UHGV virus genome: UHGV-0371537 | Origin: a virus | Length of the DNA: 64,000 nt | Reading direction: 5' to 3' (one strand) | Shown: piece by piece, positions 1-64,000 of the stretch | Layout of the letters: each line of letters opens with the position of its first letter | Numbering within the stretch: the stretch's first letter is position 1 | Translations under genes and position numbers: made by a program | The notes under the pieces: generated by a model | What the model was told of the DNA's origin: nothing | Database searches by the model: none | What the model saw: only the letters and a program-made list of their open reading frames with translations

Positions 1-1
1 C

Positions 2-439
2 AAGGGCTACCTCAATGACGATGAATTTAATCGAGGCGGAATGGAGGCTGGCGATTTGATCATGACTGGCCGAATGGGCACCCAAGGCCGAATGACAGTC
101 AGACAGTGCCGTTCGCTTCCTTCTCCGGCATTACAGAAGGGTGTGCAGATAGGCCGCCGTCACCTGAACCTCATCAACGATGGCAACCAGTGCATCAAAG
201 TATTCGAATACAGCGCTACACAGACCTCTGATCGCGTCCTGAAGAAGGAATGGCGTACTCGCGCTCTTGGTCTCAGAGCCTGGCTGGTTGAGAACGATCA
301 TTATTTTGAGGATCGTGTTCAGAACGGTCTGAAAGACCTGGCCACGAATCTGAGCGTGAACCTTGATGATCCTCGCATGTCGCGCGAACTTCAGCAGACT
401 CGTGTTGACTGCGACAATATGATGAAGGAGAACGAGTGA
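2..439 (+). CDS. hypothetical protein, 3' portion (gene starts upstream of window)
   Basis: Open frame runs from window edge to stop at 437-439; no family recognised. Confidence 0.4.
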   Translation, partial: KGYLNDDEFNRGGMEAGDLIMTGRMGTQGRMTVRQCRSLPSPALQKGVQIGRRHLNLINDGNQCIKVFEYSATQTSDRVLKKEWRTRALGLRAWLVENDHYFEDRVQNGLKDLATNLSVNLDDPRMSRELQQTRVDCDNMMKENE

Positions 440-753
440 TGAAAGGTAAAATCCTACTCCTGCTGTTACTGATGACCGGGTGTGTAAACGCTACACCACC
501 GTCTAAACTGAATACCTGCGCCGCCTGGATGGAGACGTATCAGCAGTTCCACCCAGATGACAAAGATACATCTATCCTCCTGTCTGACTTCGAGGGGGAG
601 CTGAAGCGCCTTGATCTGTTCAGTGTTGATCAGATAGAGAATGCGCTGGATCTTCCCATGATGCTGACTGCGGCTGATAACAGCCCACAGACGAAGAAAG
701 ATCTGATGTATTGCCGGGGGATTGCCCAAGACTTTGTTGGCGTTTCAAAATAG
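439..753 (+). CDS. putative lipoprotein
   Basis: N-terminus MKGKILLLLLLMTGC = signal peptide with lipobox L-x-G-C; ATG overlaps upstream stop (gTGATGa). Confidence 0.5.
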   Translation: MKGKILLLLLLMTGCVNATPPSKLNTCAAWMETYQQFHPDDKDTSILLSDFEGELKRLDLFSVDQIENALDLPMMLTAADNSPQTKKDLMYCRGIAQDFVGVSK

Positions 754-803
754 ATTTCAGGGTAAAATTTAACCCTCCATTGAAATTGAAGGAATACATT
801 GTG

Positions 804-1751
804 ATGCTCCTGACGAAAACAATCGCTGCGGCGATCATCGAAAAGAATAAATCATTCGCTCCAAACTCAGCGCGGGTGATGCTCGTACATGATGACGCCC
901 GTGTCATCTTCGCCGAGAAGTTCGAGCAAGGCTCTACATTCTGGTTCGCTGACACCATGCGTGAAAGCAAACTGCAGGGCATCATCCACAAACTGACTTT
1001 GGTTGCCAAGCGCAATGATCAGGGCGACTGGGTGGGTGTTTCCGACTTCAGTACGAAGATCACACCAAAGGCTCCGCTTTCTCGTCAAGAGCGCATTCTG
1101 GAAGCCCAGGAAAAGCTGCGTGCGGCTCGGAGCACACCGAAGGCGAAACCAGATGCAAGTCCGGTCATAACTCCTGCCACCAAACTGCCTCCCGTGAGCG
1201 AAAAGTCTGTTGAGCAATATGCGGAGAAGCGCAAGGGTGTGGTTGTGGAATCACAACGTCTGGTGAAAACAGAGAATGGTCACGCAGTTGTCAAGACCGA
1301 AAAGACTGTAGAACCCTTTAAGGATTCTTCAAAATCAGCTGTTGAAGTCGTGTCCGCAGTAACTGAAGTTGTCAGTAAAGTTCGCGAAGACATGATCGCC
1401 TTGGGTGCCTTGAGCGAACCCTCTGAATTCATTTCCCTGCGCGAACTTGAACCGCCTGCCCGCCGCCGGGTTGCCAATGAGATGTTTGTATCATTCAGGC
1501 CGGATGGAAAGATCATTCTGTGTAAAGCCCTGCGCGATGCACTCCCTTGGACAACTCTGAACATGATGGTGACCCGCGACTTCAAACGTTTCGGTGTCTG
1601 TGCTGGAAAGGACTACAACGTCAACCAGAGCGGGACTTATGTCAACCGCGCCATGTGCTCCAAGCTGACCTTCCCAGAAGATTCCGGAACTATCCGTGTC
1701 GTCGTAGAGTGGGATGACAAGCTGAACATGTATGTTGGCGATTTCCAATAA
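804..1751 (+). CDS. hypothetical protein
   Basis: ORF track 711-1751; ATG 804 preceded by aagga; Lys/Glu-rich central region. Confidence 0.5.
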   Translation: MLLTKTIAAAIIEKNKSFAPNSARVMLVHDDARVIFAEKFEQGSTFWFADTMRESKLQGIIHKLTLVAKRNDQGDWVGVSDFSTKITPKAPLSRQERILEAQEKLRAARSTPKAKPDASPVITPATKLPPVSEKSVEQYAEKRKGVVVESQRLVKTENGHAVVKTEKTVEPFKDSSKSAVEVVSAVTEVVSKVREDMIALGALSEPSEFISLRELEPPARRRVANEMFVSFRPDGKIILCKALRDALPWTTLNMMVTRDFKRFGVCAGKDYNVNQSGTYVNRAMCSKLTFPEDSGTIRVVVEWDDKLNMYVGDFQ

Positions 1752-1807
1752 TCAATAACCTCGGGCGGCTTATCATAAAGTCGCCCTTTCATTTGAGAGA
1801 CTATATC

Positions 1808-2470
1808 ATGGAAAAACTTTATTCTATTATCGTCGGTCCTGATCCCGACGGATTATTCTTCGCCCCGTTGTCCTATGTCGCCCACGCCCGTATCGGCAGT
1901 CATTACGCGTATTGCACACATGGTCACGACGGTTCCAATGTGCTCCATTATAGTCGCCTGAACGATTTCCTGGCACTTCAACCAGAAGACGTTGTGCTGG
2001 CGCGTCGCGTGTTCATTGATTTCAACGCGATGCACAACAACGAAATCGACGCTCGCTACCATGCCATGCGTTCTATGGAAGGGCGAGACTGCATTTATCG
2101 TATCGACCATTTTGGTGAGTTTACCCAATCGATCGATTGGTTCGTTTCGGACAAGACATTGGGCGAAAGAATTGTCACGACTCCGTGGGTGCATGCGGAA
2201 CAACTTCGTGTGTCTACCGATGCGTACAAAGAAGTCGACAATCTGTGCAACAAGTTCCGCATCTCGGTGACCTGTAATCAAGACCTGGGAGAAGAGATCC
2301 AATGGACAGCTGAGTCTCCTCATTTCAGTGACCTGGTGATGACAGCAGAAACCCGTTCCCGCGCTGTCGTTCAGTTGGTTCTATGGGCGTTCTACCAGCG
2401 CACCCCGTTCTCCTACATGGGGCAGAAAGCGATTGACGAACTCCTGAAGTCTCACGCGGTGGAGGTATAA
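1808..2470 (+). CDS. hypothetical protein
   Basis: ORF track 1793-2470; ATG 1808 in context ctatatcATG. Confidence 0.5.
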   Translation: MEKLYSIIVGPDPDGLFFAPLSYVAHARIGSHYAYCTHGHDGSNVLHYSRLNDFLALQPEDVVLARRVFIDFNAMHNNEIDARYHAMRSMEGRDCIYRIDHFGEFTQSIDWFVSDKTLGERIVTTPWVHAEQLRVSTDAYKEVDNLCNKFRISVTCNQDLGEEIQWTAESPHFSDLVMTAETRSRAVVQLVLWAFYQRTPFSYMGQKAIDELLKSHAVEV

Positions 2471-2471
2471 C

Positions 2472-2759
2472 ATGGCTGGCGTATGGTGTGATGTCTTGCT
2501 GGTTCGATACAGCGTAAATGGGTGCGCCCAAGTGCGTTCCACCTTCTATCCGGTTCCATTCTCTTCCGGCGGCCTGACAATTCAAAGAGTTCTCGACATA
2601 GAGTCAGAACTGAACAAACGATCTTGGGGTGTGCGTGGTGTACAAGTCCTGGGGTACGATCTTCTGAATGAAATGATGGTTGAAGAAGACAAAGTTGAGA
2701 CTGTCATTGGTCGCCCGGAGATGGAATTGTTAATCTCCAAATCGGAGGTCAAATCATGA
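2472..2759 (+). CDS. hypothetical protein
   Basis: ATG 2472 preceded by ggagg (2461-2465). Confidence 0.45.
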   Translation: MAGVWCDVLLVRYSVNGCAQVRSTFYPVPFSSGGLTIQRVLDIESELNKRSWGVRGVQVLGYDLLNEMMVEEDKVETVIGRPEMELLISKSEVKS

Positions 2760-3004
2760 GTCCCAACATGGCAATAATCTGGGTTGGTGAATCGTCAATA
2801 CGTTGTCTTCACAAGACGATCACCTTCTTGGATGATGAGCGCCTGGCCGAACAACGGGTTGAAGTCCGCGAAATGCAGGTTTCTTCAAAGGCGGTGAACG
2901 TTCCTGTGTCTAATGTTCAGACTTTTAAGCCTTGCGTCAGAGTGATTTGTGAACGCTGTGGATGTTATGGCACGATGACGACTGAAGACGTGGCGAAAGG
3001 CTAA
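2756..3004 (+). CDS. hypothetical protein
   Basis: ATGA overlap with upstream gene; Cys-containing C-terminus. Confidence 0.4.
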   Translation: MSPNMAIIWVGESSIRCLHKTITFLDDERLAEQRVEVREMQVSSKAVNVPVSNVQTFKPCVRVICERCGCYGTMTTEDVAKG

Positions 3005-3097
3005 TAATTTCGCTTTATTCAATATGTTTTGTTAGGTAAGCTGTAGTCCTCTTGTAGTGAACATGAAAGTAAACATTAACCCAACGGAGAAATCCAG

Positions 3098-3376
3098 ATG
3101 AATCGTACTGAATTTGTTGCCCACATTGCTTCGACCCAGAACATCACCAAAGGCGAAGCGGAGAAAGTAGTGGCATCCTTTATCGACGGCGTTAAAACTG
3201 CAGTTGCTGCAGGTGCGTCTGTACAGCTGGTCGGCTTCGGCGCGTTCGAAGTTAAAGCGCAAGAAGCGCGTGAAGGTCGCAACCCTCTGAACGGCCAGAC
3301 CATTCAGATCGCGGCGAAAAACGTTGTGAAATTCAAAGTGGGCGAAGGTCTGAAGAACGCTGCCAACGGCAAGTAA
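3098..3376 (+). CDS. HU/IHF-family DNA-binding protein
   Basis: 92 aa; MNRTEFVAHIA...VQLVGFGAFEV...EGRNPLNGQTIQIAA matches the HU signature (GFGxF, RNPxTG-like arm). Confidence 0.9.
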   Translation: MNRTEFVAHIASTQNITKGEAEKVVASFIDGVKTAVAAGASVQLVGFGAFEVKAQEAREGRNPLNGQTIQIAAKNVVKFKVGEGLKNAANGK

Positions 3377-3427
3377 TTCTATCTGACGCGCGGCCTGGCT
3401 CTGCGACGCAGGGTATGGCAAAAGAGA

Positions 3428-3454
3428 AAGCCGGGGCAAACGCTCCGGCTTTTT
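3428..3454 (+). terminator. rho-independent terminator after HU-like gene
   Basis: 10-bp GC-rich stem, loop aaac, then TTTTT. Confidence 0.7.
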
Positions 3455-3504
3455 CGTTCCTGGGAATCGGTTAAACTAAAGGCGAATCCCATAGGAGGAA
3501 GCAA

Positions 3505-5223
3505 GTGACAGCATTCAATCAATATACCAAGGCGCTTGATGGCGTCGGACCAGTTAGCATAGACCGCATCAAGTCTCTTGCCACTGAGTTCTTCCCATAC
3601 GACACCGCCAACCCCGGCCAGATGGAGTGCATCGTTGAAGCCGTTGATGCCCTTGTGAATAAGAAATTCAAACACGTGATCATCGAGGCTCCAACTGGTG
3701 TGGGCAAATCCCTCATTGGCACGACCATCCATAACGTGCTTCGCCATCTGGTTCTTGAGCGCAACCCATATGGTCAGTTCCGCACGTCTATCACGACGCC
3801 GACCAAAGGGCTACAGGATCAGTATGCGGCGGAGAAAGCCGTGGCGATAGACATCCTGAAGGGTAAGAAAAACTATCGTTGCCATATCAGTCCCGACCTG
3901 TACTACAACGCCATTCAGTGTCGTATGGCATGCCGTGACGGCCACTGTAGTAAGAATCGTTGCCCATATGTTCAGGCTCGTCGTCTTTGGACGGATATCT
4001 CCTCCCTGCGCTGCACCAACGCCGCCATGATGGTGGAGATGTGCACGACGATCTGTATGAAGCCCGAAAACCGCGCCGATATGCTGATCCTTGACGAGTG
4101 CCATAAGATGCCCTCTACGCTCCTAGAGCACACGATCATGGAATACAGTATAAATGCTGTAAGAGGGTTGCTTACAATCCCCGAGGGAGTGCCTATCGTG
4201 GAGACCATCACGGATATCATCAGGCGCACAGAAAACTATGAGCTGGGCAAGCTGTACTCACTAACAGGTGAGATGCATGCGATCTTTGACGACCTGCATG
4301 ACAAGGTTGAAGCCCTCTTAGAAACCCTTGAGGAACTGGTAGAAGACGAGCGCCTGACGGAAGCTCAGGTGATGAAGCTGTCTGACATCATTGACACCCT
4401 TCACAACCTCAGCGACTACTGTGGCATCATGGGTCAGACCAACGCCAGCACCTTCATCGTTCAGGAAAAAGACAAGGGTATGATCCAGTTCAAGCCTGTC
4501 ATCGCATCTGATGTGTCTCAGTTCGGCCTGTTCCGCAAGGGCGATTACCATGTTCACATGTCAGCGACCATCTGCGGGATTGAGTCCTATGCTCGTTCTC
4601 TGGGTATCCGTGAGGGCGAATATCACAAGATTCAAATCGGCAACCCCATCCCGATTGAGAATCGTAAGGTCAACTACATGCCCGTCATGAAGATGTCGGC
4701 CAACATGGGCGACTACGAGATGAAGAAGCTGGCCGAGTACGTGGATGAGATCATTGCATTCCATCCAGGACAGTCTGGCATCATTCACACAGTCAGTTAT
4801 GACCGCGCTCTGGCTCTACAGAAGTTCAGCAAGTACCGGAATATGATTCACGTTCCTCGTACTCGTAAGGCTCTGATGGATATCATGGAGCAGGCGTTCA
4901 GGACGAAGACGCCTTGTGTCATCGCCAGTCCGGCTATGGAAGAGGGGTATGACTTCAAAGGCGATTACAGCCGCTTCCAGATCCTGATCAAGGTTCCATA
5001 CGATTACCTTGGTGACCCGCTTGTGGCTCATGTAAACAGTGTAGACCCTTCGGCATACTTCAGGATGGCGGTACTGCGTATCGTGCAGATGTGCGGGCGC
5101 TCGGTCAGGGGTGTGAATGACTGGGCTGCGACATACATCCTTGATTCTTCATTTGAATCATTAATGATGCGCAACCCAGAGTTCTTCCCCGCATGGTTCA
5201 CCGATGCTGTGTTCGAGGTTTAG
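3505..5223 (+). CDS. SF2 helicase with DinG/XPD-like features (possible Fe-S helicase)
   Basis: GTG start after aggagg; Q-motif PGQM, Walker A EAPTGVGKS, DECH box, cluster of Cys (RCH..QC..AC..HC..RC) between Walker A and B as in XPD/DinG Fe-S domains. Confidence 0.7.
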   Translation: MTAFNQYTKALDGVGPVSIDRIKSLATEFFPYDTANPGQMECIVEAVDALVNKKFKHVIIEAPTGVGKSLIGTTIHNVLRHLVLERNPYGQFRTSITTPTKGLQDQYAAEKAVAIDILKGKKNYRCHISPDLYYNAIQCRMACRDGHCSKNRCPYVQARRLWTDISSLRCTNAAMMVEMCTTICMKPENRADMLILDECHKMPSTLLEHTIMEYSINAVRGLLTIPEGVPIVETITDIIRRTENYELGKLYSLTGEMHAIFDDLHDKVEALLETLEELVEDERLTEAQVMKLSDIIDTLHNLSDYCGIMGQTNASTFIVQEKDKGMIQFKPVIASDVSQFGLFRKGDYHVHMSATICGIESYARSLGIREGEYHKIQIGNPIPIENRKVNYMPVMKMSANMGDYEMKKLAEYVDEIIAFHPGQSGIIHTVSYDRALALQKFSKYRNMIHVPRTRKALMDIMEQAFRTKTPCVIASPAMEEGYDFKGDYSRFQILIKVPYDYLGDPLVAHVNSVDPSAYFRMAVLRIVQMCGRSVRGVNDWAATYILDSSFESLMMRNPEFFPAWFTDAVFEV

Positions 5224-5987
5224 TAACCCGCCACGAAGGACAGATGGCATTTGACATTAGGTTCCAATGATGTCACTGAAATTGTCATGCTGTCCGAATC
5301 TTGGCTGAAACTAATGTTGGCGAGAGGTTTGGTCTGTATGTGATTGTAGATGCTGTAGAACAGATCCTCGCCACGATACCCGACCTTGCCATCGGTGTCC
5401 TGCCAATGCCCCAGGGTTTCATCGTATACATGCACACGAAACTCGATCATGTGGAAGAGTGCCTTGGGGATGTCTTTGAGTATACTGGTGCCAACCACCG
5501 GAATCTCAATAGCTGAATCATTAGAATTCCCTTCATAGACCGAAGCCCATGCGAAGGTAGGATCACCGCCTGCAACAGGTGTACGCTTCCAGTATTGGAA
5601 CTCAGGGTTGCCTGAAGTGTTCTTCTGAAGTAGAATGACTTCGCCACCTGTGAAGTTCGTGGTGTCAATGTCATCTCTCTCAAGTACATCGGCCGGAGAC
5701 CCAATAAATTTCCAGCCTTCGCGATCCAGAAGAGACTTATAATAGTCGGTGAACACGTTGCTATCGCCAGCGGAGTTGATGGCGTCTTTGAGGCCTTGGC
5801 CTGTCACCATCTCATTCAGGCGAAGCCACATGTCCTTGACGGCAGACGCAGCTGCGACCTGCCCGACAGTCCCACCTGCAGTGTAATCATAGATGATATC
5901 TTCGAACTTGATAGCATCATTGATGGACAAGAGCAGTTGCTCAATCTGCGGTGCGGTGAGACTGAAACGATATGCGCGGGGTGCCAT
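5220..5987 (-). CDS. late-expressed protein, probable virion component (unassigned)
   Basis: ATG at 5987 with AGAGGA RBS; TATAAATA late-promoter box 35 nt upstream on minus strand; no family recognised. Confidence 0.55.
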   Translation of the reverse strand: MAPRAYRFSLTAPQIEQLLLSINDAIKFEDIIYDYTAGGTVGQVAAASAVKDMWLRLNEMVTGQGLKDAINSAGDSNVFTDYYKSLLDREGWKFIGSPADVLERDDIDTTNFTGGEVILLQKNTSGNPEFQYWKRTPVAGGDPTFAWASVYEGNSNDSAIEIPVVGTSILKDIPKALFHMIEFRVHVYDETLGHWQDTDGKVGYRGEDLFYSIYNHIQTKPLANISFSQDSDSMTISVTSLEPNVKCHLSFVAGY

Positions 5988-6022
5988 AGTTTCATTCCTC
6001 TTTCTATAAAACCAGTTTGGGA

Positions 6023-6030
6023 TATTTATA
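6023..6030 (-). promoter_or_regulatory. T4-type late promoter box TATAAATA
   Basis: Plus-strand tatttata 6023-6030; 35 nt upstream of minus-strand ATG 5987. Confidence 0.5.
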
Positions 6031-6032
6031 TC

Positions 6033-6560
6033 ATGATAGAAATTTATTCTGACGGGGGTTCTAACCCGAAGACCAACCAGGCCGCAGGCTGGGCATTTGC
6101 CATTAAGCCGATGTCGGGTATGCAATGGAAAGTGTTCTTTGGGCACCTTCCGCCGCCATCGACGAATAATATCGCCGAGTTGTTGGGAGTCACGAACGCA
6201 TTGAAATTACTGTGGGCATTCTCTAGAAAGGGTGAGCGCAGCATACCGGACGTCCGCATCTGGTCCGACAGCCAATACACCATCAATAGCGTACTGGAGT
6301 GGCGAGCGAAGTGGGAGTATCAGGGGTTCCCGGAAAAGAACGTTGAACTCATAAAAGATCTGTTCAGGATCTATGATCTCGTTAGTTCAATTTGTGAAGT
6401 TGAACTAAAATGGGTCAAAGGTCATGCGGGTGTTGAAGGTAACGAACTCGCAGACACGTGGGCTACTGCAGCCAAGAATGACAGCAACTTCCTGATTGAG
6501 AACGACAAGATCTCTGTGAAGAAAGTTGTTGGATCTTTTGATGAATTTATCGGTATCTGA
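6033..6560 (+). CDS. rnhA: ribonuclease HI
   Basis: MIEIYSDGGS...AELLG...KWVKGHAGVEGNELADTWA = RNase H type 1 catalytic motifs; start at internal ATG 6033 of ORF 5796-6560. Confidence 0.85.
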   Translation: MIEIYSDGGSNPKTNQAAGWAFAIKPMSGMQWKVFFGHLPPPSTNNIAELLGVTNALKLLWAFSRKGERSIPDVRIWSDSQYTINSVLEWRAKWEYQGFPEKNVELIKDLFRIYDLVSSICEVELKWVKGHAGVEGNELADTWATAAKNDSNFLIENDKISVKKVVGSFDEFIGI

Positions 6561-6571
6561 GGGTTCCCACA

Positions 6572-7300
6572 ATGGGTATGAATTATGTTGATCGTGGCGA
6601 GAATGTCGTCAAATATTTTACGGACGAAGATAACGAGCGTGTCATCAGTATCCTTCGTGACTGGATCCCCGCCCGTAAGAAAGCACTGGCCGAAGGAACA
6701 AGACTTCCAAAGATCCCCAACTATGTTGCTGTCCAAGTCCAGCGCATCATCACCAAGATGAGCACCCGCTACAATTATCGTGACTATCCCTTCCGTGAGG
6801 ACATGGTCTCTGAAGCCGTCGTGAACATCCTTCGTTACCTCCACACGTTTGACGTCGGCCATGTGGGCAAGAAAGGCAAAATCAATTTCTTTTCCTGGGT
6901 GACCATGTGTGCTGATCGTTCCTTCGCTCGCAAACTGAACATTGAAGAAGAACACACTTACATCAAGTTGCGCTCCTTTGAAGAGGCAGGCGGTTTCGCA
7001 GGGCTGGCTGATGACCCAGATTTCCAACAAGAGGTCTTCGTTGATGCTACTGGGATTGGTATGGACTTCCGCGAGCGCATCGGTAACTTCGAAAACAAGA
7101 AGGACGCCCAAAGACAGCGGGAACGCGAAAAGGTAGAGACCGCCCGAGCCGCTGAATCGAACAAAAAGATAGCGAAAGGCATACTTCAATACATGTCTCA
7201 GGGTAAGAATACCCCAACAGCGCAGGCCGAAGACGATTCAGATCAGGACTTCGGTAATACCCAATTCGATCTGGAAGAAAACGAAGGAGAAACAGAATAA
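6572..7300 (+). CDS. 55: late-transcription sigma factor gp55-like
   Basis: DW..., RYNY, LHTFD, CADRSF align with T4 gp55 (DWK, RFNF, LHNFD, CFNAF); directly upstream of gp47/gp46 as in T4; acidic C-terminal tail. Confidence 0.75.
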   Translation: MGMNYVDRGENVVKYFTDEDNERVISILRDWIPARKKALAEGTRLPKIPNYVAVQVQRIITKMSTRYNYRDYPFREDMVSEAVVNILRYLHTFDVGHVGKKGKINFFSWVTMCADRSFARKLNIEEEHTYIKLRSFEEAGGFAGLADDPDFQQEVFVDATGIGMDFRERIGNFENKKDAQRQREREKVETARAAESNKKIAKGILQYMSQGKNTPTAQAEDDSDQDFGNTQFDLEENEGETE

Positions 7301-8415
7301 TGGCGATTGCTAAAATCGGCGATCTGCATATCGGGAGCCGTAATGGTTCCCGTTACGTTCGCGACTTCATTAAGAACTATCTCATCAATTATTTCATCCC
7401 CGAGCTGGTCGCCTCCGACATCTATGAGGTGTGGCAGTTCGGTGATACGTTTGATGTCCGTAAATTCATGTACGGGCGTGACAAAGACTGGATGAAGGAT
7501 GAACTCACCCCTGCGTTGAAAGCGGCTGGTATCAAGTGGAATGGTATCGTGGGCAACCATGACATCACCCTGGAAGAGTCCAACCGCATCAACTGGCCAT
7601 CCTACCTGAACGAACTCGACCCTGACGTCTACCACTACTACAGTGAACCGACCGAAGTGATGATTGAGGGTGTTAAGACCCTGCTACTGCCGTGGATCAA
7701 CAAGGAGAACTATGATGCGTCTATTAAGGCGATACAAAATACAGACGCCAAGTACTGTTTTGCGCATTTGGAGTTGGCAGGGTTCAAAATGTACCAGTCC
7801 TCTACTTGTGATCACGGTCAGATCGACGTTACTCTCCTTTCCAAGTTTGACCGGGTCGATACGGGGCATTTCCATACCCGTTCGATGGAAGGTAACATTC
7901 AGTATATTGGGACTCCGTATCACCTGAACTGGGAAGACTACAAAGACGGCACCAACCGTGGCTTCTATGTAGACGACATGCGTGGCGGTGAAGTCTTCAT
8001 CCCTAATGCCGAGCACCAGACGCTGTTCCGCTACGTGGAATATGACTACACCAAATTGTCCTCCGATGACGAAGGCAATTGGATCGACCCGGAATGGCTG
8101 AACACAGGCTTGGGTATTGAAGGACAGATCGTTAAGGTAATCGTACAGAACCGCGACAACGCCAAGCATTATGAGAAGTTCTGTGATGCGATGAAGCGTT
8201 GCAAGTGTATTGACTACAACTTCATCGACCGGACGATTACCGTGGCGGCCGAGAAGGTTGAGGTCACCGAAGAGATGGTGGCAACCGATGCGGTGGAAGT
8301 CCTGAAGAAGGATATCCGCGCCGGGAACAACATCCAGCGCCCAGAAAATGTCTGCAAGCTGGCTGAGTACTTCTACAACGCTGCCCAACAACGCCTGAAC
8401 AAACTGGACGCATAA
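7300..8415 (+). CDS. 47: recombination endonuclease subunit gp47 (Mre11/SbcD-like)
   Basis: Calcineurin-like phosphoesterase motifs GDLHIG, GNHD, GHFH; immediately upstream of the Rad50-like gene. Confidence 0.85.
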   Translation: MAIAKIGDLHIGSRNGSRYVRDFIKNYLINYFIPELVASDIYEVWQFGDTFDVRKFMYGRDKDWMKDELTPALKAAGIKWNGIVGNHDITLEESNRINWPSYLNELDPDVYHYYSEPTEVMIEGVKTLLLPWINKENYDASIKAIQNTDAKYCFAHLELAGFKMYQSSTCDHGQIDVTLLSKFDRVDTGHFHTRSMEGNIQYIGTPYHLNWEDYKDGTNRGFYVDDMRGGEVFIPNAEHQTLFRYVEYDYTKLSSDDEGNWIDPEWLNTGLGIEGQIVKVIVQNRDNAKHYEKFCDAMKRCKCIDYNFIDRTITVAAEKVEVTEEMVATDAVEVLKKDIRAGNNIQRPENVCKLAEYFYNAAQQRLNKLDA

Positions 8416-8416
8416 C

Positions 8417-10753
8417 ATGACCCAAAGTACAGATATCCTGGCCAAATTTGGCAATCTTCTGAAGGAAGCTGACACCCCGGTAGAGGTGGAAGTCCCATTC
8501 GAAGTGCGTGATAACATTACGCACAAACTGACCTTCCGCAAAGGCCGCGCCAAGAACTTCCGCTCCATCGGCAATCAGTTCATGGAGATTGATTACCAGC
8601 GCAACCCGGCTACCCTCGTCACGTCCGATGACAACGGCGCGGGTAAATCCACGATGCTGGTGTGGCTGTTGTTCTTCGTATTGTACAACGACACGTACAG
8701 CAAGAAGGAGAAGAAGGCAGGTCTGGTGAACTCACAGAGCCGCAAGGAATGTGTGGGCGAGGTGGAGTTTGCCTGTCGCGGCAGCGAATGGAAGGTTCGC
8801 CGTGGCATTAAACCTGACTTTGTTGAAGTCTACCAGATGGCGGACGGCAAATGGATGCAGATCGATAATGAAGCAGCCAAGGCCGACATGAACAAGTACA
8901 TCGTGAACCTCATCGGCGTGGACCAGAAGATGTTTGAGAACTCTCTGGTTCTGGGTAAAGAGAAGTTCATTCCGTTTACGGAGATGTACACTGCCGACCG
9001 CCGCGCCATGGTGGAGACGATTTGGGACTTGGGCTTCTTCAGCCTGATGAACGAAGATGTCAAGGCCGCCATCAAGAAAGCAAACGAAAAGCTGGACACA
9101 ATCGCAAATGAATGTGCTTTGAAGGTTGTTGACCACACCAACAAGAAGACGCAGCTGCAGCAGATAGAGCAGTCCAATGCCCTTATCCAACAGCAGTCGG
9201 CTGATATTCTTGTGCAGCAACAGGAAGCACTGACTTCCCTGGACGCTGACATCGCCACCCAGAATGAAGAGCGCACCCGCCTCACAGCTGTGGAGTTTGA
9301 AGCCACCCAGGAAATGAAGACGGTGGAAAGCCGCCTGCATGATGAATCCATGGTTGAGATCGAGGCTGTGAAGAAAGACTTTGAAGCCAAGATCCAAACC
9401 GTGAAGAATGCTGCTCAGGACAAGGCTGACGATTATGAACGCATCGAAGTGTCTACCGCCGAGCATGATCTTCAGGTCTTGCGTGACCGCGCCTTTACAG
9501 TGGCCGAAAGCAAGAACACTCTACTCACCGAGCGCAATGCAAACCTGGATGCCCTGAACGCTGCTATCCAACGCCGCCAGCAGGGTGAGAACTTCCGCAT
9601 CAAGTTCCAGACCGAAATGGACGGACATCAGTCGGCCATCAAGCGCTTCCACGACATGGGGACTTGCCCTACCTGTACCCAACTGGTCTCCGATGACACC
9701 AAGGCGCGGATTGAGAGTGAGTACAATCCTCAGATCCAGGAACTGCAGTCGAAGTTAGATCAACTGGACAAAGTTACCGCCGATATCAATGTCCTGATCG
9801 ATGACCACAAGGCTCAGGACGATAAGTTGGTTGCCGATATTGCTGTGTTGGACGCTGAACTGGATGCAATGCGCAAGCAGGCCGACGAAATCGTTGACAA
9901 CATCAAACAGCTGCGCCGTGACATTCAGGGGTTCCATGACGCCGCCACGATCGAGTGTAACTCTCTGAACCGTGAATGTCAGCAGAAGATCCTTGACATC
10001 CGTAAGGCGTTGAACGTTCGTTTTGAAGACATCACTGCATCGCTGCAACAGACGCGGGAGAACGCCGTTAGCGGGATTAAAGCCGTCGATGATAAGATCG
10101 CCGAGCTGAAAGCCCGTCGTGCTCCTCTCGTGGCGTCGATTGCCGATCTGGAGCGTAAACTGTCTATACAGCCGACACCCACAGCCGACCTGGAGAATGC
10201 CATCTCCTCGATTGAGGGTGAACTGGAAGATCTATACCAGCGCCGCGAGGATGCTGACCAGGAACTTCAAGACTTACAGCACCTGTTGTTCTTCCTGAAG
10301 GATGACCAGACCAAGGCGCGCATCATCGCCCTGTACCTGCCATTCCTCAATAGCAAGATCAACGAGTATCTTGAAGCCCTTAACATGTTCCTGGACATCG
10401 TTGTTGACGATACCTTTGAGATCACCATGAGTGCAGCAGGTCGCAAGGGGCAGAGCATCTTTTCCTTGTCTACTGGCCAACGCAGTCGTCTGAACCTGGC
10501 TGTGACATTAGCCCTGCGTGATGTGGCTAACCTCAAGGCATCAGTGCAGTGCAACCTGTTCGTGCTGGATGAAATCCTTGAGAACATGAGCGAGCGCGGG
10601 GTGCAGGAATCGGTTGAGATGCTGAAGCATAAGTTCGGCGGGAACAACCTGTTTGTCATCAGTCAGCGTGAGCAGGAGTTCCAGGAATACTTCCAACACA
10701 ACATCCGTTATGGCCTGCGAAACGGCCTGACCGAAGTTATCAAGAAGGATTGA
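8417..10753 (+). CDS. 46: recombination ATPase gp46 (Rad50/SbcC-like)
   Basis: Walker A GAGKST, long coiled-coil, CPTC zinc-hook motif, ABC signature SGQRSR, Walker B LFVLDE. Confidence 0.85.
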   Translation: MTQSTDILAKFGNLLKEADTPVEVEVPFEVRDNITHKLTFRKGRAKNFRSIGNQFMEIDYQRNPATLVTSDDNGAGKSTMLVWLLFFVLYNDTYSKKEKKAGLVNSQSRKECVGEVEFACRGSEWKVRRGIKPDFVEVYQMADGKWMQIDNEAAKADMNKYIVNLIGVDQKMFENSLVLGKEKFIPFTEMYTADRRAMVETIWDLGFFSLMNEDVKAAIKKANEKLDTIANECALKVVDHTNKKTQLQQIEQSNALIQQQSADILVQQQEALTSLDADIATQNEERTRLTAVEFEATQEMKTVESRLHDESMVEIEAVKKDFEAKIQTVKNAAQDKADDYERIEVSTAEHDLQVLRDRAFTVAESKNTLLTERNANLDALNAAIQRRQQGENFRIKFQTEMDGHQSAIKRFHDMGTCPTCTQLVSDDTKARIESEYNPQIQELQSKLDQLDKVTADINVLIDDHKAQDDKLVADIAVLDAELDAMRKQADEIVDNIKQLRRDIQGFHDAATIECNSLNRECQQKILDIRKALNVRFEDITASLQQTRENAVSGIKAVDDKIAELKARRAPLVASIADLERKLSIQPTPTADLENAISSIEGELEDLYQRREDADQELQDLQHLLFFLKDDQTKARIIALYLPFLNSKINEYLEALNMFLDIVVDDTFEITMSAAGRKGQSIFSLSTGQRSRLNLAVTLALRDVANLKASVQCNLFVLDEILENMSERGVQESVEMLKHKFGGNNLFVISQREQEFQEYFQHNIRYGLRNGLTEVIKKD

Positions 10754-10755
10754 TT

Positions 10756-10920
10756 ATGAACTACGAACAAATTAAACTGGCTATTCTGATCTTTGCATGC
10801 ATCATTGACATCATTGCATTTTCTCGTGAAACCGAAAGGAAAAACTACCTGAAAGCACTGGGGTATCTCGGGTTCTCTGCCTGGTTCTGTTATCTACTTG
10901 CAGGTCAAATCCTGAAATGA
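10756..10920 (+). CDS. small hydrophobic protein (54 aa)
   Basis: Unlisted ORF MNYEQIKLAILIFACIIDIIAF...; two hydrophobic segments; stop overlaps next ATG. Confidence 0.3.
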   Translation: MNYEQIKLAILIFACIIDIIAFSRETERKNYLKALGYLGFSAWFCYLLAGQILK

Positions 10921-11246
10921 AAGTCGTCCACTTCAAGAAGGAGCCATATGACGTCTACATCGGGCGTCCCGGGAAATGGGGAAACCCGTTCGAGGTCAAA
11001 GACCACGGGCGGGGGAACTGCATCGAGTTGTTTGAAGACTACTTGTATGTGCGCCTGATTGAAGGGGATATCACCGAGGATGAACTCCTTGAGCTTGATG
11101 GGAAGATCTTGGGGTGTTGGTGTAAGCCGCGCCCCTGTCACGGAGATGTTTACGTCAAAGTCATTGGTCGTATTAAACTATTCCGCAAGCTGGGTAAATC
11201 CTTTACTGAACACCTGAGACAAACATATGTCAGAATCAAAAGATGA
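10917..11246 (+). CDS. DUF4326-like protein
   Basis: YDVYIGRPGKWGNPF ... GKILGCWCKPRPCHGDV pattern as I recall for DUF4326. Confidence 0.55.
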   Translation: MKVVHFKKEPYDVYIGRPGKWGNPFEVKDHGRGNCIELFEDYLYVRLIEGDITEDELLELDGKILGCWCKPRPCHGDVYVKVIGRIKLFRKLGKSFTEHLRQTYVRIKR

Positions 11247-11511
11247 AATCCAAGACTCCTGTGACATTGCGGTTGAAATCTGGAACCGTCGGAACCCGCA
11301 TTACCAGGTGACCGTCACGCCAAATCGCTACCTTGAGCAGGGTGGTTTGATTGTTGTTGATGCTGTGGTTGCGTTCAACAAGTACGCCGACATGCAAATC
11401 CTGGACGGCAACTTCACTGTCGCGACCAAGACGGCTTGGGATGACCCGATGGAGTTTGTCTACGGCTGGCTGGAGTGTATCGAAGAATCCTACCACCTCA
11501 TCTACGAATGA
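11227..11511 (+). CDS. hypothetical protein
   Basis: ORF track; followed by hairpin gggcac...gtgccc plus T-run. Confidence 0.4.
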   Translation: MSESKDEIQDSCDIAVEIWNRRNPHYQVTVTPNRYLEQGGLIVVDAVVAFNKYADMQILDGNFTVATKTAWDDPMEFVYGWLECIEESYHLIYE

Positions 11512-11610
11512 GGCTGAAGGGCACTAAATATCACGTGCCCTTTATCTTTTAACCCCTGTCAGGAGGCTCAATCGAGCTGCAAGTCGACAAACCACATAAG
11601 GAACGCCATC

Positions 11611-12225
11611 ATGACGATGACAACGTTGAAGGCCATGGCCTTGTCCGTGACCTTTACCATTGCCAGCGGGAATGTGCACGCTTCCCAAAATACAAGTCAA
11701 TGTGTTTATGATTTCTCTGAGCAACAACTTAATACGCTGGCAACTGCCTATCACATAGGCAAGACACAAGATCTTGGTTACACTCTGGCCGCCATATCTT
11801 GGCGAGAGAGCCGCGCTGGTGAAGATGTAGTGTCAATGCGCTATGGACTCAAGGCGGCCAACATGGGAGCCTTTCAGAACAAGGTGAAGACAGTTGGTGA
11901 TCGCGAAGGTTGTAAGAATCGCAAGTGCTATGCCAATGTCGCCATAAAGTTGCTGACCGACCAAGAATATGCCGCGCAAGCCGCCCTCGAAGAGATGCAG
12001 TTCTGGCTGACCTATCACAAGCAGAATGTACGCAAATCCCTCTCCTCTTACAATGCTGGCTTCGCCCGTAATCCCGCATCGAACGCTTATGCCGCTGACG
12101 TCGTGAAGAAAGCTAAATATCTTCAGAAATGTGTGTCCTTCAAAGGCCGGACCATCTCCGAGGTAGATCCTCAGGTGATCGCCATGAACAAGCGCACGAT
12201 AGAGAAACTGAAGAGGACAAGATAA
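11611..12225 (+). CDS. secreted lytic transglycosylase-like protein (SLT domain)
   Basis: N-terminal signal-peptide-like MTMTTLKAMALSVTFTIASGNVHA; AISWRESRAGE...GAFQ...YNAG resemble SLT catalytic motifs (E-S, GLMQ, AYNAG). Confidence 0.55.
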   Translation: MTMTTLKAMALSVTFTIASGNVHASQNTSQCVYDFSEQQLNTLATAYHIGKTQDLGYTLAAISWRESRAGEDVVSMRYGLKAANMGAFQNKVKTVGDREGCKNRKCYANVAIKLLTDQEYAAQAALEEMQFWLTYHKQNVRKSLSSYNAGFARNPASNAYAADVVKKAKYLQKCVSFKGRTISEVDPQVIAMNKRTIEKLKRTR

Positions 12226-12863
12226 TGAACATCACTCCATCTCAGACCGGATATGAACATATCTTGGTCTTCATCGCTCTACAGGGCGCGAAGGAAGGCA
12301 TCATCGTATCCGAGTACTCGGGGACTGTGCGCCTTGCCGATTACGTCGCACCCGAGGCGTTCATTAAGAAGTGTATTGATGCGTGGTGCCTCTATGCCCT
12401 CGGCACGTATCCTGCCCCTCCTGAGGGCGAGCTGTTGTTTACTGTACCGACTCCGGCTGCTGGCGATACGGACGCGATCTTTGCCGATATGCTGGCCAAG
12501 GGGTATCTGGTGTATGATATCACTCACGATGTCTACTCCTTCACCTCGCTGAACACCGTGTTTGGGTTCACCATCACGTCTGAAGCCAACATCCCTGACT
12601 GGGGCATCTTGGCGTGGGGCGTTGACGGCCTGGGCGCAACCTATGCATCGTCCGATGTCGGTCCTGTGTTGATTGATGAGGGTGTAACCATGGAGCAGTA
12701 CCTTGCTCAGTTCCCTCAGCACAATATCACAGGCAGCGACATCATTTTAGTTCAGCCTGGTGCTATCGCTCTCCCCCGTTTGGTGGATGGATGGAAGCCT
12801 CAGCTGAAGGATATCATCGCCGGGATCAGATTCCATATTCCTGTGGTGAACCCAACGCCGTAA
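12225..12863 (+). CDS. hypothetical protein
   Basis: ATG 12225 with gaagagga RBS; TAATG overlap with upstream gene. Confidence 0.45.
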   Translation: MNITPSQTGYEHILVFIALQGAKEGIIVSEYSGTVRLADYVAPEAFIKKCIDAWCLYALGTYPAPPEGELLFTVPTPAAGDTDAIFADMLAKGYLVYDITHDVYSFTSLNTVFGFTITSEANIPDWGILAWGVDGLGATYASSDVGPVLIDEGVTMEQYLAQFPQHNITGSDIILVQPGAIALPRLVDGWKPQLKDIIAGIRFHIPVVNPTP

Positions 12864-12879
12864 AAATAATTCAATAAAA

Positions 12880-12899
12880 GGGGCTTTCGCCCCTTTACT
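12880..12899 (+). terminator. rho-independent terminator (hairpin ggggc-tttc-gcccc plus T-run)
   Basis: Read directly; T-run overlaps the -35 of the following promoter. Confidence 0.5.
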
Positions 12900-12922
12900 T
12901 CTTCAATATCCTTCCCTATACT
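12894..12922 (+). promoter_or_regulatory. early-type promoter TTTACT-N17-TATACT
   Basis: Immediately follows terminator hairpin; identical architecture at 26635-26663. Confidence 0.5.
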
Positions 12923-12970
12923 TCATTCCATAAGCAGTACGACACCAACTTGAAACGAAGGAACTATATT

Positions 12971-13330
12971 ATGGCTATCACCACAAAAACTGAATTGAAC
13001 GCGATCCTGAAAGAAGCTGGCTTCGGTAGTATCAAACGCCAGGGCAAGGTTTTACGCGATGGCGGTAAAATCGTAAAGGGCATCATGTTGGGAAGTACTG
13101 GCCCGTTGAGCATCAGCTCCCCTCAGTATGACAATCTTCGTAAACTGGCGCGTGAACTTCTCCAAGAAGACCTCCATATCACGACGCAAGAAACCAATTA
13201 TGTGGTTTTGGAATGCAACAAATTCATCGTCAGCCTTTACATCTGCAGCACCCGCTCATATCCGGTGTCTGAAGGTTATGACCCAATGTATCTGACCCAT
13301 TATGCTCAGGTTACTGTCAAAGCAAAATAA
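12971..13330 (+). CDS. hypothetical protein
   Basis: ATG 12971 in context ggaactatattATG downstream of promoter cassette; terminator follows. Confidence 0.5.
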   Translation: MAITTKTELNAILKEAGFGSIKRQGKVLRDGGKIVKGIMLGSTGPLSISSPQYDNLRKLARELLQEDLHITTQETNYVVLECNKFIVSLYICSTRSYPVSEGYDPMYLTHYAQVTVKAK

Positions 13331-13341
13331 TCAAATTCAAC

Positions 13342-13368
13342 GGGGAGCTTCGGCTCCTCTTTTGTTTT
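13342..13368 (+). terminator. rho-independent terminator
   Basis: Stem with ttcg loop followed by ttttgtttt. Confidence 0.6.
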
Positions 13369-13414
13369 CGCTAATTAAGGAAAACCGCACCGATTTATTA
13401 TCAGGAGAATTACA

Positions 13415-15403
13415 ATGGCCACCCCATCTTTCTTAAATTTCCTTGAAGAGTCTAAACAATTAGACGAAGCGTTCAACTCCGCTCCGTATGAGCTGACCAT
13501 GGGTAAGAAGAACGCAGGCGATGTGTTCTTCACCTTCATCGACGAAGATGAAAAGGAATACCGTATTCAGTTCTATACCCCACAGGGGCTGGGCAAGAAC
13601 GTTCGTCAGGTCTTCATCGGCCAGAAGCGCGGCTCCGTCTACCCTGATGCCATCGCTCGCTTCAAAAACCCAATGCGCGTCATCGCCTCCATGATCGAAG
13701 CGACCAAGCAGTTCCTGGCGACCCCTCTGGGCAAGACCATCGATGGTTATGCTGTCAACTTCTCTAAGAAAGCGCTGGAACGCGGGATGACCCTGATTCC
13801 TAAGATCATCCGCCAGTCCGGCCTGAAGCAGAAACTGAACGTCATGGACCTGACTTACGCGCCTGTCCCTGACCGTGGTTATGTGTGGTTGGTCCGCAAG
13901 GGCAAAGATCCGGCTCAGGTATTCGACGGTCCGAAGATGCAGGGCATCACCTGGGATGATCCAGACAAGGTCGGTGACGTTCCGGTTCAGAACAATACCC
14001 CAGATGTGGGGACTTCATCTTCTGTTGATGATTCCAACGGATGGAAATTAACTTCAAACGGGGATCAGCCTATGTTGATCTGGGTTGGCAAAGAGAGAGG
14101 CCGCATGAACACGGCAAATATCGCTCCCCACTACAATGAGCCAGGCGTGTATGTTGGCGCATACATGAATGAGAAATCTGTGCGTGGGCAAAGTGCTGAT
14201 TTCATTGCTCGTCAGTTGAAATTACCGCAAGTCCCTATCAGTATCCTGAATGATTTCACCACGGCGTCCACAAAATTTTGGAAAGGTTCTCAGCAGAAGT
14301 CTGCGCCAGCTGACTCCAACACCACTATTGGTGCTCGGGGTGTGGGAACTGGGTCTGGTTCTTCTGAAATCGAAATCAACCGCGACTGGTACAACAGCTC
14401 AGACACTGGTCTGGTGTTGAAGAGCGGGCGCGACCCGATTCGCGGAAACTACACCCGCTTGATGAGCGGTTCGAGAGAAGTAGCCACATTCTATGGCTAT
14501 GATTTTGACAAATACCCAGACGGAACTGAAGTATCTTGGAATATGAAGCGCGGCTTCACCAACCAAGACTTGGTCGGTGCGTCCATGACCAAACAGAAGA
14601 AAGGCATGTACGATCAGTACACTTTCAAGAAAGGTGCTCAGTTAATTCTGGTGGTGGACGTTGATACCAGCAACAATACCAACACCCTCAGTTCTAACGA
14701 CCTAAAAATCCCGCGCAACGCCGAAGTATTCGGTGAAACTGGTAGTGGTTTCTCCGTTCGGTGGGCTGTCAATTTCCCCGAAACGGGAAAATATGCCGGT
14801 ACTTCTATGATAACCAACGTAACCTATTATCATGACAAAGGCAAAGTTGCATTCACCCCAATTGTCTCTCAGAAAGGGCGTACCCTGAACAATCCGAAGA
14901 CATATGAACTTCCTTTGAACAAAGATTTGGTCCAGAGTGTGATTGATGAGATTTCATCAAAAATGGTATATCTTTCCAGAAACCTCCAACAGTTGAAAAG
15001 TCAGACATACAACCCAAACCAGGTTTTCTTGAATGATATAACCATCACGGATAAAGGTGAAGTGATTTGGAACGATTACAACTTGTCTGACGGCAAAGTT
15101 ACACAAATTATGCTGTCCATGATAAGCGCAGAAAATAAACGCTTGGAGAAAGTGACAAACAGGCCGGATATCACATTACCAAAGAAACAAGCCGAAGTAG
15201 TAGAATTTATAAACCGGATGATTGATATTGATCTCGGACCTTATTTGAGAGAACCCAAAAAACGTGATGTGGTATTATTCGACTCTTCTGAATTGTCGAT
15301 AAACCAACTCAACAACATAGAACGCCTGGGAAGAGAAACAGGAAAATGGTCTCTTCAGTCAAACGGCGGTATGGGTCATGCACTATTTCTGAATGTTTGG
15401 TGA
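13415..15403 (+). CDS. large protein with capsid-targeting-like N-terminus (candidate encapsidated effector)
   Basis: aggag RBS; N-terminus MATPSFLNFLEE resembles T4 internal-protein/Alt targeting sequence; 3' part markedly A+T-richer. Confidence 0.65.
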   Translation: MATPSFLNFLEESKQLDEAFNSAPYELTMGKKNAGDVFFTFIDEDEKEYRIQFYTPQGLGKNVRQVFIGQKRGSVYPDAIARFKNPMRVIASMIEATKQFLATPLGKTIDGYAVNFSKKALERGMTLIPKIIRQSGLKQKLNVMDLTYAPVPDRGYVWLVRKGKDPAQVFDGPKMQGITWDDPDKVGDVPVQNNTPDVGTSSSVDDSNGWKLTSNGDQPMLIWVGKERGRMNTANIAPHYNEPGVYVGAYMNEKSVRGQSADFIARQLKLPQVPISILNDFTTASTKFWKGSQQKSAPADSNTTIGARGVGTGSGSSEIEINRDWYNSSDTGLVLKSGRDPIRGNYTRLMSGSREVATFYGYDFDKYPDGTEVSWNMKRGFTNQDLVGASMTKQKKGMYDQYTFKKGAQLILVVDVDTSNNTNTLSSNDLKIPRNAEVFGETGSGFSVRWAVNFPETGKYAGTSMITNVTYYHDKGKVAFTPIVSQKGRTLNNPKTYELPLNKDLVQSVIDEISSKMVYLSRNLQQLKSQTYNPNQVFLNDITITDKGEVIWNDYNLSDGKVTQIMLSMISAENKRLEKVTNRPDITLPKKQAEVVEFINRMIDIDLGPYLREPKKRDVVLFDSSELSINQLNNIERLGRETGKWSLQSNGGMGHALFLNVW

Positions 15404-15475
15404 AACAAGCTGAACTTGAACAGAATAAAGCCCCTCCGGGGGCTAATTACATCTAAATCCCCGAGGAGAGATCCA

Positions 15476-16048
15476 ATGAAACCTTTTATCGAATATTTTA
15501 AAGAGCAAGCTGCACAGCCTCAGACCCATGCTGGTGTCCAGGGTAAGACCGTATCCATCACCAAGCAAGCTGACGGCACCCAGTGGTGTTCCGGCGCTAC
15601 CGTGACCCAGATCACTCCTGACAATCAGGCGGATGTCTACAACCTGGAGTTAACCAACGGCAACACCATCAAGGTGAAGCTGACCCCAGACCAGACTCAC
15701 GGTATCTCCCAAGGTCAGGAAGTTGTTGCTGTCCACGATGGCTTCGAATTCTTCTTCTTCGGCAAGTCCGCCGACAAAGGCCAGGTGACTGAAGCCTATG
15801 CCCAGGAACTGGCGAACATGGACAAGATGATCGGTAAAGCACTGGGTGTTGGCAAGTCCCGCAAGAGTGGTCGCACTGAGTTCGAATACTCTGGCATCCC
15901 TGGCATCGGCAAGGCGATCACCGTGAACTTCGGCGGCGAAGATGACCCATATGTGATCGTCACCTGCAACGGCAAAGAGCAGGACATCAGCAAGGGTAAA
16001 AACCTGGCTGCTGACATTGCCAAGTTCCTCGGTGTTAAGCCTGTGTAG
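15476..16048 (+). CDS. internal-protein-like (capsid-targeting N-terminus)
   Basis: gaggag RBS; N-terminus MKPFIEYFKE resembles T4 CTS MKTYQEFIAE. Confidence 0.6.
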   Translation: MKPFIEYFKEQAAQPQTHAGVQGKTVSITKQADGTQWCSGATVTQITPDNQADVYNLELTNGNTIKVKLTPDQTHGISQGQEVVAVHDGFEFFFFGKSADKGQVTEAYAQELANMDKMIGKALGVGKSRKSGRTEFEYSGIPGIGKAITVNFGGEDDPYVIVTCNGKEQDISKGKNLAADIAKFLGVKPV

Positions 16049-16083
16049 AAGGGTGAACTTTGCAACCGGGTGAGTCGTAAAAT

Positions 16084-16108
16084 AAACCCCGCTTTTCGCG
16101 GGGTTTTG
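16084..16108. terminator. bidirectional rho-independent terminator between convergent internal-protein genes
   Basis: aaaccccgc-ttttc-gcggggttt: 9-bp stem flanked by A-run and T-run. Confidence 0.7.
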
Positions 16109-16714
16109 TTATTTCACATACATACTGACTTGTACTTTCTTACCTTTTTCGTTTTTGACGTCCATCAGCTTGGATGCACCATTCAGTTTCATGACGGTTC
16201 CGCGTTCTTTGCCGCCATTCGGTAACTCGTATTCAATATCTTCCCCAGGAGATGGCATACCCGCATGAGGTCCCATAACCATGGCGATCTTATAACGAGC
16301 CAAGCCGGGGCGACCGCCTTTATACGCATACCAACCACCTTCAGTCATTTCTTTCCATTGCTTGTTACCGTCAATGGAGATAAAGGAATTGCCCATACCT
16401 GATTTGACATCCAACAAGTCAATATATTTGCCTGATTTGTTGTACTTGACAGCGGTGTCAGTATCAACCTTGTCAATCATCTGGGCGCTGGCAAACTGTC
16501 CATCTTTCAATCCAGATGCTGAGATGATGTCTTTGGCATTGGCCAGGATTATCTTGCGACCGTCAGGGGTTTCAAAGGTGGCTTTGTCGCCACTAACACT
16601 AACTCGCAAGAAAGTGCCGATATTGTCTTCGGTGGACTTGCCGATCTTGTCTGACTTGATATGAACAGACATCGGTGGCGCGGCTTCGGTCAAAAAGTCT
16701 TGAAAAGTTTTCAT
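16109..16714 (-). CDS. internal-protein-like (capsid-targeting N-terminus)
   Basis: N-terminus MKTFQDFLTEA nearly identical in pattern to T4 CTS MKTYQEFIAEA; GGAGAA RBS. Confidence 0.65.
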   Translation of the reverse strand: MKTFQDFLTEAAPPMSVHIKSDKIGKSTEDNIGTFLRVSVSGDKATFETPDGRKIILANAKDIISASGLKDGQFASAQMIDKVDTDTAVKYNKSGKYIDLLDVKSGMGNSFISIDGNKQWKEMTEGGWYAYKGGRPGLARYKIAMVMGPHAGMPSPGEDIEYELPNGGKERGTVMKLNGASKLMDVKNEKGKKVQVSMYVK

Positions 16715-16803
16715 TTTCGTTCTCCAGTTATATTATTCTATATAGTACCTCATGGACCCATTAACACTAAATACTAGATGGTTCACAATACAGGAAACAA
16801 ATC

Positions 16804-17157
16804 ATGGTTAACGCGAGTATTTTCATCAACCGTGGACTGCTTGCTATAGCCCACTCTCATGCCCTGCACTTCGTTACAACGTCCTATGCCAAGCACAAAG
16901 CTCTCGGGGAGTTCTACGGGGAACTGGAGGACTTGCTGGACACGTTTACCGAAGCATACATCGGTGCGGGTGGCCAGTACGTTCCGTCGTTTGAGAACAT
17001 CAAGCTCTATAACCCAGACCCTATCTCCTATGTCAACAGCGTGGTGATAGACGTCGATGGCATCTACAGGCAGTGCGACTCCCACCTTCAGAACACGCTT
17101 GATGAAATCAAGACGCTGTGCTATCAGACGATCTACAAACTGAAGCAGCTGTCGTAA
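16804..17157 (+). CDS. hypothetical protein
   Basis: ORF track; divergent from 16109-16714. Confidence 0.45.
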   Translation: MVNASIFINRGLLAIAHSHALHFVTTSYAKHKALGEFYGELEDLLDTFTEAYIGAGGQYVPSFENIKLYNPDPISYVNSVVIDVDGIYRQCDSHLQNTLDEIKTLCYQTIYKLKQLS

Positions 17158-17214
17158 GTCAATACGAAATAAAGGCATATAATTTTGCTCATTATTCACC
17201 GAAAGGAAAGGACA

Positions 17215-17826
17215 ATGAGCAAAATCTTTACCCCGACACATCGTGAAGGATGTGAGATCGCGGCCAACTACCTGCGCGGTCGCATGAACTGCGGCGCAGT
17301 CTTCATCGAACCAAACTCCTTCGACAACAAAGAATCGCCAGATGCCATCGGGTTTCGTTCAGGCGGGTGCTCTGTCCTGATGGAAGTGAAGGTGTCCCGC
17401 GCCGACTTCCTCACCGACAAGAAGAAGCCCCATCGGATGGACCCCACAACAGGGATGGGCGCATACCGCTTTTATGTCTGCCCTCAGGATGTGATCAGGG
17501 TTGAAGACCTGCCACCAAAGTGGGGGTTGTTCTACTTCACACCTCGCAAGTCCCTGATGCCCGTTCATGTGCCGGACATGCAATACTCCTCGTTGTCATC
17601 ACCAGAGCATTATCAGAAGTATCTTGATGAACAGATCAAGAGAGGAAGAACCGTCACCCGGCATATGCGCAGCTACATGGAACTTCTCGACGGCTTCGCC
17701 CACTTTGAGCGCAACACGGCTGGAGAACAGAATATCCTGTATGGGGCTTGGCGGCAACTGTGTATAGCTCAAAGTCGTGGTGTAGACTATACTGTGACCG
17801 AAGTGTTCCAGAGGCCGAAGATCTAA
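17215..17826 (+). CDS. PD-(D/E)xK nuclease-like protein
   Basis: ESPDAIGF...VLMEVKVSRADF matches D...E-x-K restriction-endonuclease-fold core; start at internal ATG 17215. Confidence 0.45.
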   Translation: MSKIFTPTHREGCEIAANYLRGRMNCGAVFIEPNSFDNKESPDAIGFRSGGCSVLMEVKVSRADFLTDKKKPHRMDPTTGMGAYRFYVCPQDVIRVEDLPPKWGLFYFTPRKSLMPVHVPDMQYSSLSSPEHYQKYLDEQIKRGRTVTRHMRSYMELLDGFAHFERNTAGEQNILYGAWRQLCIAQSRGVDYTVTEVFQRPKI

Positions 17827-18884
17827 TGAAATTTCTTGACGAGCAATTTATCAACAACGTGTCGCCCCGCCTTGACAAGTTCAAGTGGGAGCGCGTTGGT
17901 ACTGTCGCAAACTTCCGTTGTCCCCTGTGTGGTGACTCCACGAAGTCTGCCAACAAGCGCCGTGGATACTTCTTCTATGATCGGGATCATGACTGCTTCC
18001 GGTTCAAGTGCCACAACTGCAACCAGATGAATGGCTGGTCATTTGAGTTCTGGCTGAAGAAGTTCGATGAGCGCCTCTCAACCGAATACAACATGGAGAA
18101 GTTCCGTCTGCTGGGCGATACATCAGGCAGACCGCTTCCTTCCCTGAAGCCGTTACCAAAGCTGACACAGACCGCCCGTATTGGATCAGTGGCGGCGAAA
18201 CGCGACGAGAGCCTCCTCGGCAATATGCTGCGCCTTGATCTGCTACCGCCTGACCATAAGGCTCGACAGTACGTACAGTGGCGAGGACTACCGGAGAGCA
18301 CGTGGTCTTTGCTGTATTACACGCAGCACTTCCGACAGGATCTAAAACAGTTCGAAACAGATCCTGAAAAGCAGCTGAAGATCCCTGATGATGAACGGCT
18401 GGTGATTCCATTCTGGACGCAAGACGGGCGCATGAAGATCGTCCAGGGGCGCGCATTCGACGAAACAGCCACATTGCGTTATGCAACAGTCAAACCCAAG
18501 GACGAAGACACGAAGGTGTACGGTGAAGACCGGGTTAACTTTCACAAGACCAAGCTGGTCGTGGAAGGTCCGATTGACAGCCTCTTCCTACCCAATTGCA
18601 TGGCATCAGCTGATGCGGATTTGCTGAGTGTGAAGGGTGACATCTATATCCCTGATAACCAGTACCGGAACCCGCAGGTGTGTGACGGCATTCAGAAGAT
18701 GATAGATAAAGGTGTCAAGGTCGTGTTGTTCCCGCCGAGTATGCCATGGAAAGATATCAACGACATGGTCATGCCATCGAAGGGTAACATGGCCATACGA
18801 GACCTCCTGAAGCTGATTGCCCAGAACGTCTACCAGGGGATGGCCGCATCACTGCAATTTGCCGAACTGAGGAAAGTGAAATGA
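17826..18884 (+). CDS. 61: DNA primase gp61
   Basis: Zinc-binding CPLCGDS...RRGYF...CHNC and VVEGPIDSLF match the T4 gp61 pattern. Confidence 0.8.
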   Translation: MKFLDEQFINNVSPRLDKFKWERVGTVANFRCPLCGDSTKSANKRRGYFFYDRDHDCFRFKCHNCNQMNGWSFEFWLKKFDERLSTEYNMEKFRLLGDTSGRPLPSLKPLPKLTQTARIGSVAAKRDESLLGNMLRLDLLPPDHKARQYVQWRGLPESTWSLLYYTQHFRQDLKQFETDPEKQLKIPDDERLVIPFWTQDGRMKIVQGRAFDETATLRYATVKPKDEDTKVYGEDRVNFHKTKLVVEGPIDSLFLPNCMASADADLLSVKGDIYIPDNQYRNPQVCDGIQKMIDKGVKVVLFPPSMPWKDINDMVMPSKGNMAIRDLLKLIAQNVYQGMAASLQFAELRKVK

Positions 18885-19087
18885 CGTTAGAAGAACTGAA
18901 CAAGCTGGACGACGGGGAGATCGTGCGGGGGTACTTGAAATCCCGTGAGGGTTATGTCCTATCTGGGGAAGAGTCTCCGAGTTTCATCCACGGCTGGAAG
19001 AATGGTCAGGTGGACTTCCATGGTGTTCCCATCAGTCCTGAGCAGGCCGAATTGGCTCGCGAGTTTGTAAGATTTCGCCCGAGCTAA
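18881..19087 (+). CDS. hypothetical protein
   Basis: ORF track; overlaps primase stop; terminator follows. Confidence 0.4.
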   Translation: MTLEELNKLDDGEIVRGYLKSREGYVLSGEESPSFIHGWKNGQVDFHGVPISPEQAELAREFVRFRPS

Positions 19088-19116
19088 AACTTTTTACTTC
19101 ACATCACCCTCCCTCC

Positions 19117-19140
19117 AGGCCTCGTCGAATGAGGCCTTTT
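19117..19140 (+). terminator. rho-independent terminator
   Basis: aggcctc-gtcgaat-gaggcct then TTT. Confidence 0.5.
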
Positions 19141-19181
19141 AAAATACTTCAAAAATATTTTAAAAATTTATTGAAAAAGAC

Positions 19182-19210
19182 TTTACTCTTCAATAATGAT
19201 GCACTATTAT
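19182..19210 (+). promoter_or_regulatory. early-type promoter TTTACT-N17-TATTAT followed by stem-loop 19222-19238
   Basis: Read directly; TTCAATAA lies in the spacer. Confidence 0.5.
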
Positions 19211-19283
19211 AGTTCACATAGGGCGGTAACACACCGCCGAATGAAAAGTGAAACGAACCAACTACATTATGAGGAATTACATC

Positions 19284-19772
19284 ATGGCTACTACCAAAAC
19301 TCTGATCACCAACGGCACCATCTCTTTCGAACTGAACACCGAAGTTGCTAAAGTTGAAATGTTCCGCATCGCTCAGGCAGCTGGCTTCACTGGTGGCAAA
19401 ACTTCCTTCATGAACCTGCTGAACGGCAAAGTGGAAGCGACTAACGGCTTCACCCTGGTAGAGCAGACTGTGGTTGACAAAGCCGTGGTTGCTAAGGCTG
19501 CTGACAAAGTTGGCATGCTGAAAGACCTGGGTCACGACATCCACGTTGTCGAAGCGAATACCGAAACTTACGGCACCATCGTAGTCGGTAAAGGTCGCAT
19601 CCAGCTGAACCCACTGAACAACGGTTCCTTCTCTGTGATGGTCTTCCCTAAGAAGGGCTATGACAACACAGACATCGTGAAAGCTGCTGGCGGCGAAGCG
19701 AAAGCTCAGTATGTCAAAATGGGTAAACTGAGCGCCAAAGACGTTCAGACCCTGGTGAGCAAACTGGCTTAA
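19284..19772 (+). CDS. hypothetical protein
   Basis: gagga RBS; sits behind promoter plus stem-loop cassette and before a terminator. Confidence 0.5.
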   Translation: MATTKTLITNGTISFELNTEVAKVEMFRIAQAAGFTGGKTSFMNLLNGKVEATNGFTLVEQTVVDKAVVAKAADKVGMLKDLGHDIHVVEANTETYGTIVVGKGRIQLNPLNNGSFSVMVFPKKGYDNTDIVKAAGGEAKAQYVKMGKLSAKDVQTLVSKLA

Positions 19773-19826
19773 TCGAAAGGGGGAGGAAACTCCCCTCCTT
19801 ATTCAGATTTTTGGTAGGAGACCATC

Positions 19827-20015
19827 ATGTCCCGCGCTGTCATTCAAGCCTCTCCAGGCGCTCTCTGGGTTGTCAACCGCATTCCGAACAAAGTCTTTCC
19901 TCAGTTTCAAGAGGAACTCGAGCAGGCGATGTTAGCAGTCCTGGAAAAATACGGGTACGACACTGAAGTTCGTACGTCCTTCAACGAAGTCATGCCAGTG
20001 GTGGTAGCAAGATGA
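19827..20015 (+). CDS. hypothetical protein
   Basis: ORF track only. Confidence 0.35.
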   Translation: MSRAVIQASPGALWVVNRIPNKVFPQFQEELEQAMLAVLEKYGYDTEVRTSFNEVMPVVVAR

Positions 20016-20311
20016 AACTGAGCAGCTCAGAAGCGACCAAGATTGCGGAAGAATCAGCACAACTGCTGGCTTCACATACTTCAAAACCCTGGGTAATAGA
20101 CACATGTTCTTTCTCCCAAGTTATCCTTTCTTGCGGGGATGTTTACGTTCAGCATCTACTAACCACGGGATCTTGGTTTGCTGGTTTTAAAGAATATGAT
20201 GATAGTATTACCAGTCGTTATGTTGGTTCTGCAATAATGGCATATGAAGGTTTAAAGTCCGCTGTCGAAGATTACATTACCCAGTTGAAAGAAATCCACG
20301 ATAATATGTGA
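20012..20311 (+). CDS. hypothetical protein
   Basis: ORF track; A+T-rich. Confidence 0.35.
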   Translation: MKLSSSEATKIAEESAQLLASHTSKPWVIDTCSFSQVILSCGDVYVQHLLTTGSWFAGFKEYDDSITSRYVGSAIMAYEGLKSAVEDYITQLKEIHDNM

Positions 20312-20380
20312 CACGGCAGTTCCTCAAGTAGTTCACTTTCACTTTAAATACCTTCGCATTCATTGCGGAGGTATTTTCTT

Positions 20381-21175
20381 ATGGCCATTCTAAAACTTGG
20401 CAACCGTGGCACTGAAGTGAAGGCACTTCAGGATAGCCTCAACAAAATCGGCTTCACCCTCGTCGCCGACGGCATCTTTGGTAAGGCAACAGAGAACGCT
20501 GTCAAGACTGTTCAGGCGGGTGCGGGGCTTGTCATCGACGGTATCGTGGGTCCAAAGACCTCCTATGCTATTCGCAACGCTGGAGACGCCCATCAAGATC
20601 ACCTGACCGAGGCTGACCTTATCGATGCGGCTAATCAGCTTGGAGTTGATCTCGCCTCTGTAAAGGCGGTCAACCAGGTGGAATCCCGTGGCACTGGCTT
20701 CACCAAGTCAGGTAAGATCAAGACATTGTTCGAACGCCACATCATGTACAAGAAGCTCATGGCGAAGTTCGGCCAGGCTCGGGCGAATGCTATAGGGCAG
20801 ATGTACCCGACGTTGGTCAGTCCTTCTGCAGGTGGGTACACGGGCGGCGATGCAGAACTGGATCGACTTCATGCGGCCATCAACATCGACGAGGATTGTG
20901 CGTACGAGAGTGCCTCATACGGTCTCTTCCAGATCATGGGCTTCAACTGCCAGGTCTGTGGGTATGCCAATGCCAAGGAGATGTTCAATGACTTCCTGAC
21001 AGGCGAACGTGCTCATCTGATGGCATTCGTGAAGTTCATCAAGGCCGATGCCAAGCTCTGGCAGGCTCTGAAGGACAAGAACTGGGCTGAGTTTGCGCGG
21101 CGCTATAATGGTCCGGCGTATGCCAAGAACCAGTACGACACGAAGCTCGCTGCTGCATACAAGAGTTTCAGTTAA
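20381..21175 (+). CDS. endolysin: peptidoglycan-binding domain plus N-acetylmuramidase-like domain
   Basis: N-terminus LKLGNRGTEVKALQDSLNKIGF...DGIFGKAT...GIVGPKT = PG_binding_1-like; C-terminus WAEFARRYNGPAYAKNQYDTKL typical of the DUF3380/muramidase family; ggagg RBS. Confidence 0.8.
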   Translation: MAILKLGNRGTEVKALQDSLNKIGFTLVADGIFGKATENAVKTVQAGAGLVIDGIVGPKTSYAIRNAGDAHQDHLTEADLIDAANQLGVDLASVKAVNQVESRGTGFTKSGKIKTLFERHIMYKKLMAKFGQARANAIGQMYPTLVSPSAGGYTGGDAELDRLHAAINIDEDCAYESASYGLFQIMGFNCQVCGYANAKEMFNDFLTGERAHLMAFVKFIKADAKLWQALKDKNWAEFARRYNGPAYAKNQYDTKLAAAYKSFS

Positions 21176-21178
21176 CTC

Positions 21179-21204
21179 AAAGGCCGGAAACGGCCTTTTT
21201 CTTT
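21179..21204 (+). terminator. rho-independent terminator after endolysin
   Basis: aggccg-gaaa-cggcct followed by tttttcttt. Confidence 0.75.
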
Positions 21205-21279
21205 ATCCGCCCCTCGGGTATGCTGGGTGTGTCGCCTTAATTAAGGTTGATGACACCCCTGAGATATAGGAAGGTTCCC

Positions 21280-22122
21280 ATGCAATCTGCCACCAAAGTT
21301 GTAAGTATGAAGCCAGCGGGCAAGACCAAGTCAGCACGTAAGAAGGAGACTGTTCAGAAAGAAGATGACTGGATGAAGTTCTCCAAAGGCGACTTTAGAA
21401 TCGCTCCGTTCAATGGCCTCTCAGAGAATCAGAACCTCGCATATCAATCTGCTCTTGAAGAAAACCTCACCATCGCGATTGGTCCGGCAGGCACGGGTAA
21501 ATCGTACTGCGGTGCCTCAGCCGCCGCCAAGCTCCTGATCGATAAAGTTGTCAGTAAGATCGTCATCACACGCTCTCCGCTGCCAACAGGCCAGACAGCA
21601 GGCTTCCGTCCTGGCGACACTTACGAAAAGCTCATGCCATACCTGATGCCCCTGATTCAGACGCTGAAAAAGGTGCTGAAGACCGATACTGGCAGCGACG
21701 GGTTCTTCAACTATCTGTGGGAGAAACGGATCATCGAGATCCAGGATCTGGAGACCATCAAGGGGATGACCTTTGACGACACCTTCCTGATTATCGAAGA
21801 AGCGCAGGAATGCGATATGGAGCAGCTGAAGAACCTGCTGACCCGCGCATCCGACTCGACTTACATCTTTGTCAACGGTGACATCAAGCAATCCAACAAG
21901 CGCCTGCGCGACAGCGCTCTGGAAAAGTACGTCGGTTCCTTCCGCGACTTCAACGCCAAGCTGGAGGCCGGAACTCTGAAGATCGATGGTGTTGGAGTCG
22001 GTGATGAATACCCTGAATGGGTACAACCGTTCAGTATCATCGAATTCAACAAGACCGACCGCAACGGGCGCGGCGACTTCACTCGCCTGATGCTGGAAGT
22101 CAACGATCTGTACGACATTTAA
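21280..22122 (+). CDS. phoH: PhoH-like ATPase
   Basis: Walker A GPAGTGKSY and PhoH-like Walker B region FLIIEEAQ. Confidence 0.8.
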   Translation: MQSATKVVSMKPAGKTKSARKKETVQKEDDWMKFSKGDFRIAPFNGLSENQNLAYQSALEENLTIAIGPAGTGKSYCGASAAAKLLIDKVVSKIVITRSPLPTGQTAGFRPGDTYEKLMPYLMPLIQTLKKVLKTDTGSDGFFNYLWEKRIIEIQDLETIKGMTFDDTFLIIEEAQECDMEQLKNLLTRASDSTYIFVNGDIKQSNKRLRDSALEKYVGSFRDFNAKLEAGTLKIDGVGVGDEYPEWVQPFSIIEFNKTDRNGRGDFTRLMLEVNDLYDI

Positions 22123-22191
22123 GTAACTCACCAACACTCCCCGCCGCCTTCAATCTACGAGGGCGGCGTATAATATGTTCCGAGACTAATC

Positions 22192-22851
22192 ATGAATTAT
22201 CAAAATATCTATGACTCTCTGATACAAAGAGCCAAGACCCGTTCATTGGTTGGTTATTCTGAAACCCACCATATTATCCCTAGATGTATGGGAGGGAAAG
22301 ATGACAAACATAATCTGGTGGAGTTGACACCAGAAGAACATTATTTAGCACATCAATTGTTAGTCAAAATATATCCCAAAAATTTCAAATTAGCATTTGC
22401 AGCTAATGCTATGTGCGTAAACAATGAATTCTCCGGTAGATCTTGTAACAAATTATTCGGTTGGTTGCGGAGAAAACTTTCTCATTCCAATAAACAGATG
22501 TACAAAGACAACCCTAATTTGAGGAAAATTCGTTCCGATCAAATGAAACAGACACATGTAAAGTATTCTCATTTGCGGGAAATACAGTCTAAACGTTTGA
22601 AGGAAAACAATATATGCGTGATAAAACAACCTTGGGAAAGTAACCATGCCACCAAAGAGTCTTTGGATATATGGAAACGCGCCGACGAATATTATGATTG
22701 GTGGTTGTGCAACCAAAAAGGTTGCACGTTCATGGCGAAAGCGTTTGGGTTCAAAAACAAGACGACTCCGCATTTCACAATGATTAATAAATTTAAATCT
22801 GGGTGGAATCCCAAAGCCGACCCAGAGTGGTTAGAGTTTGTAAGTCAATAA
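22192..22851 (+). CDS. HNH homing endonuclease (free-standing)
   Basis: ETHHIIPRCMGGKDDKHNLVELTPEEHYLAH = HNH motif; A+T-rich island between phoH and nrdA. Confidence 0.75.
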   Translation: MNYQNIYDSLIQRAKTRSLVGYSETHHIIPRCMGGKDDKHNLVELTPEEHYLAHQLLVKIYPKNFKLAFAANAMCVNNEFSGRSCNKLFGWLRRKLSHSNKQMYKDNPNLRKIRSDQMKQTHVKYSHLREIQSKRLKENNICVIKQPWESNHATKESLDIWKRADEYYDWWLCNQKGCTFMAKAFGFKNKTTPHFTMINKFKSGWNPKADPEWLEFVSQ

Positions 22852-22910
22852 GCCCCGAAGAGTTTATTATTGGGGTGGAGTTCATTCACCAATAAATCCA
22901 GGAAATATAA

Positions 22911-25199
22911 ATGAGCGAAATTAACGTCATTAAGCGGGACGGATCTTCTGTCCCCTTTGATATTGAGAAACTACACGCAGTCGTAGACCGCGCATGTGAC
23001 GGCCTGCCTGGTGTATCAATGTCAGAGGTGATCGCTGCATCGAAGATTCAGTTCACCGACAACATGAGAACAGATCGCATTCAGGATATCCTCATCCAGG
23101 CTGCGGCTTCGCTGATCTCTGTAGACAAACCCAATTACCAGTATGTGGCTGCTCGCCTGAAGTCATATGATCTGCGCAAGGCTGTCTATGGCCAGTACAA
23201 GCCGCCTCACCTGCTGGATATCTTCGTCAAGAACATCAAACAGCGTGTGTATGATCGTGAGTTCCTTGATCTCTACACGACCGAAGAGTTCAACGAGCTG
23301 AACGATGTTATCAACCACAAACGTGACAAGAACTTCACCTGGGCGGCCATGGGTCAGCTGACAGAGAAGTATCTGCTGCGTGACCGTTCCAAGAAGGACA
23401 GCAAGATCTTCTATGAAACCCCACAGGTCATGTACATGGGCATCGCCATGGCGTTGTTCTCCAACTGGGACAAAGACAGCCGCCTGGATATGGTGAAGAA
23501 GTTCTATGAATATGCCAGCACAGGCAAGTTCAGTCTTCCAACCCCGATTATGGCAGGCGTTCGTACTCCTACCCGTCAGTTCAGTTCCTGCGTGTTGATC
23601 AAAACTGGTGACACCCTGGACTCTATCAACGCAACAGCCAAGACCATCGTTGACTATGTGTCCAAACGTGCGGGTATCGGCTTCGACATCGGGGCGATAC
23701 GTGGGATTGGTAGTCCTATTCGCGGCGGAGAGATGGTTCACACAGGCCTGATCCCATTCATCAAGTATCTCACTGGGGCGCTCAAGTCTTGCTCCCAGGG
23801 CGGCATTCGTGGTGGTGCAGCAACAGCTTATATCCCTCTGTGGCATTACCAGTTCGATGACGTCGTTGTACTGAAGAATAACCGTGGCACTGAAGAAAAC
23901 CGCGAACGCCGTATCGACTACGGTATTCAGATCAACCGCGTGATGTTTGAGCGCCTGGTTGCCAAGCAGCCTCTGTATCTGTTCGACCCGAAAGACAACC
24001 GCGAAATGTACGAAGCATACTTCTCCGACGTCGACAAGTTCCGTACTCTGTATGAGAACATGATCAAGGCCGCCGATGCTGGTCTGGTACGTTCTAAGAA
24101 GCTGCAGGCTGAAGAAGTGTTCCAGATGCTGTTAGACCAGCGTTCAGACACAGGCCGCATCTACATCGCATTTGTCGATCACATGAATGAATACAGCCCA
24201 TTCAACCTCGACACGATCTACAGCTCCAACCTGTGTCTTGAAATCGCCCTGCCGACCCGTGAGTTTGAGCAGTACAACGATGAAAACGGGCGCGTGGCTC
24301 TGTGCACCCTGGCTTCCTTTAACCTGACGGCGTTCGAAGACCCGACTGAGATGGAAGACGTGGCGTTTGTGTTGGTGTCTGCGCTGGACATGCTGTTGGA
24401 ATATCAGGACTATCCGGCAATCCAGGCTCGTAAGGCTGTTGAGGATTATCGCCCTCTGGGTGTTGGTATCGTGAACGTGGCTCACTTCTTGGCCAAGAAC
24501 TTCACAGGCTATGGTTCTCCGGCTGGTCTTGAGATGTTGGATGCGTGGATGGCACACCTGCACTACTATCTGGTCAAGGCATCCAACCGTCTGGCGATGA
24601 AGTTCGGTGCATGCAAACGTGGAACCATCCACAATAATGGGCAGGTCACTGCCGATCTTCAGCCGCTTCCACTTGATATCCTGCCGAATGGTAAGAAACC
24701 GGAAGGCATGGCATACGGCCTGGATTGGGAAGAACTGAAGGATGATCTGAAGACCTATGGTATCCGCAATGCCACCCTGCTGGCAGTAGCCCCTACCGAA
24801 AGCTCCTCACAAGTCCTCAACGCAACGAACGGCATTGAGCCACCGAAGGGCTTGGTAAGCATTAAGGGCAGCAAGGACGGCACGTACAAGCAGGTCGTTC
24901 CGGATGTAGAGACCCTTGGACCGCTGTATGACCTGAAGTGGGACCTGGAATGCATCGAGTACCTGAAGACCGCTGCTGTCATCCAGCGCTGGGTTGACCA
25001 GTCCATCAGTACCAACACATGGTATGACCCAGAGAAGTACCCTGACGGCAAGATCCCTCGTGCTAAGATGATGCAGGATATCCTGTCGTTCTATATGTGG
25101 GGTGGTAAGACTCTGTATTACAACACGAACAAGGACGCCAAGGAAGACGAAGAGCTGAAACAGGCTGATGCCGTGGAATGTGAAAGTTGTATCGTGTAG
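22911..25199 (+). CDS. nrdA: ribonucleotide reductase class Ia alpha subunit
   Basis: 762 aa; N-terminal ATP-cone VIKRDGSSVPFDIEKL; active-site region NLCLEIALP; C-terminal CESC redox pair. Confidence 0.95.
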   Translation: MSEINVIKRDGSSVPFDIEKLHAVVDRACDGLPGVSMSEVIAASKIQFTDNMRTDRIQDILIQAAASLISVDKPNYQYVAARLKSYDLRKAVYGQYKPPHLLDIFVKNIKQRVYDREFLDLYTTEEFNELNDVINHKRDKNFTWAAMGQLTEKYLLRDRSKKDSKIFYETPQVMYMGIAMALFSNWDKDSRLDMVKKFYEYASTGKFSLPTPIMAGVRTPTRQFSSCVLIKTGDTLDSINATAKTIVDYVSKRAGIGFDIGAIRGIGSPIRGGEMVHTGLIPFIKYLTGALKSCSQGGIRGGAATAYIPLWHYQFDDVVVLKNNRGTEENRERRIDYGIQINRVMFERLVAKQPLYLFDPKDNREMYEAYFSDVDKFRTLYENMIKAADAGLVRSKKLQAEEVFQMLLDQRSDTGRIYIAFVDHMNEYSPFNLDTIYSSNLCLEIALPTREFEQYNDENGRVALCTLASFNLTAFEDPTEMEDVAFVLVSALDMLLEYQDYPAIQARKAVEDYRPLGVGIVNVAHFLAKNFTGYGSPAGLEMLDAWMAHLHYYLVKASNRLAMKFGACKRGTIHNNGQVTADLQPLPLDILPNGKKPEGMAYGLDWEELKDDLKTYGIRNATLLAVAPTESSSQVLNATNGIEPPKGLVSIKGSKDGTYKQVVPDVETLGPLYDLKWDLECIEYLKTAAVIQRWVDQSISTNTWYDPEKYPDGKIPRAKMMQDILSFYMWGGKTLYYNTNKDAKEDEELKQADAVECESCIV

Positions 25200-25270
25200 G
25201 TTAGGTCTAAACCTGCTACCGTTATATCATCAGGGGTGAGAGATCACCCCTTATTCATCAGGAAAGAAAC

Positions 25271-26374
25271 ATGAGCGAACAGAAACAATTTTCCGTATTC
25301 GACCCAAGCTCGGACAACACTGGCCTGCCGTTCTTCGGCGACCCAGTGAGCATCCAGCGCTATGACATCGTGGCTTGGCCATTCGTACAGAAGTGGTATG
25401 AGAAAGGCCTCAGCCAGTTCTGGCGTCCGGAAGAAGTAGACATCACCAAGGACAAGGCCGACTATGCCACCCTCACACCTGCTGAAAAGCGCATCTATGA
25501 GAGCAACCTGAAGCGCCAGACCATGCTGGATTCTATCCAGGGCGCGGCTCCGTTCGAGGCGTTTGGTCCATGGGCGTCTACCCCTGAAATGCAGTTCGCC
25601 GTCCTTGAGTGGACGCGCCAGGAAGCCATTCACTCCCTGTCGTACACCCACATCCTGCGAAACACTGTGAACGATCCTGGTATCGTGTTTGACCACGTGT
25701 TGGACGTTGCAGAGATCGTGGATTGTGCTCATCAGATTAGTACTCACTATGACGATATGGTTCGTTACAGTGGCATGCGTATGGCTGGTCGCGCCTTTAC
25801 CCGTGAAGACATGATGAATGCCAAACGTGCATTCTGGCGTGCTCTGTTTGCTGCCAACACACTGGAAGGCATCCGCTTCTACGTGTCCTTTGCATGCTCT
25901 TGGGCGTTCACGCAGTTCCAGAAGAAGATGGAAGGTAATGCTAAAATCATTCGCCAGATCGCCCGTGATGAGCAAGATCACCTGATCCTGACTCAGACGC
26001 TGCTGAACCGTCTGCCTGGCATGGACCCTGACTTCGAAATCATCCGTGAGGAACTGCGTGGTGAGATGACCCAGATGTTCTTGGACGTGGGTAATCAGGA
26101 GAAGCAATGGGCTGACTATCTGTTCCAGGACGGCTCCATGCTTGGCCTGAACGCGAAGATCCTACACCATATGGTAGACTGGTTGCTCACCCACCGCATG
26201 GGCGCTATCGGACACCCATATCCTGGGGAACCACGTAAGGAATGCCCAGTGCCATGGATCAACGAGTGGCTAAATAATAAGACAATGCAGTACGCGTTGC
26301 AGGAAGCTGAAGCTCCTGATTATCTTATGGGTGTACTGACTGGTTCAGTATCCGACGGCCTCAAATTCGCTTAA
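25271..26374 (+). CDS. nrdB: ribonucleotide reductase class Ia beta subunit
   Basis: 367 aa; ferritin-like di-iron motifs (EAIHSLSY, EGIRFYVSF); adjacent to nrdA. Confidence 0.9.
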   Translation: MSEQKQFSVFDPSSDNTGLPFFGDPVSIQRYDIVAWPFVQKWYEKGLSQFWRPEEVDITKDKADYATLTPAEKRIYESNLKRQTMLDSIQGAAPFEAFGPWASTPEMQFAVLEWTRQEAIHSLSYTHILRNTVNDPGIVFDHVLDVAEIVDCAHQISTHYDDMVRYSGMRMAGRAFTREDMMNAKRAFWRALFAANTLEGIRFYVSFACSWAFTQFQKKMEGNAKIIRQIARDEQDHLILTQTLLNRLPGMDPDFEIIREELRGEMTQMFLDVGNQEKQWADYLFQDGSMLGLNAKILHHMVDWLLTHRMGAIGHPYPGEPRKECPVPWINEWLNNKTMQYALQEAEAPDYLMGVLTGSVSDGLKFA

Positions 26375-26383
26375 AGGTGAGAA

Positions 26384-26608
26384 ATGATTACGATCTATTC
26401 CAAACAAGGTTGCGCTCAGTGTGTTACAGCTGAAAATCTGTGTAAGATGAAAGGGCTGGAACACAAGATCCTCAAGCTGGACAAAGACTACCAGCTGGAA
26501 GAACTTCAGAAGTTGACGGGTAAGCAGCGCATGTCTATGCCTGTAATCGTCCTCGCTGACCAGACCGTGACCGACGTTACTGGACTCGCCGCCAGCCTCA
26601 AGCGCTGA
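26384..26608 (+). CDS. glutaredoxin-like redoxin (NrdC/NrdH-like)
   Basis: 74 aa; CAQC active-site motif near N-terminus; immediately downstream of nrdB. Confidence 0.7.
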   Translation: MITIYSKQGCAQCVTAENLCKMKGLEHKILKLDKDYQLEELQKLTGKQRMSMPVIVLADQTVTDVTGLAASLKR

Positions 26609-26616
26609 TCTGTCAA

Positions 26617-26640
26617 AGCCCCTCAATGAGGGGCTTTACT
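26617..26640 (+). terminator. rho-independent terminator after nrdC-like gene
   Basis: agcccctc-aatg-gaggggct then tttactttt. Confidence 0.55.
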
Positions 26641-26663
26641 TTTGAAACACCCTCCCCTATACT
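26635..26663 (+). promoter_or_regulatory. early-type promoter TTTACT-N17-TATACT
   Basis: Overlaps 3' arm of the nrdC terminator hairpin; paralogous to 12894-12922. Confidence 0.5.
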
Positions 26664-26713
26664 TCCCAATAATTCATTGGCATTCGCCACAAATTGAAAG
26701 CGGGAACTATATC

Positions 26714-27175
26714 ATGACAAACAAAGTGCTCACCAACCCACTGCACAACTTCGGTTACATTCAGCTTCCTCTGGTGATTGATACCCTATACGCTGATGAC
26801 AAAGAGGAGATCTGTTGGTCTCCAACCGCTCTGATTGAACGCGAAATCTTCAAGTCTGTTGTTGATGTTATGTTCCGTATCGGTCGCAATGCACCTCTGG
26901 TCTACCTCGGCAAAGCAACTGAACTGAAGACAAGCCACAACGAACGCTTCCTGCGCATTGATACTACCGGGTGCTCCCAGCAAGACTTCAACACACTGCG
27001 CAATTATGTTCTGGTCAACCGCCCGGTATCCCAGCATCGTCCTTACCTGACGTCAATGCACATAGACAGTTTCATCACTGACGTACACCTGCAGGCTGAA
27101 ACCCTCCATGAAGAGGAAACAGGCCGAGCTATCGACACTGTCTTAAATATGGTTGTGATCACCCTCGCGGAGTAG
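26714..27175 (+). CDS. hypothetical protein
   Basis: ATG 26714 in context ggaactatatcATG behind promoter cassette. Confidence 0.5.
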   Translation: MTNKVLTNPLHNFGYIQLPLVIDTLYADDKEEICWSPTALIEREIFKSVVDVMFRIGRNAPLVYLGKATELKTSHNERFLRIDTTGCSQQDFNTLRNYVLVNRPVSQHRPYLTSMHIDSFITDVHLQAETLHEEETGRAIDTVLNMVVITLAE

Positions 27176-27180
27176 CCATC

Positions 27181-27570
27181 ATGAACTATCCTCTTGACGC
27201 GAAATTTATTCTTCCAAGGAAGGAACTAGACACCTTCCGGGTTCTGCATCAACTTTTGGCCGCCGGGGAAACAATCCCGCTATACGAAGGTGGAAAGAAG
27301 GTAGGAAAAGGAATTTCGTGTGCGATCGATGACAGTGAATACTGGGCATTTGATTTCAATCGCACCGAGAATTTCAAGCCAAGGGATTCATCAATGATGA
27401 TGAGGTTCATGATTGACAAACCAATTGACCTACAGAAGTATGATCTGTTCTTGGACGCGATCCCATACGAATTCAGGGAGGAGGGTCTGAAGTACAGATT
27501 TGCGTTGTTGGTGTGCTTCAAAATGACTATCGTCCTGAAGCCTATGTTCACACCGCCCAACGCAAGTTAA
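27181..27570 (+). CDS. hypothetical protein
   Basis: ORF track. Confidence 0.45.
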   Translation: MNYPLDAKFILPRKELDTFRVLHQLLAAGETIPLYEGGKKVGKGISCAIDDSEYWAFDFNRTENFKPRDSSMMMRFMIDKPIDLQKYDLFLDAIPYEFREEGLKYRFALLVCFKMTIVLKPMFTPPNAS

Positions 27571-27951
27571 TCAGTTCGTCCTTTTCAACCACACGGTGTC
27601 TGTTATTGGATCTGGGTTGTTGACCACATAGAAAGTGATGGTCACGCCCAGAGAGTGGTAATCTTCCGACAGACTGACCGTGACTTCCTCCACCTCGGCT
27701 CGTGGTTCATACAGAGCAATAGCATCTTCAACTTTGTTCTTCACATCTACCTGAATCGTCGGGTTCGTGTTCTCCCCGAGTAGATTGTAAAGCCCCGCTC
27801 CGATCCCAGGGTATGTCGGCCAATCTCCAACCGACGACATGACGATATTCCTCACAGATTGTAGGACAGCGTAAATCCCAGATTTCATGGTGACATCTTT
27901 GGTCACAGGGTGCATGCCGAACTTCAGATCGACATCTTTGTATTCTTTCAT
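27571..27951 (-). CDS. 25: baseplate wedge protein gp25-like
   Basis: 126 aa; size and YEPR-containing central segment as in T4 gp25; adjacent to gp5-like gene; gagaggag RBS. Confidence 0.65.
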   Translation of the reverse strand: MKEYKDVDLKFGMHPVTKDVTMKSGIYAVLQSVRNIVMSSVGDWPTYPGIGAGLYNLLGENTNPTIQVDVKNKVEDAIALYEPRAEVEEVTVSLSEDYHSLGVTITFYVVNNPDPITDTVWLKRTN

Positions 27952-28025
27952 TACAACACTCCTCTCAGGGTGCCTAGAAGGAGCAGAGAGGAGCGTTGCC
28001 CCTCTGCCACTAAACTTATACCAAC

Positions 28026-29636
28026 TTACTCTTCGGTGCCGAAATTACCACCATTGTCTTTTAATTCTGCCTTGATATCAATCTCACCTGGACCCGTAGG
28101 GGATGCAGGGGTTGCACCTGACAGAGAAGAGGCGCGACCAGCACCTTCCGCATATTTGATGTTGCCATTAATCGTCTGGGCCACAGTCAGTTTGTCGGCG
28201 ATGATCTCTGTTGCCAGAATCTTAGGAACCTTCAACGTCCCGCCGACCTCCAGAGTCTCACAGATAATACGCAAAATATTCTGCGCCTGCAACTCAGCCA
28301 GGTTGCTGAATTTCATCAACGCTGTGCCAGCAACAACATTAGAATAGTTGTTGGAATGCAAATGATAGACTTCACCAGTCTTGCGCTGCACTTCCGTTCC
28401 TTTGATCGTCAGGTTGTGATCGCCGCCAACATAATAACGTTTGTTGAACATCGTCAGATCATAATGATCTTTCACAGACTTGTTCACAACGTCACCGTCT
28501 GGCAGCATTTGTTTGTACGACCCGGACATGTGCATCCAGTGAAGACGTTCGCCCCCCGGTGTGTCATCCACTTCCATGATGTGGCCAGCCCGAGAAGCCA
28601 TGACGTTGTTGTACGGATACTTGGACCCACCCGCAGCCGGAACCATAGTTTCGCCAGTGTTGTCAATGTCCTGAACACGGCCTGTTGGTGCTGGCGTTGC
28701 CTGCTCTTTCGGAGTCCGATCTGGAATTGGTTCTGACCATTTACCGTTCTGTTGGGCGGGGGCAGCCGCAGCTGTGTTTGCAGGTCCAGGCCAGCGATAG
28801 CCCAAGACCGAAGAACGGCTGAAACGACTGACCTTCACTGAATCGGATTGGTTGCCCCCGATACACCAGACATAGTTGGCATCGAACTTCTGCACGAACG
28901 CCACATGGCCGAATGTCGGGTTGTTACCGCGCCGGAAGACCACGATAGCGCCATACTGAGGTGCCGACAATGGACTACCCCACGTCAGGTAAGATCGGGC
29001 AAGAGCGGAGCGTGTGGAAGTGTATCCGGCCTTTAACATAACCCAACCAACAAACGCAGCGCACCAGGATACTTCATCTTCAGATGCACCAAGCGAGGTT
29101 GTCTTGTGATACTCAACGATGCGGGGGTTGTTGTTGAACTTGCCAGCATATTCTTTGACGCCAAGTTCACCACGGGCGATAGTCATCCATTTTTCAGGAT
29201 CATACCCACCCACAGGAGGCTGAGGGTCTGGCTGAGGTTCGTCTTCTTGCTTTACAGGTACATCAGTGACAGCATTGTACGCCTGACGTTCAACAGACAT
29301 GACGACCTGCCCCAGAGCCAGGGGGTTTGTGTCCGCCCCATCAGTCGGGGTCGCACCCGGCCAGGTCCATGCGATTCTGAGATTCTGGTATGCGTCATCC
29401 AGCGCGAACCCCATGACTTCCGTGCCGACAATGATACCCGTAGGGGACCAACCTAAACCTGCCGAGGAGGCATTCGACGCAGGCATCATCACTTTTGCCC
29501 ATGGGAGTTTATCCGTAGGCAAGAGGACGGGATCATCTGTATGTATGCCGTGTATGCGAACGGCCACGCGCCCGTTTTCATCAGGATCATTGACGTCTTC
29601 AACGGTGCCATAAAACCATCTCATTTTGTCTAACAT
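28026..29636 (-). CDS. 5: baseplate central spike/hub protein gp5-like carrying a CHAP peptidase domain
   Basis: N-terminal OB-like RWFYGTVEDVNDPDENGRVAVRIHG; central Cys/His pair SWCAAFVGW...GHVAFV (CHAP-like); C-terminal repetitive region. Confidence 0.65.
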   Translation of the reverse strand: MLDKMRWFYGTVEDVNDPDENGRVAVRIHGIHTDDPVLLPTDKLPWAKVMMPASNASSAGLGWSPTGIIVGTEVMGFALDDAYQNLRIAWTWPGATPTDGADTNPLALGQVVMSVERQAYNAVTDVPVKQEDEPQPDPQPPVGGYDPEKWMTIARGELGVKEYAGKFNNNPRIVEYHKTTSLGASEDEVSWCAAFVGWVMLKAGYTSTRSALARSYLTWGSPLSAPQYGAIVVFRRGNNPTFGHVAFVQKFDANYVWCIGGNQSDSVKVSRFSRSSVLGYRWPGPANTAAAAPAQQNGKWSEPIPDRTPKEQATPAPTGRVQDIDNTGETMVPAAGGSKYPYNNVMASRAGHIMEVDDTPGGERLHWMHMSGSYKQMLPDGDVVNKSVKDHYDLTMFNKRYYVGGDHNLTIKGTEVQRKTGEVYHLHSNNYSNVVAGTALMKFSNLAELQAQNILRIICETLEVGGTLKVPKILATEIIADKLTVAQTINGNIKYAEGAGRASSLSGATPASPTGPGEIDIKAELKDNGGNFGTEE

Positions 29637-29670
29637 ATTGAGTTCCGGTTGTCAAACAAGGATTTGAAGG

Positions 29671-29678
29671 TATTTATG
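29671..29678 (-). promoter_or_regulatory. late-promoter-like box CATAAATA upstream of gp5-like gene
   Basis: One mismatch to TATAAATA; 35 nt upstream of ATG 29636. Confidence 0.3.
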
Positions 29679-29972
29679 CGCAGCGGATTTTGCCTTATAT
29701 ACTATAGGAAGCTCTGCTTCCGTTCAGTTATTGTCTTATTCGATCTTATTCGCTTCGCTCATCACACCGCCTTATGCAGGCAGCACCATTCCAATGCCAT
29801 GGAGGCATAAGGGCGAGGCAATAACTGTACACCTCAGAACATCCCTTGAAAAATGGTTTTTAATTGACAATCTGATTCAAAATAGACGATCCCCAACAAT
29901 GACTCAGGAACAAGCCCATTATAACAATTTCAGGTAAAGAGAGCGCGTGTTAACCTGTTTTGCAGTTAAGCC

Positions 29973-29997
29973 AATAAAAATCCCGCCGAAGCGGGAT
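29973..29997 (-). terminator. rho-independent terminator on minus strand
   Basis: atcccgc-cgaa-gcgggat; on minus strand the hairpin is followed by TTTTTATT. Confidence 0.6.
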
Positions 29998-30145
29998 TAT
30001 GGTTTCTTAGACAACCTGACCTTGAGGGCTTCAGTTAACAAGTCAAGGTGCCATGGCATCGATTCATTGATTTCAAATATGTTATAGCCGTGTAACTTCA
30101 ATTCATCACACATCACGAAATAGGATAATAAATCAGTTTCAAACA

Positions 30146-30952
30146 TTAAATGAAAATTTCATTAATGCTATTGAACTCAATAGGATGCTCTTTACCACAT
30201 TTAGGGCATTTGATTTTGTTCTTGTAGTGGATGCGAGGAATTTTATGGAAGAAGTTCTTCGTAATATCCTCGATAACATCCGATTCAAGATTGTCTTTTA
30301 CCCATTCAATGAAAGCGTCTTTGACACGACGACGCTCAATAGATTCTTCGGGCGTGATGCCCGGTTCATCCGGGTTCTCTACACGCCATACTTGTCCATC
30401 GTCATCATACAGACAATCAATGAAAGTCGCCAGCATTTCTTCAATGCTAGATGATTCAGACAGAGCCGTGGCATCGGCAAAGGAGGGCTGGCGCATCTTC
30501 AGATGATAACCACCCGGCAGGTCAAAGATTTCTTTAAACCCTTCCTTCGCTACACACTTGACATTCAGTAGAGGGATAGGCAGCACCAGTTCCTGCTTAC
30601 AAGGAACCATGGTTTTCTTCTCGATTCCTTCCCCGACGTCTGTCGTTTCTTCGATTTGGTTGTTGCATTCATAGCGGATTTTCATCAATTCGCCAATAGC
30701 GATGCTACGCATGCGGATGAACACTTCTTCAACAACACCGATCGGCAGTTTGTTAAACGGTGCCCCGGCTTCAACACAATCTGCAAACAGGCTTTCCATA
30801 ATCGCAGCACGCTCTTCAACCGGAGTCTGAGGATCCGCGACCTGTAGCATGAGAGTTTGTTGCCCGGCAGTGAAAGCGCGATATCTGATGACACTCGGCC
30901 AAAAATCGCTTTTGAATGTCTTTTCTGTTCTGGGCAATGAAGGTAATTTCAT
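30146..30952 (-). CDS. late protein with C-terminal zinc ribbon (baseplate-associated?)
   Basis: ATG 30952 with GGAG RBS; TATAAATA late-promoter box at 30981-30988 (minus); C-terminal CPKCGKEH. Confidence 0.5.
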   Translation of the reverse strand: MKLPSLPRTEKTFKSDFWPSVIRYRAFTAGQQTLMLQVADPQTPVEERAAIMESLFADCVEAGAPFNKLPIGVVEEVFIRMRSIAIGELMKIRYECNNQIEETTDVGEGIEKKTMVPCKQELVLPIPLLNVKCVAKEGFKEIFDLPGGYHLKMRQPSFADATALSESSSIEEMLATFIDCLYDDDGQVWRVENPDEPGITPEESIERRRVKDAFIEWVKDNLESDVIEDITKNFFHKIPRIHYKNKIKCPKCGKEHPIEFNSINEIFI

Positions 30953-30980
30953 AATGTATCTCCATGGTATATTGTAAGGA

Positions 30981-30988
30981 TATTTATA
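30981..30988 (-). promoter_or_regulatory. T4-type late promoter box TATAAATA
   Basis: Plus-strand tatttata 30981-30988; 29 nt upstream of minus-strand ATG 30952. Confidence 0.5.
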
Positions 30989-31001
30989 ACGAGGAATGAA
31001 A

Positions 31002-31526
31002 ATGCGCGGATTCTGTTTTAGCGAAATTGGCAAAGAACTGTCGATACAATATCCAGACCCCAATACAGACTTCTTTATTTTCTTGTCTGACTATGCCCAG
31101 AAAGAGAATATTAGTCACATTGCGATGAAGTACGAAGATTATAAATTTTGTCGATTGGGTGTTAAGGATCTCTTGCGCTTCGGACTGTGTGTCATTATCG
31201 TAGATCAAACCTATAGCCCCATTGATGATGAAGAAGTCCTTCCTGTTTTCGTACATCGCAATATCAACACTCTGGATACACATTTTCCTGGGTGTGTGGT
31301 CGTTGGTGAGCTGGTTCCTTATTTCCACCGTTTGCGGAAGTTGGAACAAATTAAAAGTTATTTTCAAGATGGCGTGGGTCAATATAAGATGAACGTCCTC
31401 GGTAGTGGATGGAAAGTGTTGTCAACAGCTGGTGGCACCGACTATATCAAAATGCGGGTCTATGGTTATGACGTGGACCGCGATTATGAACTGGAGAAAA
31501 GTAATGCAAAAAGAAAACGCCGTTGA
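31002..31526 (+). CDS. hypothetical protein
   Basis: Second ATG chosen for RBS spacing (gagga); divergent from 30146-30952. Confidence 0.45.
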   Translation: MRGFCFSEIGKELSIQYPDPNTDFFIFLSDYAQKENISHIAMKYEDYKFCRLGVKDLLRFGLCVIIVDQTYSPIDDEEVLPVFVHRNINTLDTHFPGCVVVGELVPYFHRLRKLEQIKSYFQDGVGQYKMNVLGSGWKVLSTAGGTDYIKMRVYGYDVDRDYELEKSNAKRKRR

Positions 31527-31995
31527 ACGTACTCCTATTGAGGAAGTACAACAATATGTGTTGGATCTGTTGAAACACACCGTATCCGACGCCGACGGTA
31601 AAGTACCGGATGAGTTTGTCGGTGCATTCGAAGAAGTCGCTCACGATACCGAAGGTGTTCCTCTGATCCAGACGATTGGTGGCCTGTTAATGTTTGATGA
31701 AAAAGCACTGGCTGATGGCGCTGTGCTGTACTCTGCAAACATTGGGGTTGATGGTGAGTCATTGTCTATCGAAGTGTGTAACCTCGCCAAGTACCTGCTG
31801 CAATGCGGCTATGATCTGCGTGTCGTTACAGCTCATTACATCGATCCTCAGGGGCAGATCTCATATGGCGATGAAGGTCGCAAAGTAAAACGTCATATCG
31901 AAACGTCGTTCATTTTGCAGAACATTCAGCAAATGCAGAAGAATTTGGACCACCCGGCGTTGATCCTGCCTGAAGGCAAAATCATCACCCGTTAA
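31504..31995 (+). CDS. hypothetical protein
   Basis: Internal ATG 31504 preceded by ggag. Confidence 0.45.
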   Translation: MQKENAVERTPIEEVQQYVLDLLKHTVSDADGKVPDEFVGAFEEVAHDTEGVPLIQTIGGLLMFDEKALADGAVLYSANIGVDGESLSIEVCNLAKYLLQCGYDLRVVTAHYIDPQGQISYGDEGRKVKRHIETSFILQNIQQMQKNLDHPALILPEGKIITR

Positions 31996-32046
31996 TCCGG
32001 CGTAAATAGCCCATACACCAATGAAACTTCGTTATGGGCTATTTAC

Positions 32047-32637
32047 ATGAAATATTGCGGAATCGACTACTCATATGGTTGTCCATCCCTGTGCTTCTGG
32101 GATGACAAAGACCCTCTTGATTTTGACCACCTGCGCTTCTACGCATATTACACTGTGGAGAAGTACTGCTCTCAAATCCGTCAGAACATCCTTATCATGA
32201 AACAGCCGAAGTGGGAGACTCCAGAAGAGCGCTTCTACAACATCTGTAAATGGGCTGAGGCTGTCCTGTTGACCGAGAAACCGGATGTGATCACTCTTGA
32301 GGGGTATGCTATGGGCAACTCCAAGAACTCCAACAACATCTGCCAGACAGCAGAGAACACTTCTCTATTGAAGCAAGTTCTGCGTCGCCATAACCTGGAG
32401 TTTCAGATTGTGACACCTTCTCATGTTAAGAAGATGTTTACAGACAAAGGCAACGCCGATAAGATCGCCATGATCGCCCACTTCGAAACCCTGTTCAATG
32501 TTAATATGCGCGGTATAATGGATATGTTGGAAGTTAAGGATCCCAAGCCTATCGATGACCTCGTGGATTCGTTTGCAATCATGTCTTGCGGTTCTTACTT
32601 CATTGAGAATAATCCAGACTTCAACAGAGGTGTATGA
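32047..32637 (+). CDS. RuvC-like (RNase H-fold) nuclease, candidate Holliday junction resolvase
   Basis: N-terminal MKYCGIDYSYG (GID catalytic Asp), ITLEGY, DDLVDSFAIM resemble RuvC/YqgF catalytic arrangement. Confidence 0.45.
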   Translation: MKYCGIDYSYGCPSLCFWDDKDPLDFDHLRFYAYYTVEKYCSQIRQNILIMKQPKWETPEERFYNICKWAEAVLLTEKPDVITLEGYAMGNSKNSNNICQTAENTSLLKQVLRRHNLEFQIVTPSHVKKMFTDKGNADKIAMIAHFETLFNVNMRGIMDMLEVKDPKPIDDLVDSFAIMSCGSYFIENNPDFNRGV

Positions 32638-32948
32638 TGGTCGATTACTGGTTGTTGGCGAATTTCTTCACATTCGCTTTGTTGTTGGTGTTTGTACTGA
32701 TATGGGTGAAGTCATTGTTGACTCTCGTCCATGCGTACATGTATCAGATCAACTTCTATACGTTGTCTCCCCACCGGGACACAAACGTCCGTGCGGATCA
32801 ACAGGCCGAAGCCATCATTTCATACCAGTTCATTCACATTCGCGATAAAATGATCAAGCGAGTTGTGTTTTCTACAGCAGTGTTACTGGCTATCATTATG
32901 GTTCGTTTTGTGCTGACAACTGTGGGGGTGTTCCATGCCGCTGTATGA
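32634..32948 (+). CDS. small membrane protein
   Basis: Hydrophobic segments LLANFFTFALLLVFVLIW and VVFSTAVLLAIIMV. Confidence 0.4.
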   Translation: MMVDYWLLANFFTFALLLVFVLIWVKSLLTLVHAYMYQINFYTLSPHRDTNVRADQQAEAIISYQFIHIRDKMIKRVVFSTAVLLAIIMVRFVLTTVGVFHAAV

Positions 32949-33180
32949 TTATCAGTGCGGGGAATGCGGGAATGCGATGACGCTGCGGAAATCAATTGCA
33001 GACCGCCATGAACCAGAATCTAACCCTTGCGCTGAGTGCGGAGGGGAGATTAAAATGGTGGTGGGCGCTCCTAAGATCGTGTCTGGGGTTAAGGGACCAC
33101 AATCTGCACCGGATGGTTTCAAGGACGTTCTGCGCACGATTAAGAAAGGCTCTGGTAAGGGGAACACAATCGATGTCTGA
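32935..33180 (+). CDS. FmdB-family zinc-ribbon protein
   Basis: MPLYDYQCGECG...CAECGG: two CxxC pairs with the MP(L/I)YEY start typical of the family. Confidence 0.5.
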   Translation: MPLYDYQCGECGNAMTLRKSIADRHEPESNPCAECGGEIKMVVGAPKIVSGVKGPQSAPDGFKDVLRTIKKGSGKGNTIDV

Positions 33181-33418
33181 TGATAAATCACCCACACAGG
33201 TGCTGACTGCAGACTCCTTCTCAGAAGCCGTTCTGCTCCGCGCCGCCCGTACCAGAGAAACTATCCTTGAGACACTCGTGGCTGTCTGTGAAGAAAACGA
33301 CATAGATGAAACGAAGGTCAGAAAAATGATCACAGCACCTCTACTGTCCCGACTAACAGCAGAGTGCTCCGATGCGCGTCTTATCAAAGACGTTCTGAAG
33401 TCGAAGAAATTAGTGTAG
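33173..33418 (+). CDS. hypothetical protein
   Basis: Internal ATG 33173 of ORF 32996-33418. Confidence 0.4.
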   Translation: MSDDKSPTQVLTADSFSEAVLLRAARTRETILETLVAVCEENDIDETKVRKMITAPLLSRLTAECSDARLIKDVLKSKKLV

Positions 33419-33425
33419 GTCTATT

Positions 33426-33665
33426 ATGAGCAAAGAATCAATTTACAGTGCAATGAAAGCCCAAGAGTTTCTGCCAGGCTCAATGCGCTGGCGTGTGGGT
33501 AGTCTGAACGAACATGCCGATCAGACGGATCGTATTCGTTATGTCACCCCTGATGGTCGCTCATATGTTGTTGAGTACCACACCCACGTAGAGAGCAAGA
33601 AGACGTTCTCCGACGTGTACGATATTATTGAAATTGACCCAGCATTACAAATGCTTAAAGGTTAA
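33426..33665 (+). CDS. hypothetical protein
   Basis: ORF track. Confidence 0.4.
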   Translation: MSKESIYSAMKAQEFLPGSMRWRVGSLNEHADQTDRIRYVTPDGRSYVVEYHTHVESKKTFSDVYDIIEIDPALQMLKG

Positions 33666-33762
33666 TTCAGTGCAGTAACGGGGTATAATTACCCCGCTTT
33701 AAAGTAAATCGATAATACATGCAACAGAATAGCCCTGAGGGGCGGAAACAGAGGAATTAGAA

Positions 33763-34800
33763 ATGGGTAATTTATTTGATCGTCTGAAGCAGTCCCGTGG
33801 TCAACAGGCCGACGCAATGCAGGCGCGTCTGGCACAGCAAGGCCAGAAGTCCGGCTTCCAGAAGGATCCTCGCATCTGGAAATGGACTTGGAATAAGGAA
33901 GGTATTTCTCAGAACACCATCCGCTTCCTGCCAGTTCCGCTGGTAGACGTCAAGGCACAAGAAGAAGGAACGATCGATAAAGATCAGATCCTGACTCCTT
34001 GCGCCATGATCATGAAGCATCAGTTCCAGGGACCTGGTGGTTGGTACATCGAAAACTCACCTCAGACGTTCGGCAACGACGACCCGGTGCGTGACCATGA
34101 CCGTCCGCTGTGGGCGCAACAGAAAGAAACGAACGACGAAAAGCTGAAGGACGTGCTGAAGAAACGTCTGCCAGACACCAAATACTACGCCAACATCCTG
34201 GTGATCGAAGATGTCAACGTACCGGAAAACAACGGCAAGGTCTTCCTGCTGGAGTTTGGTAACGCCATCAAGAAAATCTTGGACCAGGCGCAGAATCCTA
34301 AGTTCCCGACCGACCCTAAATTCGACCCGTTCGATCTGTGGGAAGGTGCCAACCTGAACCTCAAGCTCTTCGGTGAGCAGAAGAAGTTCGGCAACTGGGA
34401 AGGTCTGGTGGCTAACTTCTCCAACGTCAGCTGGGCGGCTCCGGCTCCGCTGAGCGAAGACGAAGCCTACATGGAAGACGTGTGGTCTCGTGAACATAGC
34501 CTGTTTGAATTCTTCAACCCGGCGAATTTCAAGAGCTACGATGACCTGGAGAAACGCCTGCGCAAAGTGCTGGCGATTCCTGATGGTCAGCCTCTGGTTG
34601 AAGGTGGTGCGGCTACTATGGCGCATGCCCCTACGAACCAGGCTCCAGCACAACAGCCTGTTAAACAACAGCCAACTGCTCAAGACAGCCTGAACCAACA
34701 GCAATCACAACCTTCGCAGTCTGCTGTTAATCATCAGACGCCGGATCCTAAAGCAACAGGGTCTATCGAAGACTTTGAGCAGTTCCTCAAAGATAACTGA
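33763..34800 (+). CDS. 32: single-stranded DNA-binding protein gp32
   Basis: IRFLP, YYANILVIEDVNVPENNGKVF, LWEGANLNLK match T4 gp32 (VIRFLP, YWANILVV...PENEGKVF, PWEGANF); acidic/Gln-rich C-terminus. Confidence 0.9.
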   Translation: MGNLFDRLKQSRGQQADAMQARLAQQGQKSGFQKDPRIWKWTWNKEGISQNTIRFLPVPLVDVKAQEEGTIDKDQILTPCAMIMKHQFQGPGGWYIENSPQTFGNDDPVRDHDRPLWAQQKETNDEKLKDVLKKRLPDTKYYANILVIEDVNVPENNGKVFLLEFGNAIKKILDQAQNPKFPTDPKFDPFDLWEGANLNLKLFGEQKKFGNWEGLVANFSNVSWAAPAPLSEDEAYMEDVWSREHSLFEFFNPANFKSYDDLEKRLRKVLAIPDGQPLVEGGAATMAHAPTNQAPAQQPVKQQPTAQDSLNQQQSQPSQSAVNHQTPDPKATGSIEDFEQFLKDN

Positions 34801-34804
34801 TTCA

Positions 34805-34828
34805 AAAGCCCTCTTCGGAGGGCTTTTT
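34805..34828. terminator. bidirectional terminator between gene 32 and convergent minus-strand gene
   Basis: aaagccctc-ttcg-gagggcttt: 9-bp stem with A-run and T-run. Confidence 0.7.
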
Positions 34829-35771
34829 ATTTCCCCATCACGTCGCGCAAAATGCCGAGCAGATTTGTCTTTTCGGCTGCTGTCAAATTGTCATTTCCCA
34901 TGATGTCTCGTGAGATACCAACTGAGATGCGCTCGAAGTCCTGGAGACTGATTCCAGCAAGGTTGTTCACCAATTGGTCCAGTTGTTTGTAAGCCAGGAG
35001 AGCCTCTCCTGTGAAGTTCCCTTCCTTCACCTTGCGATAAAGCTGTCCGGCTTTGGAGGCCGCAGTTTCCCAGTCACCACTGGCAAGAGCATCAGCAATC
35101 CCAAGAGGAAGAAAATCGCTGGCAAGGCTGCGTGTTTCATATTCTGTCTCCGATAAGACTTTGTTGTAAGAGAATGTGATGTTGTATTGGTTGAACTGGT
35201 CTGTGGCTCCCTTGTCCAGTTCGATTGTACTGAAGTTGATCGGATGCGCTTCAACGATGTAGACGCGATGGACAACCTGATCTTCCGTATCCATCTGCTC
35301 GATACAGATATCGGTTACGAAATCTTCGTAATAACCCATCTTGGTCGTGTACGGATCAAAGATCAGATTCTTCCACTTGTCCATCACAGACTTTTCATAA
35401 TAATCGTTTGCCAAGAGGAATGTCAGATCCAAGTCCACGTTGGACTTGTTGTTCGGCATCTTGATGTGGTTGCCGTTGTTGGTCATTGGAGTCGTGTCGA
35501 TACCAACCCCTGGCATTCCAGCAACCATACACATCATTTGCAAGGAACGGGACGTTTGGTTTGTCCCTCCAAAGAAAGCGTTTACAATACGGGCTGTCTG
35601 TTTGAACAAATCACCAAACGAAGATCCGGTTGCATATGCCTTCCCGTCGTTGGCGAGAGTGGCATTGCTGTCGAATATGCCTGGTGGCAGGGGGATGGTG
35701 ACCCGGAATCGGTTCTTCCGTGATATCCCGCGCTGTAATAATTCGGTGATGAAATTGCGATAGTCTTCCAC
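34827..35771 (-). CDS. putative virion structural protein (tail/baseplate-associated, unassigned)
   Basis: GTG start with GGAG RBS; shares bidirectional terminator with gene 32; weak resemblance to tail-tube-family N-termini. Confidence 0.4.
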   Translation of the reverse strand: MEDYRNFITELLQRGISRKNRFRVTIPLPPGIFDSNATLANDGKAYATGSSFGDLFKQTARIVNAFFGGTNQTSRSLQMMCMVAGMPGVGIDTTPMTNNGNHIKMPNNKSNVDLDLTFLLANDYYEKSVMDKWKNLIFDPYTTKMGYYEDFVTDICIEQMDTEDQVVHRVYIVEAHPINFSTIELDKGATDQFNQYNITFSYNKVLSETEYETRSLASDFLPLGIADALASGDWETAASKAGQLYRKVKEGNFTGEALLAYKQLDQLVNNLAGISLQDFERISVGISRDIMGNDNLTAAEKTNLLGILRDVMGK

Positions 35772-35825
35772 GATGAGGACTCCACTTAAATATGATATCT
35801 GTTGTTACTTATAAGGAGTTGACAA

Positions 35826-36527
35826 ATGGCAAAGAACACAGCTGGTGAAGAAGATCCGTTGCTGTTCCCGGCCGAGATGGACGCCCCCGAGCTGGTCAAG
35901 CGTTACATCCGCAAGTACCGTCAACACTTCGGTCCAGAGGCGAAGCGTAACATTCGTCGTTCCCATACGTGGTTCATGGAGCGTGTGTCCAAAGACGCCA
36001 ACTTGTCTCCGAACCATATGAAGCAGGCGTTTGCCGACCATAAACGCCCGGTACAGGGTGTGAGATATGTGGTGGGGCGTATGTTCTATTTCAAATATGA
36101 CGCCCTGACCAAGAATGAACTTCCGTACTGGGATATGTACCCTCTTGTGTTCTTCTTCAACTTTGCCAAGGGTGATGGTATTACATTCGGGGAGAAGGGT
36201 GTAACTTATCTGTGGGGATTGAACATGCATTACTTGCCACCGAAGCTCAGGCTGCTGGTGTTCGAAGATCTGATTAAGTTACGTAACGAAAGAGCGTATC
36301 GTTCAAAGACGCGCCTGAAACTCACTTGGGCTGCTCTGAAGCGTTTCGCCAACCACCCATTGTACAATCACTGCGTGAAGTTGTACCGTGCTGACCAGTT
36401 CCGTTCACAGTTGTATGAGATCGAACCACAGTACTGGGAAATCGTTCTCTTCATGCGCACTGCCCGCTTCCAGAAACAGAGTCAGATGTCTGTCTGGAAA
36501 GATGCCCGCCGAGTACACAAGAAATAG
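35826..36527 (+). CDS. hypothetical protein
   Basis: aaggag RBS; basic protein. Confidence 0.5.
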   Translation: MAKNTAGEEDPLLFPAEMDAPELVKRYIRKYRQHFGPEAKRNIRRSHTWFMERVSKDANLSPNHMKQAFADHKRPVQGVRYVVGRMFYFKYDALTKNELPYWDMYPLVFFFNFAKGDGITFGEKGVTYLWGLNMHYLPPKLRLLVFEDLIKLRNERAYRSKTRLKLTWAALKRFANHPLYNHCVKLYRADQFRSQLYEIEPQYWEIVLFMRTARFQKQSQMSVWKDARRVHKK

Positions 36528-36591
36528 TTCTATAACCCGTTCCGGGTGATAATTCGCGAACGGGTAATTCCTTCAACAATGAGGCTATATC

Positions 36592-37335
36592 ATGTCACAA
36601 ATCTATCGTCTGTTTGGGCTGGATTTCACACCAGCTCGTCTTGATGTGAAACTGACCACCTTCGAACCAACCGGATTTGAAGTGGGGTGCGCTCTGGGGT
36701 TTAATCGCCAGGGTAAATCTGTCCGTGAACAAAACATCTTGGATGTCTTGGGCGTTGAGTGGGATAGCCCTACCGCCTTGGATTTAGAAGATCAGGTCAA
36801 GTATGGGAATCAAGAAATCGCAGACTTCTTGCGTGATGTCTTGGCTGGCTACGAACACGCAAAATCCCATGTGAAAATGGCACAAGAAGCGTGTCTCAGA
36901 CTATCACATTGCCTGTATTACCTTGGCCGCCACCGCAGTGATATGCAAATCGATTTCCCTGTCAATGTTCTGGAGCAATTCTCCAAGACTGAGTTTTACC
37001 TGGCGCAGGCTGATGGTGTGGTCATGAAAGCGAGTGATGTGTTCAAGCACACCGCGAACGTGTCCAACGGGCATTTGCTGGTTGGGTGTGATCAGGTTGA
37101 ACTGAAGATTGACCCAGACATGGAATATGACCAGAACACCTGTCGGGCGATTCACAATTACATCAGCGTGATTGTTGAAACTCTGTACAGTGCGATTGAA
37201 GAAGTCATGGCCACTGAACAAAGGGAAGAAGTGATTCGCAGAGTTCGGGAAAACGTCGAAGCCAGAGTGAAACTGCAGTTCACACCATCTGAATATTCAG
37301 AAGACATCCCCAACTTCTACTTGCTGGATAAGTGA
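36592..37335 (+). CDS. hypothetical protein
   Basis: ATG in context ctatatcATG. Confidence 0.5.
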   Translation: MSQIYRLFGLDFTPARLDVKLTTFEPTGFEVGCALGFNRQGKSVREQNILDVLGVEWDSPTALDLEDQVKYGNQEIADFLRDVLAGYEHAKSHVKMAQEACLRLSHCLYYLGRHRSDMQIDFPVNVLEQFSKTEFYLAQADGVVMKASDVFKHTANVSNGHLLVGCDQVELKIDPDMEYDQNTCRAIHNYISVIVETLYSAIEEVMATEQREEVIRRVRENVEARVKLQFTPSEYSEDIPNFYLLDK

Positions 37336-37448
37336 ATAAAACTTGTTTTCAATACTGACGTTGAAAGTTAATATTCACGCAAGTTCGCGCTCCGCTTGGC
37401 GGGGCGCTGTTTAACATGAAGGTGTTAACTTCTTTTCAATAAAAAGTG

Positions 37449-37477
37449 GTTTACATCTATGAAAAATGCAGTATATT
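37449..37477 (+). promoter_or_regulatory. T4-early/sigma70-type promoter GTTTAC-N17-TATATT
   Basis: Read directly: GTTTAC 37449-37454, 17-nt spacer, TATATT 37472-37477; about 70 nt upstream of ATG 37548. Confidence 0.55.
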
Positions 37478-37547
37478 ATGTTCTCACTACACAGTCAGAA
37501 CAGCAATATGCCGCGAAGACGGTCTTAATAACGAAAGGGTTTTTATT

Positions 37548-38444
37548 ATGTCATATATTCTTCATGTAGAATCTGGTTCTAAATTTGATATTGAAGGCAA
37601 AGACGTTGCGGCTATCCAGGCCGAGATCAAGGCCGCAGGCCTGCTGATTGGCAACGTTACCCTGCGCCGTATGGTTGAAGGTGCTCTTGAATCTGCTAAC
37701 GGCTTCGAACTCATCGAAGGTCTGAGCGAAGAAGAGCGACAGGAAACTCAGGAAGCTCTGGCGCAAGCACAAGAGCAGGCTGAAGCCGTGGAAGCACTGA
37801 ACGTAGCCGACACCGTAGCCGATGAAGCGCCGATTTCTGCTGACGCCACTTCTGGTATCGTTGTCGATTCTCAGGACGTGAAACCTGCCGAAGGTGATCA
37901 GGCGGCTGACACTGGCGCAACCACCGCATCCTCCGATGCTATCAAAGATGCCGTTGCCGAAGCCCTGAAAGAAGGCGATCAACCGTCCGACGCGAAAGTG
38001 AGTTCCCTGGCGTCTTCTATGCTGAAAGAAGCGGCGAAGGGTAAAACCCTGACACCTATGGCATCACAGGAAGAGCGTAAGCGCCGTCACACCAAACGCG
38101 AAGAAATGGTAGAAGCCGCTCGTGCGTCCAACCACGGTCCAATCCTGGCTGCCATTGAAGCAGGCGTCGTGCCGGGTGTGTTCCTCAGCTATGTTAACCC
38201 TGATATGCGCTGGTTCCAATTCCCAGTCACAGAACTGGCAGACCCAGAGAACCTGCATGCCCGCACTAACACATACGTTGACGTCGCGCCTATCGTTTCC
38301 GGCGGCTGGGGCTTCAGTCTGTACGTGAACGGCAAATCCTTCACTAAGCGTCAGAAAATCAAAGAGGCCGATGCCGAGTCTCTGGTGAACGCAATCAATG
38401 CCTGGTTGCCTCAGGCGCTGGCCGAAGCGAAAGCTGCTGCTTAA
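37548..38444 (+). CDS. acidic early protein (unknown function)
   Basis: Behind strong promoter GTTTAC-N17-TATATT; long Asp/Glu/Ala-rich low-complexity linker; terminator follows. Confidence 0.55.
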   Translation: MSYILHVESGSKFDIEGKDVAAIQAEIKAAGLLIGNVTLRRMVEGALESANGFELIEGLSEEERQETQEALAQAQEQAEAVEALNVADTVADEAPISADATSGIVVDSQDVKPAEGDQAADTGATTASSDAIKDAVAEALKEGDQPSDAKVSSLASSMLKEAAKGKTLTPMASQEERKRRHTKREEMVEAARASNHGPILAAIEAGVVPGVFLSYVNPDMRWFQFPVTELADPENLHARTNTYVDVAPIVSGGWGFSLYVNGKSFTKRQKIKEADAESLVNAINAWLPQALAEAKAAA

Positions 38445-38474
38445 TTTAAGTTCAGAATCTGTTCAATAGATGAA

Positions 38475-38505
38475 GGGGCTGCTATAATAGCAGCTCCTTT
38501 TGTTT
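38475..38505 (+). terminator. rho-independent terminator whose loop contains TATAAT
   Basis: 8-bp stem (one G-U), loop tataata, then ttttgtttatt. Confidence 0.6.
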
Positions 38506-38518
38506 ATTGGAGCAGTCT

Positions 38519-39184
38519 ATGTCCTACTCCCTCAAGGGGTTGCTCAAGCGCCCCGTCCACACATTCATTAAACCGCCTGTCGTAAAGGGGATATACCCGG
38601 CACGAGGGCAAATCTATTACGTCAAAGGCTCGAATGGTAGCGGTAAATCTACCGTGCCTTCCCAGCTGGCGGAGAGGGATCCTCAGGCGTATGTCGTGAC
38701 GCATGATAGCAAGATCATGCTGACGGTCTGTCCGTCATTCAACGTGGTCTGCATTGGCAAATATGATAAGTCAAAGTCCAAGGGGGTTGATTCTCTGAAG
38801 GATACTGAACAAATGCTATTCGCCCTGAGCATCGCCGATCTACCTGAATATCAGGTATACGATGTGATCTTTGAAGGCATCATCCCGTCAACACTGCTGA
38901 GTTCCTGGATTCCCCGCCTGACGCGCCCACCGCGCGAACTGGTTGTCCTCTTCATGGACACCCCTCTTGAAACCTGCATCGCCCGTGTTAAATCACGTAA
39001 CGGCGGTGCGGACTTCAATGAGAGCCTCGTGGTAGAGAAGTGGGGGCGCGTTCAAGACCACCGCCAGCGCCATAAGGGCTTGTTCCCTACGGTGGCCGCA
39101 GGTATGATGAAGTCTCACGGTCTAACAGTAGACCAGGCTGTAATGGCATTCCTCTGTCGTGATTTTGGGGATATTGATGACTAA
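38519..39184 (+). CDS. P-loop NTPase, kinase-like
   Basis: Walker A YVKGSNGSGKST (close to polynucleotide-kinase-type GxxGSGKST); ggag RBS. Confidence 0.55.
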   Translation: MSYSLKGLLKRPVHTFIKPPVVKGIYPARGQIYYVKGSNGSGKSTVPSQLAERDPQAYVVTHDSKIMLTVCPSFNVVCIGKYDKSKSKGVDSLKDTEQMLFALSIADLPEYQVYDVIFEGIIPSTLLSSWIPRLTRPPRELVVLFMDTPLETCIARVKSRNGGADFNESLVVEKWGRVQDHRQRHKGLFPTVAAGMMKSHGLTVDQAVMAFLCRDFGDIDD

Positions 39185-39749
39185 GAAATTGGTCTATGGG
39201 GTTGGTCACAACGACATGCCCTATGGCACAGCTACGGTAAATGGAAAGGCAACCGACGAATATTCTGCTTGGTCGGGGTTGTTACAAAGGGCGTATGATC
39301 CAAAATACCATGCCAGAAATCCGACTTATGTTGGTTGCTCTGTCGTGGAAGAGTGGCATTTTCGATCGAAATTCGTTAAGTGGTTTGGTGTGAACTACGT
39401 TAAAGGATGGTGTCTAGACAAGGATATTTTGAATCCTGGAAACAAAGTTTATGGCCCAGACACATGCATCTATGTGCCCGTTTGGATCAATACATTTGCC
39501 AATGATAGCGGCGCAATAAGGGGTGGTCTCCCAATAGGAGTTTCATTAAACAAGACAACCGGAAAATATCTTTCTCAGTGTAAATCCGGTGGTAAAGTGA
39601 TAAATCTGGGTTATTACGACGACCCCAAAGAAGCGCACGAGGTTTGGTTGAGATTTAAGCTAAACCTGGTTTTGGAAAGGAAGAAAGACATGGATAGTAT
39701 AGACCATCGTATTTATCCAAATCTGGTTCATATTTTGCAAAGTAAATGA
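39177..39749 (+). CDS. homing-endonuclease-like protein with AP2-like DNA-binding motif
   Basis: A+T-rich gene; KVINLGYYDDPKEAHEVWL resembles AP2/HNH_3-associated DNA-binding motif. Confidence 0.4.
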   Translation: MTKKLVYGVGHNDMPYGTATVNGKATDEYSAWSGLLQRAYDPKYHARNPTYVGCSVVEEWHFRSKFVKWFGVNYVKGWCLDKDILNPGNKVYGPDTCIYVPVWINTFANDSGAIRGGLPIGVSLNKTTGKYLSQCKSGGKVINLGYYDDPKEAHEVWLRFKLNLVLERKKDMDSIDHRIYPNLVHILQSK

Positions 39750-39765
39750 TTATTGGAGACCAATT

Positions 39766-40812
39766 ATGGAAATCAAAGCAATTAACAACAATGACATGCT
39801 GAAAAAGGCTGTCTTGGCTATCCGCGAATACGGGATTGAGTCAGACCCTGGCAACGCGGAGATTAACACGGACGGCACCCGCTTCCTTGATGGTGTGACG
39901 ATTACCGTGGATGATATCCGTGACCGCTGGCTGTCTGTTGAAGGTCGTAACTCATCGGCTATCGCTGCCATCGGCGAGACCTTCTGGGTTCTGTCCGGGC
40001 GCGATGACGTTCGCTTCCTGTCCCGTGTGTTGCCCCGCGCCGCCAACTTTTCCGACAACGGCCACACATGGCGAGCCGCTTATGGTCCGCGTCTGTACGC
40101 CCATGGCCAGCTGGATAGCGTCATCAACCGCCTGCGTAAGAACCCAAACACTCGCCAGGCGTACCTCACCATCTATGACCCGGCTCTGGATTCAGATGCT
40201 GGCCTGGCGAAGTTCAGCGAGAGTGGCGAAGCGAAGACTAAAGACATGGTGTGTAACCTGGCTCTGTTGTTCGCCATCGTTGAAGGTCGTCTGAACCTGA
40301 CGGTCATCAACCGCTCGCAAGATGTTCTGTGGGGTATGAGTTCAATCAATTTCATTGAGTTCTCTATCCTTCAGGAAGTGATTGCTCAGGTGCTGGATGT
40401 TGATGTCGGTCAGTACAAGCTCTTCTCCAACAATCTTCATTACTACAACAATGAAGTCAGCCAGAAGCAGCTGGGCAAGATCACGAAGGACACCAAAGTA
40501 GAAGCTGGGTTCATCAACTCCATGATTCACTTCAAGAACGTGACCAACCAGAACCATATCCGGAATCTGTTCACTGGTGTGCTTCATCATTGTGATATCG
40601 GTAGCCCTTGGGAAACTGTGGTCGCCCACCTGAAGGAATATGATGCTGATCGCGGCCTGATTGTACAGATGGCATACTGCCTGTATTGTAAGCTGAACGA
40701 CAAGCTCATCAACATGAACCTGATTCAGGATCATGGTCTGAACATCGCGCTCACCCATTCCCCGGTTGACCGCAAGATCGTTGATCCTAAGTTCCTGGAA
40801 GGTGCAGCATGA
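39766..40812 (+). CDS. thymidylate-synthase-superfamily enzyme, probable pyrimidine-nucleotide hydroxymethylase (gene-42 position)
   Basis: TDGTRF, catalytic-Cys region DMVCNLALLF, INRSQDVLWGMSSINF align to TS motifs (PCH..., YQRSxDVFLGxPFNIASY) but lack the PCH His; about 80-aa C-terminal extension. Confidence 0.65.
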   Translation: MEIKAINNNDMLKKAVLAIREYGIESDPGNAEINTDGTRFLDGVTITVDDIRDRWLSVEGRNSSAIAAIGETFWVLSGRDDVRFLSRVLPRAANFSDNGHTWRAAYGPRLYAHGQLDSVINRLRKNPNTRQAYLTIYDPALDSDAGLAKFSESGEAKTKDMVCNLALLFAIVEGRLNLTVINRSQDVLWGMSSINFIEFSILQEVIAQVLDVDVGQYKLFSNNLHYYNNEVSQKQLGKITKDTKVEAGFINSMIHFKNVTNQNHIRNLFTGVLHHCDIGSPWETVVAHLKEYDADRGLIVQMAYCLYCKLNDKLINMNLIQDHGLNIALTHSPVDRKIVDPKFLEGAA

Positions 40813-41378
40813 TGTACCCAAACCTTGAATTCTTTACGGGGCGCAAGCGCTCTGGTAAGGACTTCTGTTTGGAGTCCCTCATCAGCTATCACCATCTACA
40901 GGGCGATATGGATATCCAACGCCTTTCGTTCTCGGACGAACTGCGCCGGGTTGCCAACTACATCTACCCATGGCTGCCAGCGGAGGTAGAGGATGCCGTG
41001 AAGGACGTTCCTTACGTCCACCCTGATAACCCCAAGGGCTTAACCCCAAGGCAGATCTGGCTCCATCTCGGCAGCGATACGGGCTTGCGTTACGTACAGC
41101 CTGATCTGTTCCTGGCGTTCTTCAAGCGCTTCCAGCTTCCTCTGGTAGAGCAGAACCCTCACGTCCATTATATCGTGAGTGATCTGCGCACCCCTCAGGA
41201 ATATGAATGGGCGCTGAGTACGAAATGTCCTATCACCCGCATTTCAAAGGCCGACCGCGCTGGTATCATAGAGGACGATATAGAGGCTTTCATTGACAAG
41301 ATGGAAGTCGACTACGAATTCCTCAATCCATTTGATGGTTGGGCACCGTTCGTTAAATTCTACGGAGAACGTAAATGA
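40809..41378 (+). CDS. 1: deoxynucleoside monophosphate kinase (gp1-like)
   Basis: N-terminal FFTGRKRSGKD matches T4 gp1 FLSGVKRSGKD. Confidence 0.7.
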   Translation: MMYPNLEFFTGRKRSGKDFCLESLISYHHLQGDMDIQRLSFSDELRRVANYIYPWLPAEVEDAVKDVPYVHPDNPKGLTPRQIWLHLGSDTGLRYVQPDLFLAFFKRFQLPLVEQNPHVHYIVSDLRTPQEYEWALSTKCPITRISKADRAGIIEDDIEAFIDKMEVDYEFLNPFDGWAPFVKFYGERK

Positions 41379-41914
41379 TCACAGCAGGGCATATCAAAAG
41401 CCTGCTCGAACTCCAAAAGGCCACTAATGTGGCCTACTTTGGCGACGAGTGGCGAAACCACTGGACTGAAGTCGCGGTGGTGAACTCTGTATACCGCGAG
41501 TGGGCTGAGTTCCTTGACGAAGTATCCAGCAGCTGGAAGATATATGGCAGCGACCAGAAATGGCACCAGGTGAACGCGATTTACGAATTGGTGGACGTTG
41601 TTCACTTCATGCTGTCGCGTTTGCTACTGTCCAATCAGGCCATAGAAATTGAAATGCGTGACGAATACTTTGGTGTGGAAATTACTAAAGTCAATAACTT
41701 CAATGTCGTCACCACTATGTTCACAACGTTCATGACAGCACCGACCTGTCAGAATCTGGCGTACTTTATTGCGTATGCTTGTCCCTATTTGGGTATCGAC
41801 TTTGAAACCTACATGCTGGCACACAAGCGCAAGAACGATCGCAATCGTCTGCGTGCTGCTGGCGGTGCGGATTACGATAAGTCCGCCGAAACCCCTCTGA
41901 CCCTGGAGTTCTAA
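41375..41914 (+). CDS. 56: dCTP/dUTP pyrophosphatase gp56-like (all-alpha NTP-PPase)
   Basis: AIYELVDVVHFMLSRL resembles T4 gp56 FELVDIFHFVLNMF. Confidence 0.6.
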   Translation: MITAGHIKSLLELQKATNVAYFGDEWRNHWTEVAVVNSVYREWAEFLDEVSSSWKIYGSDQKWHQVNAIYELVDVVHFMLSRLLLSNQAIEIEMRDEYFGVEITKVNNFNVVTTMFTTFMTAPTCQNLAYFIAYACPYLGIDFETYMLAHKRKNDRNRLRAAGGADYDKSAETPLTLEF

Positions 41915-42456
41915 TGTTTACAGTCGTCGTTTCATATCATGCAGACAACGCGGCGAACGCATCCGCTAATTTCACCGAGCACATCATCGGCGGCGGCCAT
42001 AATGTATTCCTCACCGAATACACCAGGCCTGTTAAACCGGGCGACGGTCTTTCGGCGACTGTTACACACAAGATCGCCAGCGAAGAACCTGAATCTCTGT
42101 TCCGGATGATCGAAGAGTATGCAGGCGGCGGGGTAGAAATACCCGAAGCGCTGCTGGACGTGTACTTCGAAGGAGCGATCTATTACATCCACGCCATACC
42201 GAAGGATGTATCTACGGAGCAGTTGATGTATATCCTGAACATTGCGCTGAATTGTGCCTGCATCAACCGCACGAACTACAACAATCTGCGCAATATGTAC
42301 CTAACCGACCGACATAATGAAGCGGCTTCGCCTGTTGAGATGATGTCTCTGAAGAGCATCCAAGAGGCGGTCAACATTTTGTCCCAGAAGGTTATGGGTG
42401 TAGAATTATTAACGACGATCAACAATAAAGAGGAAGTGAAATGGCCAGTTCATTAA
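41914..42456 (+). CDS. hypothetical protein (occupies the position of beta-glucosyltransferase in T4)
   Basis: 180 aa; no recognisable motif; too short for a GT-B glycosyltransferase. Confidence 0.5.
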   Translation: MFTVVVSYHADNAANASANFTEHIIGGGHNVFLTEYTRPVKPGDGLSATVTHKIASEEPESLFRMIEEYAGGGVEIPEALLDVYFEGAIYYIHAIPKDVSTEQLMYILNIALNCACINRTNYNNLRNMYLTDRHNEAASPVEMMSLKSIQEAVNILSQKVMGVELLTTINNKEEVKWPVH

Positions 42457-43526
42457 TGGACCGCATGCTGAAGGTTGCCAAGAAACATGACGACCAGGCT
42501 TCAGTGCTGTCTCAATCCGAAGCCCTGGAACCAAAGATCATTTGTTCAACTGGTATTCCCCTGATTGACATCGCCTGGTCTGGACGCGTCGATGGTGGGC
42601 TGATCTCCGGCATCAAGATGATGGTGGGCGACTCCCGTACATTTAAAACGATGTTTGGTCTGGTAGACGTCAAGGCGTATATGGACAAGTTCTCTGATGC
42701 CCTGTGTATCTTCGCGGACTCCGAGAAGGGTGCCAACGCCGACTACTGGACGTCCATGGGGATCGATATGGACCGCGTACTGTACGTGCCGATTGACAAC
42801 GTTGAGCAGACCAAGATCCGCCTGCTGCAAATCCTTCAAGAAGTTAAGAAGGGTGACCATGTCATCATCTTTATTGACTCTATCAGTCAGCTTCCCTCCA
42901 CCAAGGAAGTTGAAGATGCGATCAAAGGCAATGACACCCAAGACATGACCCGCGCCCGTGCCCTCAACAGCTTCTGGCGCGTTATGACTCCTGAAATCAA
43001 CAGCAAAGAACTCGTGTGTGTTTGGATCAACTCATATTACGACGAGATCGGAAACCAGTATGCCGAGCCTAACATCAAAGGCGGCAAGCAGGGCTTCTTA
43101 TCCTCCAACCTGATCTGGTTCATCACCCGTTCGCAGGTGAAGGAAGACAAAGATCTGCTAGGTTGGAACTTCAACATCGGCATCATGAAAGGCCGCCATG
43201 TGAAAGAGAAAGCCAAGCTCCCTGTGACAGTGCTGTACGACGGTGGTATCGACCGTTGGAGTGGCTTGCTTGAGATCGCTCGTGCTCTGGGTTACGTTGA
43301 TATGCCGTCTTCCGGCTGGTATGTGCGTACAGCCAAGGGTGGCTTCGATCCTGAGAAGGAAAAGAAATACCAGAAGCGTCAGATGGATGATGATTTCTGG
43401 TATCCACTTCTGGAGAATGCCGACTTCGCCGATGACGTGAAGAAGATGTTTGGTGTTTCTAACGGTACTGTTATGCCTGCAAACATGCTGGAGCAGATGG
43501 ACCATGTTATCAACACATCCGAGTGA
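42441..43526 (+). CDS. uvsX: recombinase UvsX (RecA-like)
   Basis: IPLIDIAWSGRVDGGL, FIDSISQLPSTKEVEDA, DMTRARALNSFWRV, LYDGGIDRWSGLLEIA match T4 UvsX segments. Confidence 0.9.
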   Translation: MASSLMDRMLKVAKKHDDQASVLSQSEALEPKIICSTGIPLIDIAWSGRVDGGLISGIKMMVGDSRTFKTMFGLVDVKAYMDKFSDALCIFADSEKGANADYWTSMGIDMDRVLYVPIDNVEQTKIRLLQILQEVKKGDHVIIFIDSISQLPSTKEVEDAIKGNDTQDMTRARALNSFWRVMTPEINSKELVCVWINSYYDEIGNQYAEPNIKGGKQGFLSSNLIWFITRSQVKEDKDLLGWNFNIGIMKGRHVKEKAKLPVTVLYDGGIDRWSGLLEIARALGYVDMPSSGWYVRTAKGGFDPEKEKKYQKRQMDDDFWYPLLENADFADDVKKMFGVSNGTVMPANMLEQMDHVINTSE

Positions 43527-43528
43527 CA

Positions 43529-43833
43529 ATGGAGGGGGAGGCAACTCCCCCAATAACTACACACTCATCGACCTTGGTCCTGATCAGCTGGCGATCGTCA
43601 AGATCACTTCTGGCAAATTCCGTGGTGTTCAATTCCGGTTCGGCAAGGTTGCCATCAACGAAGTGGACGGTGAACCCCGTTTGTCTTTCGTGACTGATAT
43701 ATTGAAGAAACCATTGCGTCTGATGTTTGTGAATTTGAAAGAAAATGACTTGTTCACTGAGGTGTCAGGGGATATCCTTGTAGACCTTATGCAGCGTAAT
43801 GCTCAGGAATACAATAAATTTTTGGTGGGGTAG
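43529..43833 (+). CDS. hypothetical protein in gene-40 position; start/frame unresolved
   Basis: ATG 43529 two nt after UvsX stop is in a different frame from the long coding frame that ends at 43833; G5 and C5 runs in between. Confidence 0.3.
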
Positions 43834-43838
43834 TGCCA

Positions 43839-45263
43839 ATGTTACTCGAATCTGTCGTGCTTTCACAGTTGATTTACAATGAAGATTACCAAAGAAAGAT
43901 CCTGCCGTATCTGAAAGCCGATTATTTTGACAACGAAGGCGAAAAGGTCATATTTGGCCTGATTGACAGTTATGCCGCAGAGTACAATGCCCGCCCGTCT
44001 ATCGAAGCGCTGTCTATCATTCTTGAACGGACAAAGCTGAACGAATATGTGTTTGACCAGGCAGTATCTGCCCTGGAGAACATCAACGACAACACCTTCA
44101 ATGAAGAGTGGCTGGCGAAGGAAACGGAGACCTGGGCGCGGCAAAAGGCCGTACACAATGCTATCAAGACCGCCGTCAACATCTATGGGGACGAAAAGCG
44201 CAAGGATGAGATGAACAACATCCCGACCTTGTTGCAGGAAGCCCTGGCTATCCGGTTCGATTCATACCTCGGACACATCTATTGGGAGATGGCGGCTGAG
44301 CAGTATGACCATATGAACTCCAACGAGGCCAAGATCCCGTTTGCTGTTGAGATATTCAACAAGGCGACCCGTGGTGGTGTTGGCAAGAAGACCCTGAACA
44401 TCGTGACAGGTGCGATCAACGCAGGTAAGACAACAACTCTGATCGACCTGACTGCAGGATATGCTGAGCAGGGTTTAAACGTCTTTGTATTCACGCTCGA
44501 AGTGGCCGAGAACGTCTGGCGTCATCGCCTTGATGCCCGTATCATGCGCAGAGACTTTGAGTCCTTGGAGAAGCTCCCAAGGCACGAGTACATCGCCACG
44601 ATAGAGAAGCTCCGACACAAACAGGACGGCTCTCCCAAGGGTGATATCGTCATCAAGGAATATCCGTCTGGCGCAGGCCATACAGGTTTGTTCCGCCGCG
44701 ACATCCTTGAGTACATTCAGGCAACCGGGCGCTCCCCAGATGTTATCGTTATCGACTATCTTGGTGAAGCTGCTTCCTCGCGCTTGCCTGCTCACCTGAT
44801 GCAGAACACGAACGTCTATTACACGTCTGTGGCTCGTGAGTTTCGCGCTCTGGGTTTCGAATTTGACGTTCCTGTTTGGACTGGTATGCAGTTCAATCGC
44901 GAGAACCAGAACACAACAGATGGTAGTATCAGTGACCTGGCAGATGCTATCGGTATCCCAAAGGTCGCAGATTTCATCATGGCATTTTATGCTCCTGATG
45001 AATTGGCGGCGGTCAAGAAAGCCCGAGCCTCAATCCTCAAGAACCGTTATGCCAACAAGCAGAAGCTCAAGTCATTCCTGTTTGGTATGGACCAAGACAA
45101 GCAGATCCTGTTTGATCTTGACTGGAACGAAGTGAAGAAGGACCTGACTGAAACCGAGGCGAAGTATGTTGAGAATGTCCATATCAAACATGACCTCAAC
45201 AAGTCCGGGTCCACTGTCAGTGATGAGCAGAAAGCCCAAACAGTTAATAACTGGAAATTCTAA
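43839..45263 (+). CDS. 41: replicative DNA helicase gp41 (DnaB-like)
   Basis: 475 aa; Walker A GAINAGKTT; T4-like order uvsX-40-41. Confidence 0.85.
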   Translation: MLLESVVLSQLIYNEDYQRKILPYLKADYFDNEGEKVIFGLIDSYAAEYNARPSIEALSIILERTKLNEYVFDQAVSALENINDNTFNEEWLAKETETWARQKAVHNAIKTAVNIYGDEKRKDEMNNIPTLLQEALAIRFDSYLGHIYWEMAAEQYDHMNSNEAKIPFAVEIFNKATRGGVGKKTLNIVTGAINAGKTTTLIDLTAGYAEQGLNVFVFTLEVAENVWRHRLDARIMRRDFESLEKLPRHEYIATIEKLRHKQDGSPKGDIVIKEYPSGAGHTGLFRRDILEYIQATGRSPDVIVIDYLGEAASSRLPAHLMQNTNVYYTSVAREFRALGFEFDVPVWTGMQFNRENQNTTDGSISDLADAIGIPKVADFIMAFYAPDELAAVKKARASILKNRYANKQKLKSFLFGMDQDKQILFDLDWNEVKKDLTETEAKYVENVHIKHDLNKSGSTVSDEQKAQTVNNWKF

Positions 45264-45277
45264 GTAATTCAATAAAG

Positions 45278-45306
45278 CAGATCATAGGGTATAATTCTAT
45301 GATCTG
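45278..45306 (+). promoter_or_regulatory. perfect 10-bp stem-loop with TATAAT in the loop
   Basis: cagatcatag / ctatgatctg; loop ggtataatt; not followed by a T-run. Confidence 0.4.
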
Positions 45307-45328
45307 AATGTTAAACCAGGAGCACATC

Positions 45329-45664
45329 ATGTTACACAATGATTTTATGGCTGGCCTGGTGCAGGCCGCCAAACAGGTGTGCCACACCAAACAAGCGATT
45401 GAGCTGAGTCCGGAGCAGACTCTGGAGTTCTTTGACAATCGTAAAATCTGGGAGGAATATGGCATCGGCATGATCTGCCAAGAGGGTGAACTCGTACAGC
45501 TGGATCTGCCGTCATTCCCCCTTCCAGTGCGCACCAACACAGTGGAATGGTATACGACGGAAGACGGTGTTGAGATCATCCCGAAGTTCCAGTATCACTC
45601 CATCGTAAACTTCTTTTTACGCCGTCGTGGGGCTAATCTGATCCCACAAGGCATGAGATCTTAA
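45329..45664 (+). CDS. hypothetical protein
   Basis: ATG 45329 with aggag RBS (ATG 45308 lies just after a hairpin and lacks an RBS). Confidence 0.45.
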   Translation: MLHNDFMAGLVQAAKQVCHTKQAIELSPEQTLEFFDNRKIWEEYGIGMICQEGELVQLDLPSFPLPVRTNTVEWYTTEDGVEIIPKFQYHSIVNFFLRRRGANLIPQGMRS

Positions 45665-45679
45665 CAAGAGGAACAACAA

Positions 45680-46000
45680 ATGTCTGTAGAACAAATCGGC
45701 TTTTATGCACTACCGTCTGATCCTGAGTCTCGCCGCAAGCTGATGGGCGCGATTGAAAACTGCCGCGCCGCCCAGGTCCGCATCAAATCGGAACAGACCT
45801 TCATTACAGAAACCCTGGCCGAACTGGCGAAAGATACTGGCATCAAAGCCTCCGACCTGCGCAAGGTTGTGTCTGACCGTGCCAATGGCACCTACCAGAA
45901 AACGATCGAAACGAGCGAGAAGTATCAGGATCTTTACGAATCCCTGTTCCCGAACGCCAAGCCTGATCGTGATCCAAACGTTACAACGTCTGACGAATAA
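45680..46000 (+). CDS. hypothetical protein
   Basis: agagga RBS; terminator follows. Confidence 0.45.
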   Translation: MSVEQIGFYALPSDPESRRKLMGAIENCRAAQVRIKSEQTFITETLAELAKDTGIKASDLRKVVSDRANGTYQKTIETSEKYQDLYESLFPNAKPDRDPNVTTSDE

Positions 46001-46017
46001 GTTGACCAAACACCAAG

Positions 46018-46045
46018 AAGCCCAGTCAAGTACTGGGCTTTTTAA
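46018..46045 (+). terminator. rho-independent terminator
   Basis: aagcccagt-caagt-actgggctt then tttaattt. Confidence 0.6.
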
Positions 46046-46055
46046 TTTCAATAAC

Positions 46056-46084
46056 TTTACTTTCAAGAATAAAGCGCCTATTAT
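46056..46084 (+). promoter_or_regulatory. early-type promoter TTTACT-N17-TATTAT
   Basis: Flanked by TTCAATAA (46047-46054) and TATTGAAG (46093-46100). Confidence 0.5.
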
Positions 46085-46115
46085 TTAATCTCTATTGAAG
46101 AGTTGTTACTAAATC

Positions 46116-47321
46116 ATGAGGCTGGAAATGAACGCCAAAACATTCAACATTCCGATCGACAATGAAGGGCTAGTGGTTGAGCGACTGAAAAAGCTCGAGC
46201 GCACTGCTGTCCGTCTGGGTGTACCATTCCCGACTGTGACTTATGGTGAACCCTTCAAGACCCACACCCGTGACTTCACTGGTGAGATCCTCACTCACTG
46301 GTGGAAGCCCGTCACCCTCGAAGGTGAAGGCATTGACCGCCCGGTGTCATACGGTGGTTGGAAAATCATTGGTCAGTTCAATCACGAATACCCAAAGGTC
46401 ATTCTGAACCGACTGTCCGACAATATCAATGCTGACTTCATCCGTCGCTTCGAGACAGAGAATGTCTCTTGGTGCCAGCATTGCAACCTGCTCATCAATC
46501 GCAAGAACACATATGTGATTGAAAACGAGGAAACGCACACTCAGATGCTGATCGGCAGCACCTGCATGCATCATTATGTGCCTCATCAGAAGTCCCTTGA
46601 CGCGATCATGTCTTACTATCTGGGAATCCAGGAGTTCTTCATGCCGGATGAAGATGATCCAGAGGGCATCTATCGCGTTCGTAACGAACAATTCACAGAT
46701 ACCCACAATTACCTGCGTGCGTGCTTCCAGGTGATGCTGTCTGGCGTAGACATCAAGTCTGAACTATTTGACAAAGTCCTGGGCTATGTCCGGTCTTATC
46801 AGAAACCAAAAGCAGGTTCCGATGAAGAGCATTTCGTATACAAGGCACACGAGTACCGTGAAGACGCCGAGTCAGAAATGTACCACATGAAGCTCTTCAT
46901 CAGTGCGCTGTCTGAATCCAATGAATTCAACGTTCGCCTGAAACGCATGTGTGAACCGGGCTACCACCTGATCAAGGACGATAACACAGTCCGCTGGGGT
47001 GCCAAGAAGTATTACGATTACATCCATCGCCCTCGCGCCGACCGCAAGACAGAGAACAAATGGGTGGGCGAAGTCGGGGAGATGCTGGAAGTACAAGTCA
47101 GGTTCGACAAGCGCGTCTTCCTCTTCTCCAATGAATACGGTGACAGCTACCTGTTTACTTTCAAAACAGTAGAAGGCAATACAATTACCTGGAAGACCTC
47201 TTGTATGGATACAGAGTTCTTGCAGGGCGATATGATCATCCGTGGTCGTGTCAAAGAACTGACTGAGTACAACGGTGTTAAACAAACTCAGGTCACCCGA
47301 GCCAAATTGAGGAAATTATGA
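46116..47321 (+). CDS. hypothetical protein with Cys/His cluster and C-terminal OB-fold-like domain
   Basis: WCQHC...STCMHH cluster; C-terminal VGEVGEMLEVQV...ITWKT...GDMIIRGRVKE resembles OB-fold; alternative start 46128. Confidence 0.5.
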   Translation: MRLEMNAKTFNIPIDNEGLVVERLKKLERTAVRLGVPFPTVTYGEPFKTHTRDFTGEILTHWWKPVTLEGEGIDRPVSYGGWKIIGQFNHEYPKVILNRLSDNINADFIRRFETENVSWCQHCNLLINRKNTYVIENEETHTQMLIGSTCMHHYVPHQKSLDAIMSYYLGIQEFFMPDEDDPEGIYRVRNEQFTDTHNYLRACFQVMLSGVDIKSELFDKVLGYVRSYQKPKAGSDEEHFVYKAHEYREDAESEMYHMKLFISALSESNEFNVRLKRMCEPGYHLIKDDNTVRWGAKKYYDYIHRPRADRKTENKWVGEVGEMLEVQVRFDKRVFLFSNEYGDSYLFTFKTVEGNTITWKTSCMDTEFLQGDMIIRGRVKELTEYNGVKQTQVTRAKLRKL

Positions 47322-47431
47322 ATTTGATTGAGTTTGTTCTGAAGTCGTTCGCCTTTGGTCTGATAGCATGCGGAGTGATTACAGCTATGCTTGTCATCAT
47401 AGCTCTGATCATCCCCTTTAAGAGGAAATAG
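47318..47431 (+). CDS. small hydrophobic peptide (37 aa)
   Basis: Unlisted ORF MNLIEFVLKSFAFGLIACGVITAMLVIIALIIPFKRK; ATGA overlap with upstream stop. Confidence 0.3.
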   Translation: MNLIEFVLKSFAFGLIACGVITAMLVIIALIIPFKRK

Positions 47432-47433
47432 AG

Positions 47434-47595
47434 ATGAAACGTGAAATCATGGATGTGTATGATCCAGGGTCTTGTTGTCCCGGTCATGACAAGTATCCAT
47501 CCGATACTTACAAGAATCGACGTTCCAAAGCGCAACGCTCCAAGAGTATTAAGAAGGAGCATCGCCACGCTCGTCGTGTAAGCGTCTGGGGCTGA
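47434..47595 (+). CDS. small basic protein (53 aa)
   Basis: Unlisted ORF MKREIMDVYDPGSCCPGHDKY...; aagagga RBS; Arg/Lys-rich C-terminus. Confidence 0.35.
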   Translation: MKREIMDVYDPGSCCPGHDKYPSDTYKNRRSKAQRSKSIKKEHRHARRVSVWG

Positions 47596-47632
47596 AAGCT
47601 GGCCTGAATACCATTACGTGGGAGGACTTTTG

Positions 47633-47845
47633 ATGGAATGTTCATGCGGAGGGCAGGGCACAAGTGCTTACCTGCCATTTACCACCGTGAAGGAAGCCGA
47701 AGCCGCCGGGTTTGCCGTGGACAAGGCTCCCTGTGTAATCGCCACGAAGGATTGCCCGTGCTGTAAGAGGCACTCTCAGGACGTCTTCTACGCCCCTGAC
47801 GCGCGCCCAGCTACGGTCAACCTGCTTTCACTGATGAGGAAGTGA
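47633..47845 (+). CDS. small Cys-rich protein (70 aa)
   Basis: MECSCGGQG...CVIATKDCPCCKRH; gggagga RBS. Confidence 0.4.
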   Translation: MECSCGGQGTSAYLPFTTVKEAEAAGFAVDKAPCVIATKDCPCCKRHSQDVFYAPDARPATVNLLSLMRK

Positions 47846-47907
47846 AATGCGCAAGTATTTCAACTGGTTGTTGGCAAGATCCCGCAGCCAATAATCTATT
47901 GAAGTCC

Positions 47908-47940
47908 CCAGGGTTATAATAGCAACACATATAACCCTGG
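47908..47940 (+). promoter_or_regulatory. stem-loop with embedded TATAAT that pairs the ligase Shine-Dalgarno
   Basis: 11-bp stem ccagggttata/tataaccctgg; TATAAT 47915-47920; GGAG 47939-47942 half inside the 3' arm; ATG 47950. Confidence 0.45.
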
Positions 47941-47949
47941 AGACATTAC

Positions 47950-49374
47950 ATGATCCCTATCCTTGCAACAGTTCACCGACTTCGAGAAGCCAAAGGCAGC
48001 AATGCGAAGAAATCTGTGTTGACCGAAGCGTTCAAGAATTGTCCAGACATGGCAGACTTCCTGCAATACGTCTATGACCCAATGACGTCGTTCTATCGGA
48101 CCGAGTTGAAGCTCAGCGCGTATCCTCGCATGCTCGTCCGTGAGAAGACTGATGACATCAGCGAAGTCTATGACGTCCTCGATCAGATGGCGCAGCGTCT
48201 TGTCGGTGGTCAAAAGGCTGATGCCCTGCTGGCCTCTGTTGCTCTGAAGATGGACCCACAGTACCACGAACTCATTCAGATGATCCTGGACCGTGATATC
48301 AAGGCGGGTATTGCTGAGAAGGGCATCAACGCTGCATTCAACGCTGCTGGGGGTACAGGTCGCCTGATCAACATTCTTCCGTATCATCGTTATGACAACA
48401 TGACGATTGACCTGCTGAAGAAGATGGACTTCAAGCGCGGTGTCTACAGCCAGCTGAAGTCAGACGGTATGTTCGCCAACATCATCTGTCGGTACAACAA
48501 AGAGCCTGAGATTCGCTCACGCTCCGGTTCCCTTATCGCAGGCGGTTCGGTCGACAATCTGTCACTGGTGTTCAAGGACATCATCTATGATACGGGGATT
48601 GGTGAGAGTGTATTCCATGGTGAACTGCTCGTTGTTGACCTCAAGTCGAATTCTATCCTACCTCGCGCTGTCGGCAACGGTAAACTCAATAGCGTGATTC
48701 AGACTGGCGAACCCCTGGAAGATCGTTATCAGGTGATCTACCGGGTGTGGGATGTCGTACCTTATGAGAAGTGGTTCAACGCCGAGCGCGTGGGCACCCC
48801 GTATGAGCGCCGCTTCGATATCATCCAGCAACTGTTTTACGAAGACGATGGTCTGGTGCAGGTGCAGGAAACTCGTGTTGTTCACTCATTTGCCGAAGCC
48901 GTCGACCACTTCAAAGACGCGCTGGCTCGTAAAGAAGAAGGCACGATCTGTAAGGCTGCTGACATGCCGTGGGAAGACGGGACTTCCTCGGAAGGTCTGA
49001 AGCTGAAGATGGAAGTGGAGTGCGACCTTGAAATTGTTGGTTTCAACGAGGCCGACAAGAAAGGCAAACACGCCAAGACCTTTGGCTCACTGCTTTGTAA
49101 GACTTCCGATGGCTTGCTTGTTGTTGGCGTCTCAGGGATCTCAGATGAGCTGAGACTCCGTATGTGGGAGAACCAAGGCGACTACATTGGCAAGATCGCC
49201 GCAGTGCTCTCCAATGGCGTGCAGGATAAGACAGACGATGCACTGAAGTCGCTGTTCCTGCCTCGCCTTGCTGAAATTCGTATTGACAAGAAAGTGGCCA
49301 ACACGCTGGATGAAGTCTATGCGATTCAGAAAGCATACATCGAAAACATCGTATTCCTGTTGGAGTCTGCATAA
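47950..49374 (+). CDS. 30: ATP-dependent DNA ligase (gp30-like)
   Basis: 474 aa; adenylation motif I YSQLKSDGMF (KxDG); size as T4 ligase. Confidence 0.85.
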   Translation: MIPILATVHRLREAKGSNAKKSVLTEAFKNCPDMADFLQYVYDPMTSFYRTELKLSAYPRMLVREKTDDISEVYDVLDQMAQRLVGGQKADALLASVALKMDPQYHELIQMILDRDIKAGIAEKGINAAFNAAGGTGRLINILPYHRYDNMTIDLLKKMDFKRGVYSQLKSDGMFANIICRYNKEPEIRSRSGSLIAGGSVDNLSLVFKDIIYDTGIGESVFHGELLVVDLKSNSILPRAVGNGKLNSVIQTGEPLEDRYQVIYRVWDVVPYEKWFNAERVGTPYERRFDIIQQLFYEDDGLVQVQETRVVHSFAEAVDHFKDALARKEEGTICKAADMPWEDGTSSEGLKLKMEVECDLEIVGFNEADKKGKHAKTFGSLLCKTSDGLLVVGVSGISDELRLRMWENQGDYIGKIAAVLSNGVQDKTDDALKSLFLPRLAEIRIDKKVANTLDEVYAIQKAYIENIVFLLESA

Positions 49375-49589
49375 TGAAAGTGTATTTGCTGCAGTATCAT
49401 GATGGGTGTGACGGTCTACAGGTTCAATCCGTGTCCGGGACGCCAGAGGCCGCCCAAAACTCCTTTCTTGAGAAAGCAGAGGCCTGGGGATTTACCCCAA
49501 AAGTGGCGACCCAGCATTTCAGTATTGAGATCTGGGACACAGAGACGGGTTGTTATGTTGATGACCTGAAAATCGAACTGAAGGGGTGA
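49374..49589 (+). CDS. hypothetical protein
   Basis: ORF track; ATGA overlap with ligase stop. Confidence 0.4.
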   Translation: MKVYLLQYHDGCDGLQVQSVSGTPEAAQNSFLEKAEAWGFTPKVATQHFSIEIWDTETGCYVDDLKIELKG

Positions 49590-49593
49590 TCTG

Positions 49594-49851
49594 ATGGACG
49601 AGCTATTCGCATTGGTGTGGTCATTAACGTTCTTGCTGTCCCTGGTTGTCAGCTCGCTTGTGATGGTGCTGGTGTGGATAGCTATTCCCGACATTAAGAA
49701 CCACAGGGTGCTCATTGCCGTGATGATCCTCGGCCTGAGCACTTCCCTTACTCTTCACTATTCCAAACAGGAGTATAATCCTGACAAACATTACAAGACA
49801 TTAGCGGAACGATATCATGATTTCAAAACTTCGAGAAGTCAAGGAAAATAA
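49594..49851 (+). CDS. small membrane protein
   Basis: Two hydrophobic segments (LVWSLTFLLSLVVSSLVMVLVWIAI; VLIAVMILGLSTSL); aagggg RBS. Confidence 0.4.
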   Translation: MDELFALVWSLTFLLSLVVSSLVMVLVWIAIPDIKNHRVLIAVMILGLSTSLTLHYSKQEYNPDKHYKTLAERYHDFKTSRSQGK

Positions 49852-50158
49852 TGACTCTCTGTTCCTATTGAAATTCTTGAAGATGATGGGGATGAACCAG
49901 AGCGCATTGACCAGGGCGTTGTCGTGCTCTAACGTGGTGAACCATTGGGCGATGGGTTATCGCCAGATTCCTGTTTCCTTCAAGCGGTTCATGCTGGTGT
50001 TGCGGTTTATTCACGAACTGGACCTCATGCCAGAGTTGATGAAATACATCAAACACCATGAATCCGAGGGCTGGGGGTCTTCTGATATCAAGGAGACCAA
50101 CTGGCTGAAACTAAACGATGTAGACACTGGGCGAAATAAGAGGAAGCGCGAATGCTGA
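49817..50158 (+). CDS. helix-turn-helix (XRE-like) DNA-binding protein
   Basis: GMNQSALTRALSCSNVVNHWAMGYRQIP resembles Cro/CI-type HTH; overlaps upstream gene. Confidence 0.45.
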   Translation: MISKLREVKENNDSLFLLKFLKMMGMNQSALTRALSCSNVVNHWAMGYRQIPVSFKRFMLVLRFIHELDLMPELMKYIKHHESEGWGSSDIKETNWLKLNDVDTGRNKRKREC

Positions 50159-50811
50159 CAGAGTGGCAGAAGATGGAATATGAACGGGCATTCAACGTTT
50201 ACTGCGTCTTCATGGCGATCAAGCTACACTTCACCACCAAGGACTTCGACTACAGCTTGTATGGACCGATGAACTACAAGTTCGAGACGTTCTTGGCGAA
50301 GGAAGCCGTGTGCAAACAGTTTGCTCGCCTTGCCCGTCGGTTCGAGTCATCACAGGGTGAGGTGGTGGAGAACTACATCATTGCCAACTTCATCAAATCA
50401 CCCAAGACCTGGGTCACGACATTGCTTACCCGCCAGGCGCAATCGAATTATGATGAATACCGCAAGTTGTATGAAAACTTCACGTATAACTTCCTTGAGG
50501 AGTTCGAGCGGGAGATGATCCCGGCTATCAAAGAGCGCAACCTGACGTTCATTGATTATGTAAAGGGTACAGGCCAGGGGCACCCGGCGCTGCTAACAGA
50601 CATCATCACCAAGCGATTCCCGATGTGGTTCCTGGTAGGGCTGAATAAGATCGTGGGGTTCATCCATCTGTATGACACAAATCTGCGGGAGGATATCTAC
50701 TGGAACTCTAAGGCATTCCTGCTCAGGAAGACTAATGCTGTGGTTCCTGATGATGACACAACATACTCGAAAGTGAAACTCCGTGAGCTAATCCAAGCCC
50801 ACGGAATCTAA
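50152..50811 (+). CDS. 59: helicase loader gp59-like
   Basis: N-terminal VYCVFMAIKLHFTTKDFD and IIANFIKSPKTW resemble T4 gp59 (VYKLYLMIKQHMNGKYD; ISNLVANQDAW). Confidence 0.5.
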   Translation: MLTEWQKMEYERAFNVYCVFMAIKLHFTTKDFDYSLYGPMNYKFETFLAKEAVCKQFARLARRFESSQGEVVENYIIANFIKSPKTWVTTLLTRQAQSNYDEYRKLYENFTYNFLEEFEREMIPAIKERNLTFIDYVKGTGQGHPALLTDIITKRFPMWFLVGLNKIVGFIHLYDTNLREDIYWNSKAFLLRKTNAVVPDDDTTYSKVKLRELIQAHGI

Positions 50812-52764
50812 TCACCATTCCCAGAGGATTCGACCAGTGTCTGTCTTATTGGTCGGCTCCAGGCTGTTGCTGTTGAAGTTGTTTGTCGTGCTGACCTTCT
50901 TGGATGCATCGACGTTCTGTTGCACAGGCATGACAACGCTTGCCGGAGGCGGAGCGTATCCACCCTGAACCTGCTCAATGTTGGATAGCGCTCTGCCTTG
51001 TGTTGGCATGGCCGCCCCCAGGGAACCCCCGCCGATGGACCCATACGCTTCTTTCAACTGCGAGGTGCGATCATCAGTCACATTCTTGTAATCTGAGGAC
51101 ACAACAGATGGCATCGGGGTCAGCGTTTGTGGATCGATGTTTGGCTGAGGCGGAATTTGCGGCTGGCTCTCAGCAGGTGTGTTCGGTGAAGGATTTTCAT
51201 CCACACCAATCTGCATCGACTTGCGCGCTTCATCCATCTTCTGCTTCGCCGCCTGGCCGCCGAGAGCGTCTGGAATAATACCGACAAACTTGTCCACTAT
51301 GTCAAACATGGCGTTTGTGATAGCATTCAGCATATTGAAGAACGGTTTCTTCACGTTCTCGGCGAATCCTTTTTTGATATCATCAATCACTTTGTTGGCG
51401 ACACCGATACCTTCGTCAACAAAAGAACTGATACCTCCAGATATCCAATCCACGAGTTTCATCAGTTCTGATTGAAGATTGTCCGCCAGTTTACCAGGAA
51501 TATCCGTGAGCGACGTATTCCTGGTAATACCCGCAAAGAGATCGTTACTAATCCAGTCTACAATACCATTCAGCCAGCGAGCGGGAGCCTCAGTAAGCAT
51601 GAGAGTGTATTTCCGCAGGGTTTCTCCAGCCTCTGTGTCGAAGCCAAAGATCTTGGACACCCAATCAAATAGGTCACCAAATCCGCCCACCAGTTCTGAT
51701 ATCCCAGCCCGGACGCGGTCAACTATGGTCACAGCACCCTTACCCAAGATCTCTTTAGCATTGATGAACCCTTTGCCGAAGTCCCAGATCATAGAGAGTA
51801 GAGCTAATGGACCAACTTTCAGGAATTTGAACACCTTCCCAAATGGACCCAGCAGTTTGGTGATACCTTCTCCCAGCTTGCCAAACATGCCGAAGAACAC
51901 TCCGAGAACTTTGCCGATAGCCGAGAATGGCTTTAGCAGAAATCCTTTCAGAGCGTTCAGGCCGAGCATTGCGGCCACTGCCGCGCCAATCCCGGAAGAA
52001 TCATCTTTCTGGTCATCATCTTTCGGGATGACGGATCCAGCCTGTGGATGCCCGCCAATCTCTTTATCTGTTTCACCCCGGCGCATTTCTTCTTTTTCTC
52101 GTGACTTCTCATCACCTTCAAAAATGCGAGTCAGAGCGCTAACGATGTGACCGCCGACGCGACCGATTTTACTCTCAATGCTGGATAAGCGGACGAGACT
52201 CTCTTCAGAATTCTTCTTGACATCGGCAGTGTCATCTCGTATCTCTATGAGTACGCCGTCCATCATATTCAAGAATGAACCCACACGTACCAAAGACAAC
52301 CCCTGTTCATCCATACGCTTCAAAGAATCGTCATTCGCCGACTTGAGCTGGTCTGAAATCAGGTTCAGGTATTCCAGAGACGTGTCATCCGTAGGCATGC
52401 GTGTGATATCACCCAGGCGATCAATCTTGCCTGCAATGTTCTCCAGTTCGCGATTACCTTCGGCACTGAGGTCTGTGGTGTCTTTCATCCACACACCGAA
52501 GTCCCTGGTGAAGATAGGAGACATGCGCGAGAAACCCGACACAATCTCAGCGACAGTCGGGATACGGATCTCAAACGGTTTTTCAGCCGCTTTCTTATCC
52601 TGTTTGGAGGCCGACTCCAGCTTGGAGAGATTCTTGTTCATCCTCTCCAGTTGTTTGTTGGTCTCGTTCTGAGCACGGAGTTGCTTGCGCTGCATCATCT
52701 CCGTTTTGATTTTGTCCAGAACTTTGACCACATCGGCCTGTGAGTTCTCTGCCGGATCTGCCAT
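50812..52764 (-). CDS. tail tape-measure / hub protein gp29-like
   Basis: 650 aa; coiled-coil N-terminus; Gly-rich repeats GKVLGVFFGMFGKLGEGITKLLGPFGKVFKFL typical of tape-measure proteins. Confidence 0.5.
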   Translation of the reverse strand: MADPAENSQADVVKVLDKIKTEMMQRKQLRAQNETNKQLERMNKNLSKLESASKQDKKAAEKPFEIRIPTVAEIVSGFSRMSPIFTRDFGVWMKDTTDLSAEGNRELENIAGKIDRLGDITRMPTDDTSLEYLNLISDQLKSANDDSLKRMDEQGLSLVRVGSFLNMMDGVLIEIRDDTADVKKNSEESLVRLSSIESKIGRVGGHIVSALTRIFEGDEKSREKEEMRRGETDKEIGGHPQAGSVIPKDDDQKDDSSGIGAAVAAMLGLNALKGFLLKPFSAIGKVLGVFFGMFGKLGEGITKLLGPFGKVFKFLKVGPLALLSMIWDFGKGFINAKEILGKGAVTIVDRVRAGISELVGGFGDLFDWVSKIFGFDTEAGETLRKYTLMLTEAPARWLNGIVDWISNDLFAGITRNTSLTDIPGKLADNLQSELMKLVDWISGGISSFVDEGIGVANKVIDDIKKGFAENVKKPFFNMLNAITNAMFDIVDKFVGIIPDALGGQAAKQKMDEARKSMQIGVDENPSPNTPAESQPQIPPQPNIDPQTLTPMPSVVSSDYKNVTDDRTSQLKEAYGSIGGGSLGAAMPTQGRALSNIEQVQGGYAPPPASVVMPVQQNVDASKKVSTTNNFNSNSLEPTNKTDTGRILWEW

Positions 52765-52777
52765 GATTCACCTCATA

Positions 52778-54166
52778 TTAAACTTTCTGAGACTGCCCTT
52801 TTTCAATCGGCTTGGGAGTCGTTGTTGAAGCGGTGGTCTGATTTGTTTGTGGTGGTAGCACCTGCTCCAACATACTGTCTTTGGCGATTTCAGCGATGCA
52901 CTGATAATCTTTGGTCAGTCTAGATATCTTGTGACGAACCTTGGTCACGATATAATGACCTGTCGATAGCTTACTTAACTCTGCCAGGTTTTCATTCTTC
53001 TTGGGGCGATTAGACTGGTCTTCGATATAGAATACACGACCAACATTCAGGCGGTTGTCTCCCACTAACAACAGACGCATCGCAGTACTGCCAAGGCTGA
53101 AGTTTATCACCCGGCGCGCATAATCAATCTGCTCTGCGCCGTCCGGTTGGGCTTCAATATAACGAACGTTTTGGCGATCAAATTCGTCAGAGAACATTGG
53201 ATATGGGTCCAGGTGGGCTGTCTCTGCAAACCACTCAGTGTAGATGCGCTGTGTCGGCGTTACTGTCTTGGTCTCAAAATCATAGACGCGTTCGTTTACC
53301 GCCAAGATGTCGCGGTAGTTGGCCATGTACTGGTCACGCGCCAGCTTCTTCTCTGCCTTGATGATCGTGCGCATGAAGCGCTCAGAGTTGAAGTTGTTAT
53401 CCTGCATGAGTGGGGCGTCTTGAGGATCACGGAATAATTTGTTCTGTTGAGCCAGCTCTTGCTTCTCTTCGGCCGTCAATGACTGGCTGCCCTGATTGAA
53501 CAGAGTGGTCAGGCTCTTGAAGTGGTAGCCGTTGAAGTCTTCATAGAACACAAATGGCATGAACAACTCATCATAGGAACGGCTGGCCATGTAGTCGATA
53601 GAACGTAGCACAGGCCAGAGAGGGGTTGCGAATCTCTCTTGAATACCATATGTTGGGTCTATGTCTTCGAACTTCGTGCGCGACTCCAGCTGATTGAAGA
53701 TGGTGAGCGCCATCTCGGAGTAGGAACCACTCAGCCCAATAGAACAACGGATCATGCTGTCCTTGTAGGCATCAGTTGTCACGAGGTGAAGCCAGAATGC
53801 CTTCTTGGACGAACTGTTGGATTCATCGGCCACGCGCCCTACCCGGCTGACTCGCAGGGAGAGAGTAGTGTACTCGGAAGCTGCTGGGCTCTTGAACGAC
53901 ACCACAACTTCTTCCCCACCCAGGATAGGCATTGTGTCCAGGATATCCCAACCTTCTTTGATCAGAATGTTGGCTGTCAGAGAAGGAGAGGCCTGACCCT
54001 CAAGACCCAGATCCTGGAAGACGTTGAATTCTTCAAACAGCGCCGTCAGGTCATACGGCGTGGGTGTGCCGCCCTGTGGGGTGTGAGGAAGGATCGCCAT
54101 GTACTTCAGGTCAAATGTTGTCGACGGTGTTACGATACCGTCTTGGGTCTCTCTGTTTTCGATCAT
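52778..54166 (-). CDS. baseplate hub subunit, gp27-like (tentative)
   Basis: 462 aa; weak segment similarity to T4 gp27 as I recall it (FVFYEDFNGYHFKSL vs FVFVWQDIMGVNMMDY); context in hub block. Confidence 0.4.
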   Translation of the reverse strand: MIENRETQDGIVTPSTTFDLKYMAILPHTPQGGTPTPYDLTALFEEFNVFQDLGLEGQASPSLTANILIKEGWDILDTMPILGGEEVVVSFKSPAASEYTTLSLRVSRVGRVADESNSSSKKAFWLHLVTTDAYKDSMIRCSIGLSGSYSEMALTIFNQLESRTKFEDIDPTYGIQERFATPLWPVLRSIDYMASRSYDELFMPFVFYEDFNGYHFKSLTTLFNQGSQSLTAEEKQELAQQNKLFRDPQDAPLMQDNNFNSERFMRTIIKAEKKLARDQYMANYRDILAVNERVYDFETKTVTPTQRIYTEWFAETAHLDPYPMFSDEFDRQNVRYIEAQPDGAEQIDYARRVINFSLGSTAMRLLLVGDNRLNVGRVFYIEDQSNRPKKNENLAELSKLSTGHYIVTKVRHKISRLTKDYQCIAEIAKDSMLEQVLPPQTNQTTASTTTPKPIEKGQSQKV

Positions 54167-54717
54167 TTCGCCAACTCCTGCTCAAGCTGATTCACGAAGC
54201 TGGATACATAATCCGGATCCAGAACTTTGATGGATCTCTTGGCTTCGTTCTTGCTGATTGCGTCATCATGATATGAAACTGCCGTCAGACCATAGTTAGC
54301 AATGATGGACGGCTCATCCAGATCAAGTCCATATGCGAATTTGATCGCTCGAGCGTCAGTTACGTTGTTGAACTGGTCTACATAATAGGCAGTATCCCAC
54401 ATTCCATCAATGCCATAATCTGCCATCAATTCTTCAACGATGCGCTGTTCTGGTTTTGGCCAATCCTTGTTGATATCCATAATGCCATTGATCAGGCATG
54501 GTATCCAAAACAGCTCGAAGGAACCGTAGACACGCTCTGCAAATGACCTTGGGGTTTCCCCCTCTTGGACAGTATAAGGCAGGAGAAGTCCTTCGATGTC
54601 CTTAATTTTCTGTATGATCATGACCCGCCGAGTTAAGTTCTGCAGCAGTATAGTGTCTTGTTTCTGTGCATCCACCAACTGATGCCATACGAGCGGGAAT
54701 TTCTCAAAATATTTCAT
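54163..54717 (-). CDS. baseplate-associated protein (unassigned)
   Basis: ORF track; within late hub block. Confidence 0.35.
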   Translation of the reverse strand: MKYFEKFPLVWHQLVDAQKQDTILLQNLTRRVMIIQKIKDIEGLLLPYTVQEGETPRSFAERVYGSFELFWIPCLINGIMDINKDWPKPEQRIVEELMADYGIDGMWDTAYYVDQFNNVTDARAIKFAYGLDLDEPSIIANYGLTAVSYHDDAISKNEAKRSIKVLDPDYVSSFVNQLEQELAK

Positions 54718-54728
54718 GGCATCCTCTC

Positions 54729-55697
54729 TTAGAAGCTATCACCTTCGGTGTCAAAGCGCCCTTTGTGCAGAGGCTCCAGTTCGATGAACGTCATGTCAAC
54801 CTGTGTGGACACGATTCCATCGTCCTTGTGAACGGCGTATGAACTGTCTGGTGTTTCGTTCACAAACATGTTCGACAGAACGCAGGTAGAAATGCGATGC
54901 AGCCATTGGTTACGTTCGCCATTGACCATGAAGGTGATGTCAAATGTCGATGGGTGCAGATAGAACGCGCTGGAGTTCTTGTTGTACTTGTACTCTGGGT
55001 ACATGTGCATCTTGAACAACCGGATGATCTCACGGACCATCTTGGCTTCCTTTTGAGAGCGCGGTGTGAATTTAAACGTGAATGGGATCTCACGGTTGCG
55101 AACCCCCTGGAAGATCATCTCAACATAGGGGTTGGTCATCGTGCCCGTGAACAACTCAAGGGTGTCATGGGCGTTAATGGTCGGTAGGAACGGGATAGAC
55201 TCCGAAGCGGACTGGATTGCCTTGGTTGCCGCGAATCGACCCATCTCCTTTCCGACGTTCAGAGCATCACCCAGCTTGAACTGAGTCATGTCCTGGGCGG
55301 CACGTGAAAGGAATTGTGCTCCCATACCAGCCAGTCCCAGCTCGCTGCCGTTCCAGCCAACACCATAGTTGGTTGTAATAGACTCTGGCATACACAGGAC
55401 TATGGATTCGTTTGAACGAACGTGACGCGCCCAGGCATACTTGGTGATAGAACCGGACTTGGCTCCATAGACCACAGGAGTGTTCCCAATCGGGTTCTTG
55501 ATCGGGTTCTCAACAGTCTGGGTAGCCGTGTCACCGTAAGATGAACCGGAGATGCGGTTGATGTTGAATAGGACATAGTGTCCGAGCGTTTTACCGCCCG
55601 TGACGTCCAGGGGATAAGCCAATTGCTTCTGAGCCTGGGACAATCCCTTCGTGTTCAGAACTTTGATCTTATCGATTGTCTTCTTGAAGTCGGCCAT
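54729..55697 (-). CDS. virion structural protein, tail-tube-family-like (tentative)
   Basis: 322 aa; first gene of the minus-strand hub block. Confidence 0.4.
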   Translation of the reverse strand: MADFKKTIDKIKVLNTKGLSQAQKQLAYPLDVTGGKTLGHYVLFNINRISGSSYGDTATQTVENPIKNPIGNTPVVYGAKSGSITKYAWARHVRSNESIVLCMPESITTNYGVGWNGSELGLAGMGAQFLSRAAQDMTQFKLGDALNVGKEMGRFAATKAIQSASESIPFLPTINAHDTLELFTGTMTNPYVEMIFQGVRNREIPFTFKFTPRSQKEAKMVREIIRLFKMHMYPEYKYNKNSSAFYLHPSTFDITFMVNGERNQWLHRISTCVLSNMFVNETPDSSYAVHKDDGIVSTQVDMTFIELEPLHKGRFDTEGDSF

Positions 55698-55747
55698 GGT
55701 CTCAGCCCTTAAATAGATAGAGTGTTATGGCTATTTAGGACTAAATT

Positions 55748-56362
55748 ATGAGCAACTATCTTCAGGGGAAATACACCCCGGTTAATCCCAAGAAGTACCA
55801 GGGGAATGTGAACAACATCATCTTCCGCTCTTCGCTGGAGTTGGTGGCTTTCAAGTTCTGTGATATGAACTCCGCGATAGTGAAGTGGTCGTCTGAAGAG
55901 ACTGTAATCCCTTACGTGTCTCCGGTTGACGGTCGGACCCATCGTTACTTCATGGACCTCAAGGTGTGGACACACCGTGAAGGACAGGAAGAACTCCAGG
56001 TCACCCTCATTGAGATCAAGCCCAAAGACCAGATTAAGCAGCCGAAGAAGACTCCGTCTATGAAGGAATCAACCTTCAACAATGCGATGCGAACCTGGCT
56101 GGTCAACTCCGCCAAATGGGAAGCCACCCGCGAACTGTGTGCCAAGAAGAACTGGAAGTTCATTATCTGGACTGAAGAGCATCTTGTCCCAGGCGAAGAT
56201 CCCGATGTTCGCAAACAGTTCGAACTGAAGTCGAAGAAGAAACGGGATATGGAGATGGAAGACCGCCGTCGTGCCGAACGCGTCAGATTCTTGAAAGAAC
56301 AGATGCGGAAGGAGATTCATCCCGCCCCAACGGAACGGGATGATGGGCTGTTGCTTCCCTAA
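55748..56362 (+). CDS. 4: head completion protein gp4-like
   Basis: FRSSLELVAFKFCD...VKWSSEETVIPYVSPVDGRTHRYFMD...IEIKP matches the gp4 family pattern (YRSSWEL...WSSEE.VIPY...RYF.DF...EIKP) as recalled. Confidence 0.55.
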   Translation: MSNYLQGKYTPVNPKKYQGNVNNIIFRSSLELVAFKFCDMNSAIVKWSSEETVIPYVSPVDGRTHRYFMDLKVWTHREGQEELQVTLIEIKPKDQIKQPKKTPSMKESTFNNAMRTWLVNSAKWEATRELCAKKNWKFIIWTEEHLVPGEDPDVRKQFELKSKKKRDMEMEDRRRAERVRFLKEQMRKEIHPAPTERDDGLLLP

Positions 56363-56571
56363 CTTCTTTTGTGCCCAGGGGCGTAACAGGTATGTCTGTC
56401 GCGCCCAATTTGCCAACCATCAGCCCGAGCCAATCTGACACACTCACCCCAAGTCTCACCAGTGTACTGTTTGAATCCACATTTGGGGTGATGCTCTTCC
56501 CAAGCCCAACTGCATGATTTACAGTCAGAGCATTCACAATACAGGTCGATGGTGTAGCCTGAAGTAATCAT
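56359..56571 (-). CDS. small Cys-rich protein
   Basis: CECSDCKSC...HPKCG...CYAPGH. Confidence 0.4.
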   Translation of the reverse strand: MITSGYTIDLYCECSDCKSCSWAWEEHHPKCGFKQYTGETWGECVRLARADGWQIGRDRHTCYAPGHKRS

Positions 56572-56573
56572 GA

Positions 56574-56933
56574 TCAGTCACCAACCAAATGAAGGTCCGG
56601 GGGTAATTTCTTCAACATGGACTCCACATCTTCCACTTTAAAGAAATCCGTTTTCTCTCCATCTTGAATTCTTATCATTTCCCCTCTGATGTTGGGCACA
56701 TTGATATAAACATCAGATCCTTCTATTTTGAAAGCCACGGTGTAGAATATAGCATCTGCATCGAATCTGGCTCCGGTGATGATGCCCTTCAACCACACGT
56801 CTTCTTCAGAATCGGAGGTTGGGTCACCCAATTTCAGTTTGATGGCGTCACCAGGGTTAAATTGGGTGCTTGGGACTTCGTTCCGGCGTCTGGCTTCCAT
56901 TTCCGTGAGGAATGTTCTATTTTGCCAGCTCAT
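56574..56933 (-). CDS. hypothetical protein
   Basis: ORF track. Confidence 0.45.
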   Translation of the reverse strand: MSWQNRTFLTEMEARRRNEVPSTQFNPGDAIKLKLGDPTSDSEEDVWLKGIITGARFDADAIFYTVAFKIEGSDVYINVPNIRGEMIRIQDGEKTDFFKVEDVESMLKKLPPDLHLVGD

Positions 56934-56935
56934 GA

Positions 56936-57343
56936 TCAGTCGTCCAGGTGGTCGTAGATCTTCTGACGGAATGCATTACCGCCAGCACAGCCCGTGGCCA
57001 GCAGGCGAGTGCCGCCTGTACCGATGACACTGATGGTAGAGAAGCCCAGGATGCGGCCTGTGATGGACTGGTCGACCTTCACTGTTTCCACCTTGCCGAT
57101 GCGCAACTCATCAGCATCACGACGGATGAATCCGCGCTTGACGATGACACGTTTGTTGGTCACAGCGAATTCAGTGGTCAACACGTTCAGCACAGTCGGG
57201 ATCAGGAACAACAGACTGACACCGAAGGTCGGAACAAACAGCAGTACAACCAGCACATACATCCAGAAACCACTCCACCAGGTCGGGCGGGTGAAGGCAA
57301 TAACGTGCTCGTCTTTGCCGAGCATACGATCTACATAACGCAT
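56936..57343 (-). CDS. membrane protein with bacterial PH-like (bPH_2) domain
   Basis: Two N-terminal TM helices then NKRVIVKRGFIRRDADELRIGKVETVKV pattern. Confidence 0.5.
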   Translation of the reverse strand: MRYVDRMLGKDEHVIAFTRPTWWSGFWMYVLVVLLFVPTFGVSLLFLIPTVLNVLTTEFAVTNKRVIVKRGFIRRDADELRIGKVETVKVDQSITGRILGFSTISVIGTGGTRLLATGCAGGNAFRQKIYDHLDD

Positions 57344-57353
57344 GATAAATTCC

Positions 57354-57863
57354 TTACTTGTCAGGGTTCACTAAAACAGGGTTAGATACCAGTTCGCCGT
57401 TCTTCACAGAATGCTGAACCACAGCAAACTGATCGACCATGCGATACACTTCAATCCCAGCAGCCAACATTTCAATAATACCGTCTGTGATCCGGTACGG
57501 TACATTGTATATGACCTTACCAATCTTGCCACTGTCGATAATACGACGGGTGCATTCCGGACACGGACTGTGGGTGACAAACATCACCAGACCACACCAG
57601 TCTTCAGCCCACTGGGGGAGTTTGTTTAAGGCATTCTCCTCAGCGTGGATAACGCCCACCGATACCAGTTGACCGTCCACTTCTTTCTCGCAAACATTTG
57701 GAGCGCCGGGGGCTGTCCCGTTCCAGCCGATAGATAGGGGCTGGTCAACACGTGGGTCAACGATAACACAGCCGACCTTCAGGCGCTGGGCATAGCTGGA
57801 CAGAGCGTATGCATGAGCAGAGCGCATATGCGCAAACATCATACGGGGTTTGATAGCCATCAC
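57354..57863 (-). CDS. cd: dCMP deaminase
   Basis: Zinc-binding HAEENAL and PCPEC motifs of cytidine/deoxycytidylate deaminases. Confidence 0.85.
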   Translation of the reverse strand: MMAIKPRMMFAHMRSAHAYALSSYAQRLKVGCVIVDPRVDQPLSIGWNGTAPGAPNVCEKEVDGQLVSVGVIHAEENALNKLPQWAEDWCGLVMFVTHSPCPECTRRIIDSGKIGKVIYNVPYRITDGIIEMLAAGIEVYRMVDQFAVVQHSVKNGELVSNPVLVNPDK

Positions 57864-58174
57864 ATCACCAGTTTCTTTTCAAGGAGGAAGATCATGTCGT
57901 CCTGGTCTGCGCGACCGAAGATCTGACCCATGGCGACCATCTGGTGAACTTCTCTGGTAATGATTTCTTTGCCAGGAGTAACTTCATCCAGGTCCATGAT
58001 AGTGCTGACGCGGTCTACCATGCGCGGCGGGTGATTAATGTAGCGCTGCAGGTACTTCTCACGAGTGGCAATCAGGTTGTTCAGCTCGGCGATTTCAGAC
58101 TCTTCTTCTGAGAAGCGCTTTTCCTTCGCCTGTAGTTCAGCCAGACGCTCATACATTTCTTTTAATGGGGTCAT
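57860..58174 (-). CDS. hypothetical protein
   Basis: ORF track; AAGAGGAA RBS. Confidence 0.45.
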   Translation of the reverse strand: MTPLKEMYERLAELQAKEKRFSEEESEIAELNNLIATREKYLQRYINHPPRMVDRVSTIMDLDEVTPGKEIITREVHQMVAMGQIFGRADQDDMIFLLEKKLVM

Positions 58175-58244
58175 TTCCGGTTCCTCTTAATAAACTAAGG
58201 GGAAGTATATACTCCCCCTTCTTCAATAACCGCTGAATCTTTAT

Positions 58245-58583
58245 TCAGAGATAAGATTTACCGAGTTCGGTCAGGCGATAGAACGTCACCTCAGTGTTCG
58301 GCCAGTTCACGTAAGAACCGTCATGAACCATTGAGCCAGCTGGTTCGATCAACCCCTTGGCGAGCAGGGAAGCCCCTGTGCGGGTGTCCCATGGGTCGCC
58401 TTTGACGGAGGTGAAACCACCAGCGTTCGGGCATACCTGGAACGTCCAGACGGTGTTGCCCTTGTCATTTGTCCAGGATTTGGGTTGCAAGTACCGTTCA
58501 CCATAACGGCAATGACCTTTCTCAAAGTTCTCTATCCCGTAGAGAACTAAGAGTTGGTGTCCTGTAATACGCGGCTTTTTCAT
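58245..58583 (-). CDS. hypothetical protein
   Basis: Internal ATG 58583 with AAGGAG RBS; ATGA overlap with upstream gene. Confidence 0.4.
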   Translation of the reverse strand: MKKPRITGHQLLVLYGIENFEKGHCRYGERYLQPKSWTNDKGNTVWTFQVCPNAGGFTSVKGDPWDTRTGASLLAKGLIEPAGSMVHDGSYVNWPNTEVTFYRLTELGKSYL

Positions 58584-58897
58584 GACAATACTCCTTTCAG
58601 AGCTAAAACGGAAAGCACACCAATAATCAACCATGTCGGGATAATCGGCTTGCAGTTCATGTGGGTTTCTCCACCTTCGATGTTTGGACTTCCTTGTATA
58701 AGAACGTGTTCACAGGAAGCTCTGAACGTCATTACACAGCCCATCAACACAATCGGCCTGATATAATAACCCGTTTTAGTTTGCTTCACGATACATGGAG
58801 AGGAGAAGCGCAGATATGGATCCCCTTTCCGGTAGCCTGTGATTGTGACCTTCTGCACTTCAGAAGGCACCTTTTGGCCAGGAAAATAAATTTTCAT
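58580..58897 (-). CDS. hypothetical protein with C-terminal hydrophobic segment
   Basis: ORF track; C-terminal TM-like [20 protein letters not shown]. Confidence 0.4.
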
Positions 58898-59454
58898 ATT
58901 TCAATCCCCAGATTGGTGTATAACAACTCAGACAGGGTTACAGGACGCTTGAATTGTTCCCAACTACAGTTCAGGTATTCACGTTCTTCACGCATTTCAC
59001 TGTGAAGATGACCATGGATATTATACGCCCAGCGGTCCAATTGATAAGGAACGTGAGTGGTCAGCACACGACCAACCGGAGTATCACGCTCATACATCGC
59101 ACCAAAGGAGCTAATCCATCCCTCTTGATACAGCTGCATCAACATCTTGAATCTGTCATGGTTGCCTTGCGCCACCCTGATGATAAAGTTCGGTCGCCAG
59201 TCATCGGGAACCGGGCGGCGCTTGAACTCATCAATATTCCTCTTGGCACCCTCGCGCATCAGGCGAATGAACCCCTCAGCCCCGATGAAGCAGATGTCCC
59301 CAGCCAGTTCAAGGACGTCTCGGGACTTCAGCCCCTGAAAGATACTGTCGATAACTGCAGCATCATGCGCCTCTTGGGTATCGAACCCACGGGGCTTGAA
59401 GACCTTCTTGTGTCCGAGGTGGGTGTCGCCCAGATATTTTACAATTCCTGCCAT
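58894..59454 (-). CDS. calcineurin-like metallophosphoesterase
   Basis: GDTHLGH, GNHD, GHLH metal-ligand motifs; ATG 59454 with GAGGAG RBS. Confidence 0.6.
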
Positions 59455-59882
59455 TATGGTCTCCTCAACCATTCTAAAATCGATACGTTCACAAACCCCT
59501 TATGCCAGCGATGGGGTTTATGGCCTCTGTTGTGTTCGAGCAAACACGTGTCCGGTGGGACACTGAAGTGGATGCCGTCGATGTCGTAGTAATGCCCATC
59601 AATCAGAGTATACACATGACCTTCGGTCTGACTGTAATGGATCTCTGCTTGAGGGTACACGTGCTTCAACAACAGAGCGACCTGGTAACACTTCCCGTTC
59701 TTCCCCACGTACTCGACATCCACCTGTTGTGGAAACACATCTTTGACAAGGTTTATCAATCTCGTGATGTCATTTACAACAACCGAACGTTTCATATCGC
59801 CTCTCCCGAGGATTCGTTGGTGAACCAATGATACTCTATCCCGGATATAGAAAAGCCCCTCACGGGGCTTGATCATCTTCAT
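59454..59882 (-). CDS. hypothetical protein
   Basis: ORF track. Confidence 0.45.
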
Positions 59883-60162
59883 CAGGGAATATACGCCATC
59901 GACCTATTCCATACCACTCACCGATAGAGTTCCATGTCCTTTCCCCAGGCCAGCCACCGACCGAGTAGTAATGCGCCACCAGCCGCCAGTAAGGAAGAGA
60001 GGCCGTGTTCACGCCGCCGTCGGCCTTTAGGCAGGCCAAGTACCAATTCGTGAGACTGAACGCCTGAAATAACGGATGAAGGAACATGAAGTACAGGTAG
60101 CCCAATATGGCTGTGAACACCCCAGCTGTTACGATCACACCGATGACAGTGAATACAATCAT
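59860..60162 (-). CDS. small membrane protein
   Basis: N-terminal TM MIVFTVIGVIVTAGVFTAILGYLYFMF. Confidence 0.4.
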   Translation of the reverse strand: MIVFTVIGVIVTAGVFTAILGYLYFMFLHPLFQAFSLTNWYLACLKADGGVNTASLPYWRLVAHYYSVGGWPGERTWNSIGEWYGIGRWRIFPDEDDQAP

Positions 60163-60791
60163 CCCACAACCTCCAGCCCCATCAGATCTTCCATGGTCTT
60201 CTGAATACGCAGCCAGTCAAGCGCAGCGTCATAACGAGGGTCATGATAGACCATACCTTCCAGTTCCCACGCCTTGATACCAGCATACCGATCCTGCTGT
60301 CCAACACCCTTCAGCCAACTCACGATGTCGAAGGTGTGGTGGTAATCCCAAGGCTCGTTGGAATCCTGCTTACACGTCACCTCAATGATGTGCTGAGCCT
60401 TGCGCAGATCGAACAGGTTGCGATCACACCAGTCAACCGAGCGCGGGTCTACCCCAAGACGATGACAACCCTTGCGGATTTCATCGGCCAGCTGGAAGAT
60501 AGAGATGTCATCTTCCTTGGGGTACAGACTGACTGCGCGAGCCGCATCACACGGGTTACGTTTACCCGCCCCCAACCACCATTCTACCGTCCCAGCGTCC
60601 TTCACGCGACCAAGTTCGAGCTGCTCTTTGACATTCAGCTTAATGAACGTCGTGTGCTCCTCAACCAGCTGCTGAAGAGTATAACGCTTGGTCAGGTCGG
60701 CGATGGTGTGCGCCCAAGACAGCATGACTGCATCATCCCAGCGCCCCAAGGTTTCACTGTCGGCCACAGCCAAAAAATTTGATTTATACAT
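60159..60791 (-). CDS. 3'-5' exonuclease-like protein (DexA-like, tentative)
   Basis: N-terminal FLAVADSETLG (D-x-E) suggests DEDD-type exonuclease. Confidence 0.45.
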   Translation of the reverse strand: MYKSNFLAVADSETLGRWDDAVMLSWAHTIADLTKRYTLQQLVEEHTTFIKLNVKEQLELGRVKDAGTVEWWLGAGKRNPCDAARAVSLYPKEDDISIFQLADEIRKGCHRLGVDPRSVDWCDRNLFDLRKAQHIIEVTCKQDSNEPWDYHHTFDIVSWLKGVGQQDRYAGIKAWELEGMVYHDPRYDAALDWLRIQKTMEDLMGLEVVG

Positions 60792-61035
60792 GCTTATTCT
60801 CCCAACACTTTATTTTGGCTTTTACTGTATAATAATTTTCATCAATGAACTTTTTGTTGACGCGCTTAATTTCTATCTCTGGGCAAAGTAACCCTATAGT
60901 TTCCCTCAAAATCTGGCTCACCCTGGCCTGTGAAATACAATAAATTTCTGATACTTCTTTCGAACTAGTTCCAGACATGACAAGTTTTAGAATATTGACC
61001 TTTTTATAAAATTCTTGATCAAACGCGCATATCAT
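60784..61035 (-). CDS. small HTH protein (sigma-70 region-4-like)
   Basis: SKEVSEIYCISQARVSQILRE resembles region-4/LuxR-type HTH; strongly A+T-rich gene. Confidence 0.45.
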   Translation of the reverse strand: MICAFDQEFYKKVNILKLVMSGTSSKEVSEIYCISQARVSQILRETIGLLCPEIEIKRVNKKFIDENYYTVKAKIKCWENKHV

Positions 61036-61038
61036 TAT

Positions 61039-61638
61039 TCACCCCTCCTCGTCGATGATTTCTTGCTCATCTTCGACAATCATGATACCTTCTGTGTCCA
61101 GATGAGAAAGTTCCATCAGATCATCATCGAATCCGTCTCCTTCCCTGATATAGAAGACTGGGACGACACGACGGCGGGTCTCTTCATACACGCTTTCAGA
61201 GATTCGATTGATATGGCGCACTACACTGTAGAGGTTCAGGCCACCAATACCACAGCCGATAGCAGGCAGGCCGACATAGACAGTTTCGTCTTTAGTTGCT
61301 TCCACAATTTCATGCACCTGCTCAAACAGGGTCTGAACAGAACTGATGACTGACGGCATGCGAGCGTTCGGACCTGGATAAAACTGAGTGTAGAGATTCG
61401 CACCCCAAACGCCCTTGCTGTGGTCAAATGCATAGGACATACCACCCAGGCGTTGCTCTGGACCACGAGGGTCGTTCGCATCGACTTCGCGCAGCGCTGG
61501 GAAGTTGTTGCCGATGTGCAGGGCAATACCCGCGCCCATGGTGGACCAGCAGTTGGCACCGTGGGCAAAGATGTTTATCAGATTGAAGCTGCAGGCGGCT
61601 TTCAGTAAATCACCGCCATTGATTACATAAGTGGTCAT
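61039..61638 (-). CDS. macro-domain-like protein (ADP-ribose binding/processing)
   Basis: VINGGDLL...INIFAHGANCWSTMGAGIALHI...GLPAIGCGIGGL parallels macro domain motifs (GDIT...NAAN...GGGV..AI...FPAISTG); internal ATG with GGAG RBS. Confidence 0.55.
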   Translation of the reverse strand: MTTYVINGGDLLKAACSFNLINIFAHGANCWSTMGAGIALHIGNNFPALREVDANDPRGPEQRLGGMSYAFDHSKGVWGANLYTQFYPGPNARMPSVISSVQTLFEQVHEIVEATKDETVYVGLPAIGCGIGGLNLYSVVRHINRISESVYEETRRRVVPVFYIREGDGFDDDLMELSHLDTEGIMIVEDEQEIIDEEG

Positions 61639-61877
61639 GCGTACTGTCTCCATTCAATAATGCTGTTGTCAACACACAACACCTGAAAGATGCCCGTGCG
61701 GTGGCGATAATCGGTTATCTGCAGGATAAAGTTGTTCCCATTGCGGATAATGGTGTTGACAACGATACCCTTGGCAGCAAGGCGTGTTACTATCTCAGTG
61801 CAAAGGCGGTCCATATAACCGGACACAGAACCTGGTTCAAAGCAGCGCTCGAACAGATTTTCAAATTCTGGATTCAT
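61635..61877 (-). CDS. hypothetical protein
   Basis: ORF track; candidate promoter hairpin upstream. Confidence 0.4.
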   Translation of the reverse strand: MNPEFENLFERCFEPGSVSGYMDRLCTEIVTRLAAKGIVVNTIIRNGNNFILQITDYRHRTGIFQVLCVDNSIIEWRQYA

Positions 61878-61927
61878 TTGTTGTTACCAAACAAGGGGTC
61901 GAGGCGGTAATAATACCGCCTTTTTCT

Positions 61928-62311
61928 TCAATAGAGGTCTTCGGAAAAGAGTTCACGGAAAGGATTGGTTTTGAGGCGGACCTGGTTGATCTGTCCGGCT
62001 TCACGGGCTACGACGCAAGCCTCTTCACGAGTGAGGAAGTTCCCCTGATTGTCGATGAAGCCCTGCTCACGAGTATGAGTAGATTTAATGACGCCAGCCT
62101 CCTTCAGAATCTTGAGCTGGCTGTTCATGAATCGGCTATGGTGTCGGTCAGCAACAACGATTACATCACCATATTTGTTTGCAGCAGCGACCACACGGCG
62201 CTCCCAAGCCCCTTCCGCAGGGAGGTCACGGGTGTACAGGGGAATCACAGTATCACCGATGGAGTCGCCATTCACCTGGGAGAATAATTTACCATCAGTG
62301 CCTGTTGGCAT
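61928..62311 (-). CDS. hypothetical protein
   Basis: ORF track. Confidence 0.45.
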   Translation of the reverse strand: MPTGTDGKLFSQVNGDSIGDTVIPLYTRDLPAEGAWERRVVAAANKYGDVIVVADRHHSRFMNSQLKILKEAGVIKSTHTREQGFIDNQGNFLTREEACVVAREAGQINQVRLKTNPFRELFSEDLY

Positions 62312-62340
62312 TCACGAAAATAACCAAGTAATTTCATAAT

Positions 62341-62661
62341 CTAGTCAATCCATATTTCAGGTTCAGGAATGTCGACCATATCCACTGTCTGGTTCTTCAG
62401 ATCATGGAAACAGTCGCCGAGGAATTGTATTTTGCCGTCGGTCAGGAACAGATGGCAACGTGACGCTGGGTCAGATGCATTCACAAGCAGGCTCGGCGTG
62501 AACGTAGGCTCAACAACATTGTTGTTCCACGTCCACACTGGACCTTGTTCTGGAGATCCCTTCACGCGGTATGGGTGAAGCATATCACACCCAGGACAAT
62601 GAAAATACAGGGAATCACCCATGGACAGAAGTTTAGGACTCAGAAGATGCGACATGATCAA
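62341..62661 (-). CDS. hypothetical Cys-containing protein
   Basis: FHCPGC...WTWN...PTFTPS...CHLFLTDGKIQFLGDC conserved-looking pattern, family not named. Confidence 0.45.
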   Translation of the reverse strand: MIMSHLLSPKLLSMGDSLYFHCPGCDMLHPYRVKGSPEQGPVWTWNNNVVEPTFTPSLLVNASDPASRCHLFLTDGKIQFLGDCFHDLKNQTVDMVDIPEPEIWID

Positions 62662-62945
62662 CCCTCCACGCTTGCTTCAGGATCGTATGGGCGCAGTTCA
62701 CCAATCAGTTTCGGGAAAAGAGCGAACCCAAACAAGTTGAAAGAACGCATGGTGCCGACCATTGCAACATCTTCCCCTTCCTCGATATCTTTCAGGGCGC
62801 ACATTGGGTAATATTCATCGACCTCCGGGTCTTCGGTTTCACCATAGAGGCCAAACGCCACCTCTTCTTTGATAAAGCGAGGAACCAGGAAATCAAATAG
62901 GAAAATGATGAATACCACAGGCGCTGCAGAACGGAGATAGAACAT
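62658..62945 (-). CDS. small membrane protein
   Basis: N-terminal hydrophobic APVVFIIFLFDFLV. Confidence 0.4.
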   Translation of the reverse strand: MFYLRSAAPVVFIIFLFDFLVPRFIKEEVAFGLYGETEDPEVDEYYPMCALKDIEEGEDVAMVGTMRSFNLFGFALFPKLIGELRPYDPEASVEG

Positions 62946-62987
62946 AGCACAATCCTCGCAGGTGAGGAGGGGCGAACCCCTCCGATG

Positions 62988-64000
62988 TTATAGGCCAAGA
63001 GCCTTTTCAAGGTCATCAAGATCTTCAGCGTACAGATCAATGTCCTCTTTCTTACTTAATTCCTTGTGTTGTGCTTCAAGGTTCTCAATCTGCTTGAGTA
63101 GGCGCTCACGGGCATCCAAGGTGATGGATGATAGAGGCATCTTGAACAATTCGTCAAGGTCACCATCAAAGTCTGGGTAGTCTGTCTGGAACAATGCCTT
63201 CAGCTCATCAAGACTGCGTCGTAGGTCAGTCACCACAGCCCATGCAATAAACAGGGCACGATTGTTCAGCTTACGAATTCTGTCGGCCATATCCTTCAAC
63301 AGATACTGGCGACGGTCTTCATACCGTGACAGGCGATAGTTGAAGAACGGCAACAACATATCCTGCCAACCAGCATAACGATGGATTACCCCGTCTTCAT
63401 CCCATGCTGTCCAAACAGGCTTGTTGGCAGAGTACAACTTGAACATCTGCTCAACCTGTTCATCACTCAGCTTAGAGAGTTCACCCCGCTTGAATACAAC
63501 CGTGATATCCCAGCCGTCTTCGGTCGTGTCGTTGGCGTACTCGGTCAGGATACCAGCCTTGTACAGAGGCAGCAACACCTTGGTCTCATAGGTCTTGGCA
63601 AACCAACCCACTGGGACTTCGGTGATATGCAGGGTGGTGGCATTGACGCGACGGAAGATGCCGCGACTGTATGCCCTTCCTTCCTCAGTATAGCCTGTCT
63701 CCCCTTTGTAGCCGTTCCAGTACGGTTTTAAGTCTTTCGGGTCTTCGCCACGGAGAAGCGCTCTCAGGGCACTGAGCACGGACTTAACGCAATGACAAGG
63801 GGTGTCGGTGGAATATCCGGTGCCGATACCATTGATCCCATTCACCAGGAACATGGGTAGGATGGGCAGGAAGAACTTCGGCTCCAGTCTTTCTTCACCA
63901 AGGTAATTGTATTCTAAAATACCCTCATCCTCCTTACGGAAGATCTTGCGGATAACATCAGACACAGCCACCGAAATGTAACGTGCCGACGACGCGTCGC
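62988..64000 (-). CDS. 52: DNA topoisomerase II GyrA-like subunit (gp52-like), partial; N-terminus beyond window
   Basis: FLVNGINGIGTGYSTDTP matches GyrA/ParC motif [21 protein letters not shown]; frame open to window end. Confidence 0.6.
   Translation of the reverse strand, partial: DASSARYISVAVSDVIRKIFRKEDEGILEYNYLGEERLEPKFFLPILPMFLVNGINGIGTGYSTDTPCHCVKSVLSALRALLRGEDPKDLKPYWNGYKGETGYTEEGRAYSRGIFRRVNATTLHITEVPVGWFAKTYETKVLLPLYKAGILTEYANDTTEDGWDITVVFKRGELSKLSDEQVEQMFKLYSANKPVWTAWDEDGVIHRYAGWQDMLLPFFNYRLSRYEDRRQYLLKDMADRIRKLNNRALFIAWAVVTDLRRSLDELKALFQTDYPDFDGDLDELFKMPLSSITLDARERLLKQIENLEAQHKELSKKEDIDLYAEDLDDLEKALGL

What the first reader, a model, noticed from the sequence alone, without database searches (positions are those of the whole stretch)
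47897..47952. Embedded TATAAT in a hairpin that pairs the ligase ribosome-binding site
Upstream of the ligase ATG (47950) an 11-bp stem (47908-47918 with 47930-47940) pairs the first half of the GGAG at 47939-47942. A TATAAT sits at 47915-47920 in the 5' arm and loop, preceded 10 nt upstream by TATTGAAG. Transcripts starting upstream would sequester the SD, while transcripts initiated from the embedded -10 would lack the 5' arm and be translatable, the mechanism described for T4 lysozyme. Similar TATAAT-in-hairpin elements are at 38475-38497, 45278-45306, 33679-33696 and on the minus strand at 58199-58217 and 61903-61920.
Basis: partly seen in the sequence, partly recalled or inferred. Interest (0 to 1): 0.5.

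Follow-up and report, generated by a model that had tools for sequence, protein, structure and literature searches.

The report
Promoter-in-hairpin gate on phage ligase
Just upstream of the DNA ligase gene of this ViI-like (Ackermannviridae) phage, a conserved RNA hairpin hides the ribosome-binding site and carries a conserved promoter-like TATAAT inside it, so probably only transcripts started at that promoter are translated; this is a new example of a trick already known from phage T4.

Summary
The window is an Agtrevirus-like Ackermannviridae phage. The stem is longer than reported: 15 bp with one mismatch (47904-47918 / 47930-47944, -20.4 kcal/mol, z -6.8). It covers the whole GGAG.

TATAAT (47915-47920), TATTGAAG (47897-47904), an A 7 nt after the -10 (47927) and the 3' arm are conserved in four genera. 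The rest of the loop and the flanks vary. Stem changes keep pairing through G-U wobbles, which points to an RNA structure on the sense strand.

Opening the ribosome site costs 15-20 kcal/mol in read-through RNA, against 3-6 kcal/mol in RNA starting at 47927.

The T4 gene e-type reading is therefore the best explanation (about 0.55), with three qualifications:
- The -10 is sigma-70 type, not the phage's TATAAATA late type.
- There is no canonical -35.
- No 5'-end data were found.

The other "TATAAT-in-hairpin" sites are composite promoter-terminator cassettes, like the PeSLs of T4-type phages. None of them pairs a ribosome site.

The endolysin leader (20343-20383) is an even closer copy of the T4 lysozyme design.

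Verdict: a new variant of a known kind, of moderate interest.

The parts
47897..47904 (+). Upstream box TATTGAAG, 10 nt before the -10. It is the reverse complement of the CTTCAATA motif that is common in this family's intergenic DNA.
   Evidence: Conserved 12/12 (TCTATTGAAGTC) in most orthologues. It is ATTGATG in IME250 and ATTTCAG in KWBSE43-6. TCAATA/TATTGA is enriched in intergenic DNA, z 7.7 in Vi01. Only three TATTGAAG-N10-(-10) sites occur in the whole Vi01 genome.
47904..47918 (+). 5' arm of the hairpin (GTCCCCAGGGTTATA).
   Evidence: Positions 47907-47910 vary between genera while keeping pairs (C-G/U-G; A-U/G-U/G-C).
47915..47920 (+). Sigma-70-type -10 hexamer TATAAT, spanning the end of the 5' arm and the first loop bases.
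   Evidence: 6/6 in all 14 aligned sequences from four genera, while the rest of the loop is 4-8/9 conserved. There is no -35 at 16-18 nt.
47919..47929 (+). 11-nt loop. It is variable except for the AT that completes the -10, one A, and the AC at 47927-47928.
47927..47927 (+). Predicted transcription start (an invariant A, 7 nt after the -10). This is an inference, not a mapped 5' end.
   Evidence: Alignment column 42 is invariant. RNA from this point folds at only -4 kcal/mol, z +1.1.
47930..47944 (+). 3' arm of the hairpin (TATAACCCTGGAGAC), which contains the Shine-Dalgarno sequence.
   Evidence: It is 13-15/15 conserved.
47939..47942 (+). Shine-Dalgarno GGAG of the ligase gene, 7 nt before the ATG.
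   Evidence: It is invariant in all orthologues.
47950..49374 (+). ATP-dependent DNA ligase gene (474 aa; T4 gp30 analogue).
   Evidence: Pfam PF01068, E 6e-14. Annotated as DNA ligase in relatives.

Best explanation
The element combines a promoter with a translational gate for the ligase gene.

Transcripts that enter from the upstream genes contain both arms of a 14-15 bp helix. That helix buries the ligase Shine-Dalgarno sequence, so these long RNAs are poorly translated for ligase.

A host-RNA-polymerase (sigma-70-type) -10 hexamer sits in the 5' arm and loop. Transcripts started from it begin at about A47927, inside the loop. They lack the 5' arm, leave the ribosome site open and are translated.

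Ligase synthesis is thereby tied to the ligase's own promoter rather than to upstream transcription. There is no usable -35, and a conserved box (TATTGAAG) lies at about -30. The promoter is therefore probably weak on its own, or depends on a factor. That would delay ligase relative to the earliest genes.

What is shown: the sequence features, their conservation, and the predicted energetics.
What is inferred: promoter activity, the start site, the existence of read-through transcripts, and the timing.
For: 1. The helix is strong and non-random: -20.4 kcal/mol, z -6.76. The 121-nt read-through context has z -3.83.

2. Opening the region from SD-2 to AUG+12 costs 14.7-20.1 kcal/mol in read-through RNA. 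It costs 3.2-6.0 kcal/mol in RNA starting 7 nt after the -10. This holds in seven orthologues from four genera. The ligase start ranks 2nd of 101 predicted starts in the window.

3. The conservation pattern is what a promoter plus a gate would leave. The box is 12/12, the -10 is 6/6 in every sequence, the A at the predicted +1 is invariant, and the 3' arm is 13-15/15. By contrast the rest of the loop (4-8/9), the SD-ATG spacer (1-3/5) and the upstream flank (2-3/9) drift. The ligase coding DNA is only about 70% identical between these genera.

4. 92% of stem cells pair. Changes in the stem are U-G/C-G and A-U/G-U/G-C. The G-U pairs exist only on the sense strand, which favours an RNA structure over a double-stranded palindrome.

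5. No terminator-like site lies on the + strand between 46632 and 47950. The hairpin itself has no T-run, so read-through into the leader is expected.

6. The same family embeds conserved -10 hexamers in hairpins at other junctions. In Vi01 the hairpin at 33684 is lost but its TATAAT is kept, so the hexamer is selected in its own right.

7. The endolysin leader (20343-20383) shows the full T4 gene e design, conserved in four genera. The strategy is therefore in use in this family.

8. The mechanism itself is established for T4 genes e, soc, 49 and I-TevI (PMC3014915).
Against: - No canonical -35 lies at 16-18 bp and there is no TGn extended -10. The consensus scan does not call this site. IME250 alone has TGg before the -10.
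- No 5'-end or RNA-seq data for any Ackermannviridae phage were found in the held library.
- Covariation is weak. No pair changes on both sides relative to the commonest pair, and 153 of 500 shuffles reach the observed score.
- Part of the conservation is confounded. TATA of the -10 is also stem, and the 3' arm is also the Shine-Dalgarno sequence.
- TATTGAAG followed by a -10 occurs only three times per genome, so it is not a broad promoter class.
- Vibrio phages with the same ligase-helicase-loader synteny have no leader at all.
- Enrichment of TATAAT in hairpins is significant in the window but not over the whole Vi01 genome.
Confidence: 0.55

Rival explanations
1. The hairpin is only a translational brake or operator. 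It lowers ligase translation constitutively, or it is the binding site of a repressor or activator protein. All ligase mRNA is read-through, and the TATAAT is kept only because it forms part of the stem and loop.
For: The helix and its occlusion of the Shine-Dalgarno sequence are the best-supported parts. There is no -35 and no TGn. TATA of the hexamer is paired in the stem. A regA-like translational repressor gene is annotated in Vi01.
Against: The two unpaired bases that complete TATAAT, and the A at +7, are invariant while the neighbouring loop bases vary. A -20 kcal/mol block with no relief route is hard to reconcile with a replication enzyme. TATAAT survives loss of its hairpin at another site in Vi01.
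Confidence: 0.17
2. The hairpin is an RNA processing or stability element. It is cut (for example by RNase III, or by RNase E at the AU-rich UAUUGAAG) or it protects a processed end, and processing frees the ribosome site.
For: A conserved single-stranded AU-rich box lies directly 5' of a stable stem. Sense-strand wobble pairs point to RNA.
Against: A stem of 14-15 bp is short for RNase III (stated from my own knowledge). No Rfam family matches. A cut in the loop would leave the two arms paired. This reading does not explain the invariant -10 with +1 geometry.
Confidence: 0.08
3. Translational coupling: a ribosome finishing the small upstream ORF melts the 5' arm and hands over to the ligase start.
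For: In most genomes an ORF stops just before the box: at TAA in Vi01, CBA120, XF4 and K751, and at the TGA inside ATTGAAG in the P46FS4 annotation.
Against: The usual TAA lies 8-9 nt before the stem. By my estimate from the known ribosome footprint, a terminating ribosome would reach only the first 1-2 base pairs. In the window the upstream ORF is a deletion remnant with no in-frame start codon. In IME250 and Croc_ER14 the annotated upstream ORF ends 100-200 nt away.
Confidence: 0.07
4. The structure acts at the DNA level. The inverted repeat extrudes, or is bound as a palindrome, and either presents the -10 single-stranded (initiation without a -35) or serves as an operator.
For: -10 hexamers sit in hairpin loops at several promoters that lack a good -35. 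Stem sequences differ between sites, so shape rather than sequence would be what is read.
Against: G-U (G-T) wobbles would be A-C mismatches on the other strand, so a two-sided cruciform or palindrome is not conserved. Comparable stem-loops in T4-type phages act as transcription terminators (PMC2839356).
Confidence: 0.05

Closest known systems
T4 gene e (lysozyme)-type translational gating; also T4 soc, gene 49 and I-TevI (McPheeters et al. 1986, as reviewed in PMC3014915)
   Same: A helix in upstream-initiated transcripts sequesters the Shine-Dalgarno sequence. A promoter lies in the DNA that encodes the 5' strand, so locally initiated transcripts lack that strand and are translated. The geometry here is the same.
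   Different: The T4 cases use gp55-dependent late promoters (TATAAATA) and hold back late functions. Here the -10 is TATAAT, while this phage's own late promoters are TATAAATA. The gene is a DNA-replication enzyme. A conserved -30 box replaces a -35. Nothing has been tested experimentally.
PeSL/PmSL composite promoter-terminator cassettes of T4-type phages (Arbiol et al. 2010, PMC2839356; Comeau et al. 2014, PMC4122927)
   Same: Sigma-70-like promoters are fused to stem-loops. The stem-loop commonly overlaps the -10 box or lies between -35 and -10. The stems contain G-T pairs, and a Shine-Dalgarno sequence and start codon sit at the 3' end. The cassettes lie at borders of variable gene content. 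This describes the sites at 38483, 45290, 33684, 58205 and 61910. It also fits the variable gene content just upstream of the ligase element.
   Different: PeSL stem-loops are described as terminators or attenuators, not as occluders of the ribosome site. The ligase hairpin has no T-run and its 3' arm is the ribosome site. PeSL promoters match the full sigma-70 consensus with an AT-rich upstream region, whereas this one has no -35. ViI-like phages are not mentioned in the 2014 paper; the 2010 paper was not checked for them.
T4 middle (MotA/AsiA-dependent) promoters
   Same: A -10 of sigma-70 type is combined with a conserved box centred near -30 in place of a -35, upstream of DNA-metabolism genes.
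   Different: The box is TATTGAAG, not (a/t)(a/t)(a/t)TGCTT(t/c)A. ViI-like phages are reported to lack MotA and AsiA (PMC3184105). Only three such sites occur per genome.
Aeh1 mobE hairpin that sequesters the ribosome-binding site (Gibb and Edgell 2009; seen only in the reference list of PMC3014915)
   Same: An RNA hairpin occludes the ribosome-binding site of a phage gene that lies inside a longer transcription unit.
   Different: I know the details only from that citation and did not check them here. The gene is a homing endonuclease.

Membership tests
T4 gene e-type promoter-in-hairpin translational gate | A stable helix in upstream-initiated RNA pairs the Shine-Dalgarno sequence and/or the AUG. 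| tested here: met
   The helix has 15 positions, folds at -20.4 kcal/mol and covers GGAG. Opening energy is 15-20 kcal/mol in seven orthologues.
T4 gene e-type promoter-in-hairpin translational gate | A promoter is placed so that its transcripts start 3' of the 5' strand of the helix. | tested here: inconclusive
   An invariant TATAAT with an invariant A 7 nt downstream lies in the loop. There is no -35, and no 5'-end data were found.
T4 gene e-type promoter-in-hairpin translational gate | The internal promoter is a gp55-type late promoter (TATAAATA). | tested here: not met
   The hexamer is TATAAT, followed by A/T then G/A. The late-type TATAAATA is found upstream of the gp26, gp5 and other late genes in the same window.
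T4 gene e-type promoter-in-hairpin translational gate | Upstream transcripts read into the leader. | tested here: inconclusive
   No terminator-like site lies on the + strand between 46632 and 47950, and promoter-like sites lie upstream. No transcripts have been observed.
T4 gene e-type promoter-in-hairpin translational gate | Long and short transcripts are translated with measurably different efficiency. | not testable with these tools
   This needs reporter fusions, toeprinting or ribosome profiling.
PeSL composite promoter-terminator cassette | A sigma-70-like promoter is fused to a stem-loop, intergenic, with a Shine-Dalgarno sequence and ATG at the 3' end. | tested here: met
   The -10 overlaps the stem-loop and SD/ATG follow. 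Overlap of the stem-loop with the -10 is one of the commonest PeSL subclasses (PMC2839356).
PeSL composite promoter-terminator cassette | The promoter matches the full sigma-70 consensus (-35 and -10) and has an AT-rich upstream region. | tested here: not met
   No hexamer with at least 4/6 matches to TTGACA lies 16-18 nt upstream.
PeSL composite promoter-terminator cassette | The stem-loop acts as a terminator or attenuator. | tested here: not met
   The ligase hairpin is followed by ATTACATGATCCC, with no T-run, and the terminator scan does not call it. The sites at 38483, 58205 and 33684 do have T-runs.
Canonical sigma-70 promoter | TTGACA-like -35, a 16-18 nt spacer and a TATAAT-like -10. 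| tested here: not met
   The -10 is perfect but there is no -35. TTGAAG lies only 10 nt upstream.
T4 MotA-dependent middle promoter | A MotA box (a/t)(a/t)(a/t)TGCTT(t/c)A at -30, together with MotA and AsiA genes. | tested here: not met
   The box sequence is TATTGAAG. MotA and AsiA are reported absent from ViI-like phages (PMC3184105); I did not search for them myself.
Described RNA families (Rfam 15) | A match to a curated covariance model. | tested here: not met
   There are no matches at E <= 1 in 47700-48100 and none at gathering score anywhere in the window.

The most novel reading that the evidence does not exclude
ViI-like phages may time their DNA-metabolism genes with a so far unrecognised promoter system. 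Host-type -10 hexamers would be embedded in RNA hairpins and paired with a family-specific box (TTCAATA, or its inverse TATTGAAG at -30) instead of a -35. An unidentified phage or host factor would read that box, acting as a functional counterpart of T4 MotA/AsiA, which these phages lack. The ligase leader would be the case in which this promoter is additionally wired to a translational gate. That would go some way to answering the question left open in 2011 of what the early and middle promoters of this family are.
Probability: 0.2. Interest if true: 0.6.

Novelty: new variant of a known kind. Interest (0 to 1): 0.42.

Why it matters
The CBA120 genome paper stated that the early and middle transcription signals of ViI-like (Ackermannviridae) phages could not be identified (PMC3184105). 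I found no transcription-start data for the family. These phages are widely used for biocontrol and as reporter phages.

A conserved, sharply bounded element now gives a concrete, testable candidate promoter, with a predicted start nucleotide and a -30 box. It also gives a clear prediction of translational gating for an essential replication enzyme.

If confirmed, it would extend the T4 lysozyme paradigm from late lysis and structural genes to a replication gene driven by a host-type promoter. It would also show that composite promoter/stem-loop cassettes can be adapted from terminators into ribosome-site gates. In practice, it marks where inserts can be placed without uncoupling ligase expression.

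Tried and rejected
- Late-promoter reading: rejected. Late genes in the window carry TATAAATA, TATAAGTA or cATAAATA. The ligase hexamer is TATAAT.
- Canonical sigma-70 promoter: rejected, because there is no -35.
- Intrinsic terminator: rejected for the ligase hairpin, because it has no T-run.
- Known RNA family: no match.
- RegB link: the 'putative RegB' annotated in Dickeya phage XF4 corresponds to window 11611-12225. That ORF matches a lytic transglycosylase domain, not RegB.
- TATTGAAG as a broad promoter class: rejected. The bipartite pattern gives 6 hits in the window against 3.5 expected. Only three conserved sites occur per Vi01 genome.
- More covariation from wider sampling led nowhere. 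IMG/VR gave 19 Ackermannviridae loci with only six distinct leader types. The metagenome scan gave one close relative. A DNA-pattern scan returned mostly chance hits.
- Distant relatives: Vibrio phages K471 and D492 lack the leader.
- Genome-wide enrichment of TATAAT in perfect hairpins is not significant in Vi01.
- Three literature searches for Ackermannviridae transcription starts or RNA-seq found nothing usable.
- An alternative promoter that would put the hairpin at the 5' end of the transcript (AATAAT at 47890-47895): rejected by eye. It is not conserved and has no suitably spaced -35.
Full report
**Identity of the window.** A 4-kb query around the finding matches 257 phage records. The best are Salmonella phage P46FS4, Enterobacter phage EspM4VN, Shigella phages MK-13 and Ag3, and Salmonella phage SKML-39, at 91-95% identity. 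P46FS4 is classified as Ackermannviridae, Aglimvirinae, Agtrevirus. The ORF at 47950-49374 matches the ATP-dependent DNA ligase domain PF01068 at E 6e-14 and is annotated as DNA ligase (T4 gp30) in relatives. Its neighbours are replication and recombination genes: UvsX, gp41 primase-helicase and the gp59 helicase loader.

**Checking the observation.** Every coordinate given for the ligase leader is correct. The helix is longer than reported. 47904-47918 pairs with 47930-47944 over 15 positions with one C-A mismatch, so all of GGAG is inside it. It folds at -20.4 kcal/mol, against -6.5 +/- 2.1 for shuffles (z -6.76). RNA beginning at 47927 folds at only -4 kcal/mol, z +1.1. I measured the energy needed to unpair the ribosome site in a fixed 180-nt context. 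The ligase start needs 20.1 kcal/mol, which ranks 2nd of 101 predicted starts (median 9.0). Several other high-ranking starts are spurious antisense ORF calls from my rough gene caller.

**Conservation.** The leader is present in every enterobacterial Ackermannviridae genome examined: Agtrevirus, Limestonevirus, Kuttervirus (Vi01, CBA120) and Taipeivirus (K751, UPM2146, IME250). BLAST homology with the distant genera begins at or just before the box, although the upstream genes differ. In a 14-sequence alignment, measured against the window sequence:
- TCTATTGAAGTC is 12/12 in most sequences.
- TATAAT is 6/6 in all.
- The A 7 nt after the hexamer is invariant.
- The 3' arm is 13-15/15.
- The rest of the loop (4-8/9), the SD-ATG spacer (1-3/5) and the upstream flank (2-3/9) drift.

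The variable stem positions change in ways that keep pairing: U-A/U-G, C-G/U-G, and A-U/G-U/G-C at 47910/47938. Overall 92% of stem cells pair. The formal covariation signal is weak, because 153 of 500 shuffles reach the observed score. I therefore treat the helix as conserved rather than proven by covariation. The G-U pairs exist only on the sense strand, which argues for RNA and against a double-stranded palindrome. In seven orthologues the opening energy is 14.7-20.1 kcal/mol for read-through RNA and 3.2-6.0 kcal/mol for RNA starting at the predicted +1.

**What kind of promoter.** The phage's late genes carry T4-type late promoters: TATAAATA before gp26 and the gene at 5220-5987, cATAAATA before gp5, and TATAAGTA before gp54. 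The ligase hexamer is not of that class. It is a perfect sigma-70 -10, but there is no -35 at 16-18 bp and no TGn, and the consensus scan does not call it.

The TATTGAAG box lies where a T4 MotA box would lie, but its sequence is different. ViI-like phages are reported to lack MotA and AsiA (PMC3184105). That paper also states that early and middle promoters could not be identified in this family. I found no transcription-start or RNA-seq study of the family in the held library.

**The box in context.** An unbiased 6-mer count shows TCAATA/TATTGA and ATTGAA/TTCAAT among the most enriched intergenic words, alongside terminator stems, the late-promoter word TAAATA, and TATAAT (Vi01: 42 of 190 copies in 7.5% of the genome, z 7.7). 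In the forward orientation the word usually lies at or near -35 (TTCAAT-N14-16-TATAAT/TATTAT), or in the spacer of canonical TTTACT-N16-17-TATACT promoters.

The reverse orientation, TATTGAAG 10-11 nt before a -10-like hexamer, occurs only three times in the Vi01 genome. The three sites precede the ligase, a dCMP-deaminase cluster (window 58227, minus strand) and a DexA cluster (window 61932, minus strand). All three are conserved across genera and all abut a hairpin. The box is therefore a real family motif, but TATTGAAG-N10 is a rare arrangement, not a broad promoter class.

**The other 'TATAAT-in-hairpin' sites.** They are real and conserved.
- 38483: TTCAAT-N15-TGcTATAAT inside a hairpin followed by TTTTGTTT.
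- 45290: TTCAAT-N16-TATAAT in the loop of a 9-bp stem that shows true compensatory changes in XF4 and K751.
- 33684: TATAAT in a CGGGGTA/TACCCCG hairpin. In Vi01 the hairpin is lost but TATAAT and TCAAT are kept.
- 58205 (minus strand): TATACT in a terminator hairpin with compensatory changes.
- 61910 (minus strand): TATTAT, which is TATAAT in Vi01.

None of them pairs a ribosome site. The Ag3 genome paper listed four of these hairpins as rho-independent terminators, and 38483 also as an early promoter. It did not annotate the ligase element (PMC3121705 Table S2).

This architecture corresponds to the PeSLs of T4-type phages. Those are sigma-70-like promoters fused to stem-loops, most often overlapping the -10 or lying between -35 and -10, with G-T pairs in the stem and SD/ATG at the 3' end. 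Both the promoter and the terminator activity of PeSLs have been shown experimentally, and PeSLs are implicated in shuffling of neighbouring genes (PMC2839356; PMC4122927). In line with that, gene content immediately upstream of the ligase element varies between genera. The window also lacks about 2 kb (ORF130-136 of P46FS4), and that deletion ends 25 nt before the box.

**Mechanism.** Taken together, the ligase leader is a PeSL-like cassette. Its stem-loop has no T-run and has extended its 3' arm over the Shine-Dalgarno sequence. That produces the arrangement established for T4 e, soc, 49 and I-TevI (PMC3014915). Long transcripts are translationally silent for the downstream gene, and transcripts from the embedded promoter are open. 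I put this at about 0.55.

The main rivals are:
- a pure translational brake or operator with a non-functional TATAAT (0.17);
- RNA processing or stability (0.08);
- coupling to the upstream ORF (0.07), which is weakened because the usual stop codon lies 8-9 nt before the stem and the ORF is only a remnant in this window;
- a DNA-level structure (0.05), which is weakened by the sense-strand-only wobbles.

**Limits of distribution.** Vibrio phages K471 and D492 have ligases 36-39% identical to this one and the same ligase-helicase-loader order. They have no leader: the upstream ORF stops 2 nt before the ligase ATG. The element is therefore specific to the enterobacterial clade.

**Side result.** The endolysin leader (20343-20383) has a late-promoter-like TTTAAATA inside the 5' arm of a 13-bp hairpin (-18 kcal/mol). 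The 3' arm of that hairpin holds GGAGG, and a T-run and the ATG follow. It is almost invariant in four genera, with wobble swaps in the stem. This is the direct analogue of the T4 lysozyme case, and it raises the prior that the family uses this strategy.

**Verdict.** The mechanism is a known one in a new family, with a different promoter class and target gene. It is unverified experimentally but sharply testable.

Noticed in passing
window 20343-20383 (+): The endolysin leader copies the T4 lysozyme design. TTTAAATA (late-promoter-like, 20343-20350) lies in the 5' arm of a 13-bp hairpin (20346-20358 / 20364-20376, -18 kcal/mol). The 3' arm holds the SD GGAGG (20367-20371), followed by a T-run and the ATG at 20381. 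It is nearly invariant in Vi01, XF4, K751 and P46FS4, with wobble swaps in the stem. The Ag3 paper listed it only as terminator Torf098.
   Followed up: partly
window-wide and the Vi01 genome (L030, L031, L036-L038): TCAATA/TATTGA and TTCAAT/ATTGAA are among the most enriched intergenic 6-mers (z 6-8). They define a recurrent TTCAAT-N14-16-TATAAT/TATTAT arrangement, often with the -10 in the loop of a terminator hairpin (for example Vi01 148126, 152538, 155364 and 76649 minus strand). This is a candidate early or middle promoter signature for the family.
   Followed up: partly
window 19120-19290 (+): An intergenic block of about 150 nt is almost invariant across four genera. It contains an A/T-rich tract, TTTACT-N17-TATTAT (a canonical strong-promoter geometry resembling T4 early promoters), then a GGGCGGT/ACCGCC hairpin with a variable loop.
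   Followed up: partly
window 49760-49800 (+), inside ORF 49594-49851: TATAAT (49774-49779) sits in a small CAGGA/TCCTG hairpin within the 3' end of a membrane-protein ORF. It is conserved at the nucleotide level in XF4 and K751 while the flanking codons diverge. It is probably an internal promoter for the gene starting at 49817.
   Followed up: no
window 11611-12225 (+): The homologue of the gene annotated 'putative RegB protein' in Dickeya phage XF4 matches the Pfam SLT lytic transglycosylase domain (E 2e-4, just at the cut-off), not RegB. The RegB annotation looks unsupported.
   Followed up: partly
window 47838-47902 (+) compared with P46FS4 (L001 4656-6905): The window lacks about 2 kb (ORF130-136 of P46FS4) immediately upstream of the ligase leader. 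47873-47902 is the leftover 3' end of the ORF136 homologue and has no in-frame start codon. Gene content upstream of the leader differs in every genus, as at the PeSL-flanked variable regions of T4-type phages.
   Followed up: partly
window 46056-46100 (+): A promoter-like TTTACT-N17-TATTAT is followed at the expected start by CTCTATTGAAG. This is another copy of the box, here in the 5' leader of the gene at 46128. TTGAA is conserved in Vi01 and K751. The role of the box at this position is unexplained.
   Followed up: no
window 28026-30952 (-), 5220-5987 (-), 34827-35771 (-): T4-type late promoters lie at the expected distance upstream of the baseplate and tail genes: TATAAATA before gp26 and the gene at 5220-5987, cATAAATA before gp5, and TATAAGTA before gp54. 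This agrees with the gp55 and gp33 homologues encoded in the same window.
   Followed up: partly
L161 320-420 and L162 (Vibrio phages K471 and D492): These 157-kb Vibrio phages have the same ligase-helicase-loader order but no ligase leader. The upstream ORF stop lies 2 nt before the ligase ATG, so they presumably use simple translational coupling.
   Followed up: partly
Vi01 record 89605-90069 (L036 7605-8069): A gene annotated as the regA translational repressor lies next to the clamp-loader genes. It is a possible trans-acting partner for conserved leaders in this family. I did not examine it.
   Followed up: no

Follow-up and report, generated by a model that had tools for sequence, protein, structure and literature searches.

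The DNA analyzed here is a 64,000-nucleotide stretch (the window) of UHGV virus genome UHGV-0371537. Positions 56359 to 62945 carry exactly 17 open reading frames (ORFs), all on the minus strand and arranged head-to-tail, flanked by gp4 and the topoisomerase II gene (Table 1). The preliminary description had put about 17 short genes of one orientation between these flanks, and its interval of 55748 to 62945 does contain the block. However, position 55748 is the start of gp4 itself, a plus-strand, convergent gene outside the block; its stop codon and that of the 70-aa gene overlap. Relatives annotate the two boundary genes as a head completion protein and a DNA topoisomerase, respectively. Most ORF junctions are 4-bp overlaps or gaps of at most 10 bp, and larger gaps (∼30 to 70 bp) occur only four times.

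Table 1. Genes and stem-loops of the block and its boundaries, in window coordinates.
Feature	Length (aa)	Coordinates	Strand	Evidence
gp4-type head completion protein		55748..56362	+	phrog_218 head closure 1.5e-57; Pfam TnsA-like_N 9e-18
7-Cys protein, conserved phage family	70	56359..56571	-	phrog_926 7.6e-25; dN/dS 0.03-0.05
Acidic protein, rare cassette	119	56574..56933	-	no Pfam or PHROG family
Bacterial PH domain (bPH) protein, membrane-flanked	135	56936..57343	-	Pfam bPH_2 2.6e-12; phrog_3707 2e-74
dCMP deaminase (T4 cd homolog)	169	57354..57863	-	Pfam dCMP_cyt_deam_1 6e-16; phrog_174 3e-53
Acidic protein	104	57860..58174	-	phrog_4059 1.5e-53; dN/dS 0.12-0.19
Stem-loop, intergenic, inside 70-bp gap		58197..58220	-	10-bp stem; terminator scan
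112-aa protein	112	58245..58583	-	phrog_4677 1.2e-53 over residues 1-111
DUF7618 protein, C-terminal hydrophobic helix, variable slot	105	58580..58897	-	Pfam DUF7618 1.3e-49
Calcineurin-type metallophosphoesterase	192	58894..59472	-	phrog_547 6e-44
YunG-like protein	142 (ORF)	59454..59882	-	Pfam Phage_YunG-like 1.6e-42 (residues 42-139); phrog_4814 from residue 30
Terminator-like hairpin, end of 100-aa gene, adjoins cassette slot		59853..59870	-	terminator scan
Protein with N-terminal transmembrane helix	100	59860..60162	-	phrog_2531 9.5e-25; hydrophobic segment 1-28
DexA-like DEDD 3'-5' exonuclease	210	60159..60791	-	phrog_255 1.8e-52
Protein with sigma-70 region-4/LuxR-type HTH, orphan cassette	83	60784..61035	-	sub-threshold: TIGR02937 7e-5, Sigma70_r4 0.0055
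Macro-domain protein	204	61039..61653	-	phrog_335 2e-63; dN/dS 0.04-0.07
DUF7234 protein	80	61635..61877	-	Pfam DUF7234 1e-42; phrog_5593
Stem-loop, intergenic, adjoins cassette slot		61901..61922	-	terminator scan
T4 Arn.3 homolog	127	61928..62311	-	37% identity
DUF6527/BubE-family protein, 4 Cys	106	62341..62661	-	Pfam PF20137 48.3 bits vs cut-off 23.6
Protein with N-terminal transmembrane helix, acidic C-terminus	95	62658..62945	-	phrog_2241 3e-36; hydrophobic segment 1-26
GC-rich stem-loop GGAGGGG-TTCG-CCCCTCC, between topoisomerase gene and block		62966..62983	-	read from sequence
Topoisomerase II medium subunit (T4 gp52-like), boundary gene		62988..63971	-	Pfam DNA_topoisoIV 4.7e-40

The source phage is an Agtrevirus-like, Vi1-like member of the Ackermannviridae and not T4, which had been taken as the equivalent. 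Published genomes are ∼93% identical to it, which means that the block itself was already known, and the block DNA is 86 to 93% identical to more than 200 sequenced phages. Purifying selection acts on all 17 ORFs: dN/dS values were 0.00 to 0.30 throughout (each ORF compared with one to four relatives, at dS values reaching ∼2), as expected of real genes and not of chance ORFs. PHROG families were assigned to 15 ORFs (E values of 1e-24 to 1e-74), and hundreds of Ackermannviridae genomes share 15 of the 17, with strong purifying selection. Most of the ORFs were therefore not orphans, as they had been called; the exceptions without a family are the 119-aa and 83-aa ORFs. Profile matches bore out the five genes considered recognizable (deaminase, phosphoesterase, exonuclease, bPH_2 at about 3e-12, and macro domain), but these were not the only ones, since Pfam knows four further families (DUF7618, YunG-like, DUF7234, and DUF6527/BubE). 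In PADLOC, nothing in the block matched besides the DarG model, hit by the macro-domain protein.

Sigma-70-like sites in the block were at chance level (11 found versus 10.8 expected), and a literature search found no Ackermannviridae transcriptome. We infer that a single long transcription unit, continuing leftward from the replication genes, probably covers the block.

Small proteins, cassettes, and metabolic enzymes

The two Cys-rich proteins of the preliminary description lie at 56359-56571 and 62341-62661 and contain 7 and 4 Cys, respectively; the former, the 70-aa protein, has no match in Pfam, NCBIfam, PADLOC, or PDB. Hydrophobic segments are present at residues 22 to 62 of the bPH protein and, resembling a transmembrane helix, at residues 82 to 105 of the DUF7618 protein. 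The start of the 112-aa ORF was set at an internal ATG that overlaps the upstream gene at ATGA, and relatives annotate a 339-nt gene for this ORF. For the YunG-like ORF, the true start is probably at 59795, giving a 113-aa protein; the gene is 342 nt long in the annotation of relatives, and the homology to ChubbyThor stops at 59795.

At a few slots in the conserved backbone, adjoining stem-loops or lying at stop/start junctions, relatives differ in the small cassettes that they carry. For instance, the 119-aa ORF was found in only 3 distinct phages and is absent from most close relatives, including LHE287 and ChubbyThor; a search of 1.84 billion representatives gave its protein 10 relatives at E≤1e-3. 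Both junctions of this cassette (56569-56579 and 56931-56941) carry the 11-bp direct repeat CATGATCAGTC. Similarly, the 245 bp of the 83-aa cassette are absent in LHE287 and ChubbyThor. This ORF occurs in 4 phage records at 97.6 to 100% identity, and its protein forms one 90%-identity cluster among 5.8 billion proteins. It also gives the only HTH-type match in the block, a sub-threshold one, whereas HTH proteins had been listed in the plural. In the DUF7618 slot, AV101, CAU_YEP3, and ChubbyThor carry unrelated ORFs instead. Two inserts are further present in ChubbyThor: 902 bp between window positions 59795 and 59804, carrying a QueC-like gene along with a small ORF, and 232 bp between 61889 and 61902. 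Per-gene DNA identity to relatives is mosaic, ranging from 66% to 100%.

Three genes point to nucleotide and DNA metabolism. Ackermannviridae phage DNA carries modified thymidine, and the dCMP deaminase, in which the zinc motifs HAE and PCxxC are readable, would feed this hypermodification by making dUMP. The metallophosphoesterase is, judging by its GDTHLGH, GD, GNHD, H, and GHLH motifs, all present in the translation, intact; it also weakly matches PdeM (TIGR04123, 4e-4). The exonuclease has a D11-x-E13 motif, is annotated as DexA in relatives, and matches PDB entry 8kel ("Exodeoxyribonuclease," 227 aa) at an E value of 5.6e-4.

Candidate eraser enzymes and the comparison with T4

The macro-domain protein is a homolog of T4 Tk.4 (33% identity over 115 aa, E of 1e-15 by BLASTP), with which it has in common an LYTQF-PGPN motif and a GxGIG loop. 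Both are small stand-alone phage proteins encoded among accessory genes, presumably early/middle ones here as in T4. However, at 204 aa the protein exceeds the 155-aa Tk.4 by an extra acidic C-terminal tail of ∼50 aa, and it differs in its setting, a phage with modified thymidine in its own DNA; this modification might by itself influence targeting by DarT2. The protein also matches the macrodomain part of the PADLOC DarG model (6.7e-8, profile positions 6 to 134 of 329), and its top PDB match is 5m3i (E of 0.018). Unlike DarG of DarTG2, it has no C-terminal DarT-binding domain and no adjacent darT, and it has G/P at the place of the DarG lysine pair, which leaves room for a chemistry other than that of DarG. 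T4 tk.4 is needed against DarTG2 and was named AdfM (anti-DarT factor) on genetic evidence from one 2025 preprint (10.1101/2025.11.20.689424). A second precedent is the DarG2-like antitoxin of chimalliviruses (PMC13309987). There is thus good support, from sequence comparison, for a counter-defense role of the macro-domain protein as a close analog of the anti-DarTG2 enzyme: it would be expected to free phage DNA of the ADP-ribose added by DarT2. As with AdfN (T4 30.3), the "orphan antitoxin" NADAR enzyme against DarTG1, the phage has the eraser of a host writer/eraser immune pair without the writer, but the fold and target are different, and no NADAR protein is present within the block.

The second candidate is the 106-aa protein, whose family, PF20137 (DUF6527), bears the name BubE in precomputed Pfam matches. 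BubE is a Zn/Ser-His protease of bacterial Bub operons that removes ubiquitin-like conjugates; these operons are not known to protect against phages. The phage protein scores twice the family cut-off. A set of 106 family members shows no variation at S57, C69, H70, D83, or H86, and C22, C25, and H29 are retained in at least 104. Its AF2 model (pLDDT of 95.2) is a compact all-beta domain of 8 strands with no fold match in PDB, as is also the case for BubE according to the BubE paper. These features, the conserved Cys cluster, and the invariant Ser and His suggest a stand-alone, Zn-binding all-beta protease, which is proposed to cleave ubiquitin-like protein conjugates. The first Cys and the Ser are 35 residues apart in both proteins (C57-S92 in Citrobacter BubE and C22-S57 in the phage), and it is by this spacing that S57/H70 would be equivalent to BubE S92/H102. 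Differences are also apparent. The phage protein is a solitary protein of a lytic phage, lacking any E1, E2, or Ubl partner, its first zinc knuckle is CPGC and not CxCxC, it adds the invariant Asp83 and a second invariant His, and it is without the long hydrophobic extension. Different frameshifts disrupt the gene in LHE287 and in AV101, and truncation affects 15 of 120 clusters, which is the behavior of a dispensable, conditionally useful gene. A counter-defense role for it is speculative.

In T4 and in this phage, a few genes separate the gp52-type gene from an arn.3-type gene downstream of it, and T4 arn.3 is on the same middle-gene transcript as the anti-restriction gene arn; the copy here is N-terminally shortened relative to its relatives by a 1-nt deletion. 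Dense small ORFs, mosaic identity, and cassette exchange at short repeats or stem-loops resemble the hyperplastic early regions of T4-type phages. However, the block has no MotA, AsiA, or Arn homologs, the block scan found no promoter-containing stem-loops of the T4 kind, and, unlike in T4-type hypervariable early regions, most ORFs are conserved family-wide.

Alternative readings and meaning of the block

Several ORFs are shorter than 110 aa and without known function, as chance reading frames in a transcribed spacer would be, but this reading is ruled out by the dN/dS of at most 0.30 in all 17 and is also contradicted by the 15 PHROG matches and by start/stop overlaps that indicate translational coupling. 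It is unlikely, though far less so, that the block is essentially housekeeping, serving nucleotide supply, DNA hypermodification, and replication, with the small ORFs as accessory replication or membrane factors that play no part against host defenses. The metabolic enzymes (cd, dexA, and the phosphoesterase), the adjoining topoisomerase genes, the single PADLOC match, and the family-wide conservation of 15 ORFs, which is unlike typical fast-turnover anti-defense genes, would fit this. In contrast, the macro-domain protein is, among characterized proteins, closest to an anti-DarTG2 factor and to the DarG antitoxin, relatives show repeated decay of the DUF6527 gene, cassettes are exchanged in slots, and T4 does not require its counterparts arn.3 and tk.4, both accessory genes. 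Homologs of T4 genes with a known housekeeping function amount to only 2 of the 17 ORFs (cd and dexA).

A somewhat stronger challenge, although still an improbable one, concerns the 106-aa protein, which may be no Ubl deconjugase and instead a late or lysis-associated factor (in the processing or regulation of an endolysin, spanin, or virion protein, for instance), its place in the block being incidental. Its nearest bacterial relatives are found in prophage lysis/late regions and not in Bub operons. They lie directly between endolysin and Rz-like spanin genes in Acinetobacter, Pseudomonas, Rhizobium, and other prophages; the endolysins belong to unrelated families, one relative is just before terL in a Mu-like prophage, and no E1- or E2-like gene was seen among the scanned immediate neighbors. 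However, the Ackermannviridae gene adjoins replication genes, far from lysis cassettes, and morons, too, classically occupy positions next to lysis genes. Late expression would even suit an enzyme that strips conjugates off virion proteins, because Bil conjugates a tail protein. Family membership and the invariant Ser, His, and Cys also match BubE.

The preliminary description, which saw here an early region of host-takeover and anti-defense genes, was partly confirmed in its observations and partly supported in its interpretation. The macro-domain protein fits it, and the BubE-type protein may do so, but that reading is weakened because the phage is not T4, because sigma-70-like sites show no excess that would point to early expression, and because mostly conserved ORFs are less typical of fast-turnover inhibitors; conservation of most block genes across the family fits core accessory functions as well as counter-defense. 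The region is largely ordinary, with one testable lead; that a phage has a copy of such a bacterial protease, one that deconjugates ubiquitin-like proteins, seems not to have been remarked on before. We consider it likely that this is a conserved accessory block downstream of the topoisomerase II genes of Aglimvirinae/Ackermannviridae. It would mix the three nucleotide and DNA metabolism genes, some ten small conserved proteins without an assigned function, of which four are membrane-anchored, and eraser enzymes (the macrodomain and the BubE-type protease) that would probably undo host immune modifications.

Identity and layout of the gene block

A megablast search of 50,697 phage records returned 225 that match positions 55748 to 62945, an interval that the preliminary description had read as a block of early orphan genes, by comparison with T4. 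The best matches were Escherichia phages PC3, PH4, Enterobacter phage fGh-Ecl02, ZQ1, A221, AV101, and Salmonella phage SKML-39, with 89 to 93% identity over ~90% of the query, and the classified matches belong to the Ackermannviridae, subfamily Aglimvirinae, genus Agtrevirus. Across a wider set of Ackermannviridae (PC3, AV101, SKML-39, ChubbyThor, and others), identity was 86 to 93% over 88 to 92% of the 7.2-kb query, and the gene order was the same. Judged by these matches, the window does not derive from T4 but from a Vi1-like phage whose replication and morphogenesis genes are of the T4 type. The block is already present in more than 200 published genomes, where its ORFs are mostly annotated "hypothetical protein," and its rediscovery is not new.

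The gene count and strand had been described correctly: the block contains exactly 17 ORFs on the minus strand, most of which overlap the next by 4 bp or lie a few bases from it. The interval drawn around them was too wide, as it took in gp4, which is encoded on the other strand. Four gaps are longer, and three of these carry a GC-rich stem-loop; a fourth hairpin overlaps the end of the 100-aa gene. At the gp4 boundary, the convergent gp4 and 70-aa genes share their last 4 bp (positions 56359 to 56362), which leaves no space for a terminator separating the two transcription units. The dN/dS ratio was 0.00 to 0.30 for all 17 ORFs (each compared with one to four relatives; dS up to ~2), and all of them are therefore real protein-coding genes.

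Features of the minus-strand block and its boundaries (window coordinates)
Feature	Coordinates	Strand	Remark
gp4-type head completion gene	55748-56362	+	block boundary
Block of 17 ORFs	56359-62945	-
119-aa ORF	56574-56933	-	rare cassette
Stem-loop	58197-58220		in longer gap
DUF7618	58580-58897	-	exchange slot
YunG-like	59454-59882	-	mechanical 142-aa ORF
Hairpin	59853-59870		overlaps end of 100-aa gene
83-aa HTH ORF	60784-61035	-	rare cassette
Macrodomain protein	61039-61653	-	204 aa
DUF7234	61635-61877	-
Stem-loop	61901-61922		in longer gap
Arn.3-like protein	61928-62311	-
DUF6527/BubE-type protein	62341-62661	-	106 aa
Stem-loop	62966-62983		in longer gap
gp52-type topoisomerase gene	62988-63971	-	block boundary

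Close packing of small ORFs without a known function does not make them orphans. Here, 15 of the 17 ORFs fall into PHROGs families (E values of 1e-24 to 1e-74), leaving two that are truly rare. Pfam and PHROGs bore out the five functions named at the outset (dCMP deaminase, metallophosphoesterase, DEDD-like exonuclease, bPH membrane protein, and macrodomain protein), and Pfam also recognized DUF7618, YunG-like, DUF7234, and DUF6527 families. NCBIfam and PADLOC scans of the block added only a weak PdeM-like match, a weak sigma-70-like match, and DarG.

The housekeeping part comprises three enzymes. The dCMP deaminase is of the T4 cd type (Pfam, 6e-16; PHROG, 3e-53), and its translation contains the HAE and PCxxC zinc motifs. 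The DNA of Vi1-like phages carries a hypermodified thymidine that is made via dUMP, and the deaminase plausibly feeds this pathway. All five calcineurin-type motifs (DxH, GD, GNH(D/E), H, and GHxH) are present in the 192-aa phosphoesterase, which matches phrog_547 (6e-44); the Pfam Metallophos model gave no match to it at an E value of ≤0.01. The exonuclease has a DxE motif, matches phrog_255, and weakly matches PDB 8kel, a 227-residue "Exodeoxyribonuclease" chain (E value of 5.6e-4).

Single-sequence PDB searches with the Arn.3-like, phosphoesterase, YunG-like, 70-aa, 112-aa, and 119-aa proteins yielded no meaningful match, and the SSB matches of the 112-aa protein were weak (E > 0.1) and were rejected as chance. 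Family matches to the YunG-like gene begin at residues 30 to 42 of the mechanical ORF, whose full length would run into a hairpin and the gene upstream, and relatives annotate 342 nt. The start is probably the internal ATG at 59795, giving 113 aa.

Exchange slots and transcription

In the block, a conserved backbone is interrupted by a few exchange slots, and mosaicism runs from gene to gene; against any one relative, DNA identity varies between 66% and 100% depending on the gene. The two rare ORFs are both clean insertions compared with phages LHE287 and ChubbyThor. The 119-aa ORF is present in three other phages, and among 1.84 billion representative proteins it has 10 relatives (E value of ≤1e-3). 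The cassette is flanked by an 11-bp direct repeat, CATGATCAGTC (56569 to 56579 and 56931 to 56941), which forms the stop/start junction; where relatives lack the cassette, only one copy of CATGATCAGTC is present. This suggests that the cassette may have been gained or lost through recombination at the stop/start junction. A Tudor/Agenet-like barrel is not claimed for its product, for which there was one weak link only. The 83-aa ORF has a subthreshold match to a sigma-70 region-4/LuxR-type HTH. Among 5.8 billion proteins, it is confined to one cluster at 90% identity, and four phage records carry it at 97.6 to 100% identity. No evidence was found that it is the remnant of a homing endonuclease.

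Other slots are seen in the relatives. For example, ChubbyThor carries a 902-bp insert (a QueC-like gene and a small ORF) between window positions 59795 and 59804 and a 232-bp insert between 61889 and 61902, both adjoining stem-loop regions (59796 to 59859 and 61878 to 61927), which suggests that the hairpin-flanked gaps are the cassette slots of the block. The DUF7618 position is occupied by unrelated ORFs in AV101, CAU_YEP3, and ChubbyThor. The G+C content is 0.46 at the 83-aa HTH cassette (60500 to 60999) and 0.44 at the DUF7618 slot (58500 to 58999), compared to ~0.50 elsewhere. These lower values are consistent with recently acquired DNA.

A scan for sigma-70 promoters found 11 sites, at chance level (10.8 expected), and none in the intergenic gaps. 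The promoter arrangement of the T4 early hyperplastic region was not found. The stem-loops stand without promoters and resemble signals for processing or termination. The T4 late-promoter motif TATAAATA has two matches in 64 kb, neither within the block, and is uninformative. Searching the literature for transcriptomes or promoter studies of Ackermannviridae phages returned nothing relevant. The most economical reading is that the block is cotranscribed with the upstream replication genes, in which case it would, by analogy with T4, be early or middle.

The macrodomain and Arn.3-like proteins

The block had been singled out as the place where inhibitors of host defense were most likely. For one gene this is supported by homology to a characterized factor, and a second gene is plausible. 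The first encodes the macrodomain protein, which is 33% identical to T4 Tk.4 over 115 aa (BLASTP E value of 1e-15), shares with it the LYTQF-PGPN motif, and falls into the same PHROG as the proteins annotated "Tk.4" in relatives. It also matches the PADLOC DarG model (6.7e-8), and its best PDB match is 5m3i (E value of 0.018), a structure of a DarG macrodomain. However, there are several differences from DarG. The match covers only positions 6 to 134 of the 329-position DarG profile, the C-terminal DarT-binding domain is missing, and the DarG lysine pair aligns to G/P. Unlike in a DarG locus, there is no adjacent darT; the neighbors are the DUF7234 gene and the HTH cassette. The protein also differs from T4 Tk.4 in having a strongly acidic tail of ~50 residues (C-terminal third, 61039 to 61200); D and E together number 30 over the whole protein.

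In T4, tk.4 was the single significant gene on a DarTG2 host, its knockout sensitized the phage, and it was renamed AdfM (10.1101/2025.11.20.689424). This evidence is genetic and comes from one preprint, with protection from DarTG2 demonstrated for T4 only (10.1101/2025.11.20.689424). Other "orphan antitoxin" precedents are the phage NADAR protein AdfN and the DarG2-like proteins of chimalliviruses (PMC13309987). With the Tk.4 homology, the DarG and 5m3i matches, the AdfM genetics, and these precedents taken together, the macrodomain gene reads as a putative AdfM-type eraser of DNA ADP-ribosylation. Macrodomains of the anti-DarTG2 kind would then occur not only in T4 but also in the Ackermannviridae, phages of which are used in therapy against Salmonella, E. 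coli, and Klebsiella. This would be relevant to predicting host range on DarTG-carrying strains.

The Arn.3-like protein is 37% identical to T4 Arn.3 (E value of 7e-20), and in both T4 and this phage an arn.3-type gene lies a few genes downstream of a gp52-type gene. The arn.3 gene of T2, which is closely related to T4, is in a middle transcript that ends with the antirestriction gene arn. The model has a well-predicted beta-beta-alpha-beta-beta-alpha core with no fold match in the PDB. In BFVD it resembles many uncharacterized phage proteins as well as domains found in "large polyvalent proteins," which gives a weak hint of a possible conflict-related role. At the 5′ end of the gene (62311 to 62340), one base is missing compared with four relatives (GAACTCCCAAC to GAA-TGCCAAC). 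This puts the first nine codons (the conserved N terminus MKLLGYFRE) out of frame and leaves a new in-frame ATG at 62311; the shortened N terminus may be real or may reflect an error in sequencing.

The DUF6527 protein and a possible link to Bub operons

The second gene encodes the Cys-rich DUF6527 protein. Residues 17 to 80 align with positions 2 to 62 of the 63-position PF20137 profile at 48.3 bits (gathering threshold, 23.6), a family labeled BubE in the precomputed Pfam results. BubE, the DUF6527 component of the ubiquitination-like Bub ("6E") operons of bacteria, folds into a compact beta-sandwich, has a four-Cys zinc site and a Ser-His dyad, and cleaves Ubl fusions and Ubl-target conjugates; the preprint authors found no close structural homologues for it (10.1101/2024.11.21.623953). 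Similarly, the AlphaFold2 model of the phage protein (pLDDT, 95.2; eight strands) had no fold match in the PDB (best E value, 0.08). Among 106 full-length relatives, S57, C69, H70, D83, H86, W43, P56, and G76 are invariant and H29 is kept in 104. The predicted four-Cys zinc site is conserved as well: C22 in 105, C25 in 104, C69 in all 106, and C84 in 93, with Ser in the remaining 13. The first Cys and the invariant Ser lie 35 residues apart, the same as in Citrobacter BubE (C57 to S92). From this spacing and the invariance, S57 and H70 (or H86) may correspond to the S92/H102 dyad of the Citrobacter protein.

The gene was found in 303 phage records, nearly all Ackermannviridae with some jumbo phages and a few temperate phages, and the protein has 332 homologues in bacterial genomes. 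The bacterial copies are almost always in prophages, typically wedged between an endolysin and an Rz-like spanin, and a tblastn search of plasmids found only prophage-type copies. Larger neighbors, identified by eye, were terminases, portals, tail proteins, integrases, and UmuC-like proteins. Not all copies are intact. Of 120 clusters, 15 are truncated, and the gene is broken in LHE287 (L001, 7485 to 7801) and AV101 (L004, 1378 to 1694), each of which lacks a different single base (query nt 203 and nt 252) in addition to sharing a stop at codon 5. The copies in the window, ChubbyThor, and 4HA11 are intact.

One reading is that the protein is an "orphan eraser" that would strip host Ubl conjugates from phage proteins. 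The family match and the invariant Ser, His, and Cys residues point this way, and we hold it as a tentative possibility. It appears about equally likely that the protein has a role in lysis or the late phase that has nothing to do with Ubl systems. In 80 bacterial loci, the immediate neighbors scanned were mainly endolysins, from several unrelated families, and Rz-like spanins, with no E1- or E2-like protein among them, and in one Mu-like prophage the homologue lies just upstream of the terminase gene terL. In the phage, too, the gene stands alone, outside any Bub-operon context (E1, E2, Ubl; BubA to BubD). The wider form of the eraser reading, in which several phage families and many prophages would carry a stand-alone BubE-type Zn/Ser-His(-Asp) protease stripping Bub-type and possibly Bil-type conjugates, is likewise tentative. 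Our literature search found no mention of phage BubE homologues.

If the orphan-eraser reading is true, this would be the first phage countermeasure of the Ubl-deconjugating kind. It would also be indirect evidence for Bub operons as antiphage systems; the group that characterized them found no phage that they protect against (10.1101/2024.11.21.623953). The frameshift variants (LHE287 and AV101) and the intact copies (the window phage, 4HA11, and ChubbyThor) make up a ready test panel. The region is of moderate interest mainly because, with a phage BubE homologue, the role of Bub operons can be tested directly: a phage gene of this family offers an experimental way into their biology, and its carriers and natural losers are the obvious phages to try.
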